A stretch of 64,000 nucleotides of DNA from Terriglobia bacterium (lineage in GTDB: Bacteria > Acidobacteriota > Terriglobia > Terriglobales > Acidobacteriaceae): positions 1,852 through 65,851 of the forward strand of contig CAVTHC010000004.1 in assembly GCA_963734455.1 (NCBI GenBank), read 5' to 3'. The position numbers were made by a program, and so were the translations under genes. Positions 1 through 64,000 of the stretch are shown piece by piece. Below the pieces are notes generated by a model, which saw only the letters and a list, made by a program, of their open reading frames with translations, was not told where the DNA came from and searched no databases. How positions within the stretch are numbered: position 1 is the stretch's first letter; every line of letters starts with the position of its first letter.

Positions 1-82
1 GTTCTTGTAGCCCCGAGCGGATGCTCGGAGCTTTTGCTTTGGCCCGGGCCAACGACTAACGACTAGCGACCAACGCCCGCCT

Positions 83-2254
83 TCACGGCTTCACTCCCAA
101 CTGCCAAAACAGAAACGAATAAACATCCGTCCCATCTTCAATCTGCTTGGTAATCGGCTTGCCTTGGCCGTGGCCGGCTTTGCTGTCAATGCGCAGCAGA
201 ATGGGACGCTCGCGGCTTCGTCCATTCGCGGCTTCGGCCTGCATCAGCGCTGCCATCTTTTTCGCGTGCATGGGGTCGACGCGGCTGTCGCTGTCTGCGG
301 TCATGAACATGATTGCGGGATATTCCGCGCCCGGCTTTACGTGATGGTAGGGCGAGTAGGCGTAGAGCCAGTCGAATTGTTTGGCGTCGTCGGCGGAGCC
401 GTATTCCGGGACCCAGAATTTGGCGATCAGAAAATTCTGGTAGCGCAGCATGTCGAGCAGCGGGACCTGGCAGACCACGGCGCGAAACAGGTCAGGACGC
501 TGCGTGATCATGGCGCCCATGAGCAGGCCGCCATTCGATCCGCCCTGGATGGCCAGGTGATCTTTGTCGGTATATTTCTGGGCGATCAGGAATTCGGCGG
601 CGGCGATGAAGTCGTCGAAAACATTCTGCTTTTTGTCCAGCATGCCGGCGCGATGCCAGTCTTCGCCGAATTCCGATCCGCCGCGCAGGTTGGCGACCGC
701 GAAAACGCCGCCGTGCTCCAGCCATAGATCACGTCCGCCGGAAAACGCCGGAGTCAGGCTCACGTTGAAGCCGCCGTAGCCGGTGAGCATCGTGGGATTC
801 TTGCCGTCCAGTTTGATCCCCTTTTTGTGGAAGACGAACATCGGGACTTTGGTGCCGTCCTTCGAGGTGTACCAGACCTGCTTCACCTCATACGCCGAGG
901 GATCGATGCCGGGGGTGGCGACCTTGTCCCACAGCGAAGTTTTGCGCGAGGCGAGGTCGACCTGATAGACCGACGGCGGCACGGTGAACGACTGGAATCC
1001 GAAGAACGTCTCCTTGCGGTCCCAGCGGCCGCCGAGCCCGTCGATCGAGCCGATGCCCGGCAGTTCGACGTCGCCCAGCGCTTTGCCTTCGAGATCGAAC
1101 AGCTTGAGCTGCGAGCTGGCGTTGTGCTCGTACTGGGCCAGGATTTTTCCGTCCACAATGCCGGCGCCCTTCAGAATGCCGTCCGCCTCCGGAATAATTT
1201 CCTTCCAGTTGGCGCGCGCGGGATTGGCCGCATCCACCACGAACAGATGGAAGTGCGGCGCGCCTTCGTTGGTCGTGATGTAAATCTTGCCGCGGAAGAT
1301 TTCGCCGTTGTAATGAAAATCCTTGCCGCTGGTGAGTTCGACGGGAGGCGTTCCGGCTTTCAGGTCCTGCAAAAAAAGCTCGTTCTTGCCCGCGGAGCCC
1401 TGATACGAAGTCAGCAGCAGCCAGCGATCATCGTCGTCGGGCAGCTGCGAGACCAGGATCTCTTCTTTCTTGCGGCCTTCGCCCCAGATCAGCGGATCGT
1501 TTTTCGGATCGGTCCCAAGCGCGTGATAGAAGATGTGCAGGTAGTAGACGTCGTCGCCCTCGGGCACGTCGCCCTTGTTGGGATTGCGTCCGTAATAGAA
1601 GCCGGAATTGTCCTTCTTCCACGCCACCTGGGCGATGCGAGTCTGCCCGATTTTGTCCGGCAGCAGCTTGCCGGTGGCCGTCTCAATGATGTACAGGGTG
1701 CTGTTTTCCGAGCCGCTGGCCGAGGTGCCGTAAGCGACGTACTTGCCATCGTCAGACGGGAACCACCAGTCGAGCGCCACGGTGCCGTCGGCGGACATCT
1801 GGTTGGCGTCGACCAGCCGCCGGTCTTTTCCATGCAGGCCTTCCCGCACCAGCAGCACCGGCTGGTTCTCGGTGCCCTCGCGCCGGATATAAAAGAAGTA
1901 AGGCCCGGCGAGCTGCGGCGTCCCGATCGTGCCAATCGAAAGCAGTTGGGTCAGCCGATCGTGGATGCGGTCGCGCCCCGGCAGCGGATCCAGCAGGCTG
2001 CGGGTGTACGCCATCTCATCGCGAACGTAAGCCTGCGAGTCCGGACTGTTGGCATCCTCCAACCAGCGGTAGGGATCGGCGATCTTGTGCCCATGAATGG
2101 TATCGACGATCGTGTCCACCTTGGCCTGGGGAGGCCCCGCGGACGGGCTGGTGCTGGGAGCGGTATCATCCGCCGCCCACGCCAGTGCGGCCATCAGGGA
2201 AAGGCAAGCGACCATCCAGAGCAAACGGGAACCTCCTGGCATAAAGCACCTCAC
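83..2254 (-). CDS. prolyl oligopeptidase (S9A serine peptidase), probably secreted
   Basis: 723-aa ORF. Signal-like N-terminus LLWMVACLSLMAALAWA. Propeller-type N-terminal half and C-terminal alpha/beta hydrolase domain with nucleophile motif GGSNGGLL, typical of prolyl endopeptidases. Confidence 0.9.
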   Translation of the reverse strand: MRCFMPGGSRLLWMVACLSLMAALAWAADDTAPSTSPSAGPPQAKVDTIVDTIHGHKIADPYRWLEDANSPDSQAYVRDEMAYTRSLLDPLPGRDRIHDRLTQLLSIGTIGTPQLAGPYFFYIRREGTENQPVLLVREGLHGKDRRLVDANQMSADGTVALDWWFPSDDGKYVAYGTSASGSENSTLYIIETATGKLLPDKIGQTRIAQVAWKKDNSGFYYGRNPNKGDVPEGDDVYYLHIFYHALGTDPKNDPLIWGEGRKKEEILVSQLPDDDDRWLLLTSYQGSAGKNELFLQDLKAGTPPVELTSGKDFHYNGEIFRGKIYITTNEGAPHFHLFVVDAANPARANWKEIIPEADGILKGAGIVDGKILAQYEHNASSQLKLFDLEGKALGDVELPGIGSIDGLGGRWDRKETFFGFQSFTVPPSVYQVDLASRKTSLWDKVATPGIDPSAYEVKQVWYTSKDGTKVPMFVFHKKGIKLDGKNPTMLTGYGGFNVSLTPAFSGGRDLWLEHGGVFAVANLRGGSEFGEDWHRAGMLDKKQNVFDDFIAAAEFLIAQKYTDKDHLAIQGGSNGGLLMGAMITQRPDLFRAVVCQVPLLDMLRYQNFLIAKFWVPEYGSADDAKQFDWLYAYSPYHHVKPGAEYPAIMFMTADSDSRVDPMHAKKMAALMQAEAANGRSRERPILLRIDSKAGHGQGKPITKQIEDGTDVYSFLFWQLGVKP

Positions 2255-2388
2255 AGAATCAGACGTACACCGGCGCCAGGGGTTAGGGTATCAAAATTCA
2301 AACCGGGCAGTTTTGAGCAACTCCGCCCGGATGCTAATATGGATGCCAGCAGTTCAAGCGACGCGTCTTCAGCCGCGTCCCGCCACAC

Positions 2389-2465
<77 letters not shown>

Positions 2466-2508
2466 CTTTCAATGGCTTACGCCAGCCTGCAATCACTAGC
2501 GCAATCAG

Positions 2509-3615
2509 TTAAGCGGGTCGGCTCAATGCCAGCCCCACAATCTTGGAGTGCGCCTGCCCCATCTCGTCGGTCACAACGTCGCCATAGATGTTCATCGTCG
2601 TTCTGATGTCGCTATGCCGCATCAGCTTTTGTTGAACAGCGATTGGAGTCCCGACGGCATCCAGCCAGCTACGGTAGGTATGCCGAAAGGCGTGAGTGCC
2701 GAGATGCCCGATTCCCGCTTCCTTGGTTGCCCGCTCAAGTTCGCGCCAAAACCCCGTGTACGAATAGGGAAGGCGGCCCCGCTTCAAAGGGCTGGCAAAG
2801 ATCCAGTCCTCTTCGGCTGAGAATTGCGTGGTCTGCTTCCAGACCCGTAGTACCTCCAGCAGGCCCTTGTCGATTGCCAGGGACTTGCGAGACGAATCGG
2901 TCTTCACATCATCCACAATCTGCTTGACGATGCCCCGCTCAATGTTCAGCTTGGCACCGAGCCAGTCCACGTCTCGCCACTTCAGGGCAAGCAGTTCTGA
3001 GACTCGCAATCCCAAACAGACTGACACCAGAGCCATCGTGTTGAATGGTGTCTTCAGGAATGCAATCAGTCTCTGGAACTGCTCCACAGTGAGGCTTCGC
3101 GGTTTGCGAATCCGTCTTGTAGTACCCTTCACCACTACAAGGTCGATGGGGTTGCGTGCCACTTCCAGCACACCGCACCACATCGCAAACTCCATCAAGG
3201 CGCGAAGCAAGTTGCGAACGTGAGACCTGCTCTTGGGTGACAAATCGAGCTGGCGAAGCCAGAGTTCAACGGGTCTCGGCTGTACGTCACTGATAGACTT
3301 GTCGCCCCAGTGAGGCAAAATGTGGTTACGCAGCCATGAGCGATACACGCGAGAGGTCTCTGAACGCGACGGCATCCTTTCGGATTGGTAACGTTGAGCC
3401 AACTCTTTCACCGTGTGCGCTTGGCTGCTTGGTTTATTGACAACCGTCTGACGAAACGACTCTGCTGCTTGCCATGCGGCTGTCTTCGTTGGAAAGTCGC
3501 GTAACGAACCGATCAACTTGGTTCGGCGGACTCCGTTTTCGCAGAATAGGTAATTCCACACCCTGCGTCGCTTATCGCAAACAACAGATCCCTGCTTGTG
3601 CCGTGCTCGTTTCAT
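2509..3615 (-). CDS. tyrosine-type site-specific recombinase (phage integrase family)
   Basis: 368-aa ORF. C-terminal catalytic region HAFRHTYRSWL...LMRHSDIRTTMNIYGD (H-x-x-R and catalytic Y). Lies next to the tRNA gene. 4-nt overlap with the upstream excisionase-like ORF. Confidence 0.9.
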   Translation of the reverse strand: MKRARHKQGSVVCDKRRRVWNYLFCENGVRRTKLIGSLRDFPTKTAAWQAAESFRQTVVNKPSSQAHTVKELAQRYQSERMPSRSETSRVYRSWLRNHILPHWGDKSISDVQPRPVELWLRQLDLSPKSRSHVRNLLRALMEFAMWCGVLEVARNPIDLVVVKGTTRRIRKPRSLTVEQFQRLIAFLKTPFNTMALVSVCLGLRVSELLALKWRDVDWLGAKLNIERGIVKQIVDDVKTDSSRKSLAIDKGLLEVLRVWKQTTQFSAEEDWIFASPLKRGRLPYSYTGFWRELERATKEAGIGHLGTHAFRHTYRSWLDAVGTPIAVQQKLMRHSDIRTTMNIYGDVVTDEMGQAHSKIVGLALSRPA

Positions 3616-3983
3616 AGTCTCCTTTCGTTAGCGAGCACGGACGGCTGCGCCGAGCTTACCATAGGTTTCTTCTGGACTACGGCTGAGTCCAGATCCGATT
3701 GCAGGAAACGCCAGACTCGGCGCTGCGTGCCAGTGAGTGCGTAGGCTTTCAGTCTGCCTTGTCGCGCCCACAGCAGAATCGTGCGCACCTTGAAGTTGAG
3801 GTATTGTGCCGCCTCTGAGGCGGTTAGCCAGGTCGGGCGTTCCGCGTCGAACGGACCTCGGGCGACGGATTGACCGGAAGAGCGGTTAGGTTCAGAGGGT
3901 TGGGATTGTGGACACATGTTTGACTCCGTGGCGGCGGAGGCCGCCGTACAATTGATATTTCGCTTTTCTTCTTTCGCTTCCAT
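3612..3983 (-). CDS. excisionase-family helix-turn-helix DNA-binding protein (start may be the internal Met at 3917)
   Basis: C-terminal segment WLTASEAAQYLNFKVRTILLWARQGRLKAYALTGTQRRVWRFLQSDL resembles excisionase/MerR-type HTH proteins. Translationally coupled to the integrase. Confidence 0.6.
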   Translation of the reverse strand: MEAKEEKRNINCTAASAATESNMCPQSQPSEPNRSSGQSVARGPFDAERPTWLTASEAAQYLNFKVRTILLWARQGRLKAYALTGTQRRVWRFLQSDLDSAVVQKKPMVSSAQPSVLANERRL

Positions 3984-4140
3984 AGTTGCGGGTTGAATTG
4001 GAACCGCGAAGGTTCAGTCAAGGGCGAGCGGAGGGAGCCGCGCCAGCGGGCCTGCCCCTTGACGGGTTCTTCGCAGTTCCGGTTGCGTTCATGTGGAAGC
4101 GAAAGAAGACGTTGGATGCGTGGGATGTTGTTTGTGCGCT

Positions 4141-4992
4141 TCATTGCGCCGCCTGATCGGGTGATGTGGGCTTGCGCTGCGTTTTGTGCATGGAGCGAGT
4201 TGCTGTCGCGTTTGATGGTGTGTCCGGCGGCCTCGATGGAGCCACGACCGTGTTCGGGGTTGGTTCCGGTGCTGTTGAATTGATCCAGCGGTAGTACAGG
4301 GTTCCCAGCGCAAATCCCACAGCGAGAGCGGCACTGCACAGAGCGAGGACCGACCACTTGTATTCTCGAAGGAAGGTGTGCGTTAGATCGTGTGCTGCTC
4401 GCTTCGCGGTGGCCGTGGCATACTCGATGCTTGCGCGGATTTCATCGAGGGCCCTGCGGGCATCGCTGGCAGCGCCTCGATAGGAATCCGTCAGTTCCTT
4501 CGACGAGCGATCAAACTCTCCAGCGACTTGCTTCGTTTGTTTCGAGATGACGGCTAGGGCTTGTGCTGTTTCAGGAATGCCACTTGCCACAAACTGCTGG
4601 CGCAGACTCTCGCTGAGTTTCGCGGCAATAGCTGCGGCACTGATGCCCTCAGAGATTTCTGCTGGCAATTGCGCCAGCCGTTCTTCGAGTTGCCGGTGCA
4701 AAGCGACTGCATCTTGTCGGGCGGACTGAATGACCTTGATGCTCTGCTCTAAGATCGTGGCAAGCTTTTCCCGTTCAGTGGCGATCTGTGCGGGAGTTTG
4801 CCGCGTCACCAATGCGAGAAAGCCCATAGCGCGGGCAATCCGTAGCATCTCGTCATCGGCGGGCAAGCGGCGCAAGTGCGCCATGTCACGATACCAAAGC
4901 GGACGCTGTTCGGCGGGCAGCAGTTCGGCGATGTCATCGATGAAATCGGACTCAGCAGATTGTTCTTCTACGAGTTTGGGCTGGGCGTTCAC
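4141..4992 (-). CDS. hypothetical coiled-coil protein with a C-terminal transmembrane segment
   Basis: 283-aa ORF overlapping the parA-like stop by 4 nt. Long helical A/E/Q/R-rich region, then hydrophobic WSVLALCSAALAVGFALGTLYY. I recognise no family. Confidence 0.5.
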   Translation of the reverse strand: MNAQPKLVEEQSAESDFIDDIAELLPAEQRPLWYRDMAHLRRLPADDEMLRIARAMGFLALVTRQTPAQIATEREKLATILEQSIKVIQSARQDAVALHRQLEERLAQLPAEISEGISAAAIAAKLSESLRQQFVASGIPETAQALAVISKQTKQVAGEFDRSSKELTDSYRGAASDARRALDEIRASIEYATATAKRAAHDLTHTFLREYKWSVLALCSAALAVGFALGTLYYRWINSTAPEPTPNTVVAPSRPPDTPSNATATRSMHKTQRKPTSPDQAAQ

Positions 4993-5780
4993 GGCAAGAG
5001 CAACCCCTTGGCTTTGTCAATTTCCTCAAAGAGCCGACGCCGATAGCTCTGAGCGCGAATGACCAGTGAGGCTCTCTGCAACTCCGGGACTTTAAGCCGG
5101 CGTTCGACGATCTGGCCGAGTGTGACGCCGTGCTGTCGGGCGGGGTTTTCGAGTTCCGGCAGACGAAACTCCATCGTGAGGACAACTGGCTGGAAGACTG
5201 TGCGAAATTGCTTAGCTTGCTCGCTGTCCCGCCAGTAGGAGAAATCTGCTTGATGTGTCATGGCATTCTCAACCACGACGTAGTTCACTCTGTCTTGCAG
5301 ACGGGCAGCCCAGCTCAGAATGCTCTCCACGCTCGCCGGGTCGGGAGTGACAATGCCGATGGCCGTGAACGCCACACCGGTAGCTGCCACATCCTCAAAC
5401 ATGCTGTCGAACCACTCGTGGGTCACTTGACCGGAGCTAGCGCCCATGTCTGCGAGAATGATGGGAGCGCCGTCGGCTAGGTGGTCAACGAACGCGTCGA
5501 GGCCCGCAGAGGTGTGAATGTTCACCTTGGTCACCTTGCCATCGAAATAGTGCTTCAAACTTCCGCGCGATTTGTTCTCCGTGTCGAGGTCGAGAAGCGT
5601 GACCGGAATCTCATGACTCTCGAACCATTCGGCGAGAACGAGCATGAAGCTCGTTTTGCCGACTCCTCCTTTTCCTCCCATGGTGAGAATCACGCGCGTG
5701 GACGGGGCGGGGGACGGGACGACAGAAGGTGGATCGGAATTCTTCCGTTGGGCTGTTGCAGCAGTGTTGGAGTCGTACAT
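4989..5780 (-). CDS. ParA/MinD-like P-loop ATPase
   Basis: Deviant Walker A GGKGGVGKTS in a 263-aa ORF, in a mobile-element backbone context. Confidence 0.8.
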   Translation of the reverse strand: MYDSNTAATAQRKNSDPPSVVPSPAPSTRVILTMGGKGGVGKTSFMLVLAEWFESHEIPVTLLDLDTENKSRGSLKHYFDGKVTKVNIHTSAGLDAFVDHLADGAPIILADMGASSGQVTHEWFDSMFEDVAATGVAFTAIGIVTPDPASVESILSWAARLQDRVNYVVVENAMTHQADFSYWRDSEQAKQFRTVFQPVVLTMEFRLPELENPARQHGVTLGQIVERRLKVPELQRASLVIRAQSYRRRLFEEIDKAKGLLLP

Positions 5781-5786
5781 ATATGG

Positions 5787-6242
5787 CTACTCCTTCGTTC
5801 TCTGATTACGCTGAAGCCGCAACGGTTCGTCTGGGTTGTATTCAAACCAAAGTTTTTTCGCCCGCGTTTTCAGCGGTCGGTCTTTCAATTCCTTAATCGT
5901 CCTTGCAATGCCTTCCAGTGCCTTCTGAGGCCTTCCAGTGCTCTTGTCGTCCTCTGTGTCCTTGTAAGTACCTGTAAGTCCTTCCATGTTCTTCCTAGTC
6001 GCTGTTGTTCTCGAGGTCGAGAGCGACGGCTTCGCTTTTGACTTCGAACGTGCGAGCACAAAATCATTCACGGTGCTCACGCCCACCTTGAAGCCACAGG
6101 ATTTCTTGAGTACCTGCGCGATTTCACGATAGGTGCGGCCTCGTTTTCGCATCTCAGTAATTAACTCGCTGTACGGTTCCAAACGTGAGCGGGGTTCCTT
6201 GGTGGGCAGGCTGTTCAGTATGGCTTCAAATTTGGTGTCCAC
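5787..6242 (-). CDS. small DNA-binding (HTH) protein, function unknown
   Basis: N-terminal segment ELITEMRKRGRTYREIAQVLKKSCGFKVGVSTVNDFV looks like a resolvase/sigma-4-type HTH. Diverges from the relaxase gene across the candidate oriT. Confidence 0.5.
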   Translation of the reverse strand: MDTKFEAILNSLPTKEPRSRLEPYSELITEMRKRGRTYREIAQVLKKSCGFKVGVSTVNDFVLARSKSKAKPSLSTSRTTATRKNMEGLTGTYKDTEDDKSTGRPQKALEGIARTIKELKDRPLKTRAKKLWFEYNPDEPLRLQRNQRTKE

Positions 6243-6329
6243 GATTTCCTCCGAATGGGTGGTCTACAAGCTGGACTCGGGCGAAAGGTCGCTACTGATA
6301 CAGACGCCGAACGGAGGCCGAAGGGATGG

Positions 6330-6449
6330 CCGGACAAACACCGGATATGAACCGGATGTACACCGGACAAAGGCCGGTTGCACACCGGACACCTTACAGG
6401 TCGCGCACGTGGCACCGGACCTAACGCGAAGCGTTAGGGATGGTGTCTT
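6330..6449 (+). promoter_or_regulatory. candidate oriT / relaxosome assembly region
   Basis: CCGG(A/T) motifs start at 6330, 6341, 6352, 6363, 6374 and 6385 (exact 11-bp phasing), with another at 6415. Perfect 8-bp hairpin CCTAACGC-GAA-GCGTTAGG at 6420-6438. Followed by GGGATGGTGTCTT (6437-6449), 32 nt upstream of the relaxase start. Confidence 0.5.
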
Positions 6450-6480
6450 TCTGCAAGTGAGAAGTTAAAGGCTCCCGACC

Positions 6481-9351
6481 ATGCTTACCATTCGCGCCAT
6501 GTCCGACGGAACAGGCTACTCCGCACGCCATTTGGAGCATAGCGATTACTATGCCGAAGGCGAGCGCGTCACGGGCCAATGGCAGGGGCGAGGAGCGGAG
6601 TTGCTCGGACTGGCCGGGAAGGTTCAGTCGGAGCACTTTGAGGCACTGCGCCAGGGCCTCGATCCCCAAAGCGGCGAGTTCCTCCGGCAGCGCCACAGCG
6701 CCGACCGCACCGCCGCTGACGGCAGCACCCAAAGCCGAGGCCGAAACCTGTACGACTTCACGATGTCGGCTCCCAAGTCGGTTTCAATCATGGCCGAAGT
6801 GGGTGGGGATGCCAGACTGACGGAAGCGCATCGGAAGGCCGTTCAAGAAACGCTGAAGGAGTTGGAATGTCAAGCTGCAAGCCGGGTCCGAAGGCATGGG
6901 GCGAATGATAACCGCATCACGAGTAATCTTGTATTGGCCGTCTACCATCACGACACCAGCCGCGAACTTGACCCTCAGCTTCACACCCACGCGGTTGCCG
7001 CTAATCTGACCTATGACGGCGCTGAGGGCTGTTGGAAAGCTCTTCAAGCCTCTGGTATCTACGAGCAACGGGCTTACCTTACCGAGGTGTACCGGAACGC
7101 CTTGGCCCGCGAGGTGCGCTCTCTGGGTTACGGGATTGACGACCGGCGTAGCTCCAAAGGCAAGAACCTGGGCTTTGAGATCAAGGGTGTGTCGGATGAA
7201 TTGCTCGAAAAGTACAGCCAGCGCAGCGAGCAGCGCGACCAGGCGATTGCCGAGTTTGTCGAGAGTAAGGGTCGTCAGCCCAGCGACAACGAAATCGCCG
7301 TGCTGGTTCGTGAGTCGCGGGCCGATAAGCTGGTTGAGATTTCAACTGCAGAAGTGTATTCGCGCCAAGCCGCTCGCTTGACCCCAGAAGAGAGCCTAGC
7401 CCTTGAACGAATCCGCGGAACAGTCCTGGAGAGATCCCACACGGTGCGACCAGAACTGGCGAGCGCAGTTCCTTCGCTCGACTACGCCAAGCAGCACGTT
7501 TTTGAGCGTGTCTCCGTGGCGCTTGATCACGAACTGTTGACGGATGCACTTCGTCATGGCCGTGGCCGGATTGACTTGTCGGAACTGAAAGGAGAGTTTT
7601 CACTAGAGGAAAGCGCTGGCAAAATCCTGCGGGCTGGGAAGGAAGTCGCCACCCGCGAGAGTCTTGACCGTGAGCGGGACATGATCGAGCGGATCAATCG
7701 CGGGGTCGGTCAGTTTCAACGATTGGGCGGAGAGAATGAATTCGCTGCTTCCGAGTTCCTCCGTCCCGAGCAGAAAGAAGCAATCGAATTTGTTCTCAAT
7801 TCGCGTGACCTGGCGGTGAACATTCGCGGGGCGGCAGGCACCGGGAAAACCGTTACGCTGCAAGAGCTGCAGCGCGGCCTCGAAGAGAGTGGTCGCCGTG
7901 TGTTGGCGGTGGCTCCCACGATGAGCGCGGTTGAAGAACTGCAGAAAGTCGGCTTCGCGGATGCCATCACGGTGGAACGGCTGTTACAGGGCCAGAGTGC
8001 TCAAACAGACTTGTTCGGGAAAACGCTGATCGTGGATGAAGCAGGCATGGTTTCCGGTCGTCAAATGTCCGAGCTACTAAAGCTGGCCGACGAGCAATCA
8101 ACGCGAATCATCTTCAGTGGTGACACCAAGCAGATTCGAAGTGTCGAGGCCAGCGATGCTCTTCGGGTGCTGGAAAGAGAATCTCACTTAAAGAGTGTTT
8201 CGCTTAGCGAAGTGCGACGGCAGACCGCCCAAGGCTATCGCGACGCGATTCAGGAATTGCGCCGTGATCCTGAGCGCGGCTTCGAAAAGTTGGAACAAAT
8301 TGGTGCGGTGCGTGAGGTCCCCTGGTCCGACCGGGCACAGGCAGTTCAGCAAGCTTACTTAGAGAGTCAGGCGCAGGCCAATGCGAAGGGCCAACCACGC
8401 AGTGTGCTGGTTGTCGCCGCCACACACGAAGAGATTGGCCATATCACCGAAGCTATTCGCGCTGAGCGCACGCGCACGGGTGAACTGGGACAGAGTAGCC
8501 ACGAGCAGCACCACGTGCCACTGAACTGGACGAGTGCGGAGAAAAGTGACCTGCGGAACTATGCTGAAGGTCAGGTGCTGGAATTTCATCGGGCGGTCAA
8601 GGGCGTTGCTAGACATGAATCGCTGGAAGTCATCGGAGTGGAAAACGGCAAGGTCGTTGCCCGCAACGCGCGCGGCGAAGAGCACGAGTTCACAGCGAAG
8701 CAAGCGAAATGCTTTGAGGTCTATGAGCGCCGTGCCATTGAAATTGCTCCCAATGACAAGTTACTGCTGATGGCAAATCGGCGCGATCCTGATTTTCGCG
8801 CTACCAATGGCGAGCTGGTGACAGTTTCCCGAATTGACGAGCAGGGGCGCATTCATCTACAAGATAGCCGCACTCTACCGGAGAATTACAAGCAATTCAC
8901 ACACGGTTACGCTATCACCGCCCATCGTAGCCAGGGGAAGTCTGTGGATGCGGTTGTCATCTCCGCTGATGGGATGCGAAAGGAGTTGTTCTACGTAGCT
9001 GCGTCGCGGGGCCGGGAGAGCATCACGGTTGTGACCAGCGATAAAGACTTGCTGCGGGAGTCGGTAGCAAGCTCAGTCGCCCGGCAATCTGCTTCCGAAT
9101 TGTCGCGCAAAGCGCAAGGACCTTCAATGGAAAGGCTGAAACCGTCTTTACGCGAGCATGAACGCCGCGAACTGCCGGTTGCCCTTGAGCGGGGGTGCGA
9201 TAACGTACTCGAAGGAAAGGCGGAACTTAGAAAAGCTCCCACCCCCGAGACTGTGCAGACTATCGACCGGGAGAAACCCAGTTGCGAGCAGAAGCAGGAA
9301 CAATTCATAGACCCGGGACACTACTTCGGCATCAGCCGGTTAAGCCGGTAG
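6481..9351 (+). CDS. MOBF-family conjugative relaxase with C-terminal RecD/TraA-like helicase (TrwC/TraI type)
   Basis: 956-aa ORF. N-terminal relaxase motifs (YYAEG..., MSAPKSVS, histidine triad HHDTSRELDPQLHTHAV). Helicase Walker A GAAGTGKT and Walker B LIVDEAGMV. Confidence 0.9.
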   Translation: MLTIRAMSDGTGYSARHLEHSDYYAEGERVTGQWQGRGAELLGLAGKVQSEHFEALRQGLDPQSGEFLRQRHSADRTAADGSTQSRGRNLYDFTMSAPKSVSIMAEVGGDARLTEAHRKAVQETLKELECQAASRVRRHGANDNRITSNLVLAVYHHDTSRELDPQLHTHAVAANLTYDGAEGCWKALQASGIYEQRAYLTEVYRNALAREVRSLGYGIDDRRSSKGKNLGFEIKGVSDELLEKYSQRSEQRDQAIAEFVESKGRQPSDNEIAVLVRESRADKLVEISTAEVYSRQAARLTPEESLALERIRGTVLERSHTVRPELASAVPSLDYAKQHVFERVSVALDHELLTDALRHGRGRIDLSELKGEFSLEESAGKILRAGKEVATRESLDRERDMIERINRGVGQFQRLGGENEFAASEFLRPEQKEAIEFVLNSRDLAVNIRGAAGTGKTVTLQELQRGLEESGRRVLAVAPTMSAVEELQKVGFADAITVERLLQGQSAQTDLFGKTLIVDEAGMVSGRQMSELLKLADEQSTRIIFSGDTKQIRSVEASDALRVLERESHLKSVSLSEVRRQTAQGYRDAIQELRRDPERGFEKLEQIGAVREVPWSDRAQAVQQAYLESQAQANAKGQPRSVLVVAATHEEIGHITEAIRAERTRTGELGQSSHEQHHVPLNWTSAEKSDLRNYAEGQVLEFHRAVKGVARHESLEVIGVENGKVVARNARGEEHEFTAKQAKCFEVYERRAIEIAPNDKLLLMANRRDPDFRATNGELVTVSRIDEQGRIHLQDSRTLPENYKQFTHGYAITAHRSQGKSVDAVVISADGMRKELFYVAASRGRESITVVTSDKDLLRESVASSVARQSASELSRKAQGPSMERLKPSLREHERRELPVALERGCDNVLEGKAELRKAPTPETVQTIDREKPSCEQKQEQFIDPGHYFGISRLSR

Positions 9352-9951
9352 CTTGATCACGAAAGCGTAGCCGATATGCATACCTTGGCAATCGTCGCCA
9401 AACATTACAGTGGCGGGTCGCACAAGTGGCGGTAAACCGTTAGGGATCAGTACCACGACCCAGCCGAGCCGGGAAGGAGTTCCGCCCTGGGTCGCGTCGG
9501 TCGCATCGGGATCAGTGGCTCGACACTGTGTTCCTGCTGATGCACTGGCTCTTCCGTGGGTTCTGCTGTGGGTTCTGCTGTTCCAGTTCCACTCTAGGTA
9601 CTGGCGCACGGTTTGGTTTACCTGCGCCTCGTCCCGAGCAGGTGGGCCGTCATGGACAAGAGCGTCAAACTCGGTCGGAAAGCCGACTAGTAGAAAATGT
9701 CCAAGCTGTGATTCTCCTGTGAAATCAACGCGTCTGGCAATGCCCTCACAACTCTTATTCTGATTTCAGAACAAGCCAACTTTTCTAGATTTTTCCACAG
9801 CCTCTTCGATTAGATTGCTGCTTCTCTTTTTGCAACTTTGGTCTCTCGTGCGCGAGGAACAGCCCAGGCTCTACCCCGTGACGCTCGTAGAAGAACAGCA
9901 ATCCGTTTTGAACAGAGCCGGAAACATGCGCCAATAGCGTCAGGAGCGACA

Positions 9952-12900
9952 ATGAAAACCTCCGCTAGAATTTTCTTCCTCTTGCTAATCGTGTCATTCG
10001 TCACCAATGTTGCCCGCGCGGACTGCCCCCAGGGAGGGAATGCAACGTGCATAACGTCGTTCACGATTTCGCCGGCTGCAATTCCGGGCGACAACACGAC
10101 CACAGCTCTCGGCCAAGCCACGGCTCATATTGCTACCGGATACAATAGTTGGGAATTGGAGATAAGGCAATCGGGTAGTCTCGGCTGGGTTTGCCATCCG
10201 CCCGCAGTGCATCTTAGTCCGAACAGCGGCGGCGTGGGCTTTGCCGGGGGTTGTGCCGTCACAGGCGCGAGCGTGTCTTTTGAAATGTTTGGGCTGAACG
10301 GGGATTCGTCCCCCGTGCAGGTCGCCATAACAGGCGCAGCCGCTTACAACAACGATCCTGGAATAGACACGTCACTGACCCTGAACCCGAGACCCCCAGC
10401 TCTACCTCCCGACCAGGACCCTGACGGCCCGTGCCCCACATGCGGATATGGCGGCGCTCCTATTAACTTCGGTAATGGCGACACCTGGATCAGTCAACAG
10501 GACTACTCGATTCCGGGTCTTGGTGGCGGCCTGGTTCTCGGTCGGACCTGGAACAGCCTCTGGTCGTTAAGCCAGCCGCCCGAGGAATCCGGCATCTTTG
10601 GCGACAGTTGGCGCAGCAATTTTGAGGAACGCATACAGGTTTTGACGGGAGGAGTGGCCAAATATTGGAAGGGTAACGGAAGCAAGATTTTCTACGCATA
10701 CGACAGCGGCTCCGGCGGGTATGTCAGGACCGCACCAGCCGACGACCGTACAACACTGGATTACGACTCTATCACCATGCTCTGGACCGCTACGCAAAAG
10801 GACGGAGTCAGAAGAATCTTTAACAATGCGGGCTATCTAACCTCAATTGTGGACCGCAACGGCAACACCACCACCATCGTTGTGGACGCGGCGAACCAGA
10901 ACCGTATTTCCAGCGTCACCGATGCCGCTGGCCGTACCTTGACCTTCAATTATGCCAATGCCAATCCGCATCTTTGCACCAGCGTCTCGGATTCCGTTGG
11001 CACCGTCGCAACCTACAATTACGACTCCTCGGGCCGGTTGACCCAGGTCGTCTATCCCGACGGTTCGCAGTTCAATTTCAGCTATGACACGGGCAACCTG
11101 ATTCTGAGCGTGACCGATTCGCTGGGCCAGACCCTGGAAACGCACACTTACGACTCCCAGAATCGAGGGCTGAGTTCAGCGCAGGCCAGCGGAGTCAATC
11201 AGGTTTCACTCTATTATTCAAGTTCGACGGGCTCACCGGTGGTCATATACAACTCCCTAGGCCAAGCGTCCTGGGCCTACTTTTCTACGGTCGCACAGCG
11301 TCGATACCTGACTCAACCTCCCACGAATGTCGGTTGCGCCACTTGTGGATATGTACCGGGTTCTAGCTTCCTTCTCTCCGCTTCTGGCGACACGACGGCG
11401 TTCACTGATGGCAACAGCAACACCACCTACTACACGTATGACAGCCAGGGCAACGTCACCAGCAAGTCACTTCCTGACGCTTACCAGACGGGTGGCTACG
11501 ATATTTGGCAGTACACCTACAATGCTTTTAGCGAAGTTCTTTCGGTCACCGATCCGCTGAACCAGACCACCACCAATTCCTATGACAGCAACGGAAATCT
11601 GCTTTCCACTACTACGCCATCCCCCGATGGTTCAACCGCTGGCAGCGTCACGAGCTTCACCTACGACAGCCACGGCCAGCTCACGCGGATTACTGATCCG
11701 TTGTCAAACCAGACCAACATCGCCTACTACTCGACCGGTTTAATCCACACCATTACGGACACTCAGTCAGACGTGACCACCTATGCTTATGACGCTCGCG
11801 GCAACCGCACCAGCGTAACCGATGCCGCCAGTAATCAGACCCAGTTCCAGTACGACTCCATGAACCGGCTGACGAAGATCACCTACCCGGACAGCAGCAC
11901 GGTGCAGTTCGCCTATGACAACCGGGGGCGTCGCACGTCGGTCACCGACCAGAACAGCAAGGTCACGCAGTACGCCTACGACGACGCCAACCGCCTGACC
12001 TCGGTCACTGACGCGGCCAGCCATCAGACGCAGTACACGTATGACACGGAAAACAACCTGACCGACATCTACGATGCCGCCAGCAACCACACCCATTTCG
12101 ACTACATCATTGGCCGCCAACTGCAAAAAATCACGTTCCCCTCGGGTTTGTACGAGCAGTATTCTTTGGATAACGCCGACAACCTGGTCTACAAGTGGGA
12201 CCGAAAGAACCAGCAGCTCGCTTTGTCTCGCGATGCCCAGAACCGGGTCATTCGCCGCATCGATTCCGGCAACACGGTCTACTACACCTATGACGCCGCT
12301 GGCCGCATGACTCAGGCGCAGGATAACACCGGCACCTACGGTTTCACCTACGACAACATGGGCCGGTTGACCGAGACCACCACGAACTATACATTCCTGA
12401 CCGCGCGCGGATTCAACGTCCAATACGCCTACGATGCTGCGTCAAACCGGGTGACCTTGACCGATCCCGAGAGCGGCACCACGCACTACACCTATGACAC
12501 GCTTAACCGGCTGACGGGTCTAAACGACTTCCAGTCGCACAATTTCACATTCGGCTACGACGCCCTCAGCCGCCGTTCCCAGCTCACCCGGCCCAACGGC
12601 ATCAACACCAATTATTCCTACGACAACGTTTCTCACCTGCTTTCGGTGCTGCATCAACTCGGCAGCACCACAGTGGACGGGGCCAGCTATGTCTACGATT
12701 CAGCGGGCAACCGCACGGCCAAGACCGACCAGGCCAGTAGTGTTACGTCGAATTACGGCTACGACGCGATTTATCAGCTGACGGGGGTGTCCCAAGGGTC
12801 TACGTCTACGGAGAGCTACACCTACGACACGGTGGGTAATAGGCTGTCGTCTTTAGGCGTGTCACCGTACAGCTACAACTCGTCGAACGAGCTGACCTCG

Positions 12901-13911
12901 ACTCCGAGTACGACCTACACCTACGACAATAACGGGAGCACAGTGACGAAGGTCGACTCCACCGGCACGACCACATACACATGGGACTACGTGAACCAGT
13001 TGAGCAGTGTCGCGCTGCCGGGCTCGGGCGGGACGGTTAGCTTCAAGTACGACCCCTTCGGGCGGCGGATTTACAAATCTTCATCAAGCAGCACTTCGGT
13101 GTTCGCCTACGACGGCGATGACCTCATCGAAGAGACAAATTCAGCCGGAGCGGTCGTTGCTCGTTATTCTCTGACGGGAAATATCGATGAGCCTCTGGCG
13201 ATGCTGCGGAGCGGCGGGACAAGCTACTATGAGCAGGATGATCTTGGCTCTGTCACTTCACTCACCAATGGTAGCGGGTCACTAGGGCAAACATACACAT
13301 TCGATTCATTCGGAAACCAAACTGCGTCCGCTGGTTCTCTTACAAATCCAATCCGCTTCGCGGGCCGCGAGTTCGATGCTGAATCGAGCCTCTATTATAT
13401 GCGCGCCAGGTATTTCGATCCCGTCGCCGGGAGGTTCATCAGCGAAGACCCGAACGGTAACGGGACTCTGTACGATGATATGAATCTCTACGTCTACACC
13501 GAAAACAATCCCACTAATTGGACTGATCCTTTGGGGTTGTACACCTTGAAAAAGGGCGGAAAACATCCGCCTCTTCCGCCTTCTCCAGTAATCGATGCCC
13601 TTCTCAAGTGCATCGAAGCCAAGACGGGGCTTCAGCTTACGGTGACGTCAACGTCCGAGGATATTCCGCAGCATGCGCCTGGAACTCCACACAGAAGGGG
13701 CGTCGCTGTTGACCTTAAATACGATTCGGGAAATGCCGACAAAATCCTGTGTGCGGCTTCGGGTTGTGGCGCTGGCTTTGGGCTGGACGAGGGAAAGCAT
13801 CCGTCGGCACAGTCCACGGGCAATCACATTCATCTTCAAATCCCGCCCGGCAAGAATGGCGGGCGCGGCGACCTTCCGAAGAAACCGTGCAGTGATAGCG
13901 GGTGCAAATGA
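9952..13911 (+). CDS. RHS/YD-repeat polymorphic toxin with Sec-type signal peptide and LAS/M15-like metallopeptidase C-terminal domain
   Basis: ATG at 9952 preceded by AGGAG. Signal MKTSARIFFLLLIVSFVTNVARA. Dozens of YD repeats (xYxYDxxGNR/L). Core-end motif NPTNWTDPLGL. The 123-aa tip (13540-13908) carries PHRRGVAVD (HxxGxAxD) and HIH (HxH). Confidence 0.9.
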   Translation: MKTSARIFFLLLIVSFVTNVARADCPQGGNATCITSFTISPAAIPGDNTTTALGQATAHIATGYNSWELEIRQSGSLGWVCHPPAVHLSPNSGGVGFAGGCAVTGASVSFEMFGLNGDSSPVQVAITGAAAYNNDPGIDTSLTLNPRPPALPPDQDPDGPCPTCGYGGAPINFGNGDTWISQQDYSIPGLGGGLVLGRTWNSLWSLSQPPEESGIFGDSWRSNFEERIQVLTGGVAKYWKGNGSKIFYAYDSGSGGYVRTAPADDRTTLDYDSITMLWTATQKDGVRRIFNNAGYLTSIVDRNGNTTTIVVDAANQNRISSVTDAAGRTLTFNYANANPHLCTSVSDSVGTVATYNYDSSGRLTQVVYPDGSQFNFSYDTGNLILSVTDSLGQTLETHTYDSQNRGLSSAQASGVNQVSLYYSSSTGSPVVIYNSLGQASWAYFSTVAQRRYLTQPPTNVGCATCGYVPGSSFLLSASGDTTAFTDGNSNTTYYTYDSQGNVTSKSLPDAYQTGGYDIWQYTYNAFSEVLSVTDPLNQTTTNSYDSNGNLLSTTTPSPDGSTAGSVTSFTYDSHGQLTRITDPLSNQTNIAYYSTGLIHTITDTQSDVTTYAYDARGNRTSVTDAASNQTQFQYDSMNRLTKITYPDSSTVQFAYDNRGRRTSVTDQNSKVTQYAYDDANRLTSVTDAASHQTQYTYDTENNLTDIYDAASNHTHFDYIIGRQLQKITFPSGLYEQYSLDNADNLVYKWDRKNQQLALSRDAQNRVIRRIDSGNTVYYTYDAAGRMTQAQDNTGTYGFTYDNMGRLTETTTNYTFLTARGFNVQYAYDAASNRVTLTDPESGTTHYTYDTLNRLTGLNDFQSHNFTFGYDALSRRSQLTRPNGINTNYSYDNVSHLLSVLHQLGSTTVDGASYVYDSAGNRTAKTDQASSVTSNYGYDAIYQLTGVSQGSTSTESYTYDTVGNRLSSLGVSPYSYNSSNELTSTPSTTYTYDNNGSTVTKVDSTGTTTYTWDYVNQLSSVALPGSGGTVSFKYDPFGRRIYKSSSSSTSVFAYDGDDLIEETNSAGAVVARYSLTGNIDEPLAMLRSGGTSYYEQDDLGSVTSLTNGSGSLGQTYTFDSFGNQTASAGSLTNPIRFAGREFDAESSLYYMRARYFDPVAGRFISEDPNGNGTLYDDMNLYVYTENNPTNWTDPLGLYTLKKGGKHPPLPPSPVIDALLKCIEAKTGLQLTVTSTSEDIPQHAPGTPHRRGVAVDLKYDSGNADKILCAASGCGAGFGLDEGKHPSAQSTGNHIHLQIPPGKNGGRGDLPKKPCSDSGCK
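11891..13061 (+). repeat. 1171-bp direct repeat, copy 1 (inside the full-length rhs)
   Basis: Sense and antisense ORF translations are identical to those of 14689-15859. Boundaries were determined by reading both copies. Confidence 0.9.
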
Positions 13912-14531
13912 TCGCATTCGGGCAAATTCGCATCTATGCGTCGCGGATCGCTTTATCGTTGATGTTCTTGCTTACGGCGACTCCGACCTTCGCCCAGCAG
14001 GGATCATCTCCGCCAGCGCCTGCTAAACCCAGTGAAGAGTCTGCGCTCTGCAAGCGGGGATCTCTACCTCCGGACGTAGAGAGTCGCCTCAAAACAGAGT
14101 TCGGCTCTTGGAAGATTCAGGAACCCGCAGACCTCAGCCCGCATGCCCACGAAAGATGGGAATCTGAGAAGCCACGGGCGTGCCCGGGTATCGCTGTGGG
14201 GCAATTCGAGATCGCCAAGATGCTCTCCTATGCTGTTCTACTGGTCCCCCAAAGTCACACAGTCGCAGGCTACAAATTCCTCGTCTTCAGTCCTAAAGCC
14301 GGGCAGCCGTCCTACGAGATGAGGGTTGCTGATTCGGGTGATAGTGGAGCCGCTAACTTTTTCATCCACACGACACCGATCAGCAAGTTCTTCGATGAGC
14401 CATCCAGGAAGAAATTTCAAGCCCACACCGTGGACGGCATCTTACTCGTAGACTCAGCCGAAAATGAATATGGGGTAGAGGTGTACTTTTGGTCCAGCGG
14501 CCACTATCGGCACGAGCCGATAGACTACTAG
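13908..14531 (+). CDS. candidate cognate immunity protein, secreted/periplasmic
   Basis: ATG overlaps the rhs stop (ATGA at 13908-13911). Signal peptide SLMFLLTATPTFAQQ. I recognise no family. The position immediately 3' of the toxin tip is the classic immunity position. Confidence 0.6.
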   Translation: MIAFGQIRIYASRIALSLMFLLTATPTFAQQGSSPPAPAKPSEESALCKRGSLPPDVESRLKTEFGSWKIQEPADLSPHAHERWESEKPRACPGIAVGQFEIAKMLSYAVLLVPQSHTVAGYKFLVFSPKAGQPSYEMRVADSGDSGAANFFIHTTPISKFFDEPSRKKFQAHTVDGILLVDSAENEYGVEVYFWSSGHYRHEPIDY

Positions 14532-14688
14532 CTTGGCCTGACTCCCCCCTTTAGCTGTCTCTGAGGTCCTGCCAGGGCAGGGTTAACGTGCAGCGCCGGG
14601 GAGCGCCGGTGCCCAGGCCCCCAAGTGATCGGACCGCCGCTAATCTATGCCCAGCTACTTGCGGTTGCGAATCGCGATGACGAGGGCA

Positions 14689-15859
14689 ACAGCAGCACGG
14701 TGCAGTTCGCCTATGACAACCGGGGGCGTCGCACGTCGGTCACCGACCAGAACAGCAAGGTCACGCAGTACGCCTACGACGACGCCAACCGCCTGACCTC
14801 GGTCACTGACGCGGCCAGCCATCAGACGCAGTACACGTATGACACGGAAAACAACCTGACCGACATCTACGATGCCGCCAGCAACCACACCCATTTCGAC
14901 TACATCATTGGCCGCCAACTGCAAAAAATCACGTTCCCCTCGGGTTTGTACGAGCAGTATTCTTTGGATAACGCCGACAACCTGGTCTACAAGTGGGACC
15001 GAAAGAACCAGCAGCTCGCTTTGTCTCGCGATGCCCAGAACCGGGTCATTCGCCGCATCGATTCCGGCAACACGGTCTACTACACCTATGACGCCGCTGG
15101 CCGCATGACTCAGGCGCAGGATAACACCGGCACCTACGGTTTCACCTACGACAACATGGGCCGGTTGACCGAGACCACCACGAACTATACATTCCTGACC
15201 GCGCGCGGATTCAACGTCCAATACGCCTACGATGCTGCGTCAAACCGGGTGACCTTGACCGATCCCGAGAGCGGCACCACGCACTACACCTATGACACGC
15301 TTAACCGGCTGACGGGTCTAAACGACTTCCAGTCGCACAATTTCACATTCGGCTACGACGCCCTCAGCCGCCGTTCCCAGCTCACCCGGCCCAACGGCAT
15401 CAACACCAATTATTCCTACGACAACGTTTCTCACCTGCTTTCGGTGCTGCATCAACTCGGCAGCACCACAGTGGACGGGGCCAGCTATGTCTACGATTCA
15501 GCGGGCAACCGCACGGCCAAGACCGACCAGGCCAGTAGTGTTACGTCGAATTACGGCTACGACGCGATTTATCAGCTGACGGGGGTGTCCCAAGGGTCTA
15601 CGTCTACGGAGAGCTACACCTACGACACGGTGGGTAATAGGCTGTCGTCTTTAGGCGTGTCACCGTACAGCTACAACTCGTCGAACGAGCTGACCTCGAC
15701 TCCGAGTACGACCTACACCTACGACAATAACGGGAGCACAGTGACGAAGGTCGACTCCACCGGCACGACCACATACACATGGGACTACGTGAACCAGTTG
15801 AGCAGTGTCGCGCTGCCGGGCTCGGGCGGGACGGTTAGCTTCAAGTACGACCCCTTCGG
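14689..15859 (+). repeat. 1171-bp direct repeat, copy 2 (5' part of the orphan rhs cassette)
   Basis: Offset of 2798 nt from copy 1. Homology starts at ACAGCAGCACGG and ends at CCCCTTCGG. Confidence 0.9.
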
Positions 15860-16685
15860 CAGGAGGATTCAGAAGAGTGGGCCGAGCGGGACCGTGAACT
15901 ACCTCTATGATGGCCCCAACCCTCTGGAAGAGGTCGATCAGAACGGAAATGTTCTGGCCAGGTACACGCAAAGTGGTCTGATTGACGAGCCGCTGTCCGA
16001 ACTCCGTGCGAGCACGACCAGCTATTACGAGCAAGACGGAATCGATGCGGTTACTTCATTGAGCAATTCAGCGGGGGCACTGGCCAACACGTACAGCTAC
16101 GATTGTTTCGGCAAGCTGACCGCCTCCACCGGAACGATAACCAATCCATTCCAATACACCAGTCGGGAGTTCGATCTCGAAACCGGATTGTTGAACTACA
16201 GGGCGCGCTATTACGACCCGACCATCGGCAGGTTCGTCAGTGAAGACCCGATCGGATTCCATGCCGGAGTGAATTTCTACGACTACGTGCTGAACAGGCC
16301 TACTGTGTTTCTCGATCCAACTGGACTCGCGGGAGGACCCTATGGCACGTACGAGAAGACACGGTCATGGGGCAGCAAAATCAAATGCGCCATATACCTG
16401 GTCTACTGCACAAGAAACCTGCAGCAGACGCGTGACAGCCTTGACAACATGACCGACCAAGCAGTGACGAATACATCCGACGCGACGAGCAACCAGGGAA
16501 GCTACAGCAACCAAAGGCTGCAATGCGGCCTCTCACAAGATCCTAACTGTCAAAAGGCGCTGGAAAACTGCGTGAAGCTTGGGCTTACGAATCCTTTTCC
16601 TCCTCCGTCTTGGATGAAAGACTTGATCAATTATTTTTCGCAACCCAGTTCAACGCAACCGACTCCCCCGCCAACTCAACCGTGA
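14689..16685 (+). CDS. orphan (displaced) RHS C-terminal cassette lacking the N-terminal two thirds and signal peptide; alternative toxin tip
   Basis: RHS homology begins abruptly at 14689 with no RBS or signal sequence. It has its own divergent core end (...FLDPTGL) and a 118-aa Cys-rich tip (16329-16682) unrelated to the first tip. Confidence 0.8.
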
Positions 16686-16696
16686 GAGGAGGTCTT

Positions 16697-17200
16697 ATGC
16701 GCACTCTCTTGGCTATTGTTCTCGGCGTGGCTTTGAGCCTGATTCTACTGCTGGGTGAAAGCTTCTTCGTCATGAACTTCACGAAGGGCGGACAGGTGAC
16801 GCGGGATGCACTTTTCATCAAGAACGCGACGGACGCCGCACTCGCCCAGAAGTATGGTGGCGATCCGTTCGAACTGATACGGTCCACGCAACGGACCCAG
16901 AAATTCGTGCTGGAACCGATGATGGCCATCGCTGTCGGTCTTCTCGTGGGCTTCGTGGACAGGACTCGACCAAAGTTCTCAGCAGGCGTCGCTCTCATCC
17001 CGTGGATCATCGTCAACCTTGCCGGGTTGCACTGGCGGCAAGCCTGCGAGGCGTGTCTCGGAGGTGATCTGGCGCTTAACGCTGCTTACCCCGGAATCGG
17101 GATACTAGCAGCGCACTATTGCGGAAAGCTGGTGCATCGCCGGGGTGGAACTGCTCTGGTACAGCGGTCCGTAAAGCCCGAAGGTGTTAGACCAAGATGA
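16697..17200 (+). CDS. candidate immunity protein for the orphan tip; about 4-TM membrane protein
   Basis: ATG at 16697 preceded by GAGGAGG directly after the rhs stop. Hydrophobic segments LLAIVLGVALSLILLLG, MMAIAVGLLVGFV, VALIPWIIVNLAGL, YPGIGILAAHY. Confidence 0.55.
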   Translation: MRTLLAIVLGVALSLILLLGESFFVMNFTKGGQVTRDALFIKNATDAALAQKYGGDPFELIRSTQRTQKFVLEPMMAIAVGLLVGFVDRTRPKFSAGVALIPWIIVNLAGLHWRQACEACLGGDLALNAAYPGIGILAAHYCGKLVHRRGGTALVQRSVKPEGVRPR

Positions 17201-17771
17201 CTATGCAGGTGATGCCGCGATGAGGGGTAATTGGGATTGGGAGATCATCCCCGAAGGCACCGTCGAATGGATCGGTTTCTCTATTGCGCTGTTGGTTGTT
17301 CTGGTAGCCGCCTGGTGGATATCCCGATGAACTGATCCTTTTTAGCCCCTCGATCCGCTGCCCGCGGTCCGGTGCTGTGGGGTTCTGCCCGCAGGAAGTG
17401 AGCGGCTGGTAAAGTCAAAGCCCGGCCATTGCTGCGCATGGGGTTTACCAAGAGAAGTTTCTGGAGCTTCTTCCGGGTCATGGGCCGCAGCGAAGCCAGG
17501 TACCCGGCAAGCTCGTAGGGGTGAAACCTCCCACACGGCGGCCTGAAATCCTGGCAGCTCGGCGGCAAACTCGGGATGCTGCTCGGCGACCTCAGCGAAG
17601 GTCAGCAGCTTCTCTCTCACCAGATAGTCCAGGGCATTCTTCAGGCCGAAGCGCCGCCGGATGGTGCGGGTGGCTTGGCACTGCTTTCTCCAAATCTTGT
17701 GGCCGTGCATGAGGGAAACTATAGCGCCGTCGTGCGTCGTTCGCCAAGCTGGGCCAACAACAACTCGGAGC

Positions 17772-17870
17772 AAGACACCATCCCTTGCGCCTGCGGCGCA
17801 ATGAAAAGCGCACTGCCGGAAAGCACCCGGCGTCCGGTGAGCATCCGGGCTTTGTCCGGTGTCTGTCCGG
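17772..17870 (-). promoter_or_regulatory. degenerate second copy of the oriT-like module (minus orientation)
   Basis: The reverse complement contains a 34-mer with 30/34 identity to 6360-6393 (17829-17862). TCCGG motifs are phased at 11 bp (17833/17844/17855/17866). It has the hairpin TTGCGCC-TGC-GGCGCAA (17785-17801) and the identical 13-mer GGGATGGTGTCTT (reverse complement of 17772-17784). Confidence 0.5.
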
Positions 17871-17989
17871 CGTGGCGCCCGATCTCAGTTCGAGGGTTTG
17901 AGCGGCTCCCCGATTCCTGACACACACTGAGGGTTAGTTTCCGGAAATCTCCAGTTTTGTTTGTGACAGAAAATGGGAGCGGTTCAGCC

Positions 17990-18319
17990 CAGCTCATGCG
18001 TCATGTAATGCTGAGTCAGTTCCGCAAACGTCACGCGGCCCCGGAATTCTGATTTGTTGATTTGAGTTTGCAGATGTTACCTTTCTACTTCGGCCGACGC
18101 GGCAGACTCGGTAGGGAAATCGCTCACAAGGGCAACTACCACCTTGTGCTCGACTCGCCGTGAGTCTAGAGGCCGGGTTACGAAATAGCGCAACACCCAG
18201 GTTTGTCCATTCTTGCGGGATTCCACCCGCAACCTTCCACGTTGAAACCGCGCCATCTTAAATCGTCTCCTGTCTTGGCGCGGGAGACTGCCGTGACTGC
18301 GCGCGGACGGCATCCGCAA
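17990..18319 (-). pseudogene. remnant of a second tyrosine integrase (N-terminal part only, in-frame stop)
   Basis: MARFQRGRLRVESRKNGQTWVLRYF...DFPTESAASAEVER-stop-HLQTQINKSEFRGRVTFAELTQHYMTHELG parallels the N-terminus of the intact integrase (…VWNYLFCENG…DFPTKTAAWQAAE…). A TAA interrupts the frame at 18077-18079, and integrase-like sequence ends at about 17990. Confidence 0.65.
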
Positions 18320-18450
18320 CCTCTGAAAGGCGAAACCGCCACCCGCCCCTTACCTTGCCCCAGGGGATAAGCAGGAATCACGCCTTGGCGTGCCAATTCC
18401 AGCACGCGGCTCGTGACGGCAATGATCTGGTTCCACAAGTCCAGCGCCTA
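18320..18450 (-). pseudogene. remnant of an excisionase-like HTH gene (frameshifted)
   Basis: ...RVLELARQGVIPAYPLGQGKG in one frame continues as GGWRFRLSEVADAV in another. The same LxxARQGxxxAY...WRF signature occurs in the 3612-3983 product. Confidence 0.4.
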
Positions 18451-18523
18451 TTCGCTTGGGCAGGTGGGAAAGTACCCGATGAACGCAGAGAACGTCCTCA
18501 GGCGATTCGCGCAAAATCATCGG

Positions 18524-18901
18524 TCAAGGGCAGGTGAGTTGTGCTGTACCTTTAATGGTTGATCCTTGTTGCCCGTCCAAGGGCTGGACCGTCACGCTTC
18601 CCGTAATCGTCGCTGTGCCCACCGCCGAGGCGACACATTGCGCCAAACCGCTGTTGTCGATTGTCGCAATCGTCACATCAGAAACTGCCCAGGCGGCTGT
18701 CATAGGAGTCTCAGTGAGCGGTGGCTTGTTGAAGTTCCCAGTAGCCGTAAATTGTACCTGACCGCTTGTTGTGCTTTGCGCATCGGCCATAGCAGGACTC
18801 ACGGTGATCGACTGCAACTGACGCGGGGTGCTGCCGCCACACGCTAAAGTTACCGAGGTCAAGTAGAGAGCCACCACAAACAGAAGGCCGGACCTAGTCA
18901 T
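18524..18901 (-). CDS. small lipoprotein with bacterial Ig-like (Big_2-type) domain
   Basis: Signal plus lipobox-like LTSVTLAC. The body (ITVSP...VQFTATG...WAVSD..IATIDNSGL...GTATITG) matches the Big_2 pattern. Confidence 0.7.
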   Translation of the reverse strand: MTRSGLLFVVALYLTSVTLACGGSTPRQLQSITVSPAMADAQSTTSGQVQFTATGNFNKPPLTETPMTAAWAVSDVTIATIDNSGLAQCVASAVGTATITGSVTVQPLDGQQGSTIKGTAQLTCP

Positions 18902-18916
18902 AAAGCAAAATCTCCT

Positions 18917-20488
18917 TTAGGGTGTCAACTTGAACGAAGTCAGTAGACTATGCCACCCAGTGTTACTCGTCGTCGGATAGTATTCGTTCGTGTACACGAA
19001 CGTAAGGTCATCGACAGGATCGATAGACATGCTGGTATAGTCTCCCCACCGCGAAAATCCAGTTTGAGCACCAGTGCCTGGGTGAACGTTGGTCTCTGCC
19101 CTCATTGTACCAAGAGCATCGCCGGGAGCGCGGCCAGTAATACGGATTCCGGGAAATATGCTGCCGCTGGAGACGCTGTAGCCCAATGCAATCTTTCCGT
19201 TCTTATCCATTCCGATGCTGCCCATCCACCGCCAATTCAAATCCGGCGAGAAGGTGCCTTGCTGGTACAGGGTTTGCGTACCACCAGGGTTGCGAATCTC
19301 GTACCATCGAACGCCTGCCACCCCCCCTGGTGGCGCTGCGACGGTCTGGCAGACCACCCAAGCCTCGTGGTCGCCAAAGTTGCGGTAAGCTAGTCGGTGC
19401 ATTAAACGACCACCCAATGTATCAAGTGTTTGACTAGTTCCTTCTTGCGGAACACAAGTGCCACACGGTGGATTGTATGTAATGGTCAATGGGTTCCCGG
19501 CAGTAAGCGTCGAGTTGGCGGGATTCGCAAAATCCACGTGAAACTTCTGGATATTGATAAAGGGCCCACCGTGGAGGGTGGAGCGTATATCCATAAAGAA
19601 ATTAGCGCGGCCTGACGGTGGCAGAGTCGATCCGTCAAGATCTGAAGGTAGATAACTAAAATCTGGAGCTACATTTTGCTGGAAACAGATTTGGGCCGCT
19701 GAACTGCCAACAAGCATCGCACTGCGGTTGTAAGCACATACCCACGCTCCGACGAACGTGGTTCCGTTTTGGTACATATTGTAAGAGGCATAATAACCGT
19801 CCGGCCAGACACCAAATTTCGGATAGTCAGGCAAGTTATTAAACGAAAAAGCATATCGGTTATAGGAGCCGGTAGCATCCGAAGTAGTGGAAACTGCCAT
19901 GCAGATCGTCCCCGAGGCGAATGAATTGCTGGATGCGATTAGACCGACAAACCAGCGGCCAGCCTGCTTGTCGTATAGGACGACGGGATCAGAAAAGCTG
20001 GGTCCTAATTGGCATACTCCTCCGAATGGAGGGTTGGCGGCCCAGATACTGCTGAGCTGGTTCGGACCAAGTAGCGATGTACCCGCCTTGTTAAATACCT
20101 GATACGAGACATTAACGGTTTCAACGATCTGCGTTGCGCCTACTGACGCGTTTGGATCAGGCGGTATGAATCCAGTAGCCGAAATGCCGTCAAAACTAAA
20201 GAGTCCGCTCGTGCCCACGAGTGGACTACCTATTGCAGATGTCTGCACCTGAGGCTGCGGCCCAACATTCACGACTGGAAAAGTCGGCCCGGGTCTCAAC
20301 GGTATAACCTGCAATCCAACAGACGGTGGGGCAATCTGAGGTGCGTCTCTCAGGGGAATGGAGGTATCGTGGTAGTCCTGATAGACCACGTCCGGTTGCA
20401 CGTCCTGCGCAATTGTCGGTTCTACCCAAAGGAAAGATAGAGCAACTCCCAGGAGAAGTAAGCTAGAAGGTCCTCGCAGGTCTTTCAT
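18917..20488 (-). CDS. secreted hypothetical protein (523 aa)
   Basis: Signal peptide LLLLGVALSFLWVEPTIAQ. Long uninterrupted ORF in comparatively AT-rich DNA. I can name no catalytic motif with confidence. Confidence 0.7.
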   Translation of the reverse strand: MKDLRGPSSLLLLGVALSFLWVEPTIAQDVQPDVVYQDYHDTSIPLRDAPQIAPPSVGLQVIPLRPGPTFPVVNVGPQPQVQTSAIGSPLVGTSGLFSFDGISATGFIPPDPNASVGATQIVETVNVSYQVFNKAGTSLLGPNQLSSIWAANPPFGGVCQLGPSFSDPVVLYDKQAGRWFVGLIASSNSFASGTICMAVSTTSDATGSYNRYAFSFNNLPDYPKFGVWPDGYYASYNMYQNGTTFVGAWVCAYNRSAMLVGSSAAQICFQQNVAPDFSYLPSDLDGSTLPPSGRANFFMDIRSTLHGGPFINIQKFHVDFANPANSTLTAGNPLTITYNPPCGTCVPQEGTSQTLDTLGGRLMHRLAYRNFGDHEAWVVCQTVAAPPGGVAGVRWYEIRNPGGTQTLYQQGTFSPDLNWRWMGSIGMDKNGKIALGYSVSSGSIFPGIRITGRAPGDALGTMRAETNVHPGTGAQTGFSRWGDYTSMSIDPVDDLTFVYTNEYYPTTSNTGWHSLLTSFKLTP

Positions 20489-20874
20489 CAGATTGTTCCT
20501 TTCTGGGTAGGTCCGTAGGATCGTCGATCATTCAATTGAGCAACGAAGACACCAGATATTGTGCGACAATAAGACTATCCAGGCCAACAAAGATTTTGAC
20601 GGTCGCTTTCCCGACGCTGATGGTCGGCCACTCAGAATGCGGTGGCGCATCTATTGCTTGTTCTCTTGCAGCTTACCTTGGCCATGAACGCCCTGCACAA
20701 TCCCTAAAGCGTTTTGTTCCGAATTCCGACCACCCAACCGTAAGCTGTTGAAGAAGCGTCGTGTCATTCGCAGGTGTTCTGTGCGGACGCTCGCATACTT
20801 ACCGGATTTCCGGGAAAAGGCAGCAATTTGGACAGCCCTAGCGGTCTGGTTCGGCGCTGCCTCAGGTATCCTGA

Positions 20875-21155
20875 GTGCTCCGCAGAATCTTGGCCGAGTG
20901 GCAACCTGCACCCGCTGCAAGGGCCCTGGCTGCGAAGCGCACGCAGCGCGTTGATACGCGGCCCGTCCTTGACGCCGCTCGGGCACGGAATGGGGCAGGC
21001 GTGTTCCGACGATCCCGATTCGGACTCCTGGGACGGACAGAACGTTTTCGATGTATTCACTAAGGCCCAGGGTACTGCGCTCGATTTTCACCTTCGCGTG
21101 CGCGGCCTACAATCTGGTGCGCATGAAAAATCTGGCGACAATTCCAGCGATATAA
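20875..21155 (+). pseudogene. C-terminal remnant of a DDE transposase (IS4/IS5-like), frame-disrupted
   Basis: Frame ending at TAA 21153-21155 reads RPRVLRSIFTFACAAYNLVRMKNLATIPAI, a typical IS4/IS5-type C-terminal AYNL-x-R tail. Upstream pieces (…RFGLLGRTERF…) lie in another frame. No intact ORF. Confidence 0.45.
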
Positions 21156-21810
21156 GTCGGGGCCGAAGTGTGTTTCGCGGAGCATCGAGTTCTAAAGGGA
21201 CAGTCGGCAAGCTGCGACTGTTTTGGTGATTGAACTGGCCCTATCTCAGCCCATGGTTCCAGCCCAGGATTACTGCGCCTCGCACGTATTTGCAGGTACT
21301 TGGCAGTCTCCCGCAAACCTGTAAGTAGTTGTGGGTTGTGGTTGAACTAGGTCTGAAAAGGCTGGCGTCCGCGGTTCAACTCCGTCCTGGCGGTTTCACT
21401 TTGATGAGCGGAAGAGCGGGCGGTTAAGAGCAAACCCGAAAAGAGGCGTGGGATTCGAAGAGGCGCAGGAAGTTTTTTCGTACCCATACTACCTTGACAG
21501 CGCGCGGATTGTCTCGAACAGTACCGGGCGATCGGCTGGGTTTAGGAGCAGTTGTACACCGTCATTTTTGAAGTGCTAGTGGACGAAGAAGGAGAGTACT
21601 ACCACCTCGTCACTCTCTGGAAGGCCACCAAGTAGGAGCAGCAACTCTATGGAGAACACTCGTAAACGCCGGAAACCAGTGTCGGCAGAGGCCATTGCCT
21701 CGGTGAACACCCAAAAGCGGCCATACAAGATCACCTGAAAAGCGGCCATACTTTCAGAAGAAACGTCCAGGACATTGACAGCAGCGGGAGGGTAAGTAGC
21801 CTCTCGCAAC

Positions 21811-23544
21811 ATGGCGAATGTCTTGAAGGACGAAAAGAAGCAGCAAATCATAGGCTTGGGACGACTGGGATGGTCTCTGCGAAAGATCCAAGAGGCCACG
21901 CGAGTACGTCGAGAGACCATCAGTGCCTATCTGAGAGGCGCAGGTGTGGAAATATGGCCACCGGGAAGATGGAGGCGCGAAAGTAAGGCAAAAGCGGCCA
22001 TAGAGGTGATCACCGGCTCGGATGCAGCAAAACCGGCCATTCCGGGGTCTGCCGGTCCCCTCAACTTCAACCCCAACCCCAGCCCCAGTCCCAACTCCAA
22101 CCCCAGCCCCAACTCCAACCCCGAAAACCTTTCTACGAAGGGAATAGCAACAGCAACTTCAAAACCGGCCATAGCGGTGATCACCGACTTTGGCGTGGGG
22201 TTGAGCGGCAAGGAGCCAGAAAACTCGAAAGGCGTGGGCTCGGCAAGCAGCTGTGAACCCTACCGGGAAATCATCGAGCTGGGTCTGAGTCGAGATCGCA
22301 ATGCCATGGCCATCTGGCAGGATCTGGTCTCCGACCACGGATTCCAGGGTGGCTATCAAAGCGTTCGGCGCTTCGCTTACAAGTTGCGCGGCGCCCAGGT
22401 ACCACAAGCGCGGGCGGTGATCCTCACCGCTCCGGGAGAAGAGGGTCAAGTCGATTACGGCAGCGGGCCGATGGTGCGCGAGCCGCAAAGCAGCAAGTAC
22501 CGACGCACCCGTTTGTTCGTGCTTACGCTGGGTTATAGCCGCAAGGCAGTACGGCTGCTGGTGTTCCGATCCAGTACTCGCATCTGGGCCGAGCTCCATG
22601 AGAAGGCCTTTCGTCGATTAGGCGGAGCTCCGCGCATTTTGGTGCTGGATAATTTGCGCGAAGGTGTGCTGCTTCCCGACGTCTACGACGCCACGCTCAA
22701 TCCTCTCTATCGCGACGTGCTCGCCCATTACGGTGCGGTCGCCCTACCCTGCCGGATCCTGGATCCAGATCGAAAAGGCAAGGTGGAGTCAGCCGTGGGC
22801 CACGCCAAAAAAACTCCTCTGAAAGGACAACGCTTCGAGAGTCTGGAACAGGCGCAAGCCTATCTGGATCGCTGGGAAGCGAACTGGGCGGATACCCGCA
22901 TCCACGGCACCACCAAACGGCAAGTGGCGACCATGTTCGCAGAGGAAAAACCAACCCTGCTCCCGCTGCCGGTGGAACCGTTCCGCTATTACCAGTACGG
23001 CGAACGGGTGGTGCATCTGGATGGCTGTGTCGAAGTCGAAGCCGCCTATTACGGTCTACCGCCAGGCTGGATCGGACGTGGGGTGAAAGTCCAATGGGAT
23101 GAACTTTGCGTTCGTATCCTCGATCCCAAAACTGGATTACTCCTGCGAGAACATGTACGTCAGAAACGGGGCTGGTACCGCATTCAGCCCGAGGACCACC
23201 CCCAGCGAACTCCTTTCCGTGTGGTGCAGTTGCTCGGCCGCGCCGGCCGAGTGGGCACCCATGTCGGTACCCTGTGCAACCTTATCTATAGCCAGCAAGG
23301 CGAAGTGGGCGTGCGGCGCATCCTGGGCGTTCTCTCTCTCGCCAAAAAATATGGCACCGCGGCCGTCGATGAAGCTTGCGCGGCAGCCCTCGAGATGGGC
23401 GTGCACGAATATCGTTTCGTGCGTCGCTACCTCGAGCGTTGTCCACAAGCCCCCTTGAGTTTGCGCCAGGTCGATCCCTTGATCCGTGAACTGGTGCACT
23501 ACCGTGATCTGATCCATACCAAAACCAAGGAGCAAAGTGAATGA
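21811..23544 (+). CDS. istA: IS21-family transposase IstA
   Basis: 577-aa ORF. N-terminal HTH (GWSLRKIQEATRVRRETISAYLR) and integrase-core/DDE region (…GEEGQVDYG…LVLDNLREGV…). Overlaps istB by 4 nt. Confidence 0.9.
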   Translation: MANVLKDEKKQQIIGLGRLGWSLRKIQEATRVRRETISAYLRGAGVEIWPPGRWRRESKAKAAIEVITGSDAAKPAIPGSAGPLNFNPNPSPSPNSNPSPNSNPENLSTKGIATATSKPAIAVITDFGVGLSGKEPENSKGVGSASSCEPYREIIELGLSRDRNAMAIWQDLVSDHGFQGGYQSVRRFAYKLRGAQVPQARAVILTAPGEEGQVDYGSGPMVREPQSSKYRRTRLFVLTLGYSRKAVRLLVFRSSTRIWAELHEKAFRRLGGAPRILVLDNLREGVLLPDVYDATLNPLYRDVLAHYGAVALPCRILDPDRKGKVESAVGHAKKTPLKGQRFESLEQAQAYLDRWEANWADTRIHGTTKRQVATMFAEEKPTLLPLPVEPFRYYQYGERVVHLDGCVEVEAAYYGLPPGWIGRGVKVQWDELCVRILDPKTGLLLREHVRQKRGWYRIQPEDHPQRTPFRVVQLLGRAGRVGTHVGTLCNLIYSQQGEVGVRRILGVLSLAKKYGTAAVDEACAAALEMGVHEYRFVRRYLERCPQAPLSLRQVDPLIRELVHYRDLIHTKTKEQSE

Positions 23545-24284
23545 ATCTCATCGAGTTGAATCGTGCTTTACGACAACTGCGGCTGGGTGGAATCGCGACT
23601 GTGCTCGAGATGCGTCTGCACCAGGCTCAGGTCGAATCCATGGCACCCATCGACCTGATCTCCTGCCTGGTCGCGGACGAACTCACCCGTCGTGGCGACC
23701 GTTTGCTGGAACGTCGGCGAAAGCAAGCTCAGTTTCGCGATCCGCAAAAAACCCTCGAGAACTTCGACTTCACCTTCAATCCCAAGATGAATCGCAGTTT
23801 GGTTTTCGATCTGGCGACCGCTGCCTTCATCGCCCGCCACGAAGACTCACTTTTGGTCGGCCCACCCGGCAGCGGCAAAAGCCATCTGGCACAAGCCATC
23901 GGGCTGGCCGCCATCCAACAAGTCTATCGTGTGCTCTACCGCGAGACCCATACCTTGCTCGACGAACTCGCCGAAGCCTCGATCGACGGTACGCGCAAAC
24001 AGCACATCGAGTCTCTGGTCACTGTACCCTTGCTGATCATCGATGACTTGGGCATGCGGAAGTTATCCCTCACCGCCGCCGAGGAACTCCTGGAGATCAT
24101 CATGCGACGCTATGAGCGAGCTAGCACAATGATTACTTCGAACCGACCCGTCGATGACTGGGGGAAACTGCTGGGCGACAGCGCAGCGGTTACCGCCATG
24201 CTCGATCGCCTGCTGCATCATGGGCACGTTCTGAAATGCGGTCCACGCAGTTGGCGCACAAAAACAGGCTTGCCACCACAGTAG
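23541..24284 (+). CDS. istB: IS21-family helper ATPase IstB
   Basis: 247-aa ORF with Walker A GPPGSGKSHL and Walker B LLIIDDLG. Typical IstB length and position. Confidence 0.9.
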   Translation: MNLIELNRALRQLRLGGIATVLEMRLHQAQVESMAPIDLISCLVADELTRRGDRLLERRRKQAQFRDPQKTLENFDFTFNPKMNRSLVFDLATAAFIARHEDSLLVGPPGSGKSHLAQAIGLAAIQQVYRVLYRETHTLLDELAEASIDGTRKQHIESLVTVPLLIIDDLGMRKLSLTAAEELLEIIMRRYERASTMITSNRPVDDWGKLLGDSAAVTAMLDRLLHHGHVLKCGPRSWRTKTGLPPQ

Positions 24285-24351
24285 GTGGCAGGATAGAACA
24301 AACTTAGTCTTGGACTCTTCGAAAGTATGGCCGGTTTTGAACTGATCATGT

Positions 24352-25216
24352 ATGGCCGCTTTTCAGGCGATCACTGAGGCCATTGCACGCCTTGCGGACG
24401 AAGAGAGGGATGCGTCACGGTTCTTCACTAATACCGGGCGCATGATAGGTCCGATACAGCGGGTGAATGTTGACCTGGCGTCGGGCATGCTGGAAGAGCT
24501 GGCCAGGGCTGCCACCAAACGCGTGTATCTCTGGTGCTTTGTCGTCGTTCTTACCTCTGGCATCGCATTGCGTGTTGAAGCTGCACTCTACGCACGCCGA
24601 ATTGTCTCTGTCGTGAGGATGCTCTCCACCTTACGAATTGGGGAAACCTCTAAGGCCGAAACATTGTCGCGAATGCCAAGTCTGCGGCCACGGGACCTTA
24701 CGGCGCACCTCGCTGCGATGCGGACGAGTGTTTCTCCGCTGGAGTGGAAAATGGCGTGCCAGGCCGTCTGTTGTGGAGAACCGGTAACGATCTTCTTTCG
24801 CATGTCTTGCGTGGGTGGGTTTTCGTGCCGAGAGTCTCGGCATCTACGTCAACTTCACATCAGGAAAAGTCTCGTATTTTAGCTACCACCTGATGGTATC
24901 GGCACCAGGCGTGCCGCCACCACTTCCCCCTCCACCACCGGATGGGAAACTCGGGCTCGTGGTGATTGGGCTGAGTTCTCAGAGGGTGATCAATGTCAGA
25001 GACCAGAGCTCGACAGTCAAGGTGCATCCGCCGTACTATATTCCCTCCTCCCAGGCCGTGTCGTCACAGAGCATCGGAATTGGCTTGACTCCCAATGCTC
25101 CCGAAGAAATCGTGCAGAGTGCCTTCGACTTGCGGCTTAACTGCATCTGGAGTTTCGCAGGGTGCCGGCGCTGGAGCGAGCTTCTGCCATCCATTGAACC
25201 GTTGACGCGGAAGTGA
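24352..25216 (+). pseudogene. hypothetical gene interrupted by the IS21 element and carrying a further frame break near 24815
   Basis: ORFs 24352-24882 and 24815-25216 overlap in different frames. The N-terminal codons appear to lie left of the IS (ATG at 21649). No family recognised. Confidence 0.35.
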
Positions 25217-25415
25217 TTGGCGAAGTCCCCATTACGCTCACAATCCCATCGGGGCACTAAGCAGGCGGCGCTGCCTCGGGCGTACGCTTACGTCGGTAGT
25301 GCAGTTTTAGTCTCGGAATTCTGCAATCAGTTTGCAATCACTTAACGTGGACTACCGGGTACTCCCATGTCCTTAAAGCGCCGTCCGTGCTCTGTAAGTC
25401 CTTCCATTGACGTTT

Positions 25416-25742
25416 TCAGGTGGATTCGAGTCCTACCTGAGGAGCCATTTCTCTCCCGATTTTCCAGCCGCTTACGTTGAATCCCACGCCGGTGGCCCAC
25501 GCAGGCCCGGTTCTGGCTTGCGTGGGTATGATTGGCGATGCCGGGCATTTCTTCAGAGCGATACTTTGCGCGGAACTGCGGACCGTCCGCCCACCGGCCT
25601 GGTCTTTTGCTACCCATCGGCGGTCGCGATGCGGATTGGTTCGCGGCAGGCCGGTGCTAAGTTCACACTTCTCGCCCGGAGCGGCTCCACAAGTCGGACA
25701 GCGAACGGCGAGTACCTGCTTCGGGCTGAATACTTTGGCCAC
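25416..25742 (-). CDS. possible small zinc-ribbon protein (only the N-terminal ~45 aa look protein-like)
   Basis: N-terminus is MAKVFSPKQVLAVRCPTCGAAPGEKCELSTGLPRTNPHRDRR (CxxC...C...H). The remainder is low-complexity and the ORF ends inside the attR repeat. Confidence 0.3.
   Translation of the reverse strand: MAKVFSPKQVLAVRCPTCGAAPGEKCELSTGLPRTNPHRDRRWVAKDQAGGRTVRSSAQSIALKKCPASPIIPTQARTGPAWATGVGFNVSGWKIGREMAPQVGLEST
25425..25449 (+). repeat. attR core (25-bp direct repeat, copy 2)
   Basis: Exact copy of 2441-2465 (the tRNA-Asn 3' end) without the rest of the tRNA. Confidence 0.8.
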
Positions 25743-25798
25743 GAAAGCCTTTCATGCACGAGAGGTGGTCAACTCGACTAGTTGCCCATGTGGACGGT

Positions 25799-26494
25799 CT
25801 ACGGTTTCGTGACAACGGACATGGGCCGACTCAGCAGAAAGCCCCTGATGAGCGCGCTATTTATCTGCAAGCCCCCGTTGTACTGAACGAAACCCTTCTG
25901 CTTGAACGCACTCATGAATTTACTGACCCGGGCGCGGGTGGTTCCTACCATCTCCGCCAGGGTTGACTGGCTGACCTTCAAGGCGTGCTCCGGCTTTGAT
26001 TCCTTGATGATTTCTCCAAACAGCAACAAGACTCGTGCCAGCCGCTTTTCGCTGAAATTGAAGAATTGATCCATCAAGTCTTCCTCGACTCGAATGACGC
26101 GGGAAAGCAGATAGGTTACAAACAGCGCCGCGAACCGGGGGTCTCGCTTGAGGGTGCGGACCGTGCTCTCCTTGCGCAGGCGGGCGATACTGGAAGGCCC
26201 GATGGATCGCGCCGTGTACATACGCAGAGATTGCCCTCCCAGGCAGCCTTCGCCAAAAAAGCTACCGCGCAGGAGGACGGCGACTATAGCTTTTTTGCGA
26301 CGCGTCGAAGCCACCGTGAGCTTCACCGTGCCGCTCTGGATGTAGAACACTGCATCGGCCGCATCCCCTTGCGAAAAAACGACCTCGTTGTCCCGGTAGT
26401 TCCGCGCAGTCATGCCGGCACCGAACTTTTTGCGGAAATCTGCGGAACTGAAACCGAGAGCTTGCTTCGCCATCTGTCTCCTGGGCACGATCAA
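25799..26494 (-). CDS. Crp/Fnr-family transcriptional regulator
   Basis: N-terminal cNMP-binding-type beta-roll (VVFSQGDAADAVFYIQSGTVKLTV...FFGEGCL) and C-terminal HTH (SQSTLAEMVGTTRARVSKFMSAFKQKGFV). Confidence 0.85.
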   Translation of the reverse strand: MIVPRRQMAKQALGFSSADFRKKFGAGMTARNYRDNEVVFSQGDAADAVFYIQSGTVKLTVASTRRKKAIVAVLLRGSFFGEGCLGGQSLRMYTARSIGPSSIARLRKESTVRTLKRDPRFAALFVTYLLSRVIRVEEDLMDQFFNFSEKRLARVLLLFGEIIKESKPEHALKVSQSTLAEMVGTTRARVSKFMSAFKQKGFVQYNGGLQINSALIRGFLLSRPMSVVTKP

Positions 26495-27257
26495 TTCATG
26501 CGGGAACGGCGTTCTCGATGCCTAGAAAAAGAGGCTAAATCATATGGCTCAGGGATTTGGCGCGGATGGTCAATATAGGACATACACAATTGCACACAGT
26601 ACCTGACTGGTAAATCTGGGGCGAATATGCCGGTGACGCATGGAGACATCCACGCCTGGCGCTCGAGACCCACCCCACTTCTCGCAAAGGATGCTAGAAA
26701 ATAGGGCAAGCACGCCTCATTCAAGAGGCGTTAGAGCCGCCGGGCGGCCGGGTTGTGCGACGTCGGCCGGGCAGGTATACTGGCGGTCGTTTCTCCATCA
26801 AGAAAGAGGCCCCATGCACTCCACCAACCCAGCTCCCACTTGGATGCCTTATGAAGTCAAAGCGGCGGCGATTCTCTATGAGCGCCGAAGTGAAGACCTG
26901 CAACTGGAACAACTTAGAATTCGCCTTCAGAAGAAGATATCGGAGGCAGAAAACCGGGCGCCCGAGCCGGCGGCGGCTTAGTTCCCGGGTGTCGGCGCCA
27001 GGCTGGCGCGAACCTTTCGCGCGCTTGCGTCTGTCATCCCATTTAGCGTTCTTTTGATTCTTCAGTTGCATCCATCTTCTTCTTACCTTCCGCCTGATCG
27101 ACAGATTATTTCCGTGCGTTGAGGCGATTCCTGCCGCGGCCTGGCGTGGAATTGTTGCCTGCGAGGCGCGACCTTACTTTCCGTGATTGTGAATGTATGG
27201 TTACTGCTTCGTATTTGGCTTTTGTTTCAGAGCGGGTAATGGTAACTTTCCTCGCTT

Positions 27258-28647
27258 ATGGAAGCGAACGAATACGATCTGGTGGTGATCGGAAGCGGTC
27301 CGGCGGGCCAGAAAGGCGCCATCTGCGCCGCCAAGATGCGCAAGAAGGTGGCGATCATTGACCGCAAGAAGAGCGTGGGCGGGGTGTGCGTTCACACCGG
27401 CACCATCCCCAGCAAGACCCTGCGGGAAGCGGTCTTATACCTGAGCGGTTTCCGGCAACGGACTTTTTATGGCCGCGGTTATGCGCTGAAAGACCGGATC
27501 GCGATGTCGGATCTGATCTTCCGGGCGGAAGCCGTCATGGCGCGCGAAGTGGAAGTGATCAAGGCGCAGCTGCGCCGGAACTACGTGACCATCATGGAGG
27601 GCGACGCGCGCTTCCTGGATGCCAATACCCTCGAAGTCAAGAACGACGATGGCGCGCAGTTGGTTCGCGGTCAACACATCCTGATCGCCTGCGGCACGCG
27701 GCCCGCGCACAGCGCCGAGATTCCGGTCGATGGCAAACGAATTTTTGACTCCGACCAGGTGCATTGCCTGGAAGAAATCCCCCGCGACCTGATTGTCGTG
27801 GGCGCCGGCATTATCGGCCTGGAATACGCTTCGATGTTCGCGGCGCTGGGCGTAAAGGTCACGCTGCTCGACCAGCGCCCCATCCTGCTGGATTTCGTGG
27901 ACCGGGAAATTGTGGAGAGCCTGTGCTTCCAGCTGCGGCAGCTGGGAACCGTCTTTCGGCTGGGGGAAAAAGTCGTTTCCGTCGGCTTCGACGAGGAGCG
28001 CGACCGGGTGTTTGCCAAGCTGGCTAGCGGGAAGAACGTTCATGGACAGGGACTGCTCTACACCATCGGCCGGCAGGCCAACGGCGACCTGCTGAACCTG
28101 GAATCCGCCGGATTAAAGGCGGAGGGCCGGGGCAAGCTTTCCGTGAACGAACATTTTCAGACTGCCGTTCCCTCACATCTATGCCGCGGGAGACGTGATC
28201 GGATTTCCCGCGCTGGCCAGCACGTCCATGGAACAGGGCCGCCTCGCCAGTTGCCACATGTTCGGCAAGCCCGGCAAGATGCCTCCCAACCTTATTCCGT
28301 ACGGGATTTACACCATTCCGGAGATTTCGATGGTGGGGCAGACCGAAGAACAGCTCACGCACGAGAACATTAACTATGAAGTCGGCCTGGCGCGCTATGC
28401 GGAACTGGCCAAGGGACAGATGCTGGGCGATGAGCAGGGCCTGCTCAAGCTGGTCTTCGATCCCGATTCTCTGAAGCTGCTGGGAGTGCATGCCATCGGC
28501 GATCGGGCGGCGGAAATCGTGCACATCGGCCAGGTGGTCCTTACCCTGGGAGCGAGCATCGAGTATTTCCGCGATGCCGTATTCAACTATCCCACCCTGG
28601 CGGAAGCCTACAAGGTGGCGGCCCTGGATGGGTTGAACAAGCTTTAG
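27258..28647 (+). pseudogene. sthA: soluble pyridine nucleotide transhydrogenase (SthA/UdhA-type flavoprotein), frame broken by one extra nt near 28173
   Basis: N-terminal part YDLVVIGSGPAGQKGA...GGVCVHTGTIPSK in frame 0. The continuation [23 protein letters not shown]...[10 protein letters not shown] is in frame +1. 1390 nt minus 1 gives 463 codons. Confidence 0.85.
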
Positions 28648-28673
28648 CGCGGGTGCAGCATGATAGACGCGCT

Positions 28674-28714
28674 GCCGAGCTGCGCTCGGCCTGGACGGGG
28701 CGAAGGCCCCGTCC
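28674..28714. repeat. REP-like double hairpin downstream of sthA (family A, copy 1)
   Basis: GCCGAGC-TGC-GCTCGGC followed by GGACGGGG-CGAAGG-CCCCGTCC. The first 26 nt recur at 48505-48530. Confidence 0.75.
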
Positions 28715-28822
28715 CCACATCGGTCTGTGCCGAATTACGCGACCAAGCAGAAGTTCCTGCATCTAAAATCCATTCGACGCTTTAGACGTCTAGAATTAAA
28801 TTCCGCTGTCTGAGACTGAATC

Positions 28823-30493
28823 ATGGCGAAACCCATTTTGTTGAGCGTGGATGACGACTCCGATGTGCTGCGGTCGATCGAACGCGATTTGCGTTCGAAA
28901 TACGGGGCCGAGTATCGGGTGATTGGCAGCGATTCTCCGGAAGGCGCGCTGGATCTGCTGAAACAGTTAAAGGTGCGGAATGACAGCGTCGCCCTGCTGC
29001 TGGCGGACCAGCGCATGCCGCGCATGGATGGGGTGGAGTTTCTGCAGCAGGGCATGCGGATTTTCCCCAAGGCGAAGCGGGCATTGCTGACGGCGTATGC
29101 CGACATGAATGCCGCCATCAGCGCCATCAACCAGGCGAACATCAATTATTTTTTCCTGAAGCCCTGGGACCCGCCGGCCGAGCACCTGTATCCGCAACTG
29201 GATGACCTGCTCGATGACTGGCAGGCTTCTTACCGTCCCACCTTCGAGGGCATACGCGTGCTGGGCACGCGCTGGTCGCCGCGGTCGTACGACTTGCGGG
29301 ATTTTCTGGCGCGAAACCACGTGCCCTATCAATGGATCGACGTGGAAATTTCCGCCAACGATCCGGAGACCAAGCGGCTGCTGGAGGCGCTCGGTCCGGA
29401 GTCGGCCGACCTTCCGGTCGTACTTTTCCCGGACGGAACCAAACTTCTGGAAAGCCTTCCCGCGGATGTCGCCAAGAAAGTGGGATTGCGTACCCGGGCC
29501 CAGACCGATTTTTACGACCTGGCCATCGTGGGCGGAGGGCCGGCCGGGCTGGCGGCTGCGGTCTATGGCGCGTCCGAGGGCCTGAAAACCGTGATGATCG
29601 AACGGGAAGCGCCCGGCGGACAGGCCGGGATGAGTTCGCGCATCGAGAACTATCTGGGATTTCCGGCGGGACTCAGCGGCAACGATCTGGCGCGGCGCGC
29701 GGTGGTGCAGGCCCAGCGTTTTGGCGTGGAGATACTTTCTCCGCTGGAGGTGGTCGGCGTCCGGCTTGAGGGGTCATACCGCATCATCAAGCTGGCGGAC
29801 GGAAATGAAATCTCCTGTCACGCGCTCATGATCTCGACCGGAGTGCAGTGGCGGAAACTGGAGGCGGAGGGCATCGCCCGCTTGCAGGGCGCGGGGATCT
29901 ACTACGGCGGCGGCGCCACCGAAGCGCTGTCCTGTGAAGGCGAGATTGTGTACGTGGTGGGCGGGGCGAATTCCGCCGGCCAGGCCGCGATGAACTTCGC
30001 CAAGTACGCGGAGCGGGTCGTCATTCTGGTGCGCGGCGATTCTCTGGCCAGCACCATGTCGCAATATCTCATCGACCAGATCAAAGAGATGCCCAACATT
30101 CAGCTGTGGGCGCATGCCAGCGTGGTCGAGGCCCACGGCGCCACGCACCTGGAAGAAATCTCGATTCTGTGTTCGGACACCAACAAGATCGAGCGCGTTT
30201 CCGCCAGCTCGATGTTTATCTTTATCGGAGCGCTGCCGCGAACCGACTGGCTGGGTGATCTGGTCGAGCGCGACGAACGCGGTTTCATTCTGACCGGTCC
30301 CGATCTCATACGGGACGGGCAACGTCCCAAGGGCTGGACTCTTGATCGCGATCCCTTCCTGCTCGAAACCAATGTGCCCGGAATTTTTGCCGTGGGCGAT
30401 GTGCGGCATGGTTCGGTGAAGCGGGTGGCTTCGGGAGTGGGCGAAGGGTCGGTGGCGGTGCAGTTCATCCATCAGTACCTGAGCAAGGTCTAG
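28823..30493 (+). CDS. response-regulator receiver fused to a thioredoxin-reductase-like FAD/NAD(P) oxidoreductase
   Basis: Receiver (LLSVDDDSDV...LLADQRMPRMDG...LKP), a linker domain, then a TrxB-like body (IVGGGPAGLAAA; GGANSAGQAA; FAVGDVR). No CxxC anywhere in the protein. Confidence 0.85.
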   Translation: MAKPILLSVDDDSDVLRSIERDLRSKYGAEYRVIGSDSPEGALDLLKQLKVRNDSVALLLADQRMPRMDGVEFLQQGMRIFPKAKRALLTAYADMNAAISAINQANINYFFLKPWDPPAEHLYPQLDDLLDDWQASYRPTFEGIRVLGTRWSPRSYDLRDFLARNHVPYQWIDVEISANDPETKRLLEALGPESADLPVVLFPDGTKLLESLPADVAKKVGLRTRAQTDFYDLAIVGGGPAGLAAAVYGASEGLKTVMIEREAPGGQAGMSSRIENYLGFPAGLSGNDLARRAVVQAQRFGVEILSPLEVVGVRLEGSYRIIKLADGNEISCHALMISTGVQWRKLEAEGIARLQGAGIYYGGGATEALSCEGEIVYVVGGANSAGQAAMNFAKYAERVVILVRGDSLASTMSQYLIDQIKEMPNIQLWAHASVVEAHGATHLEEISILCSDTNKIERVSASSMFIFIGALPRTDWLGDLVERDERGFILTGPDLIRDGQRPKGWTLDRDPFLLETNVPGIFAVGDVRHGSVKRVASGVGEGSVAVQFIHQYLSKV

Positions 30494-30499
30494 AGGTTC

Positions 30500-31885
30500 A
30501 TGATCGAGAAATCAGAGTTATTGCGCATTCCGACGTTTGCGGGCCTGCCCGATGATCAGCTGGACTGGTTCATCAGCCAGTCCCAGGAAATCGTTCTTAA
30601 GGCGGGAGACACGTTCCTGCAGCAGGGCGCGCCCGCGGTCGCCATGTTGGTCGTTCTCGAGGGGGAACAGCAGATGCGAGGCGCGCTGGGCGGCGAGGCG
30701 GTCACGATTCCGCTGGTGCCGGGCGATATCAGCGGACTGCTGCCGTTCTCGCGCATGAAAGTGTCGGTGATGACCGGGCGGGCGGTCACGGATGGCCGCA
30801 TCCTGAAATTTCCTTCCGCGCAATTTCCGGAGTTGGTGCAGAAAATGCCGGAACTGGCCCAGCGGCTGGTGGGCCTGATGTCCGACCGGATCCGCGAAAC
30901 TACCCGGCGCGAGCAACAGCAAGACCGGCTGGCCGGCCTGGGGAAACTTTCGGCGGGGCTGGCGCATGAACTGAACAATCCGGCGTCGGCCGCCAAACGC
31001 GCCACCAGCCTGCTGCGCGAGGCGCTGCATCGCATCAAGGAATCGGTGCAGGAGTTGAGCAAGCACGATCTTACCGCCGCCCAGAAATCGGAAATCGAAA
31101 AGCTGGAAGCTTCGTTCCTGCAGCCCGACGAAACCCCGCTCGATACCCTGGCGGTCACCGATCTGGAAGACCAGATTGATTCCCTGTTGCGCAGTCATGG
31201 CCAGAACGACTTGTGGCAGCTGGCGGCCGACCTGGCGCGGCGGGGCGTCAAGCCGGAAGTGCTGGAGTCCCTGTTCGCAAGCCTCGACGCCGAGGTTGCC
31301 CGGGCCGCCCTGGTGAGAATTGCGGCTTCGGTCGAGATTGCGAACCTGCTGATCGAGATTGAAAGCAGCACGTCGCGAATTTCCGACCTGGTGCGCGCCA
31401 TCAAGGAATACACCTACATGGACCAGTCCACCGCGCAAAACGTGGACATCGTGAAAGGACTGGAAAATACTCTCACCATCATGAACCACAAGCTCAAGCG
31501 CGGGGTCACGGTGCAACGCCAGTACGAGAAACTCCCCCTCCTGGTGAATTCATACGGCAGCGAACTCAATCAGGTCTGGACCAACCTCATCGACAACGCG
31601 ATTGACGCGATGGGCGGAAAGGGCGAGCTGCGAGTTCGGACCTATCGCGATGACTCCTGCGTGGTGGTGGAGATTGGCGATAACGGACCGGGCATCTCGC
31701 CCGAGATAAAGGCGCACATCTTCGAACCATTCTTTACCACCAAGGGAGTGGGCGAGGGCACCGGGCTGGGTCTGGATACGGTCATGCGCATTGTGAAGAA
31801 GCACCGGGGCACGATCCAGGTCACTTCGAAACCCGGGGAAACGCGCTTCCAGGTTTTTCTCCCGCTGGTGGAAGCTCCAGCCTAG
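30500..31885 (+). CDS. cyclic-nucleotide-binding-domain histidine kinase
   Basis: N-terminal cNMP-binding-type domain (IPTFAGLPDDQLDWF...VLEGE), H-box LAHELNNPASAA, and ATPase domain with N, D and G boxes (WTNLIDNAIDA, IGDNGPGI, GTGLGLD). Confidence 0.85.
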   Translation: MIEKSELLRIPTFAGLPDDQLDWFISQSQEIVLKAGDTFLQQGAPAVAMLVVLEGEQQMRGALGGEAVTIPLVPGDISGLLPFSRMKVSVMTGRAVTDGRILKFPSAQFPELVQKMPELAQRLVGLMSDRIRETTRREQQQDRLAGLGKLSAGLAHELNNPASAAKRATSLLREALHRIKESVQELSKHDLTAAQKSEIEKLEASFLQPDETPLDTLAVTDLEDQIDSLLRSHGQNDLWQLAADLARRGVKPEVLESLFASLDAEVARAALVRIAASVEIANLLIEIESSTSRISDLVRAIKEYTYMDQSTAQNVDIVKGLENTLTIMNHKLKRGVTVQRQYEKLPLLVNSYGSELNQVWTNLIDNAIDAMGGKGELRVRTYRDDSCVVVEIGDNGPGISPEIKAHIFEPFFTTKGVGEGTGLGLDTVMRIVKKHRGTIQVTSKPGETRFQVFLPLVEAPA

Positions 31886-31891
31886 CCGCGC

Positions 31892-33498
31892 TCACAGCGC
31901 ATGCGACGGACCGGACTCGCGCAGGTCGAGTTCGTGCTCCAACTGCCGCAGGGTCTCGTCGTCGATGCGACCCTGGTTGCGCAGACGGACTGCGGTTTGC
32001 CGCTCCAGCCGCGAGCAGGTCGCGGGAAATGCGCGATAAACGTTCGTGGCCTTCGGGGCTTATGTCGCGCTCGCCATCCTCTTTCCCGATGACGTCGGCC
32101 AGCCGATGCCGATAGTGACCGGCTAGGTCTTCATAGATCGGATCAAATTCGACCGTGTCTTTCTGGCGCTGTTCGGCCAGATAAGCCAGGGCGGCTTCGA
32201 GGATCTCGCGGCGCGCGGCTTCCTCCTCGACATTGGCGCCGGGCGGGTCGGCGATGCCGAAGATGCGTACCAGCCAGGGAAGCGTCAGTCCCTGGAGCAC
32301 CAGGGTCACCAGAATTACGCGAGAAGGCAAGAAAGACGATCAGGTTGCGCTGCGGGAAGGGACTGCCATCGGCCAGCGCCTGAGGCAGTGCGATCGCGGC
32401 AGCCAGCGCAATCACTCCCCGCATGCCCGTCCAGCCCAATATCAGGACGCCCGCCAAGGTTGGCTTGGTCAACTTCTGGTGAAGCAGGCGAGTTCGAATC
32501 CAGTGCGCCAGGTGCGCGCCGGGAAATACCCACACCACCCGCAACGCGATGACCAGAGCGCTGAACAGAGCGCCATACAAGAGCAGAGTGCCGTGGCTGT
32601 AATCGTGAATTCCGCCCAGGACATAAGGCAGTTGCAGTCCGATGAGCACAAAGACCAGGCCGTTGAGGATGAAGTCGAGGGCGCCCCAGACCGCCCAGGC
32701 CTGAAGGCGGACTTGCGGCGAAAAGAACCCCGAACTCCGGCGGCTGAGATAGAGTCCGCAGGCCACGACCGCCAGCACACCGGAGGCGCGCAGGCGGTCC
32801 GCCGTGAGATAGGCAGCGTAGGGAACTAAGATGCTGATGGCGATTTCGATGGGGCCGTCGTCTATGCGGCGTTCGATCCAGTTGACGATCCAGCCCGTGA
32901 TCAGGCCGACGGCCAGGCCGCCGAACGTCAAGTAAGCCAAGCGGGCGATACCGGTGGCCACGGTTGGAGTTTCGTTACGCAACACGATGGCGATGCCGAA
33001 TTCCAGGGCCAGCAGGCCGGTGGCATCATTCACCAGGCTTTCACCTTCAATCAGGGTAGTGATCCGCTTGGGAATGCCGACGCGCTCGGCGATGGAAGTG
33101 GCGGCGAGCGCATCGGTGGGAGCGATGACGGCGCCCAGCACCAGGCCAAGCTTCCAATCGAACCCGGCAAAGAGCCAGTGCGCGCTCTCCGCCACCCCGG
33201 CCACGGTGAAGAAGACCAGGCCAAAAGCCAGCAGCAGGATGCTCACCATGTTGTAGGAGAAATCGCGCCAGGAAGTGACCCAGGCGGCGGAATAAAGGAG
33301 AGGGGGAAGAATCACAAAGAAGATGACGTCGGGATTCAGCGCGATTTTGGGAATTCCGGGGATGAAGCCGAGCAACCCTCCGGCGATCACCAGAACGATG
33401 GGATAGGGGATTTGGAGTTTCCGCGCCAGCGTCCCGAATGCCACCACGAACAGCAAAAGCAAGAGAAAGACCAGCTCCACTGCCTGGACGTTCACCAT
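31892..33498 (-). pseudogene. CPA1-type Na+/H+ antiporter, two single-nt frame breaks in the 3' third
   Basis: Start is MVNVQAVELVFLLLLLFVVAFGTLARKLQIPYP (ATG at 33498). Frame changes lie near 32319 (…IVFLAFS | VILVTLVLQGLTLPWLV…) and near 32010 (…RDLLAA | LERQTAVRLRNQGRIDDETLRQLEHELDL…). Stop at 31892-31894. 1607 nt minus 2 gives 535 codons. Confidence 0.8.
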
Positions 33499-33612
33499 CG
33501 CCTCGGGATCTCCATGCCGGGCCGGTTGCCCCAGTTCTTGCGCCCAGTATAAGTCAGGACGGAATGGTGTGGCGCGGGCGCCCCCGCCCGCGTGCCGGCG
33601 GTGAGGGAAAGG

Positions 33613-33714
33613 CAAAAGCAAAAGCAAAAGCAAAATCAAAAACAAAGGCAAAATCAAAAACAACGGCAAAGTCAAAAACAACGGCAAAACCAAAGACAAA
33701 GGCAAAGTCAAAGG
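33613..33714. repeat. (CAAANN)17 hexanucleotide tract
   Basis: 17 consecutive hexamers all start with CAA: caaaag x3, caaaat, caaaaa, caaagg, caaaat, caaaaa, caacgg, caaagt, caaaaa, caacgg, caaaac, caaaga, caaagg, caaagt, caaagg. Lies between the divergent antiporter and PhoU-like genes. Confidence 0.9.
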
Positions 33715-33808
33715 CCGCGGGCGAGGGCGCCCGCGCCACACGGGCGGCGGCTCGCTTCGGGGCGGGGACTCTGCTAGGCTGAATCCCTCACCATCCACCG
33801 ACGTTGCC

Positions 33809-34468
33809 ATGAAGCGACCACGTAAAGAGAAGTCAGATTCGAGCCAGCAGGTGATCGAAACCACCCTGCGCGCCTGCCTGATCGCCAAGGACGCCGCCTT
33901 CAATGCCCGGGATTACATCGAGACCGGTTCACGCATCGCTTTTCTCGCGGTGCGGCAATGCGAAAAGGAATTGGACCAGATCGAACGGCAGATCGATGAC
34001 GCCACACCCGCCGCGGTGACCCAGGTGCCCGAGGCCGAGGCCCGGGAACTGCTGGCTTGCCTCAAGTTCACCATCGATCTGGAACGGGTTGGCGATTTGA
34101 TCTGGTCGGTGGTGCAAAGAATTCACAGCCTGCCGGCGCCCTTGAATGCGAAAGAATCCGCGTTTCTGATCGACATGGCAAAAGTCCTGCAGGAAATGCT
34201 GGCGCGAGTGCATCAGGGATTTGTGGCCCGGGACCTTGCCCTGGCGGAATCTGTCATCAAGATGGATTACGACATGGACCAGGTCTGCCATTCGGTGTTC
34301 CGCCAGTACCTGGAAAAAGGGGCCGGCCAGAGGGGTTACGAGGTGACCAACCTGCTTTTCATGGCGCAGGCTTTTGAGCGCGCCGGCGACCACACCAAGA
34401 ACCTGGCGGAAGAACTGTTCCATCTGGTGCAGGGCCACAGCGTGAGACACATCAAGAAGTCCCGCTAG
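33809..34468 (+). CDS. PhoU-domain protein
   Basis: Two PhoU-type repeats with the conserved acidic motifs (…DLERVGDLI… and …AFERAGDHTKNLAEE…). Confidence 0.75.
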   Translation: MKRPRKEKSDSSQQVIETTLRACLIAKDAAFNARDYIETGSRIAFLAVRQCEKELDQIERQIDDATPAAVTQVPEAEARELLACLKFTIDLERVGDLIWSVVQRIHSLPAPLNAKESAFLIDMAKVLQEMLARVHQGFVARDLALAESVIKMDYDMDQVCHSVFRQYLEKGAGQRGYEVTNLLFMAQAFERAGDHTKNLAEELFHLVQGHSVRHIKKSR

Positions 34469-34488
34469 ATCGGAAAGAGAGATTCAGC

Positions 34489-34959
34489 ATGAGCCTGGTT
34501 TTGTTTCGGGCATTTGGGATTGGACTGGTGACCGGCTTGCGCTCGATGACCGGAATGGCGCTGGTCTGCTGGGCGGCGCACCTGGGCTGGCTCGACCTCG
34601 AAGGGTCGCGCCTGGCCTTCATGGAGTCCACGCTGGCCACGTATGCGTTTTCCGCCCTGGCGCTGGGCGAGCTTGTCGCCGACAAGTTGCCCTTCGTGGG
34701 GAAGCGGACCGCGCCCGGACCTCTTTTCGGCCGGATTGTCCTGGGCGCGCTTTCCGGGGCCGCGCTTTGTGTCGCGGCCGGCTACTCCCCCGCCGCCGGC
34801 GCCGTGCTCGGAGGCGCGGGCGGAGTTACCGGAGCGTTTGCCGGATATGGCGCGCGCGCGTCTTTGGTGAAGTCCTCGGGCTGGCCGGATTGGGTGATCG
34901 CCCTGTTGGAAGACCTGGTCGCAGTGGGCGGCGGGTTTCTCCTGGTCGCGCGATTTTAG
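34489..34959 (+). CDS. small integral membrane protein (DUF4126-like)
   Basis: 156-aa Gly/Ala-rich ORF with about 4 hydrophobic segments. The family assignment is from memory only. Confidence 0.5.
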   Translation: MSLVLFRAFGIGLVTGLRSMTGMALVCWAAHLGWLDLEGSRLAFMESTLATYAFSALALGELVADKLPFVGKRTAPGPLFGRIVLGALSGAALCVAAGYSPAAGAVLGGAGGVTGAFAGYGARASLVKSSGWPDWVIALLEDLVAVGGGFLLVARF

Positions 34960-35372
34960 TTCGATGGCGGGGCAGGGCTGACAACCCTGGAGCCGGGCCA
35001 CACCGGGTTCAGGGTGGTGCGAATCACGTCCATCAGTTCGTTGTTGTCAGCGGGCTTTTGCAGGAAAGCGCAAGCTCCCGCTTTCAGGGTGCGGTCCCGG
35101 TTGTACTGGGGATCGCGCGCGGTCAGGACGATGACCGGGATCGAGGCCAGCTGGGCGCTCTGCTGCAAACGGTCCAGGACGATGAAGCCGTCGCCCGCAG
35201 GCAGGCCGATATCGAGAATGATCAGGTCGGGACGTTCTTTCTGGGCCATGGCGATGGCCGAGAAGCCGTCCGCGGCATAAGCGGTGTCGAAGTGGTTGGC
35301 GCGCAAGCGCAGGTTTAGACCGCGTCTCAGGTCGGGATCATCGTCTACGATCAGAATTTTTGGTTTGTCCAT
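34956..35372 (-). CDS. single-domain response regulator (CheY-like)
   Basis: KILIVDDDPDL...PDLIILDIGLPAGDG...VIVLTA...KAGA receiver signature. Confidence 0.85.
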   Translation of the reverse strand: MDKPKILIVDDDPDLRRGLNLRLRANHFDTAYAADGFSAIAMAQKERPDLIILDIGLPAGDGFIVLDRLQQSAQLASIPVIVLTARDPQYNRDRTLKAGACAFLQKPADNNELMDVIRTTLNPVWPGSRVVSPAPPSN

Positions 35373-35450
35373 GGTGTGCTTCTCCTTTGATTGGTCGAGT
35401 GATGGATCGAGTTCCAGATTTGAATCCTCTTAAAAAGCGCTTTGTTCTGT

Positions 35451-37025
35451 TCAGTTCGCGGGAGACTGATCCCGCCGCAACGTCCTCATCGTGATCTCAG
35501 TGATGCTATCGGCAACTTGCTGCACCAACTTCTCTATCGGCTCCTGATCAGCGGTTGCCGGCAGTTTCAGGCCGAGCGAGGAAAGTTTGAACGCGAAGTT
35601 GGCCCGCAACCGTTCGGAGCGTTCCAGTTGCTCCCGGATACGCCTTTCGACCACGGTGGCTCCGTGTTCATCGGTGGAGGCAACGATGACCAGGGTCTCG
35701 CTCTGCGCGCTATGGCCGAGCGCGGGCAGTACCGCGTCCTTGTCCCCGAGAATGCAAGGTTCCAGGATCTGCAGGCAATACTCGCGAATGTCGTCCCAGT
35801 TGCCGGCGAACGGGGTGAGCAGGGGAGTAAGTTCCACGGTGATCAGGGAAAGGGAATCGCGCAAGCGGCCGCGGTGGGAGATGACGGGGGCCAGAAATTT
35901 TGCCAGCGAAAATAAAGGCAGGGTGAAGATAAAAGTGCTGCCATGGGAGAGCTGGCTTTCCACCCACATCTGTCCGCCTTGCAGCCGGACCAGTTCTTTC
36001 GAGATGTACAGTCCGAGGCCCAGCCCCTTGCGGCTGTCGTCGATCGAGTTGGGGTCCTGGTAGAGGCGTTCAAAGATCAGGGTCTTGGCTTCGGGACTGA
36101 TCCCGCGGCCGGTATCGGCGACAGAAATTTGCACGACGTCGGGATCGTTCTCGGTCAGGCAGGCCCTGACCATGACCGAGCCATCTTTGGGTGTGAACTT
36201 GATGGCATTGTCGAGCAGATTGGTGAGGACCTGCAGCACACGGTTGGGGTCGGCGTAGATGAATGGAATCCGGATGTCGAGACCGGCTTCGAGACCGATG
36301 CCTTTGGCCAGGGCGCTGCCCTGCAGCATGGCCACGGCCTGCCGGATCACGCCGCCGATGACGATGCAGTGCGGTTCGATGGAAATCTTTCCCGACTCGG
36401 CACGGGTCGCCTCCAGCAGGTCGGTGATCATGGCCCGCAGCTGGTTCACGCTGCGGAACACGGTTTCGAGGTGCTCGCGCTGTTCGGGAATCAGTTTGCC
36501 GGCCAGGCCATCCAGCATGAGCGAGACAAACTGGTGGATGCAGGTGAGCGGGGTGCGCAACTCGTGCGACACGTGGGAGAGGAATTCGTTCTTGAACTGC
36601 AGCTGCTGGCGCCGGCTGATGTCGAGCGAGGTCAGCAAGGCCTGGCGCTCGATGGCATAGCGCATGGCGCGCGCCAGTTGCTTGCTGTCAAAATTCCCCT
36701 TAACCAGGTAATCCTGGACGCCCTGATGGACCGCGCTGGCCGCGAGTTCTTCGTCGTCCTGCCCGGACAGCACGACGATGGGCACGCCCGGTGCCTGCTC
36801 AAGTACGGCGCGGTAAGTTTCCGCCCCGCGGCTGTCCGGCAGGTTCAGGTCGAGCAGCACCATGGCGGGAGGGGCGACGATCATGGAAGCCAGCCCGGTG
36901 GAGAGCCGGCTGACGCAGGAAACGGCAATATCGGAATGCGCCTCCACCAGCCGCAGCCGCACCAGGTCGGCGTCTCCCGGGTTGTCCTCGATCAGCAATA
37001 CGTGGGCATTGGCTACCTTATTCAC
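35451..37025 (-). CDS. receiver-histidine kinase fusion with an extra ~150-aa C-terminal domain of unknown type
   Basis: Probable GTG start at 37025, preceded by AAGGAGG and overlapping the upstream stop (GTGA). Receiver VLLIEDNPGD...LLDLNLPDSRG, H-box SHELRTPLT, ATPase G-box GLGLGLYIS, then an unassigned tail. Confidence 0.85.
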   Translation of the reverse strand: MNKVANAHVLLIEDNPGDADLVRLRLVEAHSDIAVSCVSRLSTGLASMIVAPPAMVLLDLNLPDSRGAETYRAVLEQAPGVPIVVLSGQDDEELAASAVHQGVQDYLVKGNFDSKQLARAMRYAIERQALLTSLDISRRQQLQFKNEFLSHVSHELRTPLTCIHQFVSLMLDGLAGKLIPEQREHLETVFRSVNQLRAMITDLLEATRAESGKISIEPHCIVIGGVIRQAVAMLQGSALAKGIGLEAGLDIRIPFIYADPNRVLQVLTNLLDNAIKFTPKDGSVMVRACLTENDPDVVQISVADTGRGISPEAKTLIFERLYQDPNSIDDSRKGLGLGLYISKELVRLQGGQMWVESQLSHGSTFIFTLPLFSLAKFLAPVISHRGRLRDSLSLITVELTPLLTPFAGNWDDIREYCLQILEPCILGDKDAVLPALGHSAQSETLVIVASTDEHGATVVERRIREQLERSERLRANFAFKLSSLGLKLPATADQEPIEKLVQQVADSITEITMRTLRRDQSPAN

Positions 37026-37465
37026 TCTTCCTCCTTGGGTGGAAGGCACGCGCATCCGATCCAAAAATCTTTCATCAGCTTCACCGCCGAAACCCAGGCA
37101 GCCAGGGTCGGCGGTTTACTCACATAGCTGTTGGCGCCCAGTTCATAGCTGCGCTCGATGTCTTTTGCGGCTTGCGACGTGCTGAAGATTACGACCGGTA
37201 TCCGGCGCAGGGCGGGGTCCGATTTCATATCGGCCAGCACCGCGCGTCCATCCTTGCGGGGCAGGTTCAGGTCGAGCAGCACCAGGTCGGGACGGGTGGA
37301 CGCCGCGTGTTTCCCCTGGTGGCGAAGATAAGCCATGGCTTCTACCCCGTCGGGGACGGTGCTGACCCGGCTTGGCCACGCGCTTTGGGCCAGAGCATCG
37401 GTGGTCAGGTCAAGATCGGCGGGATTGTCATCGACCAGCAGAATTTCAGACCCAGTGGGCATCAT
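37022..37465 (-). CDS. single-domain response regulator
   Basis: ILLVDDNPADL...LVLLDLNLPRKDG...VVIFSTS...GANSYVSKP. The ATG overlaps the upstream stop (ATGA). Confidence 0.85.
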   Translation of the reverse strand: MMPTGSEILLVDDNPADLDLTTDALAQSAWPSRVSTVPDGVEAMAYLRHQGKHAASTRPDLVLLDLNLPRKDGRAVLADMKSDPALRRIPVVIFSTSQAAKDIERSYELGANSYVSKPPTLAAWVSAVKLMKDFWIGCACLPPKEEE

Positions 37466-38649
37466 GCGGGGTCCTGTCTTTTGGAAAGTCCTTCAGCCGG
37501 CATGGTGAAATTTATGATTGTGCCTCCGCCTTCATGCGGCATTGCCTTGATCCGGCCGCCGTGCCGCTCGACGATCTTCTTGCAGATCGCCAGTCCGATG
37601 CCATTGCCGGGATATTCGGTGCGGGTATGCAATCGCTTGAAAATGATGAAGACGTGCTCGGCGTACTCCTCGGATATACCAATGCCGTTGTCGGCCACCG
37701 AGAAGATCCATTCCGTACTCTTTTTCTCCGCCGAGATCTGAATGACTGGGGCCTGGGCGCTACGAAACTTGATGGCGTTTCCGATAAGGTTCTGGAACAC
37801 CTGTTGCAGCTGTGATCCGTTGGCCAGCAGCCGGGGCAAAGGCCCATGCGTAACCGTCGCCCCGGTTTCGAGGATGGCGGTGCGCAGGTTCGCCATGGTC
37901 TGCTCCACCACCTCGTTGCAGTCCGTGGTCGCTACCGCAGTCTCTTGACGGCCTACGCGGGAAAACGCCAAGAGGTCGTGGATCAGGCTCTGCATGCGGG
38001 CTGCACCGTCGACCGCGTAATGGATATATTTGTCGGCCTGATCGTCCAGTTGGCCGCGATAGCGGTCGGCCAGCAGCTGGGTGTAGGCCGAGACCATGCG
38101 CAAGGGTTCCTGCAGGTCGTGCGAAGCCACGTAGGCGAACTGTTCCAGGTCGGCATTGGAGCGGGCCAGTTCCGCGATTTTCTGGGCCAGCGACTCTTGT
38201 CCGCGTTTGCGTTCTTCGCGCAATTGTCTGTCCTTCAGTGCGCCGCGCAAGGCCACCGACAACCGGGCCAGCGAATCTTTCAACACATAGTCGGTGACGC
38301 CTTGCTTGATGCACTCGACGGCGGTGACATCTCCCAGAGCGCCCGACACCAGGATCAAGGGGATGTCCAGGCCTTCCTGGCGCAGAATTTCCAGAGCTTC
38401 AGTACCTCTCCACTGTCCCAGGTTGTAGTCGGCCAGCACCACATCCGGGTGGTTGGTTCTTATCCGCAGACGGAAGTCATCGGCGGTTACGGCCACGTCG
38501 GCGGTGATTTCGAATTCACCCTTCTGCAGCTCCCGCAGGATCAGGTCCCGGTCAGCGGGATCGTCTTCGACCAGCAAAACCCGCAGCTGAGGCCGGGAAG
38601 CGTTTGCGGGACCGGACTCGCGGGCTAATTGGGTGGCGGCTGGGTTCAT
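37462..38649 (-). CDS. receiver-histidine kinase fusion
   Basis: Probable ATG at 38649 overlapping the upstream stop (ATGA). Receiver VLLVEDDPADRDL, H-box ASHDLQEPLR, ATPase domain GNGIGLAICKKIV. Confidence 0.85.
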   Translation of the reverse strand: MNPAATQLARESGPANASRPQLRVLLVEDDPADRDLILRELQKGEFEITADVAVTADDFRLRIRTNHPDVVLADYNLGQWRGTEALEILRQEGLDIPLILVSGALGDVTAVECIKQGVTDYVLKDSLARLSVALRGALKDRQLREERKRGQESLAQKIAELARSNADLEQFAYVASHDLQEPLRMVSAYTQLLADRYRGQLDDQADKYIHYAVDGAARMQSLIHDLLAFSRVGRQETAVATTDCNEVVEQTMANLRTAILETGATVTHGPLPRLLANGSQLQQVFQNLIGNAIKFRSAQAPVIQISAEKKSTEWIFSVADNGIGISEEYAEHVFIIFKRLHTRTEYPGNGIGLAICKKIVERHGGRIKAMPHEGGGTIINFTMPAEGLSKRQDPA

Positions 38650-39125
38650 TTCGATTCCTGCATGGCTGCGTTGACTTCGTGGACGCGCGGACGCTGGTTG
38701 ATTACCATCCAATACAGGCCTATCGTCTTCACGGTTGCGCGAAAATTCTCGAAGTCCACCGGCTTCTGAATGTAGCTGTTGGCTCCCAGATCGTAGCTGC
38801 GCACCAGGTCTCGTTCTTCCTTCGAAGAGGTCAGGACCACCACCGGAATCAACTTAGTCCGGGGGTCTTGCTTGAGCTGTGCTAGAACCTCGATGCCACC
38901 CACTTTGGGCAATTTCAAATCGAGCAGGACCAGTTTGGGCGGACGCTCGAAAGAACGGGTCGCAAACGCGCCGCGACAGAAGAGAAAATCCAAAGCTTCC
39001 TCTCCATCGCGGGCGACGAAGATGCTGTTGGCCAGGTGTTCGCGCCGCAGGGCATGGATGGCCAGCTCGGCGTCGTCGTTGCTGTCTTCCACCAGCAGGA
39101 TGTCAATCTCATCTGAGTTCACCAT
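38646..39125 (-). CDS. single-domain response regulator
   Basis: ATG at 39125 overlaps the PAS-kinase stop (ATGA). ILLVEDSNDDAEL...LVLLDLKLPKVGG...VVVLTSS...GANSYIQKP. Confidence 0.85.
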   Translation of the reverse strand: MVNSDEIDILLVEDSNDDAELAIHALRREHLANSIFVARDGEEALDFLFCRGAFATRSFERPPKLVLLDLKLPKVGGIEVLAQLKQDPRTKLIPVVVLTSSKEERDLVRSYDLGANSYIQKPVDFENFRATVKTIGLYWMVINQRPRVHEVNAAMQESK

Positions 39126-41263
39126 CACGCTCCCTCGACCACACTTTCTTTTCTTGTCGCGGCAGGTTGCATACCACCCAGGGTGAAATAGAATGTCGCG
39201 CCTCGGTCCAATTCCGCCTCCGCCCAAACCCTGCCTTGGTGCTTCTTGACGATTCGCTGCACGGTGGCCAGTCCCACACCGGTGCCCTCGAAGTCTTCCT
39301 CGCGGTGCAGGCGCTGAAAGACTCCAAAGAGCTTATCGGCATACTTCATACTGAACCCGACTCCGTTGTCGCGGACGAAGATGACGGAATCTCCATCGAT
39401 GTCCATTTGCCCAATCTCGATGACGGCGGGCGAACGTGGCCGCGAGTATTTGAGGGCATTCGAAATCAGGTTCTGGAATACCTGCTTGGTCAAGGTGGGG
39501 TCACACTCGACCGATGGCAAATCGCCGATTCTCCATTCCAGCTGCCGCCCCGCGATCTCGGGCTGGAGTATGCCGATGACCTCCTCGATCATGGGGCTCA
39601 AGGCGGTTAGCTGCAGATTAGGCGCCTGACGGCCGACCCGAGCCAGGCTTAACAACTCATCCACCAACTGACCCATTTTGTGGGTCCCATCCTGGATCCG
39701 CTGCAGATAATGTGCCGCTTCGGGAGCGAGAGTAGAGCCAAATTCTTCGACTAGAACTCCCGAAAAACCTGCGATGTGGCGCAACGGAGCACGCAGGTCA
39801 TGGGCGACGCTATAGGTGAAAGACTCCAGGTCTTGGTTGGCCTCGTCCAACTGGGCGGTGCGTTCCGCCACGCGGCGCTCGAGCCCCTCGTTCAACTTCT
39901 GGATTTCGTATTCGGACGCCTTGGTTTGGGTGATGTCGCGAAAGGCCACTACGCCGCCCCGCACCGTGCCGTGGCGGTCTTTCAAGGGCCCGGCGCTGGC
40001 CTCGATCCAGACACCCTCGCTAGTTTCTCGATGGCGCACAAACATCTGGGCGGTGCTGGCCTCGCCGCGAATGGCACGCACCAAGGGTAGTTGGTCGGAA
40101 GGAAAAGGGGTCACCATGTCTGCCAGGAAGAGGCCGTAGTGCTCTGACCATTGCTGGCTGGACAGGTTGGTAGCGCCCCGGCCAAGAATTTTCTCGGCAG
40201 CCGGGTTCCAGATGAGGAACTTTCCCTGTTCGTCGGCAGCTACTAGGCCCTCGCCCATACTGTCCAGCACGGCTTGCAGCATGCGCCTCTCTATCTCGAG
40301 AGCTTGCTGCGAACGCTTCAGTTCGTCGGACTGGCGCGCGAGTTCCCGGGCTTGCGCTGCCAGCTTTTCTTCCGTCTGCACGCGCTGGGTGATGTCATGC
40401 AAGACTTTGGCAAAGCCTCGCAGCGTTCCGGCCTGGTCATACATAGGTACTATGACGACCTGGGCCAGAAATGTTGAACCGTCCTTACGGATCCGCGTCC
40501 CGCGGCTCTCGAAGCGTCCCTTGGCGATCGCTTCCTGCAATGCCAGGGCGGGAAGACCGTCGTTTTGCTGGTCCGGCGGGTAGAAAATGGAAATGGGCCG
40601 GCCTAGAATTTCTTCCCGGCTGTAGCCCTTGATGCGGGCTGCTCCTGCATTCCAGGTGGCCACCCGGCCCTCCGGGTCAACCATGTAAACCGCGTAGTCC
40701 TTGATGCCGTCGAGCAGCAGGCGAAGCATTTCTTCATTGGTTCGCAGCCCTTCTTCGGTTCGCAGGCGGTCCGTGATGTCGCGCAGAATAACGGTAAACA
40801 GTTTTCTCCCGCCGGTTACGGTGTGGGAGACGGAAGCCTCGACCTGAAATTCCTCGCCGTCGGCTCGCAAGGCGCAGAGCGGGCCTCTCGGGTGCATGCT
40901 CCGATTGCTGCCTCCAGTTTCACCAAACTTGAGGATGTGTGCGCGGTGGGCGACCTGGAAGCGCTCTGGAATGAAGCGGTCGATCGTTTGACCCAACGCC
41001 TCCGCCGGCGGGCAACGAAACATTTTCGCCGCCGCCGCGTTGAACAGCAGGATGCGCTGTTGCTCGTCCAGAGTAATGATGGCGTCCCGGCCCGACTCGA
41101 TGATGTCACGCAGGCCGTCCGGGCTTTCCTGCAGCGCCCCTGCAGTTCCGAGTTGAGCAGTCGCGAGGTGACTCATGCGGGAAAATGTCCTGGCTGCCAA
41201 TCTCTCAGACACAGCTGAAGCCGGCAGGCGCGGTTGGACTGAATACCCATGTATCTCAGTCAT
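39125..41263 (-). CDS. multi-PAS sensor histidine kinase
   Basis: 712-aa ORF with several PAS-like repeats, H-box VAHDLRAPLRH and ATPase domain GTGVGLATVQRIV. No obvious TM segments. Confidence 0.85.
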   Translation of the reverse strand: MTEIHGYSVQPRLPASAVSERLAARTFSRMSHLATAQLGTAGALQESPDGLRDIIESGRDAIITLDEQQRILLFNAAAAKMFRCPPAEALGQTIDRFIPERFQVAHRAHILKFGETGGSNRSMHPRGPLCALRADGEEFQVEASVSHTVTGGRKLFTVILRDITDRLRTEEGLRTNEEMLRLLLDGIKDYAVYMVDPEGRVATWNAGAARIKGYSREEILGRPISIFYPPDQQNDGLPALALQEAIAKGRFESRGTRIRKDGSTFLAQVVIVPMYDQAGTLRGFAKVLHDITQRVQTEEKLAAQARELARQSDELKRSQQALEIERRMLQAVLDSMGEGLVAADEQGKFLIWNPAAEKILGRGATNLSSQQWSEHYGLFLADMVTPFPSDQLPLVRAIRGEASTAQMFVRHRETSEGVWIEASAGPLKDRHGTVRGGVVAFRDITQTKASEYEIQKLNEGLERRVAERTAQLDEANQDLESFTYSVAHDLRAPLRHIAGFSGVLVEEFGSTLAPEAAHYLQRIQDGTHKMGQLVDELLSLARVGRQAPNLQLTALSPMIEEVIGILQPEIAGRQLEWRIGDLPSVECDPTLTKQVFQNLISNALKYSRPRSPAVIEIGQMDIDGDSVIFVRDNGVGFSMKYADKLFGVFQRLHREEDFEGTGVGLATVQRIVKKHQGRVWAEAELDRGATFYFTLGGMQPAATRKESVVEGA

Positions 41264-41542
41264 CGGCGGAACCGAGGCCGGCTTTAACCGAAAGCAGGCG
41301 GGAATCTAACCCGATGGCCCGGCATCTTCGTGCCCCCTCCGGGTTGAAGGACATGACCTTTCAGGCGCGCCGGATTGGTTCCTGGCTAAAGCGCGAATCC
41401 CGCCCTGCCGAAGAACCCGGTGTGGTTCCGCGTCCGGCGAGGAAGCCGGCCGGGAGTCAGGAACCGCCGGAGAACTTCGGTGCGGATGGGCATCGCAATT
41501 TTCAGGCCGCCGGGCGGGTCCAGGGCCCGGAGAAAACGCCGG

Positions 41543-43552
41543 ATGGGCAGCGCCATGCGCCGGCTCAGCCCGCTGGCGCTGCTTTTCCTTGCCGTTTTCC
41601 CGTTATGGGCGCAGGTGAAATCCGCCGACCTGACCGACCTGAGCCTAGAAGACTTGATGGACACCAAGGTGACCTCGGTGTCGAAGACCGAGCAAAAAAT
41701 ATCGCGGACCGCGTCCGCCATATTCGTCATCAGCGCGATCGACATTGCGCGTTCCGGCGCCACCAACATTCCCGATCTGTTGCGCATGGTTCCCGGACTC
41801 GATGTGGCGCAGATTAATGCCAACACCTGGGCCATCAATGCCCGCGGGCTTAACGGACGTTTCAGCAACGAACTGCTGGTGATGCTGGATGGGCGGGCGG
41901 TGTACACCCCGACGTTTGGCGGGGTTTTGTGGGACACGCTGGACCTTCCCCTGGAGGACATCGAAAGCATTGAAGTCATTCGCGGACCGGGGGGAACAAT
42001 CTGGGGCGCCAACGCGGTCAACGGAGTGGTCAACATCATTACCAAAAAAGCCGGGGAAACCAAAGGCGGCATGCTGGTGGCCGGTGGCGGCAATCTGGAC
42101 CAGGGATTTGGGACAGCGCAGTATGGCGGCGGGCTGGGCAAGACCACGGACTACAGGATTTTCAGCAAATACTTTAACCAGGATCATCTGCCGGGTCCTG
42201 CCGGCGCTGTCGGGGCGGATGGCTGGCACCTGTTGCGCGGCGGCTTTCGCACCGACAGTCGCCTGTCGGGAAAAGACCACCTCATGGTGGAGGGCGATTT
42301 ATACAGCGGGCAGGAGAACGCTCCGGTCACGTTTCTTCCCTCGGTTACGTCGCCCGGGCTGCAGAACATCGATATTCAGGCTCCGCTGTCGGGCGGTTTT
42401 CTGAATTCCACCTGGGACCACGCTTTTTCCGCTGCTTCCGGCACCACCCTGCAGGTTTCCTTCGACCGCTACCAGCGCGCCGATATTCTCCAGGAGGACC
42501 GCAACACATTTGCCATCGACTTCCAGCACCACTTCGCCTGGGGCAGTCGGCAAGCCATCGTTTGGGGAGGCGGTTACCGGTTCACCGATTCGAGCACGCA
42601 CGGAAGTCTCACCGTGTCCCTGACTCCTCCGGACCTCAACATGCAAACCTTCAGCACGTTCTTCCAGGACGAAATCGCCTTGCTGCCGGACAAGCTCTAC
42701 CTCACGCTCGGCACCAAGCTGGAACATGACTTCTACACCGGGGTTGACTGGATGCCGAGCGCGCGGGTGTCGTGGACCCCCGACGCCCGGCAAATGTTTT
42801 GGGCAGCCGTCTCCCGGGCAGATCGAACGCCCTCACAGACCGATACCTCGGTGCGGGCCAATGTTGGCGGATTCCCCGGGCCCGGCGGCGTTCCGGTGTT
42901 ATTGGCCTTCGTGGGCAATCCGCTTGTCCAGAACGAAGAGCTGATTGCGTACGAACTGGGGTACCGGGTTGCGCTCTCCCCGCGTCTCTCGCTGGATGTC
43001 GCGGCCTATTACAGCGACTACCAGCATCTGGAGACCGCCGAGCCGGGCGCGCCTTTCTTCGAGAGCACGCCCTCTCCTCCTCATCTCGTCCAACCGTTTA
43101 TTTTCGAGAACCTCATGCATGGCGAAGCGCATGGACTCGAGCTGGCGGCGAACTGGAAGGTTACGGAGCGCTGGATGCTCAGCCCCGGGTATGCCTTCGA
43201 GCAAGTCCATTTGCACCTGGACGCCGCCAGCCATGACACCAGTTCCCTCCTGCCGGAGGAGGGCAGCAGCCCGGTCCACAGCGCCCAGCTGCGGTCCCAC
43301 CTCAACCTGTCGCGAGGAATCGGGTGGGATGCCTCGCTGTATTTCGTGGACCGCCTCAGGAGCGGGGCAGTCCCGTCTTATACCCGGCTGGATACCGGGC
43401 TCACCTGGCGATGGACGGAACAGCTCTCCATGAGCGTGGTGGGGCAGGACCTGGTGAGAGACCGGCACCTGGAGTTTGTCGATGAGAGCGGCACCGTGAG
43501 GTCCACGCTGATCAAGCGGAGCATTTACGGGAAACTTACCTGGCAATTCTGA
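41543..43552 (+). CDS. TonB-dependent outer-membrane receptor
   Basis: Signal RRLSPLALLFLAVFPLWAQ. Plug-domain signature (LEDLMDTKVTSVSK...IFVISAIDIARSGATNIPDLLRMVPGL). Long beta-barrel ending in an aromatic residue (…KLTWQF). The start (41543 or 41555) is uncertain. Confidence 0.85.
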   Translation: MGSAMRRLSPLALLFLAVFPLWAQVKSADLTDLSLEDLMDTKVTSVSKTEQKISRTASAIFVISAIDIARSGATNIPDLLRMVPGLDVAQINANTWAINARGLNGRFSNELLVMLDGRAVYTPTFGGVLWDTLDLPLEDIESIEVIRGPGGTIWGANAVNGVVNIITKKAGETKGGMLVAGGGNLDQGFGTAQYGGGLGKTTDYRIFSKYFNQDHLPGPAGAVGADGWHLLRGGFRTDSRLSGKDHLMVEGDLYSGQENAPVTFLPSVTSPGLQNIDIQAPLSGGFLNSTWDHAFSAASGTTLQVSFDRYQRADILQEDRNTFAIDFQHHFAWGSRQAIVWGGGYRFTDSSTHGSLTVSLTPPDLNMQTFSTFFQDEIALLPDKLYLTLGTKLEHDFYTGVDWMPSARVSWTPDARQMFWAAVSRADRTPSQTDTSVRANVGGFPGPGGVPVLLAFVGNPLVQNEELIAYELGYRVALSPRLSLDVAAYYSDYQHLETAEPGAPFFESTPSPPHLVQPFIFENLMHGEAHGLELAANWKVTERWMLSPGYAFEQVHLHLDAASHDTSSLLPEEGSSPVHSAQLRSHLNLSRGIGWDASLYFVDRLRSGAVPSYTRLDTGLTWRWTEQLSMSVVGQDLVRDRHLEFVDESGTVRSTLIKRSIYGKLTWQF

Positions 43553-43567
43553 AACAGGAACCAAAAA

Positions 43568-44185
43568 TTGGACGGTCCCGACAAGACGCCTGACAGGTTT
43601 GCCGAAGCCGCCGCCGTCTGGCCCCACGCCTCCCGAAATTGCTGGCGGCGGCTGGCGGTCGCGCTGGTCTTCGGTTTCGTGGTCATGGGGATGCGGGCGC
43701 AGACGGCCACGGAATATCAGGTCAAGGCGGCGTTTCTGTTCAATTTCGCGAAGTTCGTGGAATGGCCGGCTGACGCGTTTCCGGGCGCCGAGGCCCCGCT
43801 GCAAATTTGCGTGCTGGGACAGGATCCGTTCGACCCCGATTTCGAACAGGCGATCGCAGAGAAGACGGTGAACGGCCGCCGCCTGGCGATTGTTCATCCG
43901 GCCGGCCTGGGACAGGCAAAAGCCTGCCAGATCATCTTCGTGGCGGCTTCGGAAGGGCCGCGCATGCGCGAGATCCTGCGTGGCCTGAGAGGAACCGGCG
44001 CTCTCACTGTGGGCGATGCCGCCGGTTTTGCCCGCATGGGCGGGATCATCAATTTTGTCCTGGATGACAACCGGGTGCGTTTTGAAATCAATCTGCAAGC
44101 CGCGGACCGGGCCCACCTGAAGCTCAGCGCCCGGCTCTTGACCGTGGCCAAGCTGATCGTGCCGGACGATGGAACGGTGAACTAG
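43568..44185 (+). CDS. YfiR-family (DUF4154) periplasmic protein
   Basis: YQVKAAFLFNFAKFVEWP...LQICVLG...CQIIFV...GALTVGD...GGIINFVLDDNRVRFEINL...A..LKLSARLL matches the YfiR/DUF4154 pattern as I remember it. The start codon is uncertain (TTG at 43568). Confidence 0.75.
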   Translation: MDGPDKTPDRFAEAAAVWPHASRNCWRRLAVALVFGFVVMGMRAQTATEYQVKAAFLFNFAKFVEWPADAFPGAEAPLQICVLGQDPFDPDFEQAIAEKTVNGRRLAIVHPAGLGQAKACQIIFVAASEGPRMREILRGLRGTGALTVGDAAGFARMGGIINFVLDDNRVRFEINLQAADRAHLKLSARLLTVAKLIVPDDGTVN

Positions 44186-46935
<2,750 letters not shown>

Positions 46936-46939
<4 letters not shown>

Positions 46940-47952
46940 ATACTCCACCCGCCGGCCAGGCCCCGGAGGCCGGTTCCTCCGTGATATTGTCCCCGCCAGA
47001 TACCGTGTTGATCGCGGAAGATGATCCCATCTTCCGCCGCATCCTGGAAAACTGGTTGCAGAAATGGAATTACCGGGTCACCTCCCTGGAAAACGGCCTG
47101 GACGCGTGGAGCGTGCTGCAGCAAAAAGATGCTCCCCAGATGGCAATCCTGGACTGGATGATGCCGGGTCTCGACGGGGTTGAACTGTGCCGAAGGATCC
47201 GCAGTCACGAAGAGGGTCCATATAAATATGTGCTTCTACTCACGGCGAAAGGGAGCAAGGAAGATGTGGTGGCCGGCCTGGAAGCCGGGGCCGATGACTA
47301 TCTGACCAAACCATTTGATGTAAACGAACTGCGCGCGCGGGTGCGGGCGGGCAAGCGGATTCTGGAGCTCCAGGGCGCGCTGCTGAAAGTCCAAACCGAG
47401 CTGCAATTCGAGTCGGCGCACGACCACCTGACCGGCCTATGGAACCGCGGCGCCATCATGGGGCTGCTGCACCGGGAGACCCAGCGCAGCGTGCGGATCG
47501 GCGAGCCCCTGGGAGTGATGATGGCGGACCTCGACCACTTCAAACAGATCAACGACACCCACGGGCATCAGATTGGAGATGCCGTGTTGCGTGAAGTGGC
47601 CCGGCGCATGCTTGCCTCGGTGAGAAATTACGACTACGTGGGCCGCTACGGCGGGGAAGAGTTCCTGGTCGTGCTGGCCGAGTGCTCCGCCGCGGACCTG
47701 ATCGCGACCGCGGAACGGATGCGGGCCGGGGTCTCGAGAAAGCCGGTTGAAACCGATGTCGGGCCCATTGCCGTGACGGTGAGCATTGGAATCGTGGCCG
47801 CGCATCAATTGGGGGAACTGGTCAAGGGAGAGGCCCTGTTGCGGGCCGCCGATACAGCTCTCTATTGCGCCAAGACCAACGGCAGGAACCGCGTGGAACG
47901 CGCCCCGGAAATCGGTCCGGCGTCCCGCGCCCACGCCGGCGCGGCGCAGTAA
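46936..47952 (+). CDS. response regulator with GGDEF diguanylate cyclase output
   Basis: Receiver [12 protein letters not shown]...[16 protein letters not shown] domain with active site GGEEF and an RxxD I-site (RNYD) five residues upstream. ATGA overlap with the kinase stop. Confidence 0.9.
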
Positions 47953-47999
47953 AACGGCAACTCTCCGCAAATTTTGCGGATAACGCGTGGCGCAAAATT

Positions 48000-48461
48000 T
48001 TAGCGCCGGTATTTTCCCATCCACTCCGCCTGGCCGAGCACCAGGCTTTGCATCGCCTGTTCTACTTCCTGCCGGCTCACGCCCGGTTTGAGATCCAGCT
48101 TTTCCCTGAGCGCGAAGATTTTGAAAAAATAACGATGGGGCTGCCCCGGAGGCGGACACGGACCGTTGTAGCCGATCCGGCGAAAGTCGTTGCGCCCTTG
48201 CCGCTCGCCGCCCGGCAGTTCGTCAATCCGGGTCACACCTTCCGCCAGGCTGGTGGCAGCGGCGGGCAGGTCGAACAGCACCCAGTGGGTCCAGGTGCCG
48301 GAGGGAGCATCGGGATCATCGGCGATCAGCGCAAAGCTCTGAGTTCCGGGCGGAGGTTCGATCCACGAAAGTTCGGGAGAGACATCGGCGCCGTCGCAGG
48401 TGAATTTCCGGGGAATGTCGCCGCCATTCTCAAAAGCGCTGCTGGAGATCGCAAATGCCAT
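48000..48461 (-). CDS. YbhB/YbcL-family PEBP (Raf-kinase-inhibitor-like) protein
   Basis: FENGGDIPRKFTCDGADVSPEL.W...DDPDAP.GTWTHWV...GYNGPCPPPG..HRYFFKIFAL is the bacterial PEBP signature. Confidence 0.85.
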   Translation of the reverse strand: MAFAISSSAFENGGDIPRKFTCDGADVSPELSWIEPPPGTQSFALIADDPDAPSGTWTHWVLFDLPAAATSLAEGVTRIDELPGGERQGRNDFRRIGYNGPCPPPGQPHRYFFKIFALREKLDLKPGVSRQEVEQAMQSLVLGQAEWMGKYRR

Positions 48462-48504
48462 CTGCTCTGCTCTCGCTGCAGTTCCTGGCCCGGCTCAAAT
48501 CTTT

Positions 48505-48545
48505 GCCGAGCTGCGCTCGGCCTGGACGGGTCGGAGACCCGCCCT
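48505..48545. repeat. REP-like element (family A, copy 2)
   Basis: GCCGAGCTGCGCTCGGCCTGGACGGG is identical to 28674-28699. Followed by a second imperfect hairpin CGGGTC-GGA-GACCCG. Confidence 0.75.
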
Positions 48546-48569
48546 ACACAGACCGTGGTGGTGCAAGCG

Positions 48570-49466
48570 CTACTGGGTCGAGATGGTGAAATTTACCGTA
48601 ATCCGGGCTTCGGTTTCGACTGCCTGACCTGATTGCAGGTACGGCCTGAAGCGCCATTGTTTTACTGCTTCCCGGGCGGCGGTTGAAAGAATCGTGGGAC
48701 CGCTCAGAACGTGAAGGTCCTGAATATTTCCGTCCCGACCGATCAGGGCTTCGAGCACGACCGCGCCTTGCACCTTCATCTCTTTGGCCAGCAGCGGATA
48801 GTTAGGTTGAACCGGGCGGGAAATGATTTCGGCGGCCCCGGGAGAAAGATGGACGCGGGCGGTGGCATCGGCGATGCCGGCGGAATCCGAAGAAGCAGTG
48901 GGTGATCCGGACGCAGCGGAAGCCGGCGAGGGAGCTGCTGCCGAAGGCGAGAAAGGTGTTCTCGGCTGCAGGTCCACCCTGACCGAATTGCTGGTGGCCT
49001 GAACAGTGCGGTGCTCGTCTCCCGCGACCACTTCGACTTCGAGCGGAGGCAGGACGGCGCGAGTCATCACGACCGGCGCTAAGGCGGGCGCTGGCGCTGG
49101 ATCAGCGGTAGAAGGCGGCGGCGTGCGGGGCTTCGACTTCGCCCGCGCGTGAACCGCGGCCGGCGGCGTCGCCGGCGTGGCCGTGCTGGCGGTCTCTGCT
49201 GGAGCTTTCACATCGGATGAAGGTTCTTCGACGGGTTCCGATTCTGATTGCGCCGGCGGCGCCGGGGGAAACCAGAAGTCGCGGTCCTTGATCAAAACCA
49301 GAATGAGTGCGGCCAACAGCAGAGCCAGTGCGACCAGCATCTGACGGCGCTGCTTCCTTTCGGAACCATCCCCGACCGAAGGCGCAAGGTCAGTTACTTG
49401 ATTTTCCTCCAGCAACGGCATGACGCGAAAGCCCTCCCGCCCGCAGGGGAGACGGGCCTGCGGCAT
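48570..49466 (-). CDS. TonB-family energy transducer
   Basis: N-terminal TM MLVALALLLAALILVLI, a Pro/Ala-rich spacer, and a C-terminal TonB domain (PNYPLLAKEMKVQGAVVLEALIGRDGNIQDLHVLSG...REAVKQWRFRPY). Confidence 0.75.
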   Translation of the reverse strand: MPQARLPCGREGFRVMPLLEENQVTDLAPSVGDGSERKQRRQMLVALALLLAALILVLIKDRDFWFPPAPPAQSESEPVEEPSSDVKAPAETASTATPATPPAAVHARAKSKPRTPPPSTADPAPAPALAPVVMTRAVLPPLEVEVVAGDEHRTVQATSNSVRVDLQPRTPFSPSAAAPSPASAASGSPTASSDSAGIADATARVHLSPGAAEIISRPVQPNYPLLAKEMKVQGAVVLEALIGRDGNIQDLHVLSGPTILSTAAREAVKQWRFRPYLQSGQAVETEARITVNFTISTQ

Positions 49467-49696
49467 AGTATGCCTCGAAATTTCGCTCTAGGCCAGCGAA
49501 ACCGGCACATTGGCGGCCCGGGCGAGTCCTGAAAACGAGAGTGCAAGCATCGTCGACAAATCGTGATAAAGCCAATTGAATGAGATACCTACGATGGCGA
49601 GTGACCCGCGGAGCGGGAATGCCGCGGCAGGGACGTCCGGAGACAGAAACGCCCGGCTCGCGACGGCGGCCGGGCGTGTGGGTCAACCAGTTCTTT

Positions 49697-49861
49697 TCAA
49701 GCCGACTTTTTCAAGTCGCTGGGGAACGCGATAATCTTTCCGCGTTGCTCGACGGGCACCCACTTTACTTTCGGTTTAAAGCGCGACGGAATGTAGAACT
49801 CGATCACCTGTGCCATAAGCATCCTCCGATCCACCGCAGGCCGCTTGGCTTCTTGCATCAT
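49697..49861 (-). CDS. small hypothetical protein (54 aa)
   Basis: MMQEAKRPAVDRRMLMAQVIEFYIPSRFKPKVKWVPVEQRGKIIAFP... preceded by GAGG. The longer 125-aa ORF is inflated by read-through of the REP element. Confidence 0.35.
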   Translation of the reverse strand: MMQEAKRPAVDRRMLMAQVIEFYIPSRFKPKVKWVPVEQRGKIIAFPSDLKKSA

Positions 49862-50005
49862 CACCTCGCCAAGTTTTCTGCTTCGTTGCGTTATTAGATG
49901 CGGAGGGCGCAGAGAAGAGTCAGGCCGCATTGTGGTTATGGCCGCGCAACTTTTGCGGGACGGCGGTGTTTGATTCCCGCTCGCGAATCCGGCGATCGCC
50001 TCGAA

Positions 50006-50128
50006 CCACGTAGGGACAGATGTCCTCATCTGTCCGGCGGAGCGCAGCTCCGCGGTTTTTTTCGGGTCATGCAAGAACCTGTCGAGCTTCGCTCGACTGG
50101 ACAGATGAGGACATCTGTCCCTACGTGG
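50006..50128. repeat. pair of inverted REP-like units (family B)
   Basis: CCACGTAGGGACAGATGTCCTCATCTGTCC (50006-50035) is the exact reverse complement of 50099-50128. Each arm is itself a hairpin (GGACAGATG-n5-CATCTGTCC). Confidence 0.85.
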
Positions 50129-50149
50129 CCTGTGATGGAAATTGCGGGG

Positions 50150-51445
50150 TCAGCAGGCGAGCTGGTCGCGGGTCAGCTTTAATCCGTTGAGATTGCCCAG
50201 AACCGTCACCGCAATGGATTCCGTCTGGAAGAATTCATTGGCCAGTTCGGTCAACTGCTCGACCGTGACGTTCTCGATCCTCTCGATCAGTTCATCCATG
50301 GTGTAGAAGTGGTCGAAGTACATCTCCTGCCGGGCCAGGTTGGACATGCGCGCGCTCGAGGATTCCAGCGACAGCATCAGGCTCCCCTTCAGCTGATCTT
50401 TCGACCGGCGCAACTCCTCCGCGGGAACCGGTTCCACCTTGAGTTTGCGGAATTCCGAGACCACCGACTGCACCACCTTGCCGGCGGATTCGCGCGAGGT
50501 TCCGGCATAGACCGAGAGGCATCCGGTATCGCGGTAGGGTGACAGGTCGCTGTAGATGGCGTAGGCCAGGCCCTGGCGCTCGCGAATATTCTGGAACAGC
50601 CGCGAACTCATGCCGCCGCCGAGCAAAGTATTCAGAATGTAGGACGCGTGCCGGTTTTCATGAGCAATGGGATGGGAAGGCACGCCCACACAAATCTGCA
50701 CCTGCTCCAGAGCTTTCTTGTTGCGCATGATGATGCGCGCCGCGGTCTTGGGCGGAGAGCCGTGGAAGCCGTTCTTCATCGGCTTCATGTGTCCGAAGTG
50801 ACGGATCGCAAGGTCCACGAATTGCTTGTGCTTCAGATGGCCGGCGGCGGAAATAATCATGTTGCCGGGCGCAAAACGCTGCTTGTAAAAATCCCGCACC
50901 GGATCGCGCTCGAACTTCCGGACCGTGTCCTTGGTTCCCAGGATGGGTTTCCCCAGGGGATGGTCTTTCCAGAAACTCTGGGTAAAGATTTCGTGGACCA
51001 GATAATCGGGATTGTCCTCGTCCATTTTTATTTCTTCGAGGATCACGCCGCGCTCCCGGCCAATGTCGTTGGCGTCAAAGACCGGGTTCAGCACCAGATC
51101 GCTGAGCACGTCCATGGCGACGGGCAAATGCTCGTCCAGCACTTTGATGTTGAAGCCGATGCATTCCTTGGCGGTAAAAGCGTCCATGTTGCCGCCGATG
51201 GAGTCGACCTCGCGCGCAATTTTCTCCGCGCTGCGGTTCTTCGTGCCCTTGAACACCATGTGCTCGATGAAGTGCGAGATGCCGTTCTGCTGCAGGTCCT
51301 CGTCCCGGGAACCCGTCTTGATCCAGATTCCGATCGAAGCCGAGCGAATGTGTTCCATCTCCTCGGTAATGAGGATCAGCCCGTTGGGCAGCATTTCGCG
51401 GCGTATGTTTCGGACCTCCTGCACCATACAGGTATTGTTGCACAA
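50150..51445 (-). CDS. M16-family (pitrilysin/insulinase-like) zinc peptidase
   Basis: Inverted zinc motif HFIEH (HxxEH) near the N-terminus. Two-domain length of about 430 aa. Confidence 0.85.
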   Translation of the reverse strand: MCNNTCMVQEVRNIRREMLPNGLILITEEMEHIRSASIGIWIKTGSRDEDLQQNGISHFIEHMVFKGTKNRSAEKIAREVDSIGGNMDAFTAKECIGFNIKVLDEHLPVAMDVLSDLVLNPVFDANDIGRERGVILEEIKMDEDNPDYLVHEIFTQSFWKDHPLGKPILGTKDTVRKFERDPVRDFYKQRFAPGNMIISAAGHLKHKQFVDLAIRHFGHMKPMKNGFHGSPPKTAARIIMRNKKALEQVQICVGVPSHPIAHENRHASYILNTLLGGGMSSRLFQNIRERQGLAYAIYSDLSPYRDTGCLSVYAGTSRESAGKVVQSVVSEFRKLKVEPVPAEELRRSKDQLKGSLMLSLESSSARMSNLARQEMYFDHFYTMDELIERIENVTVEQLTELANEFFQTESIAVTVLGNLNGLKLTRDQLAC

Positions 51446-51568
51446 CGTGGCGGGCTGCGGCTAATGCCAGGGTAATCGTTTAGAATCAATAGAATACGGT
51501 TGATTTTGGTGCCGAGACGTCAAACCGGCAGGGCGAGCCACGGTGCCGCCGTATCCTCTACAATCGAG

Positions 51569-51636
51569 ATGGAGGACGGGCGTCCCGCCCGTCGTGCACA
51601 GTCCGATACCAGACGGGCGGGACGCCCGTCCTCCAT
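51569..51636. repeat. REP-like palindrome (family C variant) upstream of rlmN
   Basis: ATGGAGGACGGGCGTCCCGCCCGTC (51569-51593) is the exact reverse complement of 51612-51636, with an 18-nt spacer. Confidence 0.85.
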
Positions 51637-51684
51637 TCTCACCGCGAAGGGCGCAAAGGCTGAGGTGTTCTGAAAATCATAGTT

Positions 51685-52809
51685 ATGGACCCGGTCACGC
51701 ACACCTCGTTGCTAGGACTTCAGCTTCCCGAGTTGACCCTCCTGGTCGAAGAGTTCGGGCAGCCGGACTATCGCGCCCGCCAGCTTTTCGATGCGCTTTA
51801 TCGACAGAGAGTGGAAACTCCCGAGCAGATTTCAACCCTTCCTCAGGATTTTCGCCGGAGCCTTTCTGAGAAGGGAATTTCTGTCGGTCTTCCGGTGATC
51901 GAAAAGAAGTTCGTCTCCGCCGATGGGACGGTGCGCTACCTGGTGGCCTGCGGCGATGGCCAAAGCGTGGAAACCGTCTGGATGCCCGAAGGAGATGGAG
52001 GCGAAGCGGGCGACGGCAGCGAAGCCGGCAACCAGATGGAGACGGCAGGGCGCGGCTGGGACCGCGCAACCATATGCGTCTCCAGCCAGGTGGGCTGCGC
52101 GGTGGATTGTCAGTTCTGCCTGACCGCGCTGCTGGGAATAAAACGGAACCTGACCGCGGGCGAAATCGTGGGACAAGTGTGCGCCGTGCTTAATGATCAG
52201 CGCGTTTCGCTGCCTCTGCACCGCATCAACCTGGTCTTCATGGGGATGGGCGAGCCCTTCCTGAACTATGGAAACTTCATGAAGGCGGTCCACCTCCTGG
52301 TCGAGGGAGTGGGCATCACCGAATCGCGCATGACGGTTTCGACGGCGGGGATTGTGCCTGCCATCTACGATTTTGGGCTGGAGCCGGTGCGTCCGAAAAT
52401 CGCGATCTCGCTCAATGCCTCGAATGACGAGTTGCGCACCCGGCTGATGCCGATTAATCGCAAGTGGAACCTGGAAAAGCTGATGGCCGCGGCCCGGCAG
52501 TTTCCGCTGCGCAACCGGGAAAATCTTACTTTCGAATACGTGTTGCTGGACGGAGTCAATGACTCCGCCGAGAATGCCCGCGAAGTGGTGGAGTTGGTTC
52601 GCGGCTTGCGGGCGAAACTCAATTTGATCGCGCTGAATCCCGGACCCGGAATTGATTTCAGGACGCCGGCTCAGGAGCGGGTGCTGCAGTTCCAGAATAT
52701 TTTGCGAGCGGCCGGGGTGCCTGCGTTCGTCCGCCGTCCTCGAGGGCGGGACATTTATGCCGCCTGCGGGCAGCTCAAGCGAACTGTGGAACTGGCGCCG
52801 GCGTCGTAG
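51685..52809 (+). CDS. rlmN: 23S rRNA/tRNA adenine-C2 methyltransferase RlmN (radical SAM)
   Basis: CAVDCQFC radical-SAM cluster motif, GMGEPFLNY, and C-terminal ACGQLK. N-terminal YRARQLFDALY is typical of RlmN. Confidence 0.9.
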   Translation: MDPVTHTSLLGLQLPELTLLVEEFGQPDYRARQLFDALYRQRVETPEQISTLPQDFRRSLSEKGISVGLPVIEKKFVSADGTVRYLVACGDGQSVETVWMPEGDGGEAGDGSEAGNQMETAGRGWDRATICVSSQVGCAVDCQFCLTALLGIKRNLTAGEIVGQVCAVLNDQRVSLPLHRINLVFMGMGEPFLNYGNFMKAVHLLVEGVGITESRMTVSTAGIVPAIYDFGLEPVRPKIAISLNASNDELRTRLMPINRKWNLEKLMAAARQFPLRNRENLTFEYVLLDGVNDSAENAREVVELVRGLRAKLNLIALNPGPGIDFRTPAQERVLQFQNILRAAGVPAFVRRPRGRDIYAACGQLKRTVELAPAS

Positions 52810-52817
52810 GGCTTGTT

Positions 52818-52961
52818 CGTAGCGCCGGCGTCCCGCCGGCTGTCCGGCGGGCGTCCCGCCCGCCGTGGGAGCGCGAGCAATCTGCGGCGCACAGAGCAGT
52901 GTTTCATTCCAATGAGGCGGCGAGACGCCGCCTCGACAGCCGGCGGGACGCCGGCGCTACG
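52818..52961. repeat. pair of inverted REP-like units (family C)
   Basis: CGTAGCGCCGGCGTCCCGCCGGCTGTC (52818-52844) is the exact reverse complement of 52935-52961. Internal hairpins include GAGGCGGCG-AGA-CGCCGCCTC. Confidence 0.85.
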
Positions 52962-52966
52962 AAAAT

Positions 52967-55669
<2,703 letters not shown>

Positions 55670-55793
55670 GTCTGAATAATCGGCAAGATCGAGTCAGTTC
55701 GTTAGGGAATTCCGGAGTCTGGGCCTGGGTGGTTGCTTCGAACGAAAGGTCAGGTCTGGGGCGTCACTGAGGAAAAGGCATTGCCGCTCGACC

Positions 55794-55839
55794 GAGGGCG
55801 AGACGCCCTCGGGACAGCCGGCGGGACGCCGGCGCTACG
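55794..55839. repeat. single REP-like unit (family C)
   Basis: GAGGGCG-AGA-CGCCCTC followed by GACAGCCGGCGGGACGCCGGCGCTACG, identical to 52935-52961. Confidence 0.85.
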
Positions 55840-55848
55840 GGGAACCTT

Positions 55849-58120
55849 CTATTTTCCCGTTTCCAGTTCTTGCGCTGCCGAATCTATGAGCGTGGCTTCG
55901 TCCTGCAGAGCGTTGGCCGCCCGCACGATCTGTTGGTCGGCCTCTTTCCAATGTTTCTGCTCGATGGCTTCGCGGACGCCCGGGATGGTCTTCACGTCAT
56001 AGCCGGTGTATTGGCCGGGAGCGTAAATCAGGTGCTGGAACCAGGGACGGCCCGGGAGCCCTTCCGGAGAAGTGAGCTTGCGCTCGCTCTGCATGAGTTT
56101 TTCGTTCAGCGCTTGCAGTTCGGCCGGGGCCACCGCCAGCTCGCCGTTGGCGCTGACTTTTTCGAGCGCCTTCTGATAGCGCTCCGCGCTGTGGGTAAGG
56201 GCGTCGGACGCATTCTGCAGGGGCGCGAAGTTCAAGTGCGGGGGGACTTCTTGCACAGGAGGCGGGACGGAAGTTTTCTTGGGATCGGCGGTGGCGGTGA
56301 AGACTCCCTCCTCGATCTCCAGGTTGCGCTCGATGGCCTCGTCGCGCTTGCTCTCCGAGAGCTTCTGCAGTTCGTCGAGGTAGCGATGGACGGTGTCCGC
56401 CAAGCCGGTGAAATTGTAGGGCAGCAGGTCGGCGTCGGCGAGCCTGATGACCGCGGTGCCGGCGGTCTGCGAGAGCGCGCGCCCGTAGCTGAAATCGGTA
56501 TCGGAGAAATGGGTGTACCAGTAAAAGTCGTCGTAGATGGAGTGGTAGATGCCGCCGCCATCTTCGTCGCCAAAGCTCAGGTCGAGCGACGCGATGCCCA
56601 GATGATCGAGGAACACGGTCCAGTCGGACCCCGAGCCCAGCGCGTCAATGCGCAGGTCGGCGCGATCGCGAACGTCTTTCCGGTCTTCGGGCGTTTTGGC
56701 GTCGGCGATGGCCTTCAGCTGGTCGCGTTTCCACACCGTGATCTTTTTCTCCGGATCTTGAATGTCGCGGGCCACGCCATTGATGAACCCTTCGAGCGTG
56801 TGGGACCCACCCATGGTCAGGTAGCCGCGGGAGTTGCCGTCGCTATTGATGTAGGCCACGGCGTGCCGGCGAAGTTCGTCGGCGTGGGCTTCGCCCCATT
56901 CCGTGGACCCGAGCAGTCCGGGTTCTTCGCCATCCCACACGCAATAAATAATGGTGCGCCTGGGTTTCCATCCCTGCTGCAGCAGCGCGGCGAGGCCGCG
57001 GGCTTCCTCCATCAGGACCACGGTGCCTGAAACCGGGTCCTGGGCGCCGTTTACCCAGGCGTCGTGATGATTTCCGCGCACGATCCACTCATCGGGACTG
57101 GCCGAGCCGGGAATTTTTACGATGACGTCATACACCGGCTTGATGTCCCAGTTGGATTGCACCTTGAGATGAACTTTCGCCGGGCCGGGGCCCACGTGAT
57201 AAGTCTGGGGCAGGGAACCGCGCCACGCTTCGGGGACAACCTCTCCCTTAAGCGCGGCCAGCAGGGGTTGGGCGTCGGCGTAGGAGATCGGCAAGACCGG
57301 AATTTTGGTGAGGGTCCTGGCGTCCTTCAAGTCGAGACGCTTGGCGTCCTTCGTGGCTCCAACGCCGGGCGTGAGCGGATCGCCGGGATAAAGAGGCATA
57401 TCGGCCACGCTGCCGCGTTGCACGCCATCGCGAGGACGCCATGCGCCGGTGGGAAAAACGTCGCCCTGGACGTAGCCATCGTCGGCCGGATCGGAATAGA
57501 TGAGGCATCCCACGCGCGCCGTGCTCGGCTGCCACCTTGGGCTTGATGCCGCGCCAGGAATTTCCGTAGCGCGCGATCACGATTGCGCCCTTGACCGAAA
57601 CTCCCATGCGATCGAGCTTTTCGTAGTCATCCGGGATGCCGTAGTTGACGTAAACCAGCGGAGCGGTGACGTCGCCGTCGGCGGAGTAGGCGTTGTAGGT
57701 GGGAAGCTGTTCGGCTTGCTGGTTGGAAGTGGGATCGACGGCCAGCGCCGGCTCCTGCAGTTTAGCGATGAATTTCGTGGGCTCCAGCAGTTCGACGACC
57801 CGCACTTTTGGAGTCGGAAACAGGACGTCGAAGGTCTCGATGTTGGCGTCGAGCCCCCATTCCTTGAATTTGGCCAGCATCCATTCGGCGTTGTCCTTGT
57901 CGTAGGGAGAGCCGACGTGATGCGGCCGGGCGGAGAGGCGCTGCATGTAGTCGCGCTGGTTCTGGGGCTGGGGGATGGCGCGGAATTTAGTTTCCCAGTC
58001 GCGCTGGGTGCGCGACGTAGCCGCGGAATAACCGTTCAGAGGTTGTTCGGTTTCAGGGGATGCGGCCAAGAGCAGGAAGCAGGAAAAGACCAGTAAGAAG
58101 AGCCGGGCGCCAGAGCGCAT
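55849..58120 (-). pseudogene. M28-family peptidase of the glutamate-carboxypeptidase-II / transferrin-receptor-like type, frame broken by one extra nt near 57513
   Basis: The N-terminal ORF (signal, PA-domain region ...GAIVIARYGNSWRGIKPKVAAEHGA) continues in another frame as VGCLIYSDPADDGY...RGNHHDAWVNGAQDP...DGEEPGLLGS. 2272 nt minus 1 gives 757 codons. Confidence 0.8.
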
Positions 58121-58473
58121 TCATTTCCTCCGTGGGATTCGAGCGGACTGGGCATTATAGATTCTGCAGCCAGCGGAATACTATCTGACGTTGAAGGAAT
58201 CAGGGGTGCCCCATTTTTTGTCTGGTCCCAGGACATGGCTTACAAAGCGTCCCAACACATCCCTTACACTCCGCTCGTCCGCGAAGCGGGCGAGGGAGAA
58301 AGATGCCCTGGGACACCCTGTAAAGGATGTCATGGGTCTGAACAAAAAGAAGCGAAAGGTGGGGCACCCCAGGTTTAGTCAATGCAAATTTCTTACGAAG
58401 CCCTTGCCGCTGCCGCACGAGCGTGGACGCTCGCGCCTACATTCTGTAATATCGTTGCCATCGAACAGGTGAG

Positions 58474-60315
58474 TTGACTCGATTGTTATTCCAAGCGCTG
58501 CGACATCGGTTTCTGTGGCGGCAGAGAGCTCCCATCGACCCCGGCGAGATACGCCGCATCGAACGATGGCTGGCTACAGCTCGCGTTTTCCTGGCTATCT
58601 CTGCGCTGGTCGCGGTCCGGCTTGATCCCGGGGAAATCGGCTACTCCTTTTGGGCATATGGGCTGTTGGCGTTTTATATCGCCCAGGGGATGGTCATCAT
58701 CCTGCTGCTGCGGCGGCGCGAACAGTCAACTGTCTCCTTTCGCCGGCTGGTGCACGCGGCCGACATCGTTTGGCCGGCGTTGATCTCGATTTTCGCCACT
58801 GGCCAGGCCAATCCTTTTTTTCTCTTCTTCGTTTTTGTGCTGGCGGCGGCCGCCTATCGCTGGGGAGTGTGGGAGACGGTGGCCACCGCGGCTTCGGAGA
58901 TTTCCCTGCTGTGGCTGGAGAGCCTGGCGTTTTACATGGGTTTCTTTGGCGGGGTGGACCGCCTGCTGGCGCGTTACCACCTGCCCCGTTTGGGAGTGCA
59001 GGCGGCGGATTTCGAGCCCAAACGGCTTTTCATGCTCTCGATTTATCTGCTGGTGATGGGCCTGCTGCTGGGTTACCTGGCGGAACAGCAGAAACAGTTG
59101 CGTTCGGAAAAAGCGGTGATCGCGCGCATCCTGGGCAAGGTGCGGGTCGAAGCCGGTCTCAGCGGCACGCTGCAGGAAATTGTCGGAGAACTGCTGGTGA
59201 TGTACGGCGCGGAGCGGGCGTTGATTGCGTCGCAGGAGTCCACCGGGCATCGCGTCTATGTGGGTGAAATGGTGCTGCGGAATGGCGAGGCGTCCTTCTT
59301 CCGCTGGCTCGATCCGGCGTCTTCCGACCGCGACACCTACCTGTTCGATTATCCCGCGGAAACGTCCTTCGCGTGGCCCGACGGTCGATCGGGAAACGGC
59401 AGCTATACCCTGTTGGGCCTTGATCATGCGGGACAGAAAATTCCCAACGCGCCGGCGGCGTTTCTCCACCCGCTGGCGCAGCAACACAAGTTCAAACAGC
59501 TGATGACGGTCTCCTTTGTCTTCGGCAAGGAATGGTGGGGCCGAATTTTCTTTCTGGAACCGGCGCTGACGGGAGAGATGACGGAAGAGTTGCGCTTCCT
59601 GCAGGAGCTGGTACGCCAGATTGGCCCGGCGGTGTACAACGTTTATTTGCTGCGGCGCCTGCGGCTGCGGGCCGGGGCCCTCGAACGCGCCCGTTTTGCC
59701 CGCGAGCTGCACGACGGCGCGGTGCAGTCGCTGATCGCCGTGGAAATGCAGGTCGATGTGCTGCGGCGTCAGTCGGCAACCCGGTCGGAACTGGTGCCGG
59801 AAGAGCTGGGCAGAATCCAGGGGCTGTTGCGCGAAGAAGTGCTGAAGCTCAGGGAACTGATGCAGCAGATGAAATCGCTGGATGTGGATTCGCGCAAGCT
59901 GATTGGCTTCCTGGCCGACACGGTGGAAAGATTTCAACGCGAAACCGGAATCACGGCGCGCTTCAGCTCCGACCTGGAACAGCCCGACATGTCGCAACCG
60001 GTGTGCCGCGAATTGACCCGCATCGTGCAAGAGGGGCTGGTGAATGTCCGCAAACACAGCCAGGCCCGCACGGCGTTGGTCCGGCTGAGCGCCCGCAACG
60101 GCCGCTGGACGCTGGTGATCGAAGATGACGGACGCGGCTTCCCCTTCTCCGGCCGCCTTTCCCAGGTGGACCTTGACGCCATGGGCAAGGGGCCACTGGT
60201 GATCAAGGAGCGGGTCCGTGTCATTGCAGGCGAACTCACGATAGAATCGAACCCGGGACAGGGCTCGCGGCTCGAGATCAGTGTCCCGCAGAAGCCGGAA
60301 GCGGCGTATGGATAA
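58474..60315 (+). CDS. NarX/DesK-type (HisKA_3) sensor histidine kinase with polytopic N-terminus and GAF-like region
   Basis: Several N-terminal TM segments. H-box RARFARELHDGAVQSL. ATPase domain VRKHSQA...IEDDGRGF...GPLVIKERV. The TTG start is uncertain. Confidence 0.85.
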   Translation: MTRLLFQALRHRFLWRQRAPIDPGEIRRIERWLATARVFLAISALVAVRLDPGEIGYSFWAYGLLAFYIAQGMVIILLLRRREQSTVSFRRLVHAADIVWPALISIFATGQANPFFLFFVFVLAAAAYRWGVWETVATAASEISLLWLESLAFYMGFFGGVDRLLARYHLPRLGVQAADFEPKRLFMLSIYLLVMGLLLGYLAEQQKQLRSEKAVIARILGKVRVEAGLSGTLQEIVGELLVMYGAERALIASQESTGHRVYVGEMVLRNGEASFFRWLDPASSDRDTYLFDYPAETSFAWPDGRSGNGSYTLLGLDHAGQKIPNAPAAFLHPLAQQHKFKQLMTVSFVFGKEWWGRIFFLEPALTGEMTEELRFLQELVRQIGPAVYNVYLLRRLRLRAGALERARFARELHDGAVQSLIAVEMQVDVLRRQSATRSELVPEELGRIQGLLREEVLKLRELMQQMKSLDVDSRKLIGFLADTVERFQRETGITARFSSDLEQPDMSQPVCRELTRIVQEGLVNVRKHSQARTALVRLSARNGRWTLVIEDDGRGFPFSGRLSQVDLDAMGKGPLVIKERVRVIAGELTIESNPGQGSRLEISVPQKPEAAYG

Positions 60316-60994
60316 TCGCAGACCTCAACCCGTGCGCATCGTGATTGCGGACGACCATCCTATTTTTCGCGATGGCCTGCGCCGTCTCCTGGAGGCTGAA
60401 CCCGACCTCAAGGTCATTGGCGAAGCCTGCGACGGAAGCGAAGCGGTGCGCATGGCCCGCCAGCTGAAGCCGGACATCATGCTTCTCGACCTGGCCATGC
60501 CGCGGATGCCCGGGCTCGAAGCGTTGCGGGAAATGAGCACCGGGCCCGCCCATTCGGTTCGCGTGATCCTGCTGACCGCCGCGGCCGAGAAGAAACAGAT
60601 TGTCGAAGCCCTGCAGCTGGGGGCGCGCGGCGTGGTATTGAAGGATTCCGCCACCCAGCTGCTGCTGAAAAGCATCCAGACCGTGATGTCAGGGGAGTAC
60701 TGGGTGGGGCGGGAGAGCGTCTCCAACCTGGTGCAATACCTGAGGAACCTGGTGCAATCCTCCGGCGAAGAGGCCAAGCAGAAGAAATTCGGCCTGACGC
60801 CCCGGGAACTGGAGATCGTCTCGGCCGTGGTGGCCGGCTACTCCAACAAGGAAATCGCGGAATACTTCAAAATCAGCGAAGACACGGTGAAGCATCACCT
60901 GAGTAACATTTTCGATAAACTCGGGGTGTCTACCCGCCTGGAATTGGCCCTGTTTGCGGTGAACCAGGGCTTGCCGCTCAAGACGATCGCCTAA
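60308..60994 (+). CDS. NarL/LuxR-family response regulator
   Basis: Receiver VRIVIADDHPIFRDGL...IMLLDLAMPRMPG and C-terminal LuxR HTH (LTPRELEIVSAVVAGYSNKEIAEYFKISEDTVKHHLSNIFDKLGV). The ATG at 60308 overlaps the kinase 3' end. Confidence 0.9.
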   Translation: MDNRRPQPVRIVIADDHPIFRDGLRRLLEAEPDLKVIGEACDGSEAVRMARQLKPDIMLLDLAMPRMPGLEALREMSTGPAHSVRVILLTAAAEKKQIVEALQLGARGVVLKDSATQLLLKSIQTVMSGEYWVGRESVSNLVQYLRNLVQSSGEEAKQKKFGLTPRELEIVSAVVAGYSNKEIAEYFKISEDTVKHHLSNIFDKLGVSTRLELALFAVNQGLPLKTIA

Positions 60995-61170
60995 AGGCAT
61001 AGCACTTTCGTGCCACATATTTCCACATTTGGGCTATTGGCTTTAAGCCCTGGCACAGCTAACCTGATACCAGACTTTAACTCTGAGTTTAGCGCCCGTC
61101 AGTAGTTTGGGCTGGACGTGTACTCAGACGAGGAAATTTAGCAGGCCGAAAGGGTCCAAGGAGGGCGCCG

Positions 61171-61335
61171 ATGGCACAGTTACTGCACCACATCTGGCAT
61201 GACGAACAGGGACAGGATGTTGCCGAATATGCGGTGATGCTGGCGGTGATTCTGGTAATCGTAGTCGGGACGATCCGGCTCATCGGTTCCAACGCCAACA
61301 ACGTATTTTCTTCGGTCGGTAGCGCGATTCAGTAG
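61171..61335 (+). CDS. flp: Flp/Fap-family type IVb pilin (54 aa)
   Basis: Not in the ORF track because it is under 60 aa. AAGGAGGG lies 6 nt upstream of the ATG. MAQLLHHIWHDEQGQDVAEYAVMLAVILVIVVGTIRLIGS... carries the Flp motif (G-x-x-x-x-EY followed by a hydrophobic helix). Confidence 0.7.
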   Translation: MAQLLHHIWHDEQGQDVAEYAVMLAVILVIVVGTIRLIGSNANNVFSSVGSAIQ

Positions 61336-61741
61336 GCTCGAACTCCGAGTTGGCCCCCCAGCCACCAACCGGGTTCAGGTTCAGGGTCCCCCGTACTCCT
61401 CTCACTGATTCCCATACCCTCACTTGAATTTGCCGCCGAACCCGCGGTCTGCAACCGCGCAATCGCTGCTGCTCGCGCGATGCCTTGCGCCTGCCTTATC
61501 GCTTCTTGTCTCCGCCATTGAAATGGGAGTGTCCCATCCTTCGCGTACTTTGCGAAGGCGGGAGGCGCGGGCGTTTCGATCTTGTTCGCGGGAATCTGAA
61601 CTACTCACCACGGTATGACGTCGAAAGAAAGCCCCCCAAGGGGAGCTTGGACGGGCACGCTCAAGAGATTGCCCGTCTGCGGAATTGTCAAAATTTTGTC
61701 TTACTGGCCAACCTCGGCTGAGCAGGGGCTACAATCTGCGA

Positions 61742-63232
61742 ATGAAACCGTTCCTGCTTCGCCTCATCGCTATCCTTCTAATCGCGGTCAATTCTGCACC
61801 TCAACTATGGGCCACCTGTGGTGGCGGCGGAGGCGGTGGGATGGGAGGCATGAGCGCGCCGGGCATGGGATCTGGCATGGGGATGCCGGCCGAGCAGGTA
61901 TACAACGTTCCGTGGCGCGTGCGCCTGCCCGAGCTTCCGCCGGTGACCGCGGGCCTGGTGCTCTACTGGTTCCCGTCGTCGGTGCAAGAGGTGCAGAAAT
62001 CGAGCATGCGCACCTCGCGCGTGTTGTCGCTTTATGCCGCGCAATGCGTCGCCATGGAAATTGTTGACGCGGCCACTCCGCTGGGACAAAAGCTGGTGGG
62101 CGCGGACAAGCTGCCCGTCGCCGTTCTTGCCACTCCCGACGGAGATACCGTCGCCAAAATTGAAAACCAGGATGGCTTCCTGCGCGCCGAGCGAGTGGAG
62201 AAAGTCGTCGATGGAGAAATGAAGCGGCGCGACAATTCCCTGGAACAGCAATTGAAGCAGGCCAAGGAACACGCCAAGTCGGGCGACAGTGCCGCCGCCA
62301 TCCCGCTTTACCGCGGCGTATTAGAGCAGAAATGCCTTTTCCCCAAGCGCGCGAAAGACGCAGCCAAGGAATTGAAGAAGCTGGGTGTGAATGATGTGGG
62401 AGACATCCTGAACACTCCGGACTTCGCTTCTCCTATTTTCGCTCGAGCCCAGAGCGCCAGGATCGAGCGCACCATGCTGAGGGGACTGACAGCGGAGAAT
62501 CGCGCCAAATATGCCGAAGCCGGGAAGTTGTATGCCAAGGCGCACAGCATGGATCCGGCCGATCCCACGCCTTTGCGGTATTTAGGGGAACTCTATCGTC
62601 ATCACACCGGCGATTGGGCGAGGGCGCGGCAGACATTTAATCAAATTCTGGCAATGCCGGCCGATCCGCTGGCTCGCGCCGTCGCGCTGCATGGCCTGGG
62701 TAAGATGACCATTCATGAAGGCCAGTTCAAAGATGGCCTGGCCCTGATGGAGCGCTCGGTTGAGGTCTTTCCGATCGCGCTCGCCTACCGCAACCTGGCG
62801 GTGTATTGGAACTCGGAGGGCAATGCGGCGAAAACCGACTACTACGTTCACAAAGCGCTCGACCTCGAGCCTAACGATGCTTATAACCTGGTGTTCGCGG
62901 CCGGCTTCATGGCGGCGAACGGACACGGCGACGAGGCACTGAAGATCGCCCGCGAACACGAGGACATGCTGCCGGCGTCCTACAATCTGGCCGCGATTTA
63001 TGCCCAGCTCGGCCAGCGTGACAAAGCTCTCGCCATGCTCAAACGCCATTTCTTCAGTTATGAACGCTATCAGGCGGTGCGCGCGAAAGAAATGATGGAA
63101 GCCCGTGTCGACGCGGTCTTCGCCTCTCTCCTGAAAGACCCGGCTTTCGTGGCGCTCACCAGCGGCGCCGACGGGCGCCTTCCGTTACCGCAGGACCGGG
63201 GCATGAGCCAGAGCGGGGGAGCCGCGCAGTAG
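61742..63232 (+). CDS. secreted TPR-repeat protein with a Gly/Met-rich N-terminal linker
   Basis: Signal MKPFLLRLIAILLIAVNSAPQLWA, then CGGGGGGGMGGMSAPGMGSGMGMP. The C-terminal half has repeated TPR-like A..Y/L...G...A helices. Confidence 0.7.
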   Translation: MKPFLLRLIAILLIAVNSAPQLWATCGGGGGGGMGGMSAPGMGSGMGMPAEQVYNVPWRVRLPELPPVTAGLVLYWFPSSVQEVQKSSMRTSRVLSLYAAQCVAMEIVDAATPLGQKLVGADKLPVAVLATPDGDTVAKIENQDGFLRAERVEKVVDGEMKRRDNSLEQQLKQAKEHAKSGDSAAAIPLYRGVLEQKCLFPKRAKDAAKELKKLGVNDVGDILNTPDFASPIFARAQSARIERTMLRGLTAENRAKYAEAGKLYAKAHSMDPADPTPLRYLGELYRHHTGDWARARQTFNQILAMPADPLARAVALHGLGKMTIHEGQFKDGLALMERSVEVFPIALAYRNLAVYWNSEGNAAKTDYYVHKALDLEPNDAYNLVFAAGFMAANGHGDEALKIAREHEDMLPASYNLAAIYAQLGQRDKALAMLKRHFFSYERYQAVRAKEMMEARVDAVFASLLKDPAFVALTSGADGRLPLPQDRGMSQSGGAAQ

Positions 63233-63247
63233 AGAAGCTCTCGAGGG

Positions 63248-63299
63248 CGCCCTGTCCTCGTCTCTCCGTTTTTTGGAGAGACAGGGCGGGGCTTTTTTT
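63248..63299 (+). terminator. rho-independent terminator candidate after the TPR gene
   Basis: GC-rich stem (CGCCCTGTC..TCTCTCC / GGAGAGACAGGGCG, with a 4-nt bulge) followed by CTTTTTTTG. Confidence 0.6.
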
Positions 63300-63421
63300 G
63301 TGGGGTGTAGGAAACACACTTTGCTGTTCACAGGACAGATGGACGAGTCAGTGCCTCCCACCCTGTCGCAGAGTGCGCGACGAGGGTGGGGCACCCCTCA
63401 ATGTAGTAATGTCACGAGAAC

Positions 63422-64000
63422 TTAGGCCAGCTGGAACACGATGTGCACCAGGGCAGTGTAGTCGGAGGGTTGGCCGTCGCGCTTGGCCGGCTTGAAGCGA
63501 ATCTGTTCGGCGGCGTGGGTGGCGGTCTCGTCGAGGCCGTGGCCCAGGCCCTGCACCACGCGCACCACACGCAGCTTGCCGGAGGCTTCAAAAACCACCT
63601 CGAGCACTACCTCACCCTCGATGCGGAGGTTTCGGGCTTCTGCGGTGTAAACCGGAGTGGGTTTGAAGATGACTTCGGCGGGAACCATCTTGCCGGCGGC
63701 ATCGTCGGTTGGCTTGGGACGAAGTTGCGCGATGGAGACGGCCTGGGTATCGCCAAAGCCGCTCTTTTGTACTCCGTTGCCGCGCGAAGTGTTTACTTTC
63801 CCGCTGCCATCGCCGGTGGCGATGCCGCTGCCGAAGCCGCTGCTGGCCACCACGCCGCGAACCCCCTTGGCGCCGCCGGTGCCATTGCCGTAGCCCGGCC
63901 CGGTGGGCAGGTCGAAGGATCCCGCAGCGGCGATGTTGACCGCTTTGCCCTTGCTTTCACTCGCCGGGACGCCATTGGGATCGCCAAAGCCCCCGGTCTG
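63422..64000 (-). CDS. TonB C-terminal-domain protein, 5' end beyond the window
   Basis: C-terminus is PTPVYTAEARNLRIEGEVVLEVVFEASGKLRVVRVVQGLGHGLDETATHAAEQIRFKPAKRDGQP. My hand translation shows the frame stays open, as a Gly-rich region, up to position 64000. Confidence 0.6.
   Translation of the reverse strand, partial: QTGGFGDPNGVPASESKGKAVNIAAAGSFDLPTGPGYGNGTGGAKGVRGVVASSGFGSGIATGDGSGKVNTSRGNGVQKSGFGDTQAVSIAQLRPKPTDDAAGKMVPAEVIFKPTPVYTAEARNLRIEGEVVLEVVFEASGKLRVVRVVQGLGHGLDETATHAAEQIRFKPAKRDGQPSDYTALVHIVFQLA

Follow-up and report, generated by a model that had tools for sequence, protein, structure and literature searches.

A receiver-linked thioredoxin reductase-like protein without CxxC motifs, encoded beside a histidine kinase with a CRP-type sensor

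Response regulators that join a receiver (REC) to a thioredoxin reductase (TrxR)-like protein have been listed in censuses as REC-thioredoxin-reductase or 'TrxB-family' regulators, e.g. SCO7297/7298 (PMC5847659, PMC9739842), and SCO7298, a listed 'TrxB'-family regulator, is induced by polysulfide and acid shock (PMC9952706, PMC2631018). The census papers list the architecture only and do not report losses of CxxC, a glutaredoxin (Grx)-like domain, a CRP-type sensor in the kinase or a function. In the literature we found no functional paper on the NCBI product names, on REC-TrxR fusions or on an ergothioneine-disulfide reductase. The first-pass annotation of the DNA analysed here stated that the architecture has no experimentally defined function; this holds, but the architecture itself was already known, and the regulator-kinase pair described below is both widespread and catalogued. 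A further point of reference is YpdA, a reductase of the TrxR fold with no redox cysteine near its flavin (bioRxiv 10.1101/2020.12.02.408641).

The window, i.e. the whole stretch of DNA analysed, comprises 64,000 nucleotides from a Terriglobia bacterium. The regulator and its parts are located as follows:

28823..30493, + strand: regulator gene (response regulator), 556 aa, from the ORF, Pfam and NCBIfam domains and an AF2 model (pLDDT 90.5)
28835..29185, + strand: receiver domain, residues 5-121 (PF00072, E = 4.2e-12), with D10-D12, D62, T90 and K113
29006..29008, + strand: codon of Asp62, predicted phospho-acceptor (in DQRMP), at least 90% conserved in alignment A1, motif position confirmed
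29243..29488, + strand: glutaredoxin/mycoredoxin-like domain, residues 141-222, with W151-S-P-R-S155 at the CxxC site and the cis-Pro P198 kept
29507..30490, + strand: TrxR-like FAD/NAD(P)H body, residues 229-556 (Pyr_redox_2, E = 1.3e-32)
29900..29935, + strand: former active-site segment Y360-Y-G-G-G-A-T-E-A-L-S-C371, in place of C-A-T-C-D, from alignments

From N to C terminus the regulator consists of the REC, a Cys-less Grx-like domain and a CxxC-less TrxR-like flavoprotein body. Of the three-part fusion claimed earlier, the receiver and the body with both dinucleotide motifs were borne out by Pfam (Response_reg at 7-117, Pyr_redox_2 at 231-542, with Pyr_redox also matched) and by the Rossmann motifs for FAD (GxGxxG; GGGPAGLAAA at residue 237) and NAD(P)H (GxGxxA; GGANSAGQAA at 380), whereas the supposed ~90-aa 'linker' proved to be a glutaredoxin/mycoredoxin-like domain minus its CxxC. 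The receiver has a complete set of phospho-acceptor, acidic-pocket, Thr and Lys residues (PF00072); D10-D12, D62, T90 and K113 are each at least 90% conserved across the family alignments, and the nearest receiver model is of the NosR/RpfG type (102.6 bits).

The body matches TrxR 7jyp with E = 8.6e-43, and Foldseek gave the regulator model a TM-score of 0.93 to TrxR 5mh4, in the flavin-reducing (FR) form, whereas the FO form of that enzyme, 5mjk, gave 0.64. HMMER alignment to the solved TrxRs 7jyp and 4zn0 places G362/G363 and T366 opposite the two TrxR cysteines and E367 opposite the catalytic Asp. The protein has just three cysteines, C332, C371 and C450, and no CxxC anywhere. The first-pass annotation was therefore right that CATC is replaced (by ATEALSC, which starts at residue 365) and that, with CxxC gone, the body cannot work as a dithiol thioredoxin reductase of the classical kind. 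Two candidate cysteine sites were rejected: BLAST can set C371 opposite the second Cys of CATC, but this needs a 5-residue gap, and both the ungapped register anchored on GGxxSA and HMMER give T366; and a CHVC near residue 327, seen in six Acidobacteriaceae-type members, lies in a buried FAD-domain beta-strand and is not family-wide. Nor is the missing CxxC a sequencing artefact, since three other assemblies encode the identical protein, its length is shared by more than 100 metagenomic relatives with 91-99% identity and none of 104 family members has CxxC at the former active site; the corrected sequence with a functional CxxC that had been named as a possible refutation did not appear.

In the family, the former active site reads YYGAAxTEAxxC, with E367 at least 90% conserved in a 47-sequence alignment and C371 kept in 80% of the 104 members, the other 20% having Y, T, F or H. 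Across the same members there is almost no variation in the motifs for FAD and NAD(P)H, in the GD motif and in the YYGAAxTEA segment, and the mean between-phyla identity is 54% for the regulator versus 37% for the kinase. Judged from these alignments, the former active site is under strong purifying selection, and a working cofactor site fits better than a decayed one. At the position of the NADPH 2'-phosphate motif, the regulator has VRGDSLAS (VRGxSL) versus HRRDQFRA in the TrxB of its own genome, which is encoded by a separate canonical trxB with CATC; only R404 is conserved. With HRRxxxR reduced to this single Arg, the nucleotide preference and even the nucleotide binding of the body are putative.

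In the AF2 model the Grx-like domain, whose fold occupies residues 144-220, has the topology beta1-alpha1-beta2-alpha2-beta3-beta4-alpha3, with P198, the cis-Pro before beta3, at least 90% conserved in the family alignments. A profile of 35 family sequences matches mycoredoxin-1 (2lqo) with E = 2.5e-8, CGYC being aligned to S-P-x-S, and GST_N_2 matches the domain weakly. At the N-terminus of its helix 1 there is neither CxxC nor CxxS, S152-P-R-S155 being aligned to C-G-Y-C. Thus, two redox centres have been lost and not one.

The regulator gene closes with TAG, whose last base is 30493; after six nucleotides (AGGTTC) comes the ATG of the kinase at 30500:

30500..31885, + strand: soluble histidine kinase gene, 461 aa, from the ORF, domains, an AF2 model (pLDDT 85.7) and Foldseek matches to class-I kinases
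30527..30874, + strand: CRP/cNMP-type beta-barrel sensor with a non-canonical phosphate-binding cassette, residues 10-125 (PF00027)
30875..31060, + strand: signalling helix into DHp helix 1 with the phospho-acceptor His156 (AGLAHELNNP), invariant in 26 kinases; model helix 117-187
31076..31282, + strand: family-specific four-helix insert at the tip of the DHp hairpin, residues 193-261, with helices 193-207, 216-232, 236-247 and 252-261 in the model
31289..31864, + strand: DHp helix 2 (residues 264-309) and catalytic ATP-binding domain with N, G1, F and G2 boxes (HATPase_c, E = 4.9e-26)

The sensor is recognised by cNMP_binding (PF00027) at residues 32-115 with 37.2 bits (gathering threshold 27.5), and the model shows a beta-barrel at 29-105 followed by helices at 106-187, of which 117-187 form one continuous helix. 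Canonically, the phosphate-binding cassette reads F-G-E...R-[ST]-A and makes contact with both ribose and cyclic phosphate. This form is absent from the motif of this kinase family, GD(I/V)(S/T)G(L/M)LP(F/Y)SRM, in which the Gly-Glu pair is missing, the loop is shorter and Met follows the Arg. A soluble kinase with a cNMP-binding-type sensor, as previously annotated, is therefore what the gene encodes, but the cyclic-nucleotide input proposed along with it is doubtful. The kinase boxes are complete (H156 in HELNNP, NLIDNA at 362, DNGPGI at 394, FEPFFTTK, GTGLGL at 420), and Foldseek retrieved the class-I kinases HK853, ZraS and CckA. HisKA stays below threshold (19.5 vs 26.9) because the 70-residue insert splits the DHp hairpin; this insert carries a conserved motif, SD.ED.L..WL...G...W.LA, and has no Pfam match.

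The co-occurrence of the two genes bears directly on the earlier suggestion that they form a functional pair. Regulator and kinase are same-strand neighbours in 62 of 65 assessable REC-type loci, which come from about ten phyla; either gene order occurs, the kinase being downstream in 38, upstream in 17 and, in 7, adjacent with its C-terminal part alone aligned. The pairwise identity matrices of regulator and kinase correlate with r = 0.88. At the level of sequence, this supports the view that regulator and kinase belong together as a cognate two-component pair. Full-length relatives of the regulator span about ten phyla, including cyanobacteria, Bacteroidota and the genera Streptomyces, Mycobacterium and Nocardia, whose orthologues have 49-55% identity and an adjacent kinase, and more than 150 clusters at 50% identity match the regulator below E = 1e-97.

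The same body was also seen with a directly fused cNMP-type domain or without any sensor, which indicates that it is a regulated output module and not a sensor; none of those non-REC bodies examined had the kinase beside it. hhalign relates the kinase sensor to the fused cNMP domain with a probability of 99.7%, albeit with an identity of only 18%, and an HMM of the kinase sensor gives the fused domains 64-92 bits versus 40-64 bits for ordinary cNMP domains of the same genome; these figures hint at, without establishing, a specific orthology of the two sensor domains.

Upstream of the pair, the window contains two genes to which the first-pass annotation had drawn attention:

25799-26494, minus strand: Crp/Fnr-type regulator gene
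27258-28647: sthA, frameshifted

SthA balances NAD(P)H. Both genes are indeed present, but they carry no functional weight, as neither is a conserved neighbour at other loci. Neighbour clustering found no third conserved neighbour gene among ORFs of at least 110-120 aa, cut-offs that lie above the size of the ~90-aa genes for UBP-type zinc-finger (zf-UBP) proteins. A zf-UBP sequence search found such a gene directly adjoining 21 of 71 REC-type and 13 of 80 cNMP-type loci, about a quarter, and in the genome studied here one follows directly after the canonical trxB (L002), which suggests that zf-UBP proteins interact with the TrxR fold. Furthermore, the ergothioneine genes egtB/egtD adjoin the body in 11 of ~190 loci (~6%), in at least six arrangements and three phyla, and are absent beside the body at all actinobacterial loci examined. 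Neither a zf-UBP gene nor egtB/egtD lies next to the window's pair.

As the best reading, and one that we consider moderately probable, we propose a phosphorylation-gated, thiol-independent NAD(P)H flavoenzyme within a self-contained two-gene two-component system. The CRP-type beta-barrel of the kinase would sense a cytoplasmic ligand, its C-helix running directly into the helix that bears His156, and the kinase would phosphorylate Asp62 of its partner regulator, whose output would be an FAD/NAD(P)H-binding module and not a DNA-binding domain. This module may have descended from a fusion of a redoxin with a thioredoxin reductase, in the domain order of AhpF, its dithiol centres having been replaced from CxxC to S-P-x-S in the Grx part and from C-A-T-C-D to G-x-x-T-E in the TrxR part. 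Phosphorylation would then gate an NAD(P)H-dependent flavin reaction with direct hydride or electron transfer from the reduced flavin to a bound acceptor, for which YpdA/Bdr offers a precedent, and the Grx-like domain could serve as binding site for the substrate or a partner. The most likely kind of acceptor is possibly a low-molecular-weight sulfur compound, a link suggested by the egtB/egtD genes beside the body and by the induction of SCO7298 by polysulfide.

A pseudo-enzyme effector is the most plausible of the other readings, albeit an unlikely one. The Cys-less Grx/TrxR-like module would have lost catalysis, FAD, and perhaps NAD(P)H, being bound solely as a structural or redox-reporting ligand, and phosphorylation of the REC would alter the binding of a protein partner (sequestration), for example a zf-UBP protein or a component of the thioredoxin system, much as in single-domain or protein-binding response regulators. 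The loss of both catalytic cysteine pairs, the zf-UBP genes adjoining a part of the REC-type and cNMP-type loci and following trxB here, and a model that shows one conformation, FR, would all agree with this. However, conservation in the regulator is among the highest at its cofactor motifs and in the former active-site helix, which is unusual for a pure scaffold, and the zf-UBP neighbour is missing at most loci, the window included.

We regard as rather doubtful a more specific proposal, in which the Cys-less Grx/TrxR-like body would take the place of an NAD(P)H-dependent enzyme that is still missing from ergothioneine redox metabolism. The substrate, reduced by direct flavin chemistry, would be either ergothioneine disulfide or the sulfenic acid that the C-S lyase step of the biosynthesis yields; thione binding would fall to the Ser-type Grx-like domain, a UBP-type zinc-finger protein would be a partner in many lineages, and the REC/kinase and cNMP-fused versions would be signal-gated switches of antioxidant recycling.

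[quoted passage not shown] An enzyme of this kind (YumC or Chlorobaculum FNR) under phosphorylation control, controlling how electrons pass between NAD(P)H and small carriers of the iron-sulfur or flavin type, would account for a TrxR fold without CxxC, and the PDB FNRs 6gas, 3lzw and 3ab1 are matched with E = 1e-12 to 1e-14. These matches are, however, far weaker than those to genuine TrxRs, which extend over the whole body with E = 1e-43; 6gas, 3lzw and 5xhu cover residues 229-409 only, and 3ab1, which spans 228-552, scores no better. The family sits on its own long branch in the tree, and its fused Grx-like domain has no counterpart in FNRs. sthA next door in the window would suit such a role but is not a conserved neighbour, and neighbour clustering found no recurrent ferredoxin or flavodoxin gene nearby, so that we consider an FNR improbable. 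An ordinary thioredoxin reductase that has lost its CxxC by assembly error or forms its disulfide from other cysteines is extremely unlikely and already contradicted by the sequence: the public names ('thioredoxin reductase (NADPH)', 'thioredoxin-disulfide reductase'), frameshifted genes nearby in the assembly (sthA) and the gapped BLAST placement of C371 speak for it, but three other assemblies are identical, the motif is the same in 104 members from about ten phyla, TIGR01292 (TrxB) scores 201.9 bits, below its equivalog cut-off of 343.45, the sole candidate cysteine, C371, is replaced in a fifth of members and the genome already has its canonical trxB.

Among two-component systems whose output is not transcriptional, this module belongs to the more widespread, and it shows one output module wired in three ways: as one-component system with a fused sensor, as two-component system with the sensor moved onto a kinase, and unregulated. 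Its database name is thioredoxin reductase, and the sequence rules out the classical mechanism. Establishing the function of such a kinase-gated flavoprotein with a TrxR fold and no thiols would allow thousands of annotations to be put right and add new chemistry or pseudo-enzyme logic to the thioredoxin-reductase superfamily, and could possibly close a gap in the redox biology of ergothioneine or sulfur.

Several known systems share parts of this architecture. With low-Mr TrxB (TIGR01292; 7jyp, 5mh4, 1f6m) the regulator has in common the two-domain FAD/NAD(P)H fold, the GxGxxG, GxGxxA and GD motifs and ~28-30% identity; it differs in having G..T for CxxC, one Arg left of HRRxxxR, N-terminal REC and Grx-like domains and a 19-residue FAD-domain insertion within 489-515, in which W505, R509, P511 and E515 are invariant. 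AhpF (TIGR03140; 1hyu, 4o5q) has the same order of an N-terminal thioredoxin-fold module and a TrxR-like body (Foldseek E ~1e-30 across the full length), but consists of two Trx folds with one CxxC plus a body CxxC, whereas the regulator has a single Grx-like fold and SPRS and G..T in place of CxxC in either part, and scores 160.2 bits against the TIGR03140 cut-off of 502.9. The bacillithiol-disulfide reductase YpdA/Bdr (TIGR04018) is likewise a TrxR-fold NADPH flavoenzyme without redox-active cysteine at the flavin, and sets the example for a flavin that acts directly on the disulfide of a low-molecular-weight thiol; it lacks both the REC and the Grx-like domain, is restricted to Firmicutes and is distant by sequence, the regulator reaching 51 bits against a cut-off of 339.9. 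The Grx-like domain can be aligned with mycoredoxin-1 over its full length, cis-Pro and DG..L.NP turn included (mycoredoxin-1/NrdH/glutaredoxin; 2lqo, 3zit, 7c12), but S-P-x-S/T has taken the place of CGYC, so that no thiol-disulfide exchange is possible, and the Ser at the first-Cys position recalls the N-domains of Ser-type GSTs. SCO7297/7298 is listed in the regulator-kinase gene order of the window's pair, SCO7298 being likened here by its census listing. The closest one-component form is the 'Cyclic nucleotide-binding domain-containing thioredoxin-disulfide reductase' (NCBI name; Bradyrhizobium WP_212279168), which has the same Cys-less Grx-like and TrxR-like body with 45-47% identity over residues 144-555; there the sensor is fused directly and no kinase is present, whereas the window's protein carries a REC in its place.

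The regulator/kinase pair is genuine and intact, an unremarkable representative of a signalling module that is very widespread and already catalogued. Both open reading frames lie exactly where the first-pass annotation had described them:

28823..30493, + strand, regulator gene, open reading frame of 556 aa
30500..31885, + strand, kinase gene, open reading frame of 461 aa

The regulator stop codon, TAG, ends at 30493 and is followed by AGGTTC and the kinase ATG at 30500. Upstream, a 175-bp spacer separates the pair from a frameshifted sthA, and downstream it is bounded by a convergent antiporter gene, indicating that the pair forms a two-gene unit. The sthA gene (Si-specific NAD(P)+ transhydrogenase, 27258-28647) is itself interrupted: its two ORFs, 27258-28373 and 28195-28647, overlap but are read in different frames, one carrying Pyr_redox_2 and the other Pyr_redox_dim, a frameshift attributable either to an assembly error or to a pseudogene. 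Neither sthA nor the Crp/Fnr regulator, previously stressed as meaningful neighbours, recurs beside the pair in other loci. By the labels of near-identical proteins, the source belongs to the Terriglobales (phylum Acidobacteriota).

In the regulator, Pfam places a receiver at residues 7-117 and a pyridine-nucleotide-disulfide oxidoreductase body at 231-542. The receiver keeps D10-D12, D62 (DQRMP), T90 and K113 (KPW), each at least 90% conserved among relatives. Degenerate N-terminal receivers occur in divergent members from Acidobacteriota (locus L026, genome G040), with Arg at the Asp62 position, and Actinocrinis (L261/L107), where L107 has ADPDP for DDD; the kinase is adjacent to neither, and their sequences suggest variants of the family with a pseudo-receiver.

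The best structural-database matches of the body are solved thioredoxin reductases (7jyp, E = 8.6e-43), and on the TrxB model the regulator reaches 201.9 of the 343 bits that the cut-off requires. Both dinucleotide motifs are kept (GGGPAG at 237, GGANSAG at 380). The 556 residues include just three cysteines, C332, C371 and C450, and no CxxC: HMMER alignments place G362/G363 and T366 opposite the two Cys of CATC and E367 opposite the catalytic Asp, and counting back without gaps from the GGxxSA motif gives the same register. Across 104 aligned family members the former active-site segment reads YYGAAxTEAxxC, again without CxxC, and C371 is kept in 80% of them, the other members having Y, T, F or H. 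An assembly artefact can be dismissed, since an identical protein is found in three other assemblies and more than 100 metagenomic relatives at 91-99% identity share its length; the missing CxxC reported earlier is thus borne out. A canonical TrxB, containing CATC and HRRDQFRA, is encoded separately in the same genome; the latter, a nucleotide motif, reads VRGDSLAS in the regulator. Furthermore, the FAD domain carries a 19-residue insertion (within 489-515) that is conserved family-wide, with W505, R509, P511 and E515 invariant. In Foldseek comparisons, the modelled body superposes on the flavin-reducing form of Lactococcus lactis thioredoxin reductase (5mh4) with a TM-score of 0.93 and an rmsd of 2.5 Å; the TM-score to that enzyme's flavin-oxidising form (5mjk) is 0.64. 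A CHVC in the FAD-domain strand before ATG is present in loci L015, L016, L018, L019, L022 and L080, from one Acidobacteriaceae subclade and a Verrucomicrobia-labelled MAG; it is not family-wide, and the counterpart in the window's regulator (residues 332-335) is CHAL.

The segment between receiver and body, described earlier as a linker domain, is indeed a domain, and it has a glutaredoxin-like fold. An AlphaFold2 model from 47 sequences (pLDDT 90.5) gives residues 144-220 as beta1-alpha1-beta2-alpha2-beta3-beta4-alpha3, and a profile of this segment built from 35 relatives matches Mycobacterium tuberculosis mycoredoxin-1 (2lqo) over its whole length (E = 2.5e-8), followed by NrdH-like thioredoxins, glutaredoxins and GST N-domains; the Pfam match to GST_N_2 is weak. 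In the profile alignment, the CGYC of mycoredoxin-1 stands opposite S-P-x-S, which in the window regulator is W151-S-P-R-S155, and the cis-proline before beta3, P198, is retained. The linker is therefore a second dead redox domain, and the regulator consists of a receiver, a Cys-less Grx-like domain and a CxxC-less TrxR-like domain. As read from the sequence, its output module combines intact cofactor motifs and a strongly conserved former active-site helix with the absence of the redox cysteines, and receiver and kinase are both intact.

In the H-box of the kinase (AGLAHELNNP), His156 is invariant; N, G1, F and G2 boxes are present as well, and Foldseek matches its model to ordinary class-I kinases. 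In this model (pLDDT 85.7), a beta-barrel (29-105) leads into a C-helix that runs on as a single helix (117-187) through His156, followed by an insert at the tip of the DHp hairpin, DHp helix 2 and the ATP-binding domain:

31076-31282, four-helix insert (kinase residues 193-261), motif SD.ED.L..WL...G...W.LA

The insert, without a Pfam match, is conserved and specific to this kinase family, and may serve to dock the unusual output of the regulator. The sensor exceeds the Pfam cNMP_binding threshold (37.2 vs 27.5), in agreement with its earlier assignment. The cyclic-nucleotide input proposed with it is doubtful: the phosphate-binding cassette of the family, GD(I/V)(S/T)G(L/M)LP(F/Y)SRM, is non-canonical, without the Gly-Glu pair, with a shorter loop and with Met in place of Ser/Thr after the Arg, and binding of cAMP or cGMP is therefore unlikely.

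Regulator relatives were found in 35 of 200 Acidobacteriota genomes (36 of 201 scanned, including the window's own), and the kinase adjoins the regulator, in either order, in 21 of 23 full-length Acidobacteriota loci, the window's own counted. A wide scan of 185,579 species genomes recovered full-length relatives at 49-88% identity from ten phyla: Acidobacteriota, Cyanobacteriota, Chloroflexota, Planctomycetota, Pseudomonadota, Bacteroidota, Gemmatimonadota, Verrucomicrobiota, Myxococcota and Actinomycetota, the last including Streptomyces, Nocardia, Mycobacterium and Amycolatopsis. The pairing of the two genes holds across this range and is effectively obligate: among 65 assessable receiver-bearing (REC-type) loci with 10-kb flanks, 62 have an adjacent same-strand kinase (downstream in 38, upstream in 17, only its C-terminal part aligning in 7), one has it 2.6 kb off and two have none. 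Beside bodies without a receiver no kinase was found within the 10-kb flanks (0/9). Pairwise regulator and kinase identities are correlated (r = 0.88), the regulator being better conserved (mean identity 54% vs 37%). One 8-kb contig labelled Candidatus Dormiibacterota (L034/L194) carries a pair 88% identical to that of the window, nests inside the Terriglobales clade and is probably mis-binned acidobacterial sequence.

The Grx-like plus TrxR-like body also occurs fused directly to a cNMP-type domain (about 560 aa), a form that NCBI names 'cyclic nucleotide-binding domain-containing thioredoxin-disulfide reductase' and that we found in Bradyrhizobium, Methylobacterium, Sphingomonas, Nitrospirota, Myxococcota and Nitrososphaeraceae archaea, and as a sensor-less protein of about 420 aa. 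A tree of bodies separates the family from TrxB by a long branch, and the kinase-linked receiver forms make one large group (SH-aLRT 91) with the cNMP-fused and sensor-less forms outside. The body therefore acts as an output module under regulation, wired as a one-component, two-component or unregulated system. The kinase sensor may be the specific orthologue of the fused one, for which the comparisons are suggestive. Fused members on contigs of ammonia-oxidising archaea (L112/L118, L128 and L168; Nitrososphaeraceae, Nitrosopolaris, Thermoproteota) share 67-69% identity with their acidobacterial counterparts (L128 67%, L118/L168 68%) and nest among these in the tree, which points to recent horizontal transfer or mis-binning.

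The ergothioneine-biosynthesis genes egtB/egtD adjoin the body at 11 of roughly 190 loci, where we estimate about 0.4 by chance (16-kb window, 5-Mb genome). There are at least six kinds of arrangement, in Acidobacteriota, Bacteroidota and Cyanobacteriota and with both REC-type and cNMP-type bodies; EgtD exceeds its NCBIfam cut-off in L035, L056 and L140, and EgtB in L062. Close relatives of the window regulator (78-87% identity) show the one-strand order egtB-egtD-(zf-UBP)-regulator-kinase, zf-UBP being a UBP-type zinc-finger gene. Neither egtB/egtD nor zf-UBP lies beside the window's own pair; egtB-egtD is found far from it in the genome (C3:169614-171896), where the tblastn match to egtB consists of two overlapping pieces and that to egtD of two, which may reflect frameshifts. 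In a MAG labelled Burkholderiales from a Bacteroidota-like clade (L221/L062), the regulator lacks a kinase and an above-cut-off EgtB lies directly downstream, in the kinase's usual place.

In agreement with the earlier statement that no function had been experimentally defined, we found no biochemical or genetic study of the family in the literature. The architecture is nevertheless not uncatalogued: a review of Streptomyces coelicolor two-component systems lists the SCO7297 kinase with the SCO7298 regulator, unnamed and unstudied, as family 'TrxB' (PMC9739842). Public databases call the family 'FAD-dependent oxidoreductase' or 'thioredoxin reductase (NADPH)'. Expression of the putative member sco7298 ('trxB3') rises in response to polysulfide (PMC9952706) and to acid shock (PMC2631018). 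The first-pass interpretation stands in outline with four corrections: the linker too is a dead redox domain, the cNMP input is doubtful, the neighbours are irrelevant and the architecture had been listed before. The interest lies in an open problem on module function, not in a discovery new to this window.

We propose that a cytoplasmic ligand would lead the kinase to phosphorylate D62 of the regulator, and that this phosphorylation would gate an NAD(P)H/flavin reaction that needs no thiols. Three observations weakly suggest a low-molecular-weight sulfur compound, such as oxidised ergothioneine, as substrate: the egt genes beside the body in other loci, the Grx-like site of Ser type, and the fact that sulfane sulfur induces sco7298. 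The chief alternative is an effector without catalytic activity that works through partner binding, for instance to the zinc-finger protein. The zf-UBP gene (PF02148, about 90 aa) is the immediate neighbour at 21 of 71 REC-type and 13 of 80 cNMP-type loci; in the window's own genome it directly follows the canonical trxB (86 aa, 38 bp on, same strand; L002:1588-2816 = C8:175350-176665), and a second copy lies at C2:372081-372296. Two known systems offer a comparison: AhpF, whose domain order the regulator shares while lacking both dithiol centres, and YpdA/Bdr, the precedent for the proposed flavin reaction, a TrxR-fold enzyme without a cysteine at the flavin that has been proposed to reduce a low-molecular-weight disulfide directly (bioRxiv 10.1101/2020.12.02.408641).

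Follow-up and report, generated by a model that had tools for sequence, protein, structure and literature searches.

The closest described systems to the locus analysed here are YfiBNR (TpbB/DgcN-YfiR-YfiB) of P. aeruginosa and E. coli, HmsCDE of Yersinia and AwsXRO of P. fluorescens. YfiB sequesters YfiR, and the cysteines of YfiR have been proposed to sense redox state or envelope stress. One of the cysteine pairs, C71-C110, reportedly forms a disulfide in an oxidising environment and loses it in a reducing one (PMC4655355). Here, we analysed four consecutive genes of a Terriglobia bacterium within a window of 64,000 nt of contig CAVTHC010000004.1; all coordinates below are positions within this window. 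The locus shares with YfiBNR a YfiR-fold periplasmic protein encoded beside an inner-membrane sensor with CHASE8 and HAMP domains, an outer-membrane partner in the same set, and c-di-GMP synthesis as the predicted final output (PMC4655355). It differs from YfiBNR in the outer-membrane partner, which is a TonB-dependent receptor of the 22-strand type instead of an OmpA/Pal-like lipoprotein, and in the output of the sensor, which is a histidine kinase with a predicted His-Asp-His-Asp relay instead of the fused GGDEF domain of YfiN. Its YfiR-like protein also departs from YfiR, since it scores 37 bits with the true-YfiR model NF053586, under the cut-off of 85, and the second cysteine pair (C145-C152) is absent from its alignment. 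No OmpA/Pal-like YfiB was found among the four genes or their neighbours; a tblastn search of the window with one OmpA C-terminal domain, a search of limited sensitivity, returned nothing at E ≤ 1e-3.

The first three genes correspond to a set that is already curated by NCBIfam in the same gene order, on the same strand and with the same three families: NF053590 (TOL_0244 family TonB-dependent receptor), NF053591 (TOL_0243 family YfiR-like periplasmic protein) and NF053592 (sensor histidine kinase, YfiR-like protein-associated). Hence, the gene neighbourhood is not a new discovery, and the initial annotation had implied more novelty than these models leave; the contribution of the window is the split relay. 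The type locus, in Thalassolituus oleivorans, likewise ends in c-di-GMP domains. There, however, everything is fused and an HDOD gene stands next, whereas the window has a kinase and a separate receiver-GGDEF protein, with neither an EAL domain nor an HDOD gene. We searched the literature and found no experimental study of mechanism for any member of the trio, and no interaction, phosphotransfer or c-di-GMP measurement; the only data were from proteomics of TOL_0244, which increased about sevenfold on n-C28 alkane and was interpreted by the authors as an uptake protein (PMC6304351). The same paper gives 40.3% similarity between TOL_0244 and OmpS of Alcanivorax dieselolei B-5 (B5T_01485) (PMC6304351). 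OmpS, also a TonB-dependent receptor, is reported to be an alkane sensor that triggers chemotaxis genes, and is described as sensing signals beyond its role as transporter. We take this as a lead only.

Two other groups of systems bear comparison. A receptor whose state is relayed inward suggests an analogy with the FecA-FecR-FecI transducers. Yet receptors of the FecA type have an N-terminal signalling domain of about 80 residues, which the window receptor lacks (Pfam matches are Plug and barrel only), no anti-sigma or ECF sigma gene lies near the window operon, and the relay would lead to a two-component kinase. In LuxP-LuxQ and TorT-TorS, a soluble periplasmic protein of binding-protein fold is likewise encoded beside a kinase. 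The YfiR fold has a single lobe, whereas binding proteins of the LuxP/TorT type have two, and the window set includes a conserved outer-membrane receptor that these systems do not.

Gene organisation and neighbourhood

The four genes are encoded on the same strand (Table 1). They are separated, in order, by a 15-nt gap, a 0-nt gap where TAG is followed directly by ATG, and a 4-nt overlap (ATGA). The open reading frame coordinates and the letters at the junctions agree with the tight packing described in the initial annotation, and Pfam matches agree with its domain calls for all four genes. We propose that the genes of the receptor, the YfiR-like protein, the kinase and the receiver-GGDEF protein form a single operon, whose products pass a signal from the outer membrane on to the synthesis of c-di-GMP, and we give this reading a probability of about 55%. 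Such a YfiBNR-like route had been proposed before, and comparative genomics supports it through domains, catalytic residues, the YfiR fold, the YfiN-type sensor, gene order and gene fusions. The protein contacts, the sign of regulation and the ligand are what we infer, and they are worded below as such.

Table 1. Features of the locus, with positions in the window.
Feature	Coordinates	Strand	Basis
TonB-dependent receptor, TOL_0244-type, 669 aa	41543..43552	+	Pfam Plug + barrel, NF053590
Conserved N-terminal peptide DLTDLSLEDLMDTKVTSVSK, receptor residues 29-48	41627..41686	+	Alignment of related receptors
YfiR-like periplasmic protein, TOL_0243 family, 205 aa	43568..44185	+	DUF4154, NF053591, fold
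Hybrid sensor histidine kinase, 917 aa	44186..46939	+	Pfam, NF053592
Periplasmic sensor loop of kinase, ~residues 36-159, CHASE8/YfiN-type	44291..44662	+	CHASE8, DgcN/YfiN model
HPt domain of kinase, residues 825-905, H858	46658..46900	+	Pfam Hpt 1.3e-13
Response regulator diguanylate cyclase, 338 aa	46936..47952	+	Pfam receiver + GGDEF

Kinases and a TonB-like gene surround the four-gene set. We considered the latter (48570-49466, minus strand) as a dedicated partner of the receptor. It has orthologues (67-85% identity) in 24 of the 24 other genomes searched within the genus, on a different contig from the trio in those that carry the trio elsewhere. Because orthologues also occur in genomes without the trio, we rejected it in this role: it is a gene of the chromosomal backbone, outside the module. 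There are 24 TonB_C matches in the genome. Scans of the surrounding DNA gave little. The sole match to RNA and riboswitch models 5' of the receptor was mir-2032, whose 23.8 bits lie far below the gathering score of 100 and which we took as noise; sigma-70 promoter and terminator scans gave site numbers not above those of shuffled sequence; and the PADLOC anti-phage defence models had zero matches.

The four proteins

The receptor consists of a signal peptide (about residues 1-24), a plug (Pfam Plug, 1.9e-20) and a TonB-dependent barrel (7.4e-23). It aligns to NF053590 over positions 1-604 of 604 with 620.2 bits, i.e. 25 bits short of the cut-off of 645, and the next-best NCBIfam family scores 103 bits. 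The trio receptors of the same genus fall in the same range (598-630 bits), and the only receptor above the cut-off is from another family within the same order (G038). Identity with TOL_0244 of T. oleivorans is 40% over 391 aa (E = 3e-85).

The gene of the YfiR-like protein starts with TTG, and the product has a signal peptide, with the mature protein beginning at about residue 45. Its assignment to the YfiR family withstood the profile searches: it matches Pfam DUF4154 (YfiR/HmsC-like) at 3e-47 and NF053591 with 164.5 bits over positions 1-149 of 150 (cut-off 125), and it is 31% identical to TOL_0243. YfiR fills the first 15 places among the PDB matches of its AlphaFold model (mean pLDDT 75), at TM-scores of 0.66-0.79 on the target, and substrate-binding proteins come next; the family profile matches YfiR chains at about 2e-6. 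As modelled, the protein has the YfiR fold. This fold amounts to one half of a periplasmic binding protein. In the alignment, C71 and C110 of P. aeruginosa YfiR are matched by C81 and C120, and this pair is conserved across phyla in the YfiR-like family.

The kinase comprises, in order, a first transmembrane segment, CHASE8, a second transmembrane segment, HAMP, HisKA (H287), HATPase, two receivers (D578 and D722) and HPt (H858). Two receiver domains thus lie between the ATPase and the HPt domain, which the first reading of the sequence had omitted. The N-box is at residue 400, G1 at 436 and G2 at 465. By its sequence, the protein qualifies as an unorthodox hybrid kinase of the BarA/TorS/ArcB type, with the H-box histidine, the ATP boxes, the receiver aspartates and the HPt histidine all present. 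Two hydrophobic stretches (about residues 13-35 and 160-182) delimit an outside loop of about 124 residues, close to the 130 or so estimated at first. The proposed resemblance of this loop to the YfiN sensor also holds in profile searches. CHASE8 matches residues 41-146 (4.4e-20), and residues 8-240 align with positions 3-229 of the DgcN/YfiN model (E = 3.3e-24), its membrane-sensor-HAMP part. DgcN/YfiN is the second-best family for the N-terminus of the kinase. The first is the dedicated NF053592, which scores 220.8 bits with the full-length kinase and 224.7 with residues 1-240 (cut-off 194).

In the response regulator, we located the receiver aspartate (D73) and the two motifs that had been reported for it, a GGEEF active site (residues 239-243) and, at the canonical I-site distance of five residues before it, an RNYD I-site (residues 230-233). 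With a putative phospho-acceptor aspartate, GG[DE]EF and RxxD at this distance, its sequence is that expected of a PleD/WspR-type regulator. PleD, however, has two receivers where the window regulator has one. The best NCBIfam matches are PleD (242 bits, cut-off 474) and DgcR (192 bits), and neither reaches its cut-off.

A conserved peptide before the TonB box

Only about 16 residues separate the signal peptide of the receptor from its TonB box. Residues 39-192 of the receptor align with positions 5-155 of the BtuB chain, and we take the TonB box of BtuB to lie at about residues 6-12; on these grounds, we placed the TonB-box equivalent at DTKVTSV (residues 40-46). In DLTDLSLEDLMDTKVTSVSK it is preceded by an acidic, leucine-rich extension of 11 residues. 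The peptide is at least 80% conserved over 87 receptors from related loci, including 31 of a subtype that is only about 30% identical overall, and it is found in all seven proteobacterial and desulfobacterial loci. Across phyla and receptor subtypes, the extension is conserved to the same degree as the plug core. The genome contains 16 matches to the Plug domain, and a six-frame search with the motif pattern of the peptide gave a single match, at this receptor. The peptide is specific to the family and is a candidate docking site. It could be gated by ligand, such that the exposed peptide captures the YfiR-like protein and frees the CHASE8 kinase, although in this specific form the idea is doubtful.

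The main competing explanation starts from the receptor as an ordinary transporter. Its substrate would enter the periplasm and bind the YfiR-like protein, which, in its loaded or unloaded form, would then modulate the CHASE8 kinase without any contact with the receptor. There is precedent for such co-sensing of an imported ligand, as LuxP modulates LuxQ and TorT modulates TorS. The plug, the barrel and the TonB-box equivalent are all complete, so the receptor may possibly be just a transporter. The rank of substrate-binding proteins directly after YfiR among the structural matches would fit a ligand-binding role, and many loci have two or three tandem receptors with a single YfiR-like gene, as expected if several substrates were read by one sensor. 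The response of TOL_0244 to n-C28 alkane, read by its authors as uptake, points the same way (PMC6304351). This explanation leaves unaccounted for, however, why an 11-residue peptide ahead of the TonB box should be conserved like the plug core across phyla and subtypes, and why its pattern should match only this receptor in the genome. We regard it as possible, if rather unlikely.

Co-occurrence of the genes

The expectation that the gene neighbourhood is conserved was confirmed. The receptor gene adjoins the YfiR-like gene in 74 of 80 related loci, and a CHASE8-type sensor follows the YfiR-like gene in 76 of the 78 loci with room downstream. Among 41 related genomes, most have either all three families or none, and the three are always adjacent when they occur together. 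The exceptions are a genome with a receptor fragment at a contig end (G008), two with a weak or partial YfiR-like match and a sensor but no receptor match (G028 and G035), and one with a sensor match alone (G034). Within the genus, 24 other genomes were searched, and the trio was found in only about 6. We also considered two database proteins with DUF4154 and CHASE8 in one chain as evidence of fusion, and rejected both: P0197 contains a garbled, frameshifted stretch, and P0220 is a single read-through whose topology would put CHASE8 on the wrong side of the membrane.

These patterns bear on the idea that the receptor is cargo, co-transcribed only, with the kinase sensing, for example, redox or envelope stress through the YfiR-like protein. 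The cross-phylum conservation of the cysteine pair equivalent to C71-C110 would agree with this, given the redox-sensitive disulfide of YfiR (PMC4655355), as would the four loci without an adjacent receptor (L025, L048, L052 and L055). Against it, the receptor gene heads the operon in those 74 of 80 loci, it is mostly present or missing with the other two families in the 41 genomes (except in G028, G034 and G035), and it bears a conserved peptide specific to its family. We consider a mere passenger improbable.

From the kinase to the cyclase

The fourth gene and the HPt domain of the kinase tend to occur together. Both the domain and a receiver-GGDEF gene are present in 30 loci and both are absent from 30, with 6 discordant loci: four have HPt without a nearby receiver-GGDEF gene, and two have the GGDEF gene without HPt. 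Between the sister loci L066 and L087, the two traits vary jointly. On the tree, each trait changes about five times. The independent pairs number four, of which two change in the same direction, none in the opposite one and two show no difference; the trend is the expected one, but with so few pairs, the tree test lacks statistical power.

Gene fusions provide a second line of evidence. A protein of 1514-1647 aa in T. oleivorans (L094) and four other loci (L096-L099) contains CHASE8, HAMP, HisKA, HATPase, receivers, HPt, a further receiver and GGDEF in one chain. EAL is present in the T. oleivorans protein (hmmscan) and, among the matches listed, also in that of L098. The window kinase aligns colinearly with residues 1-908 of the 1645-aa T. 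oleivorans protein (34% identity, E = 2e-148), and the window regulator aligns with its receiver (964-1100) and GGDEF (1221-1375) regions. In Desulfomarina profundi, the same chain is split elsewhere. All of the fused forms came from one homologue search, with TOL_0243 as query, so they may be one clade resulting from a single fusion event; they span at least Gammaproteobacteria. Because the fused protein is colinear with the two genes of the window, such fusions in distant loci support phosphotransfer from the HPt domain to the receiver, as far as can be predicted from sequence. That the receiver-GGDEF gene is instead a chance neighbour, with the HPt domain feeding a regulator encoded elsewhere, would accommodate the roughly half of loci that have the trio without any GGDEF gene and the four close relatives with HPt but no receiver-GGDEF gene nearby, yet it is highly improbable in view of the 4-nt overlap between the kinase and regulator genes, the five colinear fusions, the other split in Desulfomarina and the joint difference between L066 and L087.

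Proposed mechanism and implications

In the one-operon reading that we favour, the TonB-dependent receptor would be the input. The YfiR-like protein would act as a periplasmic coupler that, like YfiR with YfiN, binds the CHASE8 loop and keeps the kinase in a single signalling state, and it would be diverted when the receptor is occupied or energised. Our first guess, tentatively held, is that the receptor would capture it through the conserved N-terminal peptide adjoining the TonB box, much as YfiB sequesters YfiR; our second guess, held slightly more loosely, is that it would bind an imported ligand. The kinase would then autophosphorylate on H287, and the phosphate would pass to receiver D578 or D722, to H858 of the HPt domain and finally to D73 of the regulator. 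The GGDEF domain would produce c-di-GMP, with product feedback through the RNYD I-site.

The choice between a motile and an attached life is switched mainly by the second messenger c-di-GMP. If our reading is true, many soil and marine bacteria would report the occupancy of an outer-membrane receptor, or passage through it, directly to c-di-GMP, and the YfiR/YfiN pair of repressor and sensor would be a portable module that accepts other outer-membrane partners and other outputs. If the docking of the YfiR-like protein on the receptor peptide is also true, TonB-dependent cell-surface signalling would gain another form, present in several phyla, in which, unlike in FecA-FecR, occupancy is coupled to a two-component phosphorelay and c-di-GMP. 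The window adds one member to the trio, and its split relay, set beside the fused forms, makes the link between kinase and cyclase testable.

A four-gene operon with a conserved trio

The four genes that the initial annotation had proposed as a possible pathway from the outer membrane to c-di-GMP form a real operon. Open reading frames, Pfam matches and residue positions bore out every detail of the cluster (see table), including its successive junctions of 15 nt, 0 nt and a 4-nt ATGA overlap. All catalytic residues of the kinase (H287, D578, D722 and H858) and all key residues of the regulator (D73, GGEEF at 239-243 and RNYD at 230-233) were found. The description of the kinase as a hybrid with an HPt domain also held, with the added detail of two receivers. 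An external loop some 124 residues long lies between the two hydrophobic segments of the kinase (roughly residues 13-35 and 160-182).

Features of the operon and of its surroundings in the window
Feature	Position	Strand	Domains and remarks
Receiver-kinase	35451-37064	minus	divergent from operon
Receiver-kinase	37462-38712	minus	divergent from operon
Multi-PAS histidine kinase	39125-41263	minus	divergent from operon
Gene 1, TonB-dependent receptor	41543-43552	+	Plug, TonB-dependent barrel (Pfam)
Gene 2, YfiR-like	43568-44185	+	DUF4154 (Pfam, YfiR/HmsC-like), 3e-47
Gene 3, kinase	44186-46939	+	CHASE8 (residues 41-146, 4.4e-20), HAMP, HisKA, HATPase, two receivers, HPt (Pfam)
Gene 4, regulator	46936-47952	+	receiver, GGDEF (Pfam)
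ORF of 255 aa	47865-48632	+	overlaps the 617-nt stretch; no Pfam match
617-nt stretch	47953-48569		cyclase stop to TonB-like gene stop; ~295 nt in closest relative, L014
TonB_C-domain gene	48570-49466	minus	convergent, 617 nt past cyclase gene
M16 peptidase gene	50150-51445		after TonB_C-domain gene
MASE1-PAS hybrid histidine kinase with receiver, 900 aa	52967-55669	minus	appears unrelated to operon

Species-representative genomes were scanned with a pattern, which gave 80 loci, mostly from Acidobacteriota with a few from Verrucomicrobiota. The end of a receptor-like ORF adjoins the YfiR-like gene in 74 of these, and a CHASE8-type sensor starts just past it, mostly a few bases away, in 76 of the 78 loci with downstream room. 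Co-conservation of the receptor and the sensor with the YfiR-like gene was thus confirmed. Of 24 further genomes searched within the genus, this trio turned up in about 6. Across 41 related genomes the three families were mostly detected all together or not detected, and always adjacent when present. The exceptions are a fragment of the receptor where a contig ends (G008), a sensor accompanied by weak or partial matches to the YfiR-like protein, without a receptor match (G028 and G035), and a sensor match only (G034).

The loci vary in composition. The receptors include two subtypes, 'VTSVSK' and 'VYSASKH', which share about 30% identity and occur in tandem or singly (L017, L019, L029, L038, L065 and others), and the sister loci L027 and L034 retained different ones. 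YfiR-like genes form a tandem pair in L017, L019, L021, L022 and L065. The block of three kinases (35451-41263) also lies beside the trio in L014, L025, L032, L033, L035, L037 and L040, and is syntenic in a few close relatives. The TonB-like gene was ruled out as part of the module: it is a chromosomal backbone gene, since orthologues turned up in each of the 24 further genomes searched within the genus, whether or not these carry the trio (TonB_C has 24 matches in the genome of the window). No riboswitch was found upstream of the receptor, no OmpA-like gene within the 64-kb window by tblastn with one OmpA C-terminal domain (E<=1e-3, a search of limited sensitivity) and no match to defence models with PADLOC.

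Membership of a catalogued family

The trio is already catalogued in three linked, curated NCBIfam models. The window proteins score 164.5 bits against NF053591 (TOL_0243 family YfiR-like periplasmic protein, cut-off 125), 220.8 bits against NF053592 (sensor histidine kinase, YfiR-like protein-associated, cut-off 194) and, over the full length of the model, 620 bits against NF053590 (TOL_0244 family TonB-dependent receptor, cut-off 645). The cluster belongs to this family of putative trans-envelope signalling systems. Full-text literature searches found no paper on the mechanism of the trio. The TOL_ families take their names from Thalassolituus oleivorans. In its proteome, TOL_0244 (the receptor) rose about sevenfold on n-C28 alkane, and TOL_0243 (the YfiR-like protein) was seen solely on this substrate, though not significantly (PMC6304351). 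The same study puts the similarity of TOL_0244 to Alcanivorax dieselolei OmpS at 40.3% (PMC6304351). Later papers describe OmpS as a sensor of extracellular alkanes that triggers chemotaxis; we regard this resemblance as a lead.

The receptor and its N-terminal peptide

The solved relatives Cir, PfeA and BtuB match the plug only. Residues 39-192 of the receptor align with BtuB chain positions 5-155; taking the TonB box of BtuB to be at about residues 6-12, the alignment places that of the window receptor at 40-46 (DTKVTSV). Directly before it stands DLTDLSLEDLM. The entire N-terminal stretch of 20 residues (29-48) is at least 80% conserved across 87 receptors of related loci, 31 of which belong to a subtype with an overall identity of only about 30%, and it was found in seven of seven proteobacterial and desulfobacterial loci (in TOL_0244 as DMNIEELLSMEVTSVSKK). 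A six-frame search of the genome for the peptide pattern gave a single match, at this receptor, against 16 matches to the Plug domain. The peptide could serve the YfiR-like protein as a docking site.

A predicted step from HPt to receiver-GGDEF

Of the 66 loci whose flanks are long enough, 30 combine an HPt domain in the kinase with a short downstream receiver-GGDEF gene, 30 have neither, four have only the HPt and two only the GGDEF gene. Mapped on a tree built from the YfiR-like protein and the sensor, either trait switches only some five times; four independent pairs (two changing the same way, none the opposite way, two without difference) show the right trend, with no power. Gene fusion is stronger evidence than the tree test. 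In T. oleivorans, receptor and YfiR-like gene are followed by a single protein of 1645 residues (CHASE8, HAMP, HisKA, HATPase, two receivers, HPt, third receiver, PAS, GGDEF and EAL) and then an HDOD gene. The window kinase aligns co-linearly with residues 1-908 of this protein (34% identity, E=2e-148), and the regulator with its receiver (964-1100) and GGDEF (1221-1375). Fused proteins of similar length (1514-1647 aa), with matching domains among those listed, occur in four more loci. All the fused loci were retrieved with the single query TOL_0243, so that they may represent one clade and one fusion event. In Desulfomarina profundi the chain is split after the last receiver instead. c-di-GMP domains come last in each of the six distant loci that have complete context. 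Owing to the fused proteins, the alignment of the window genes and these endings, the predicted step from HPt to receiver-GGDEF is well supported.

Other genes accompany the relay. An HDOD-domain gene (about 285-305 aa) follows it in six of six proteobacterial and desulfobacterial loci (L094-L099); the window lacks one. A divergent gene of some 310-355 aa that contains GGDEF is frequent immediately upstream of the receptor (L017, L019, L021, L023, L025, L028-L031, L036 and L065), a position held in the window by the PAS kinase instead; in L097, a TOL_0243 homologue locus outside the acidobacterial set, it encodes PAS-GGDEF (L097:3569-4570).

Relation to YfiBNR

A profile built from 25 homologues of the YfiR-like protein, the only DUF4154 gene product in the genome, matched nothing but YfiR chains in the PDB (about 2e-6). 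The best 15 structural matches of its AlphaFold model (mean pLDDT 75) were all YfiR (TM-score on the target, 0.66-0.79), followed by single-lobe substrate-binding proteins. C81 and C120 correspond in the alignment to C71 and C110 in Pseudomonas aeruginosa YfiR, but the second pair of the latter, C145-C152 (PMC4655355), has no counterpart, and the protein reaches only 37 bits against the true-YfiR model NF053586 (cut-off 85). The suggestion that the extracytoplasmic domain of the kinase is a YfiN-type sensor module proved right, since the DgcN/YfiN model (positions 3-229) is the second-best family for kinase residues 8-240 (3.3e-24), with the third far behind. The system nevertheless does not belong to YfiBNR, as it lacks three of the defining features: a YfiR equivalog, a sensor-HAMP-GGDEF partner and a YfiB-like lipoprotein.

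Two loci carry the sensor module fused straight to GGDEF, as in YfiN (L088:1486-4011, directly after the YfiR-like gene, and L079:15423-17858). Such an architecture stands between YfiNR and the kinase form. The window system, which may be likened to YfiBNR in its periplasmic logic, would be a split phosphorelay terminating in a diguanylate cyclase.
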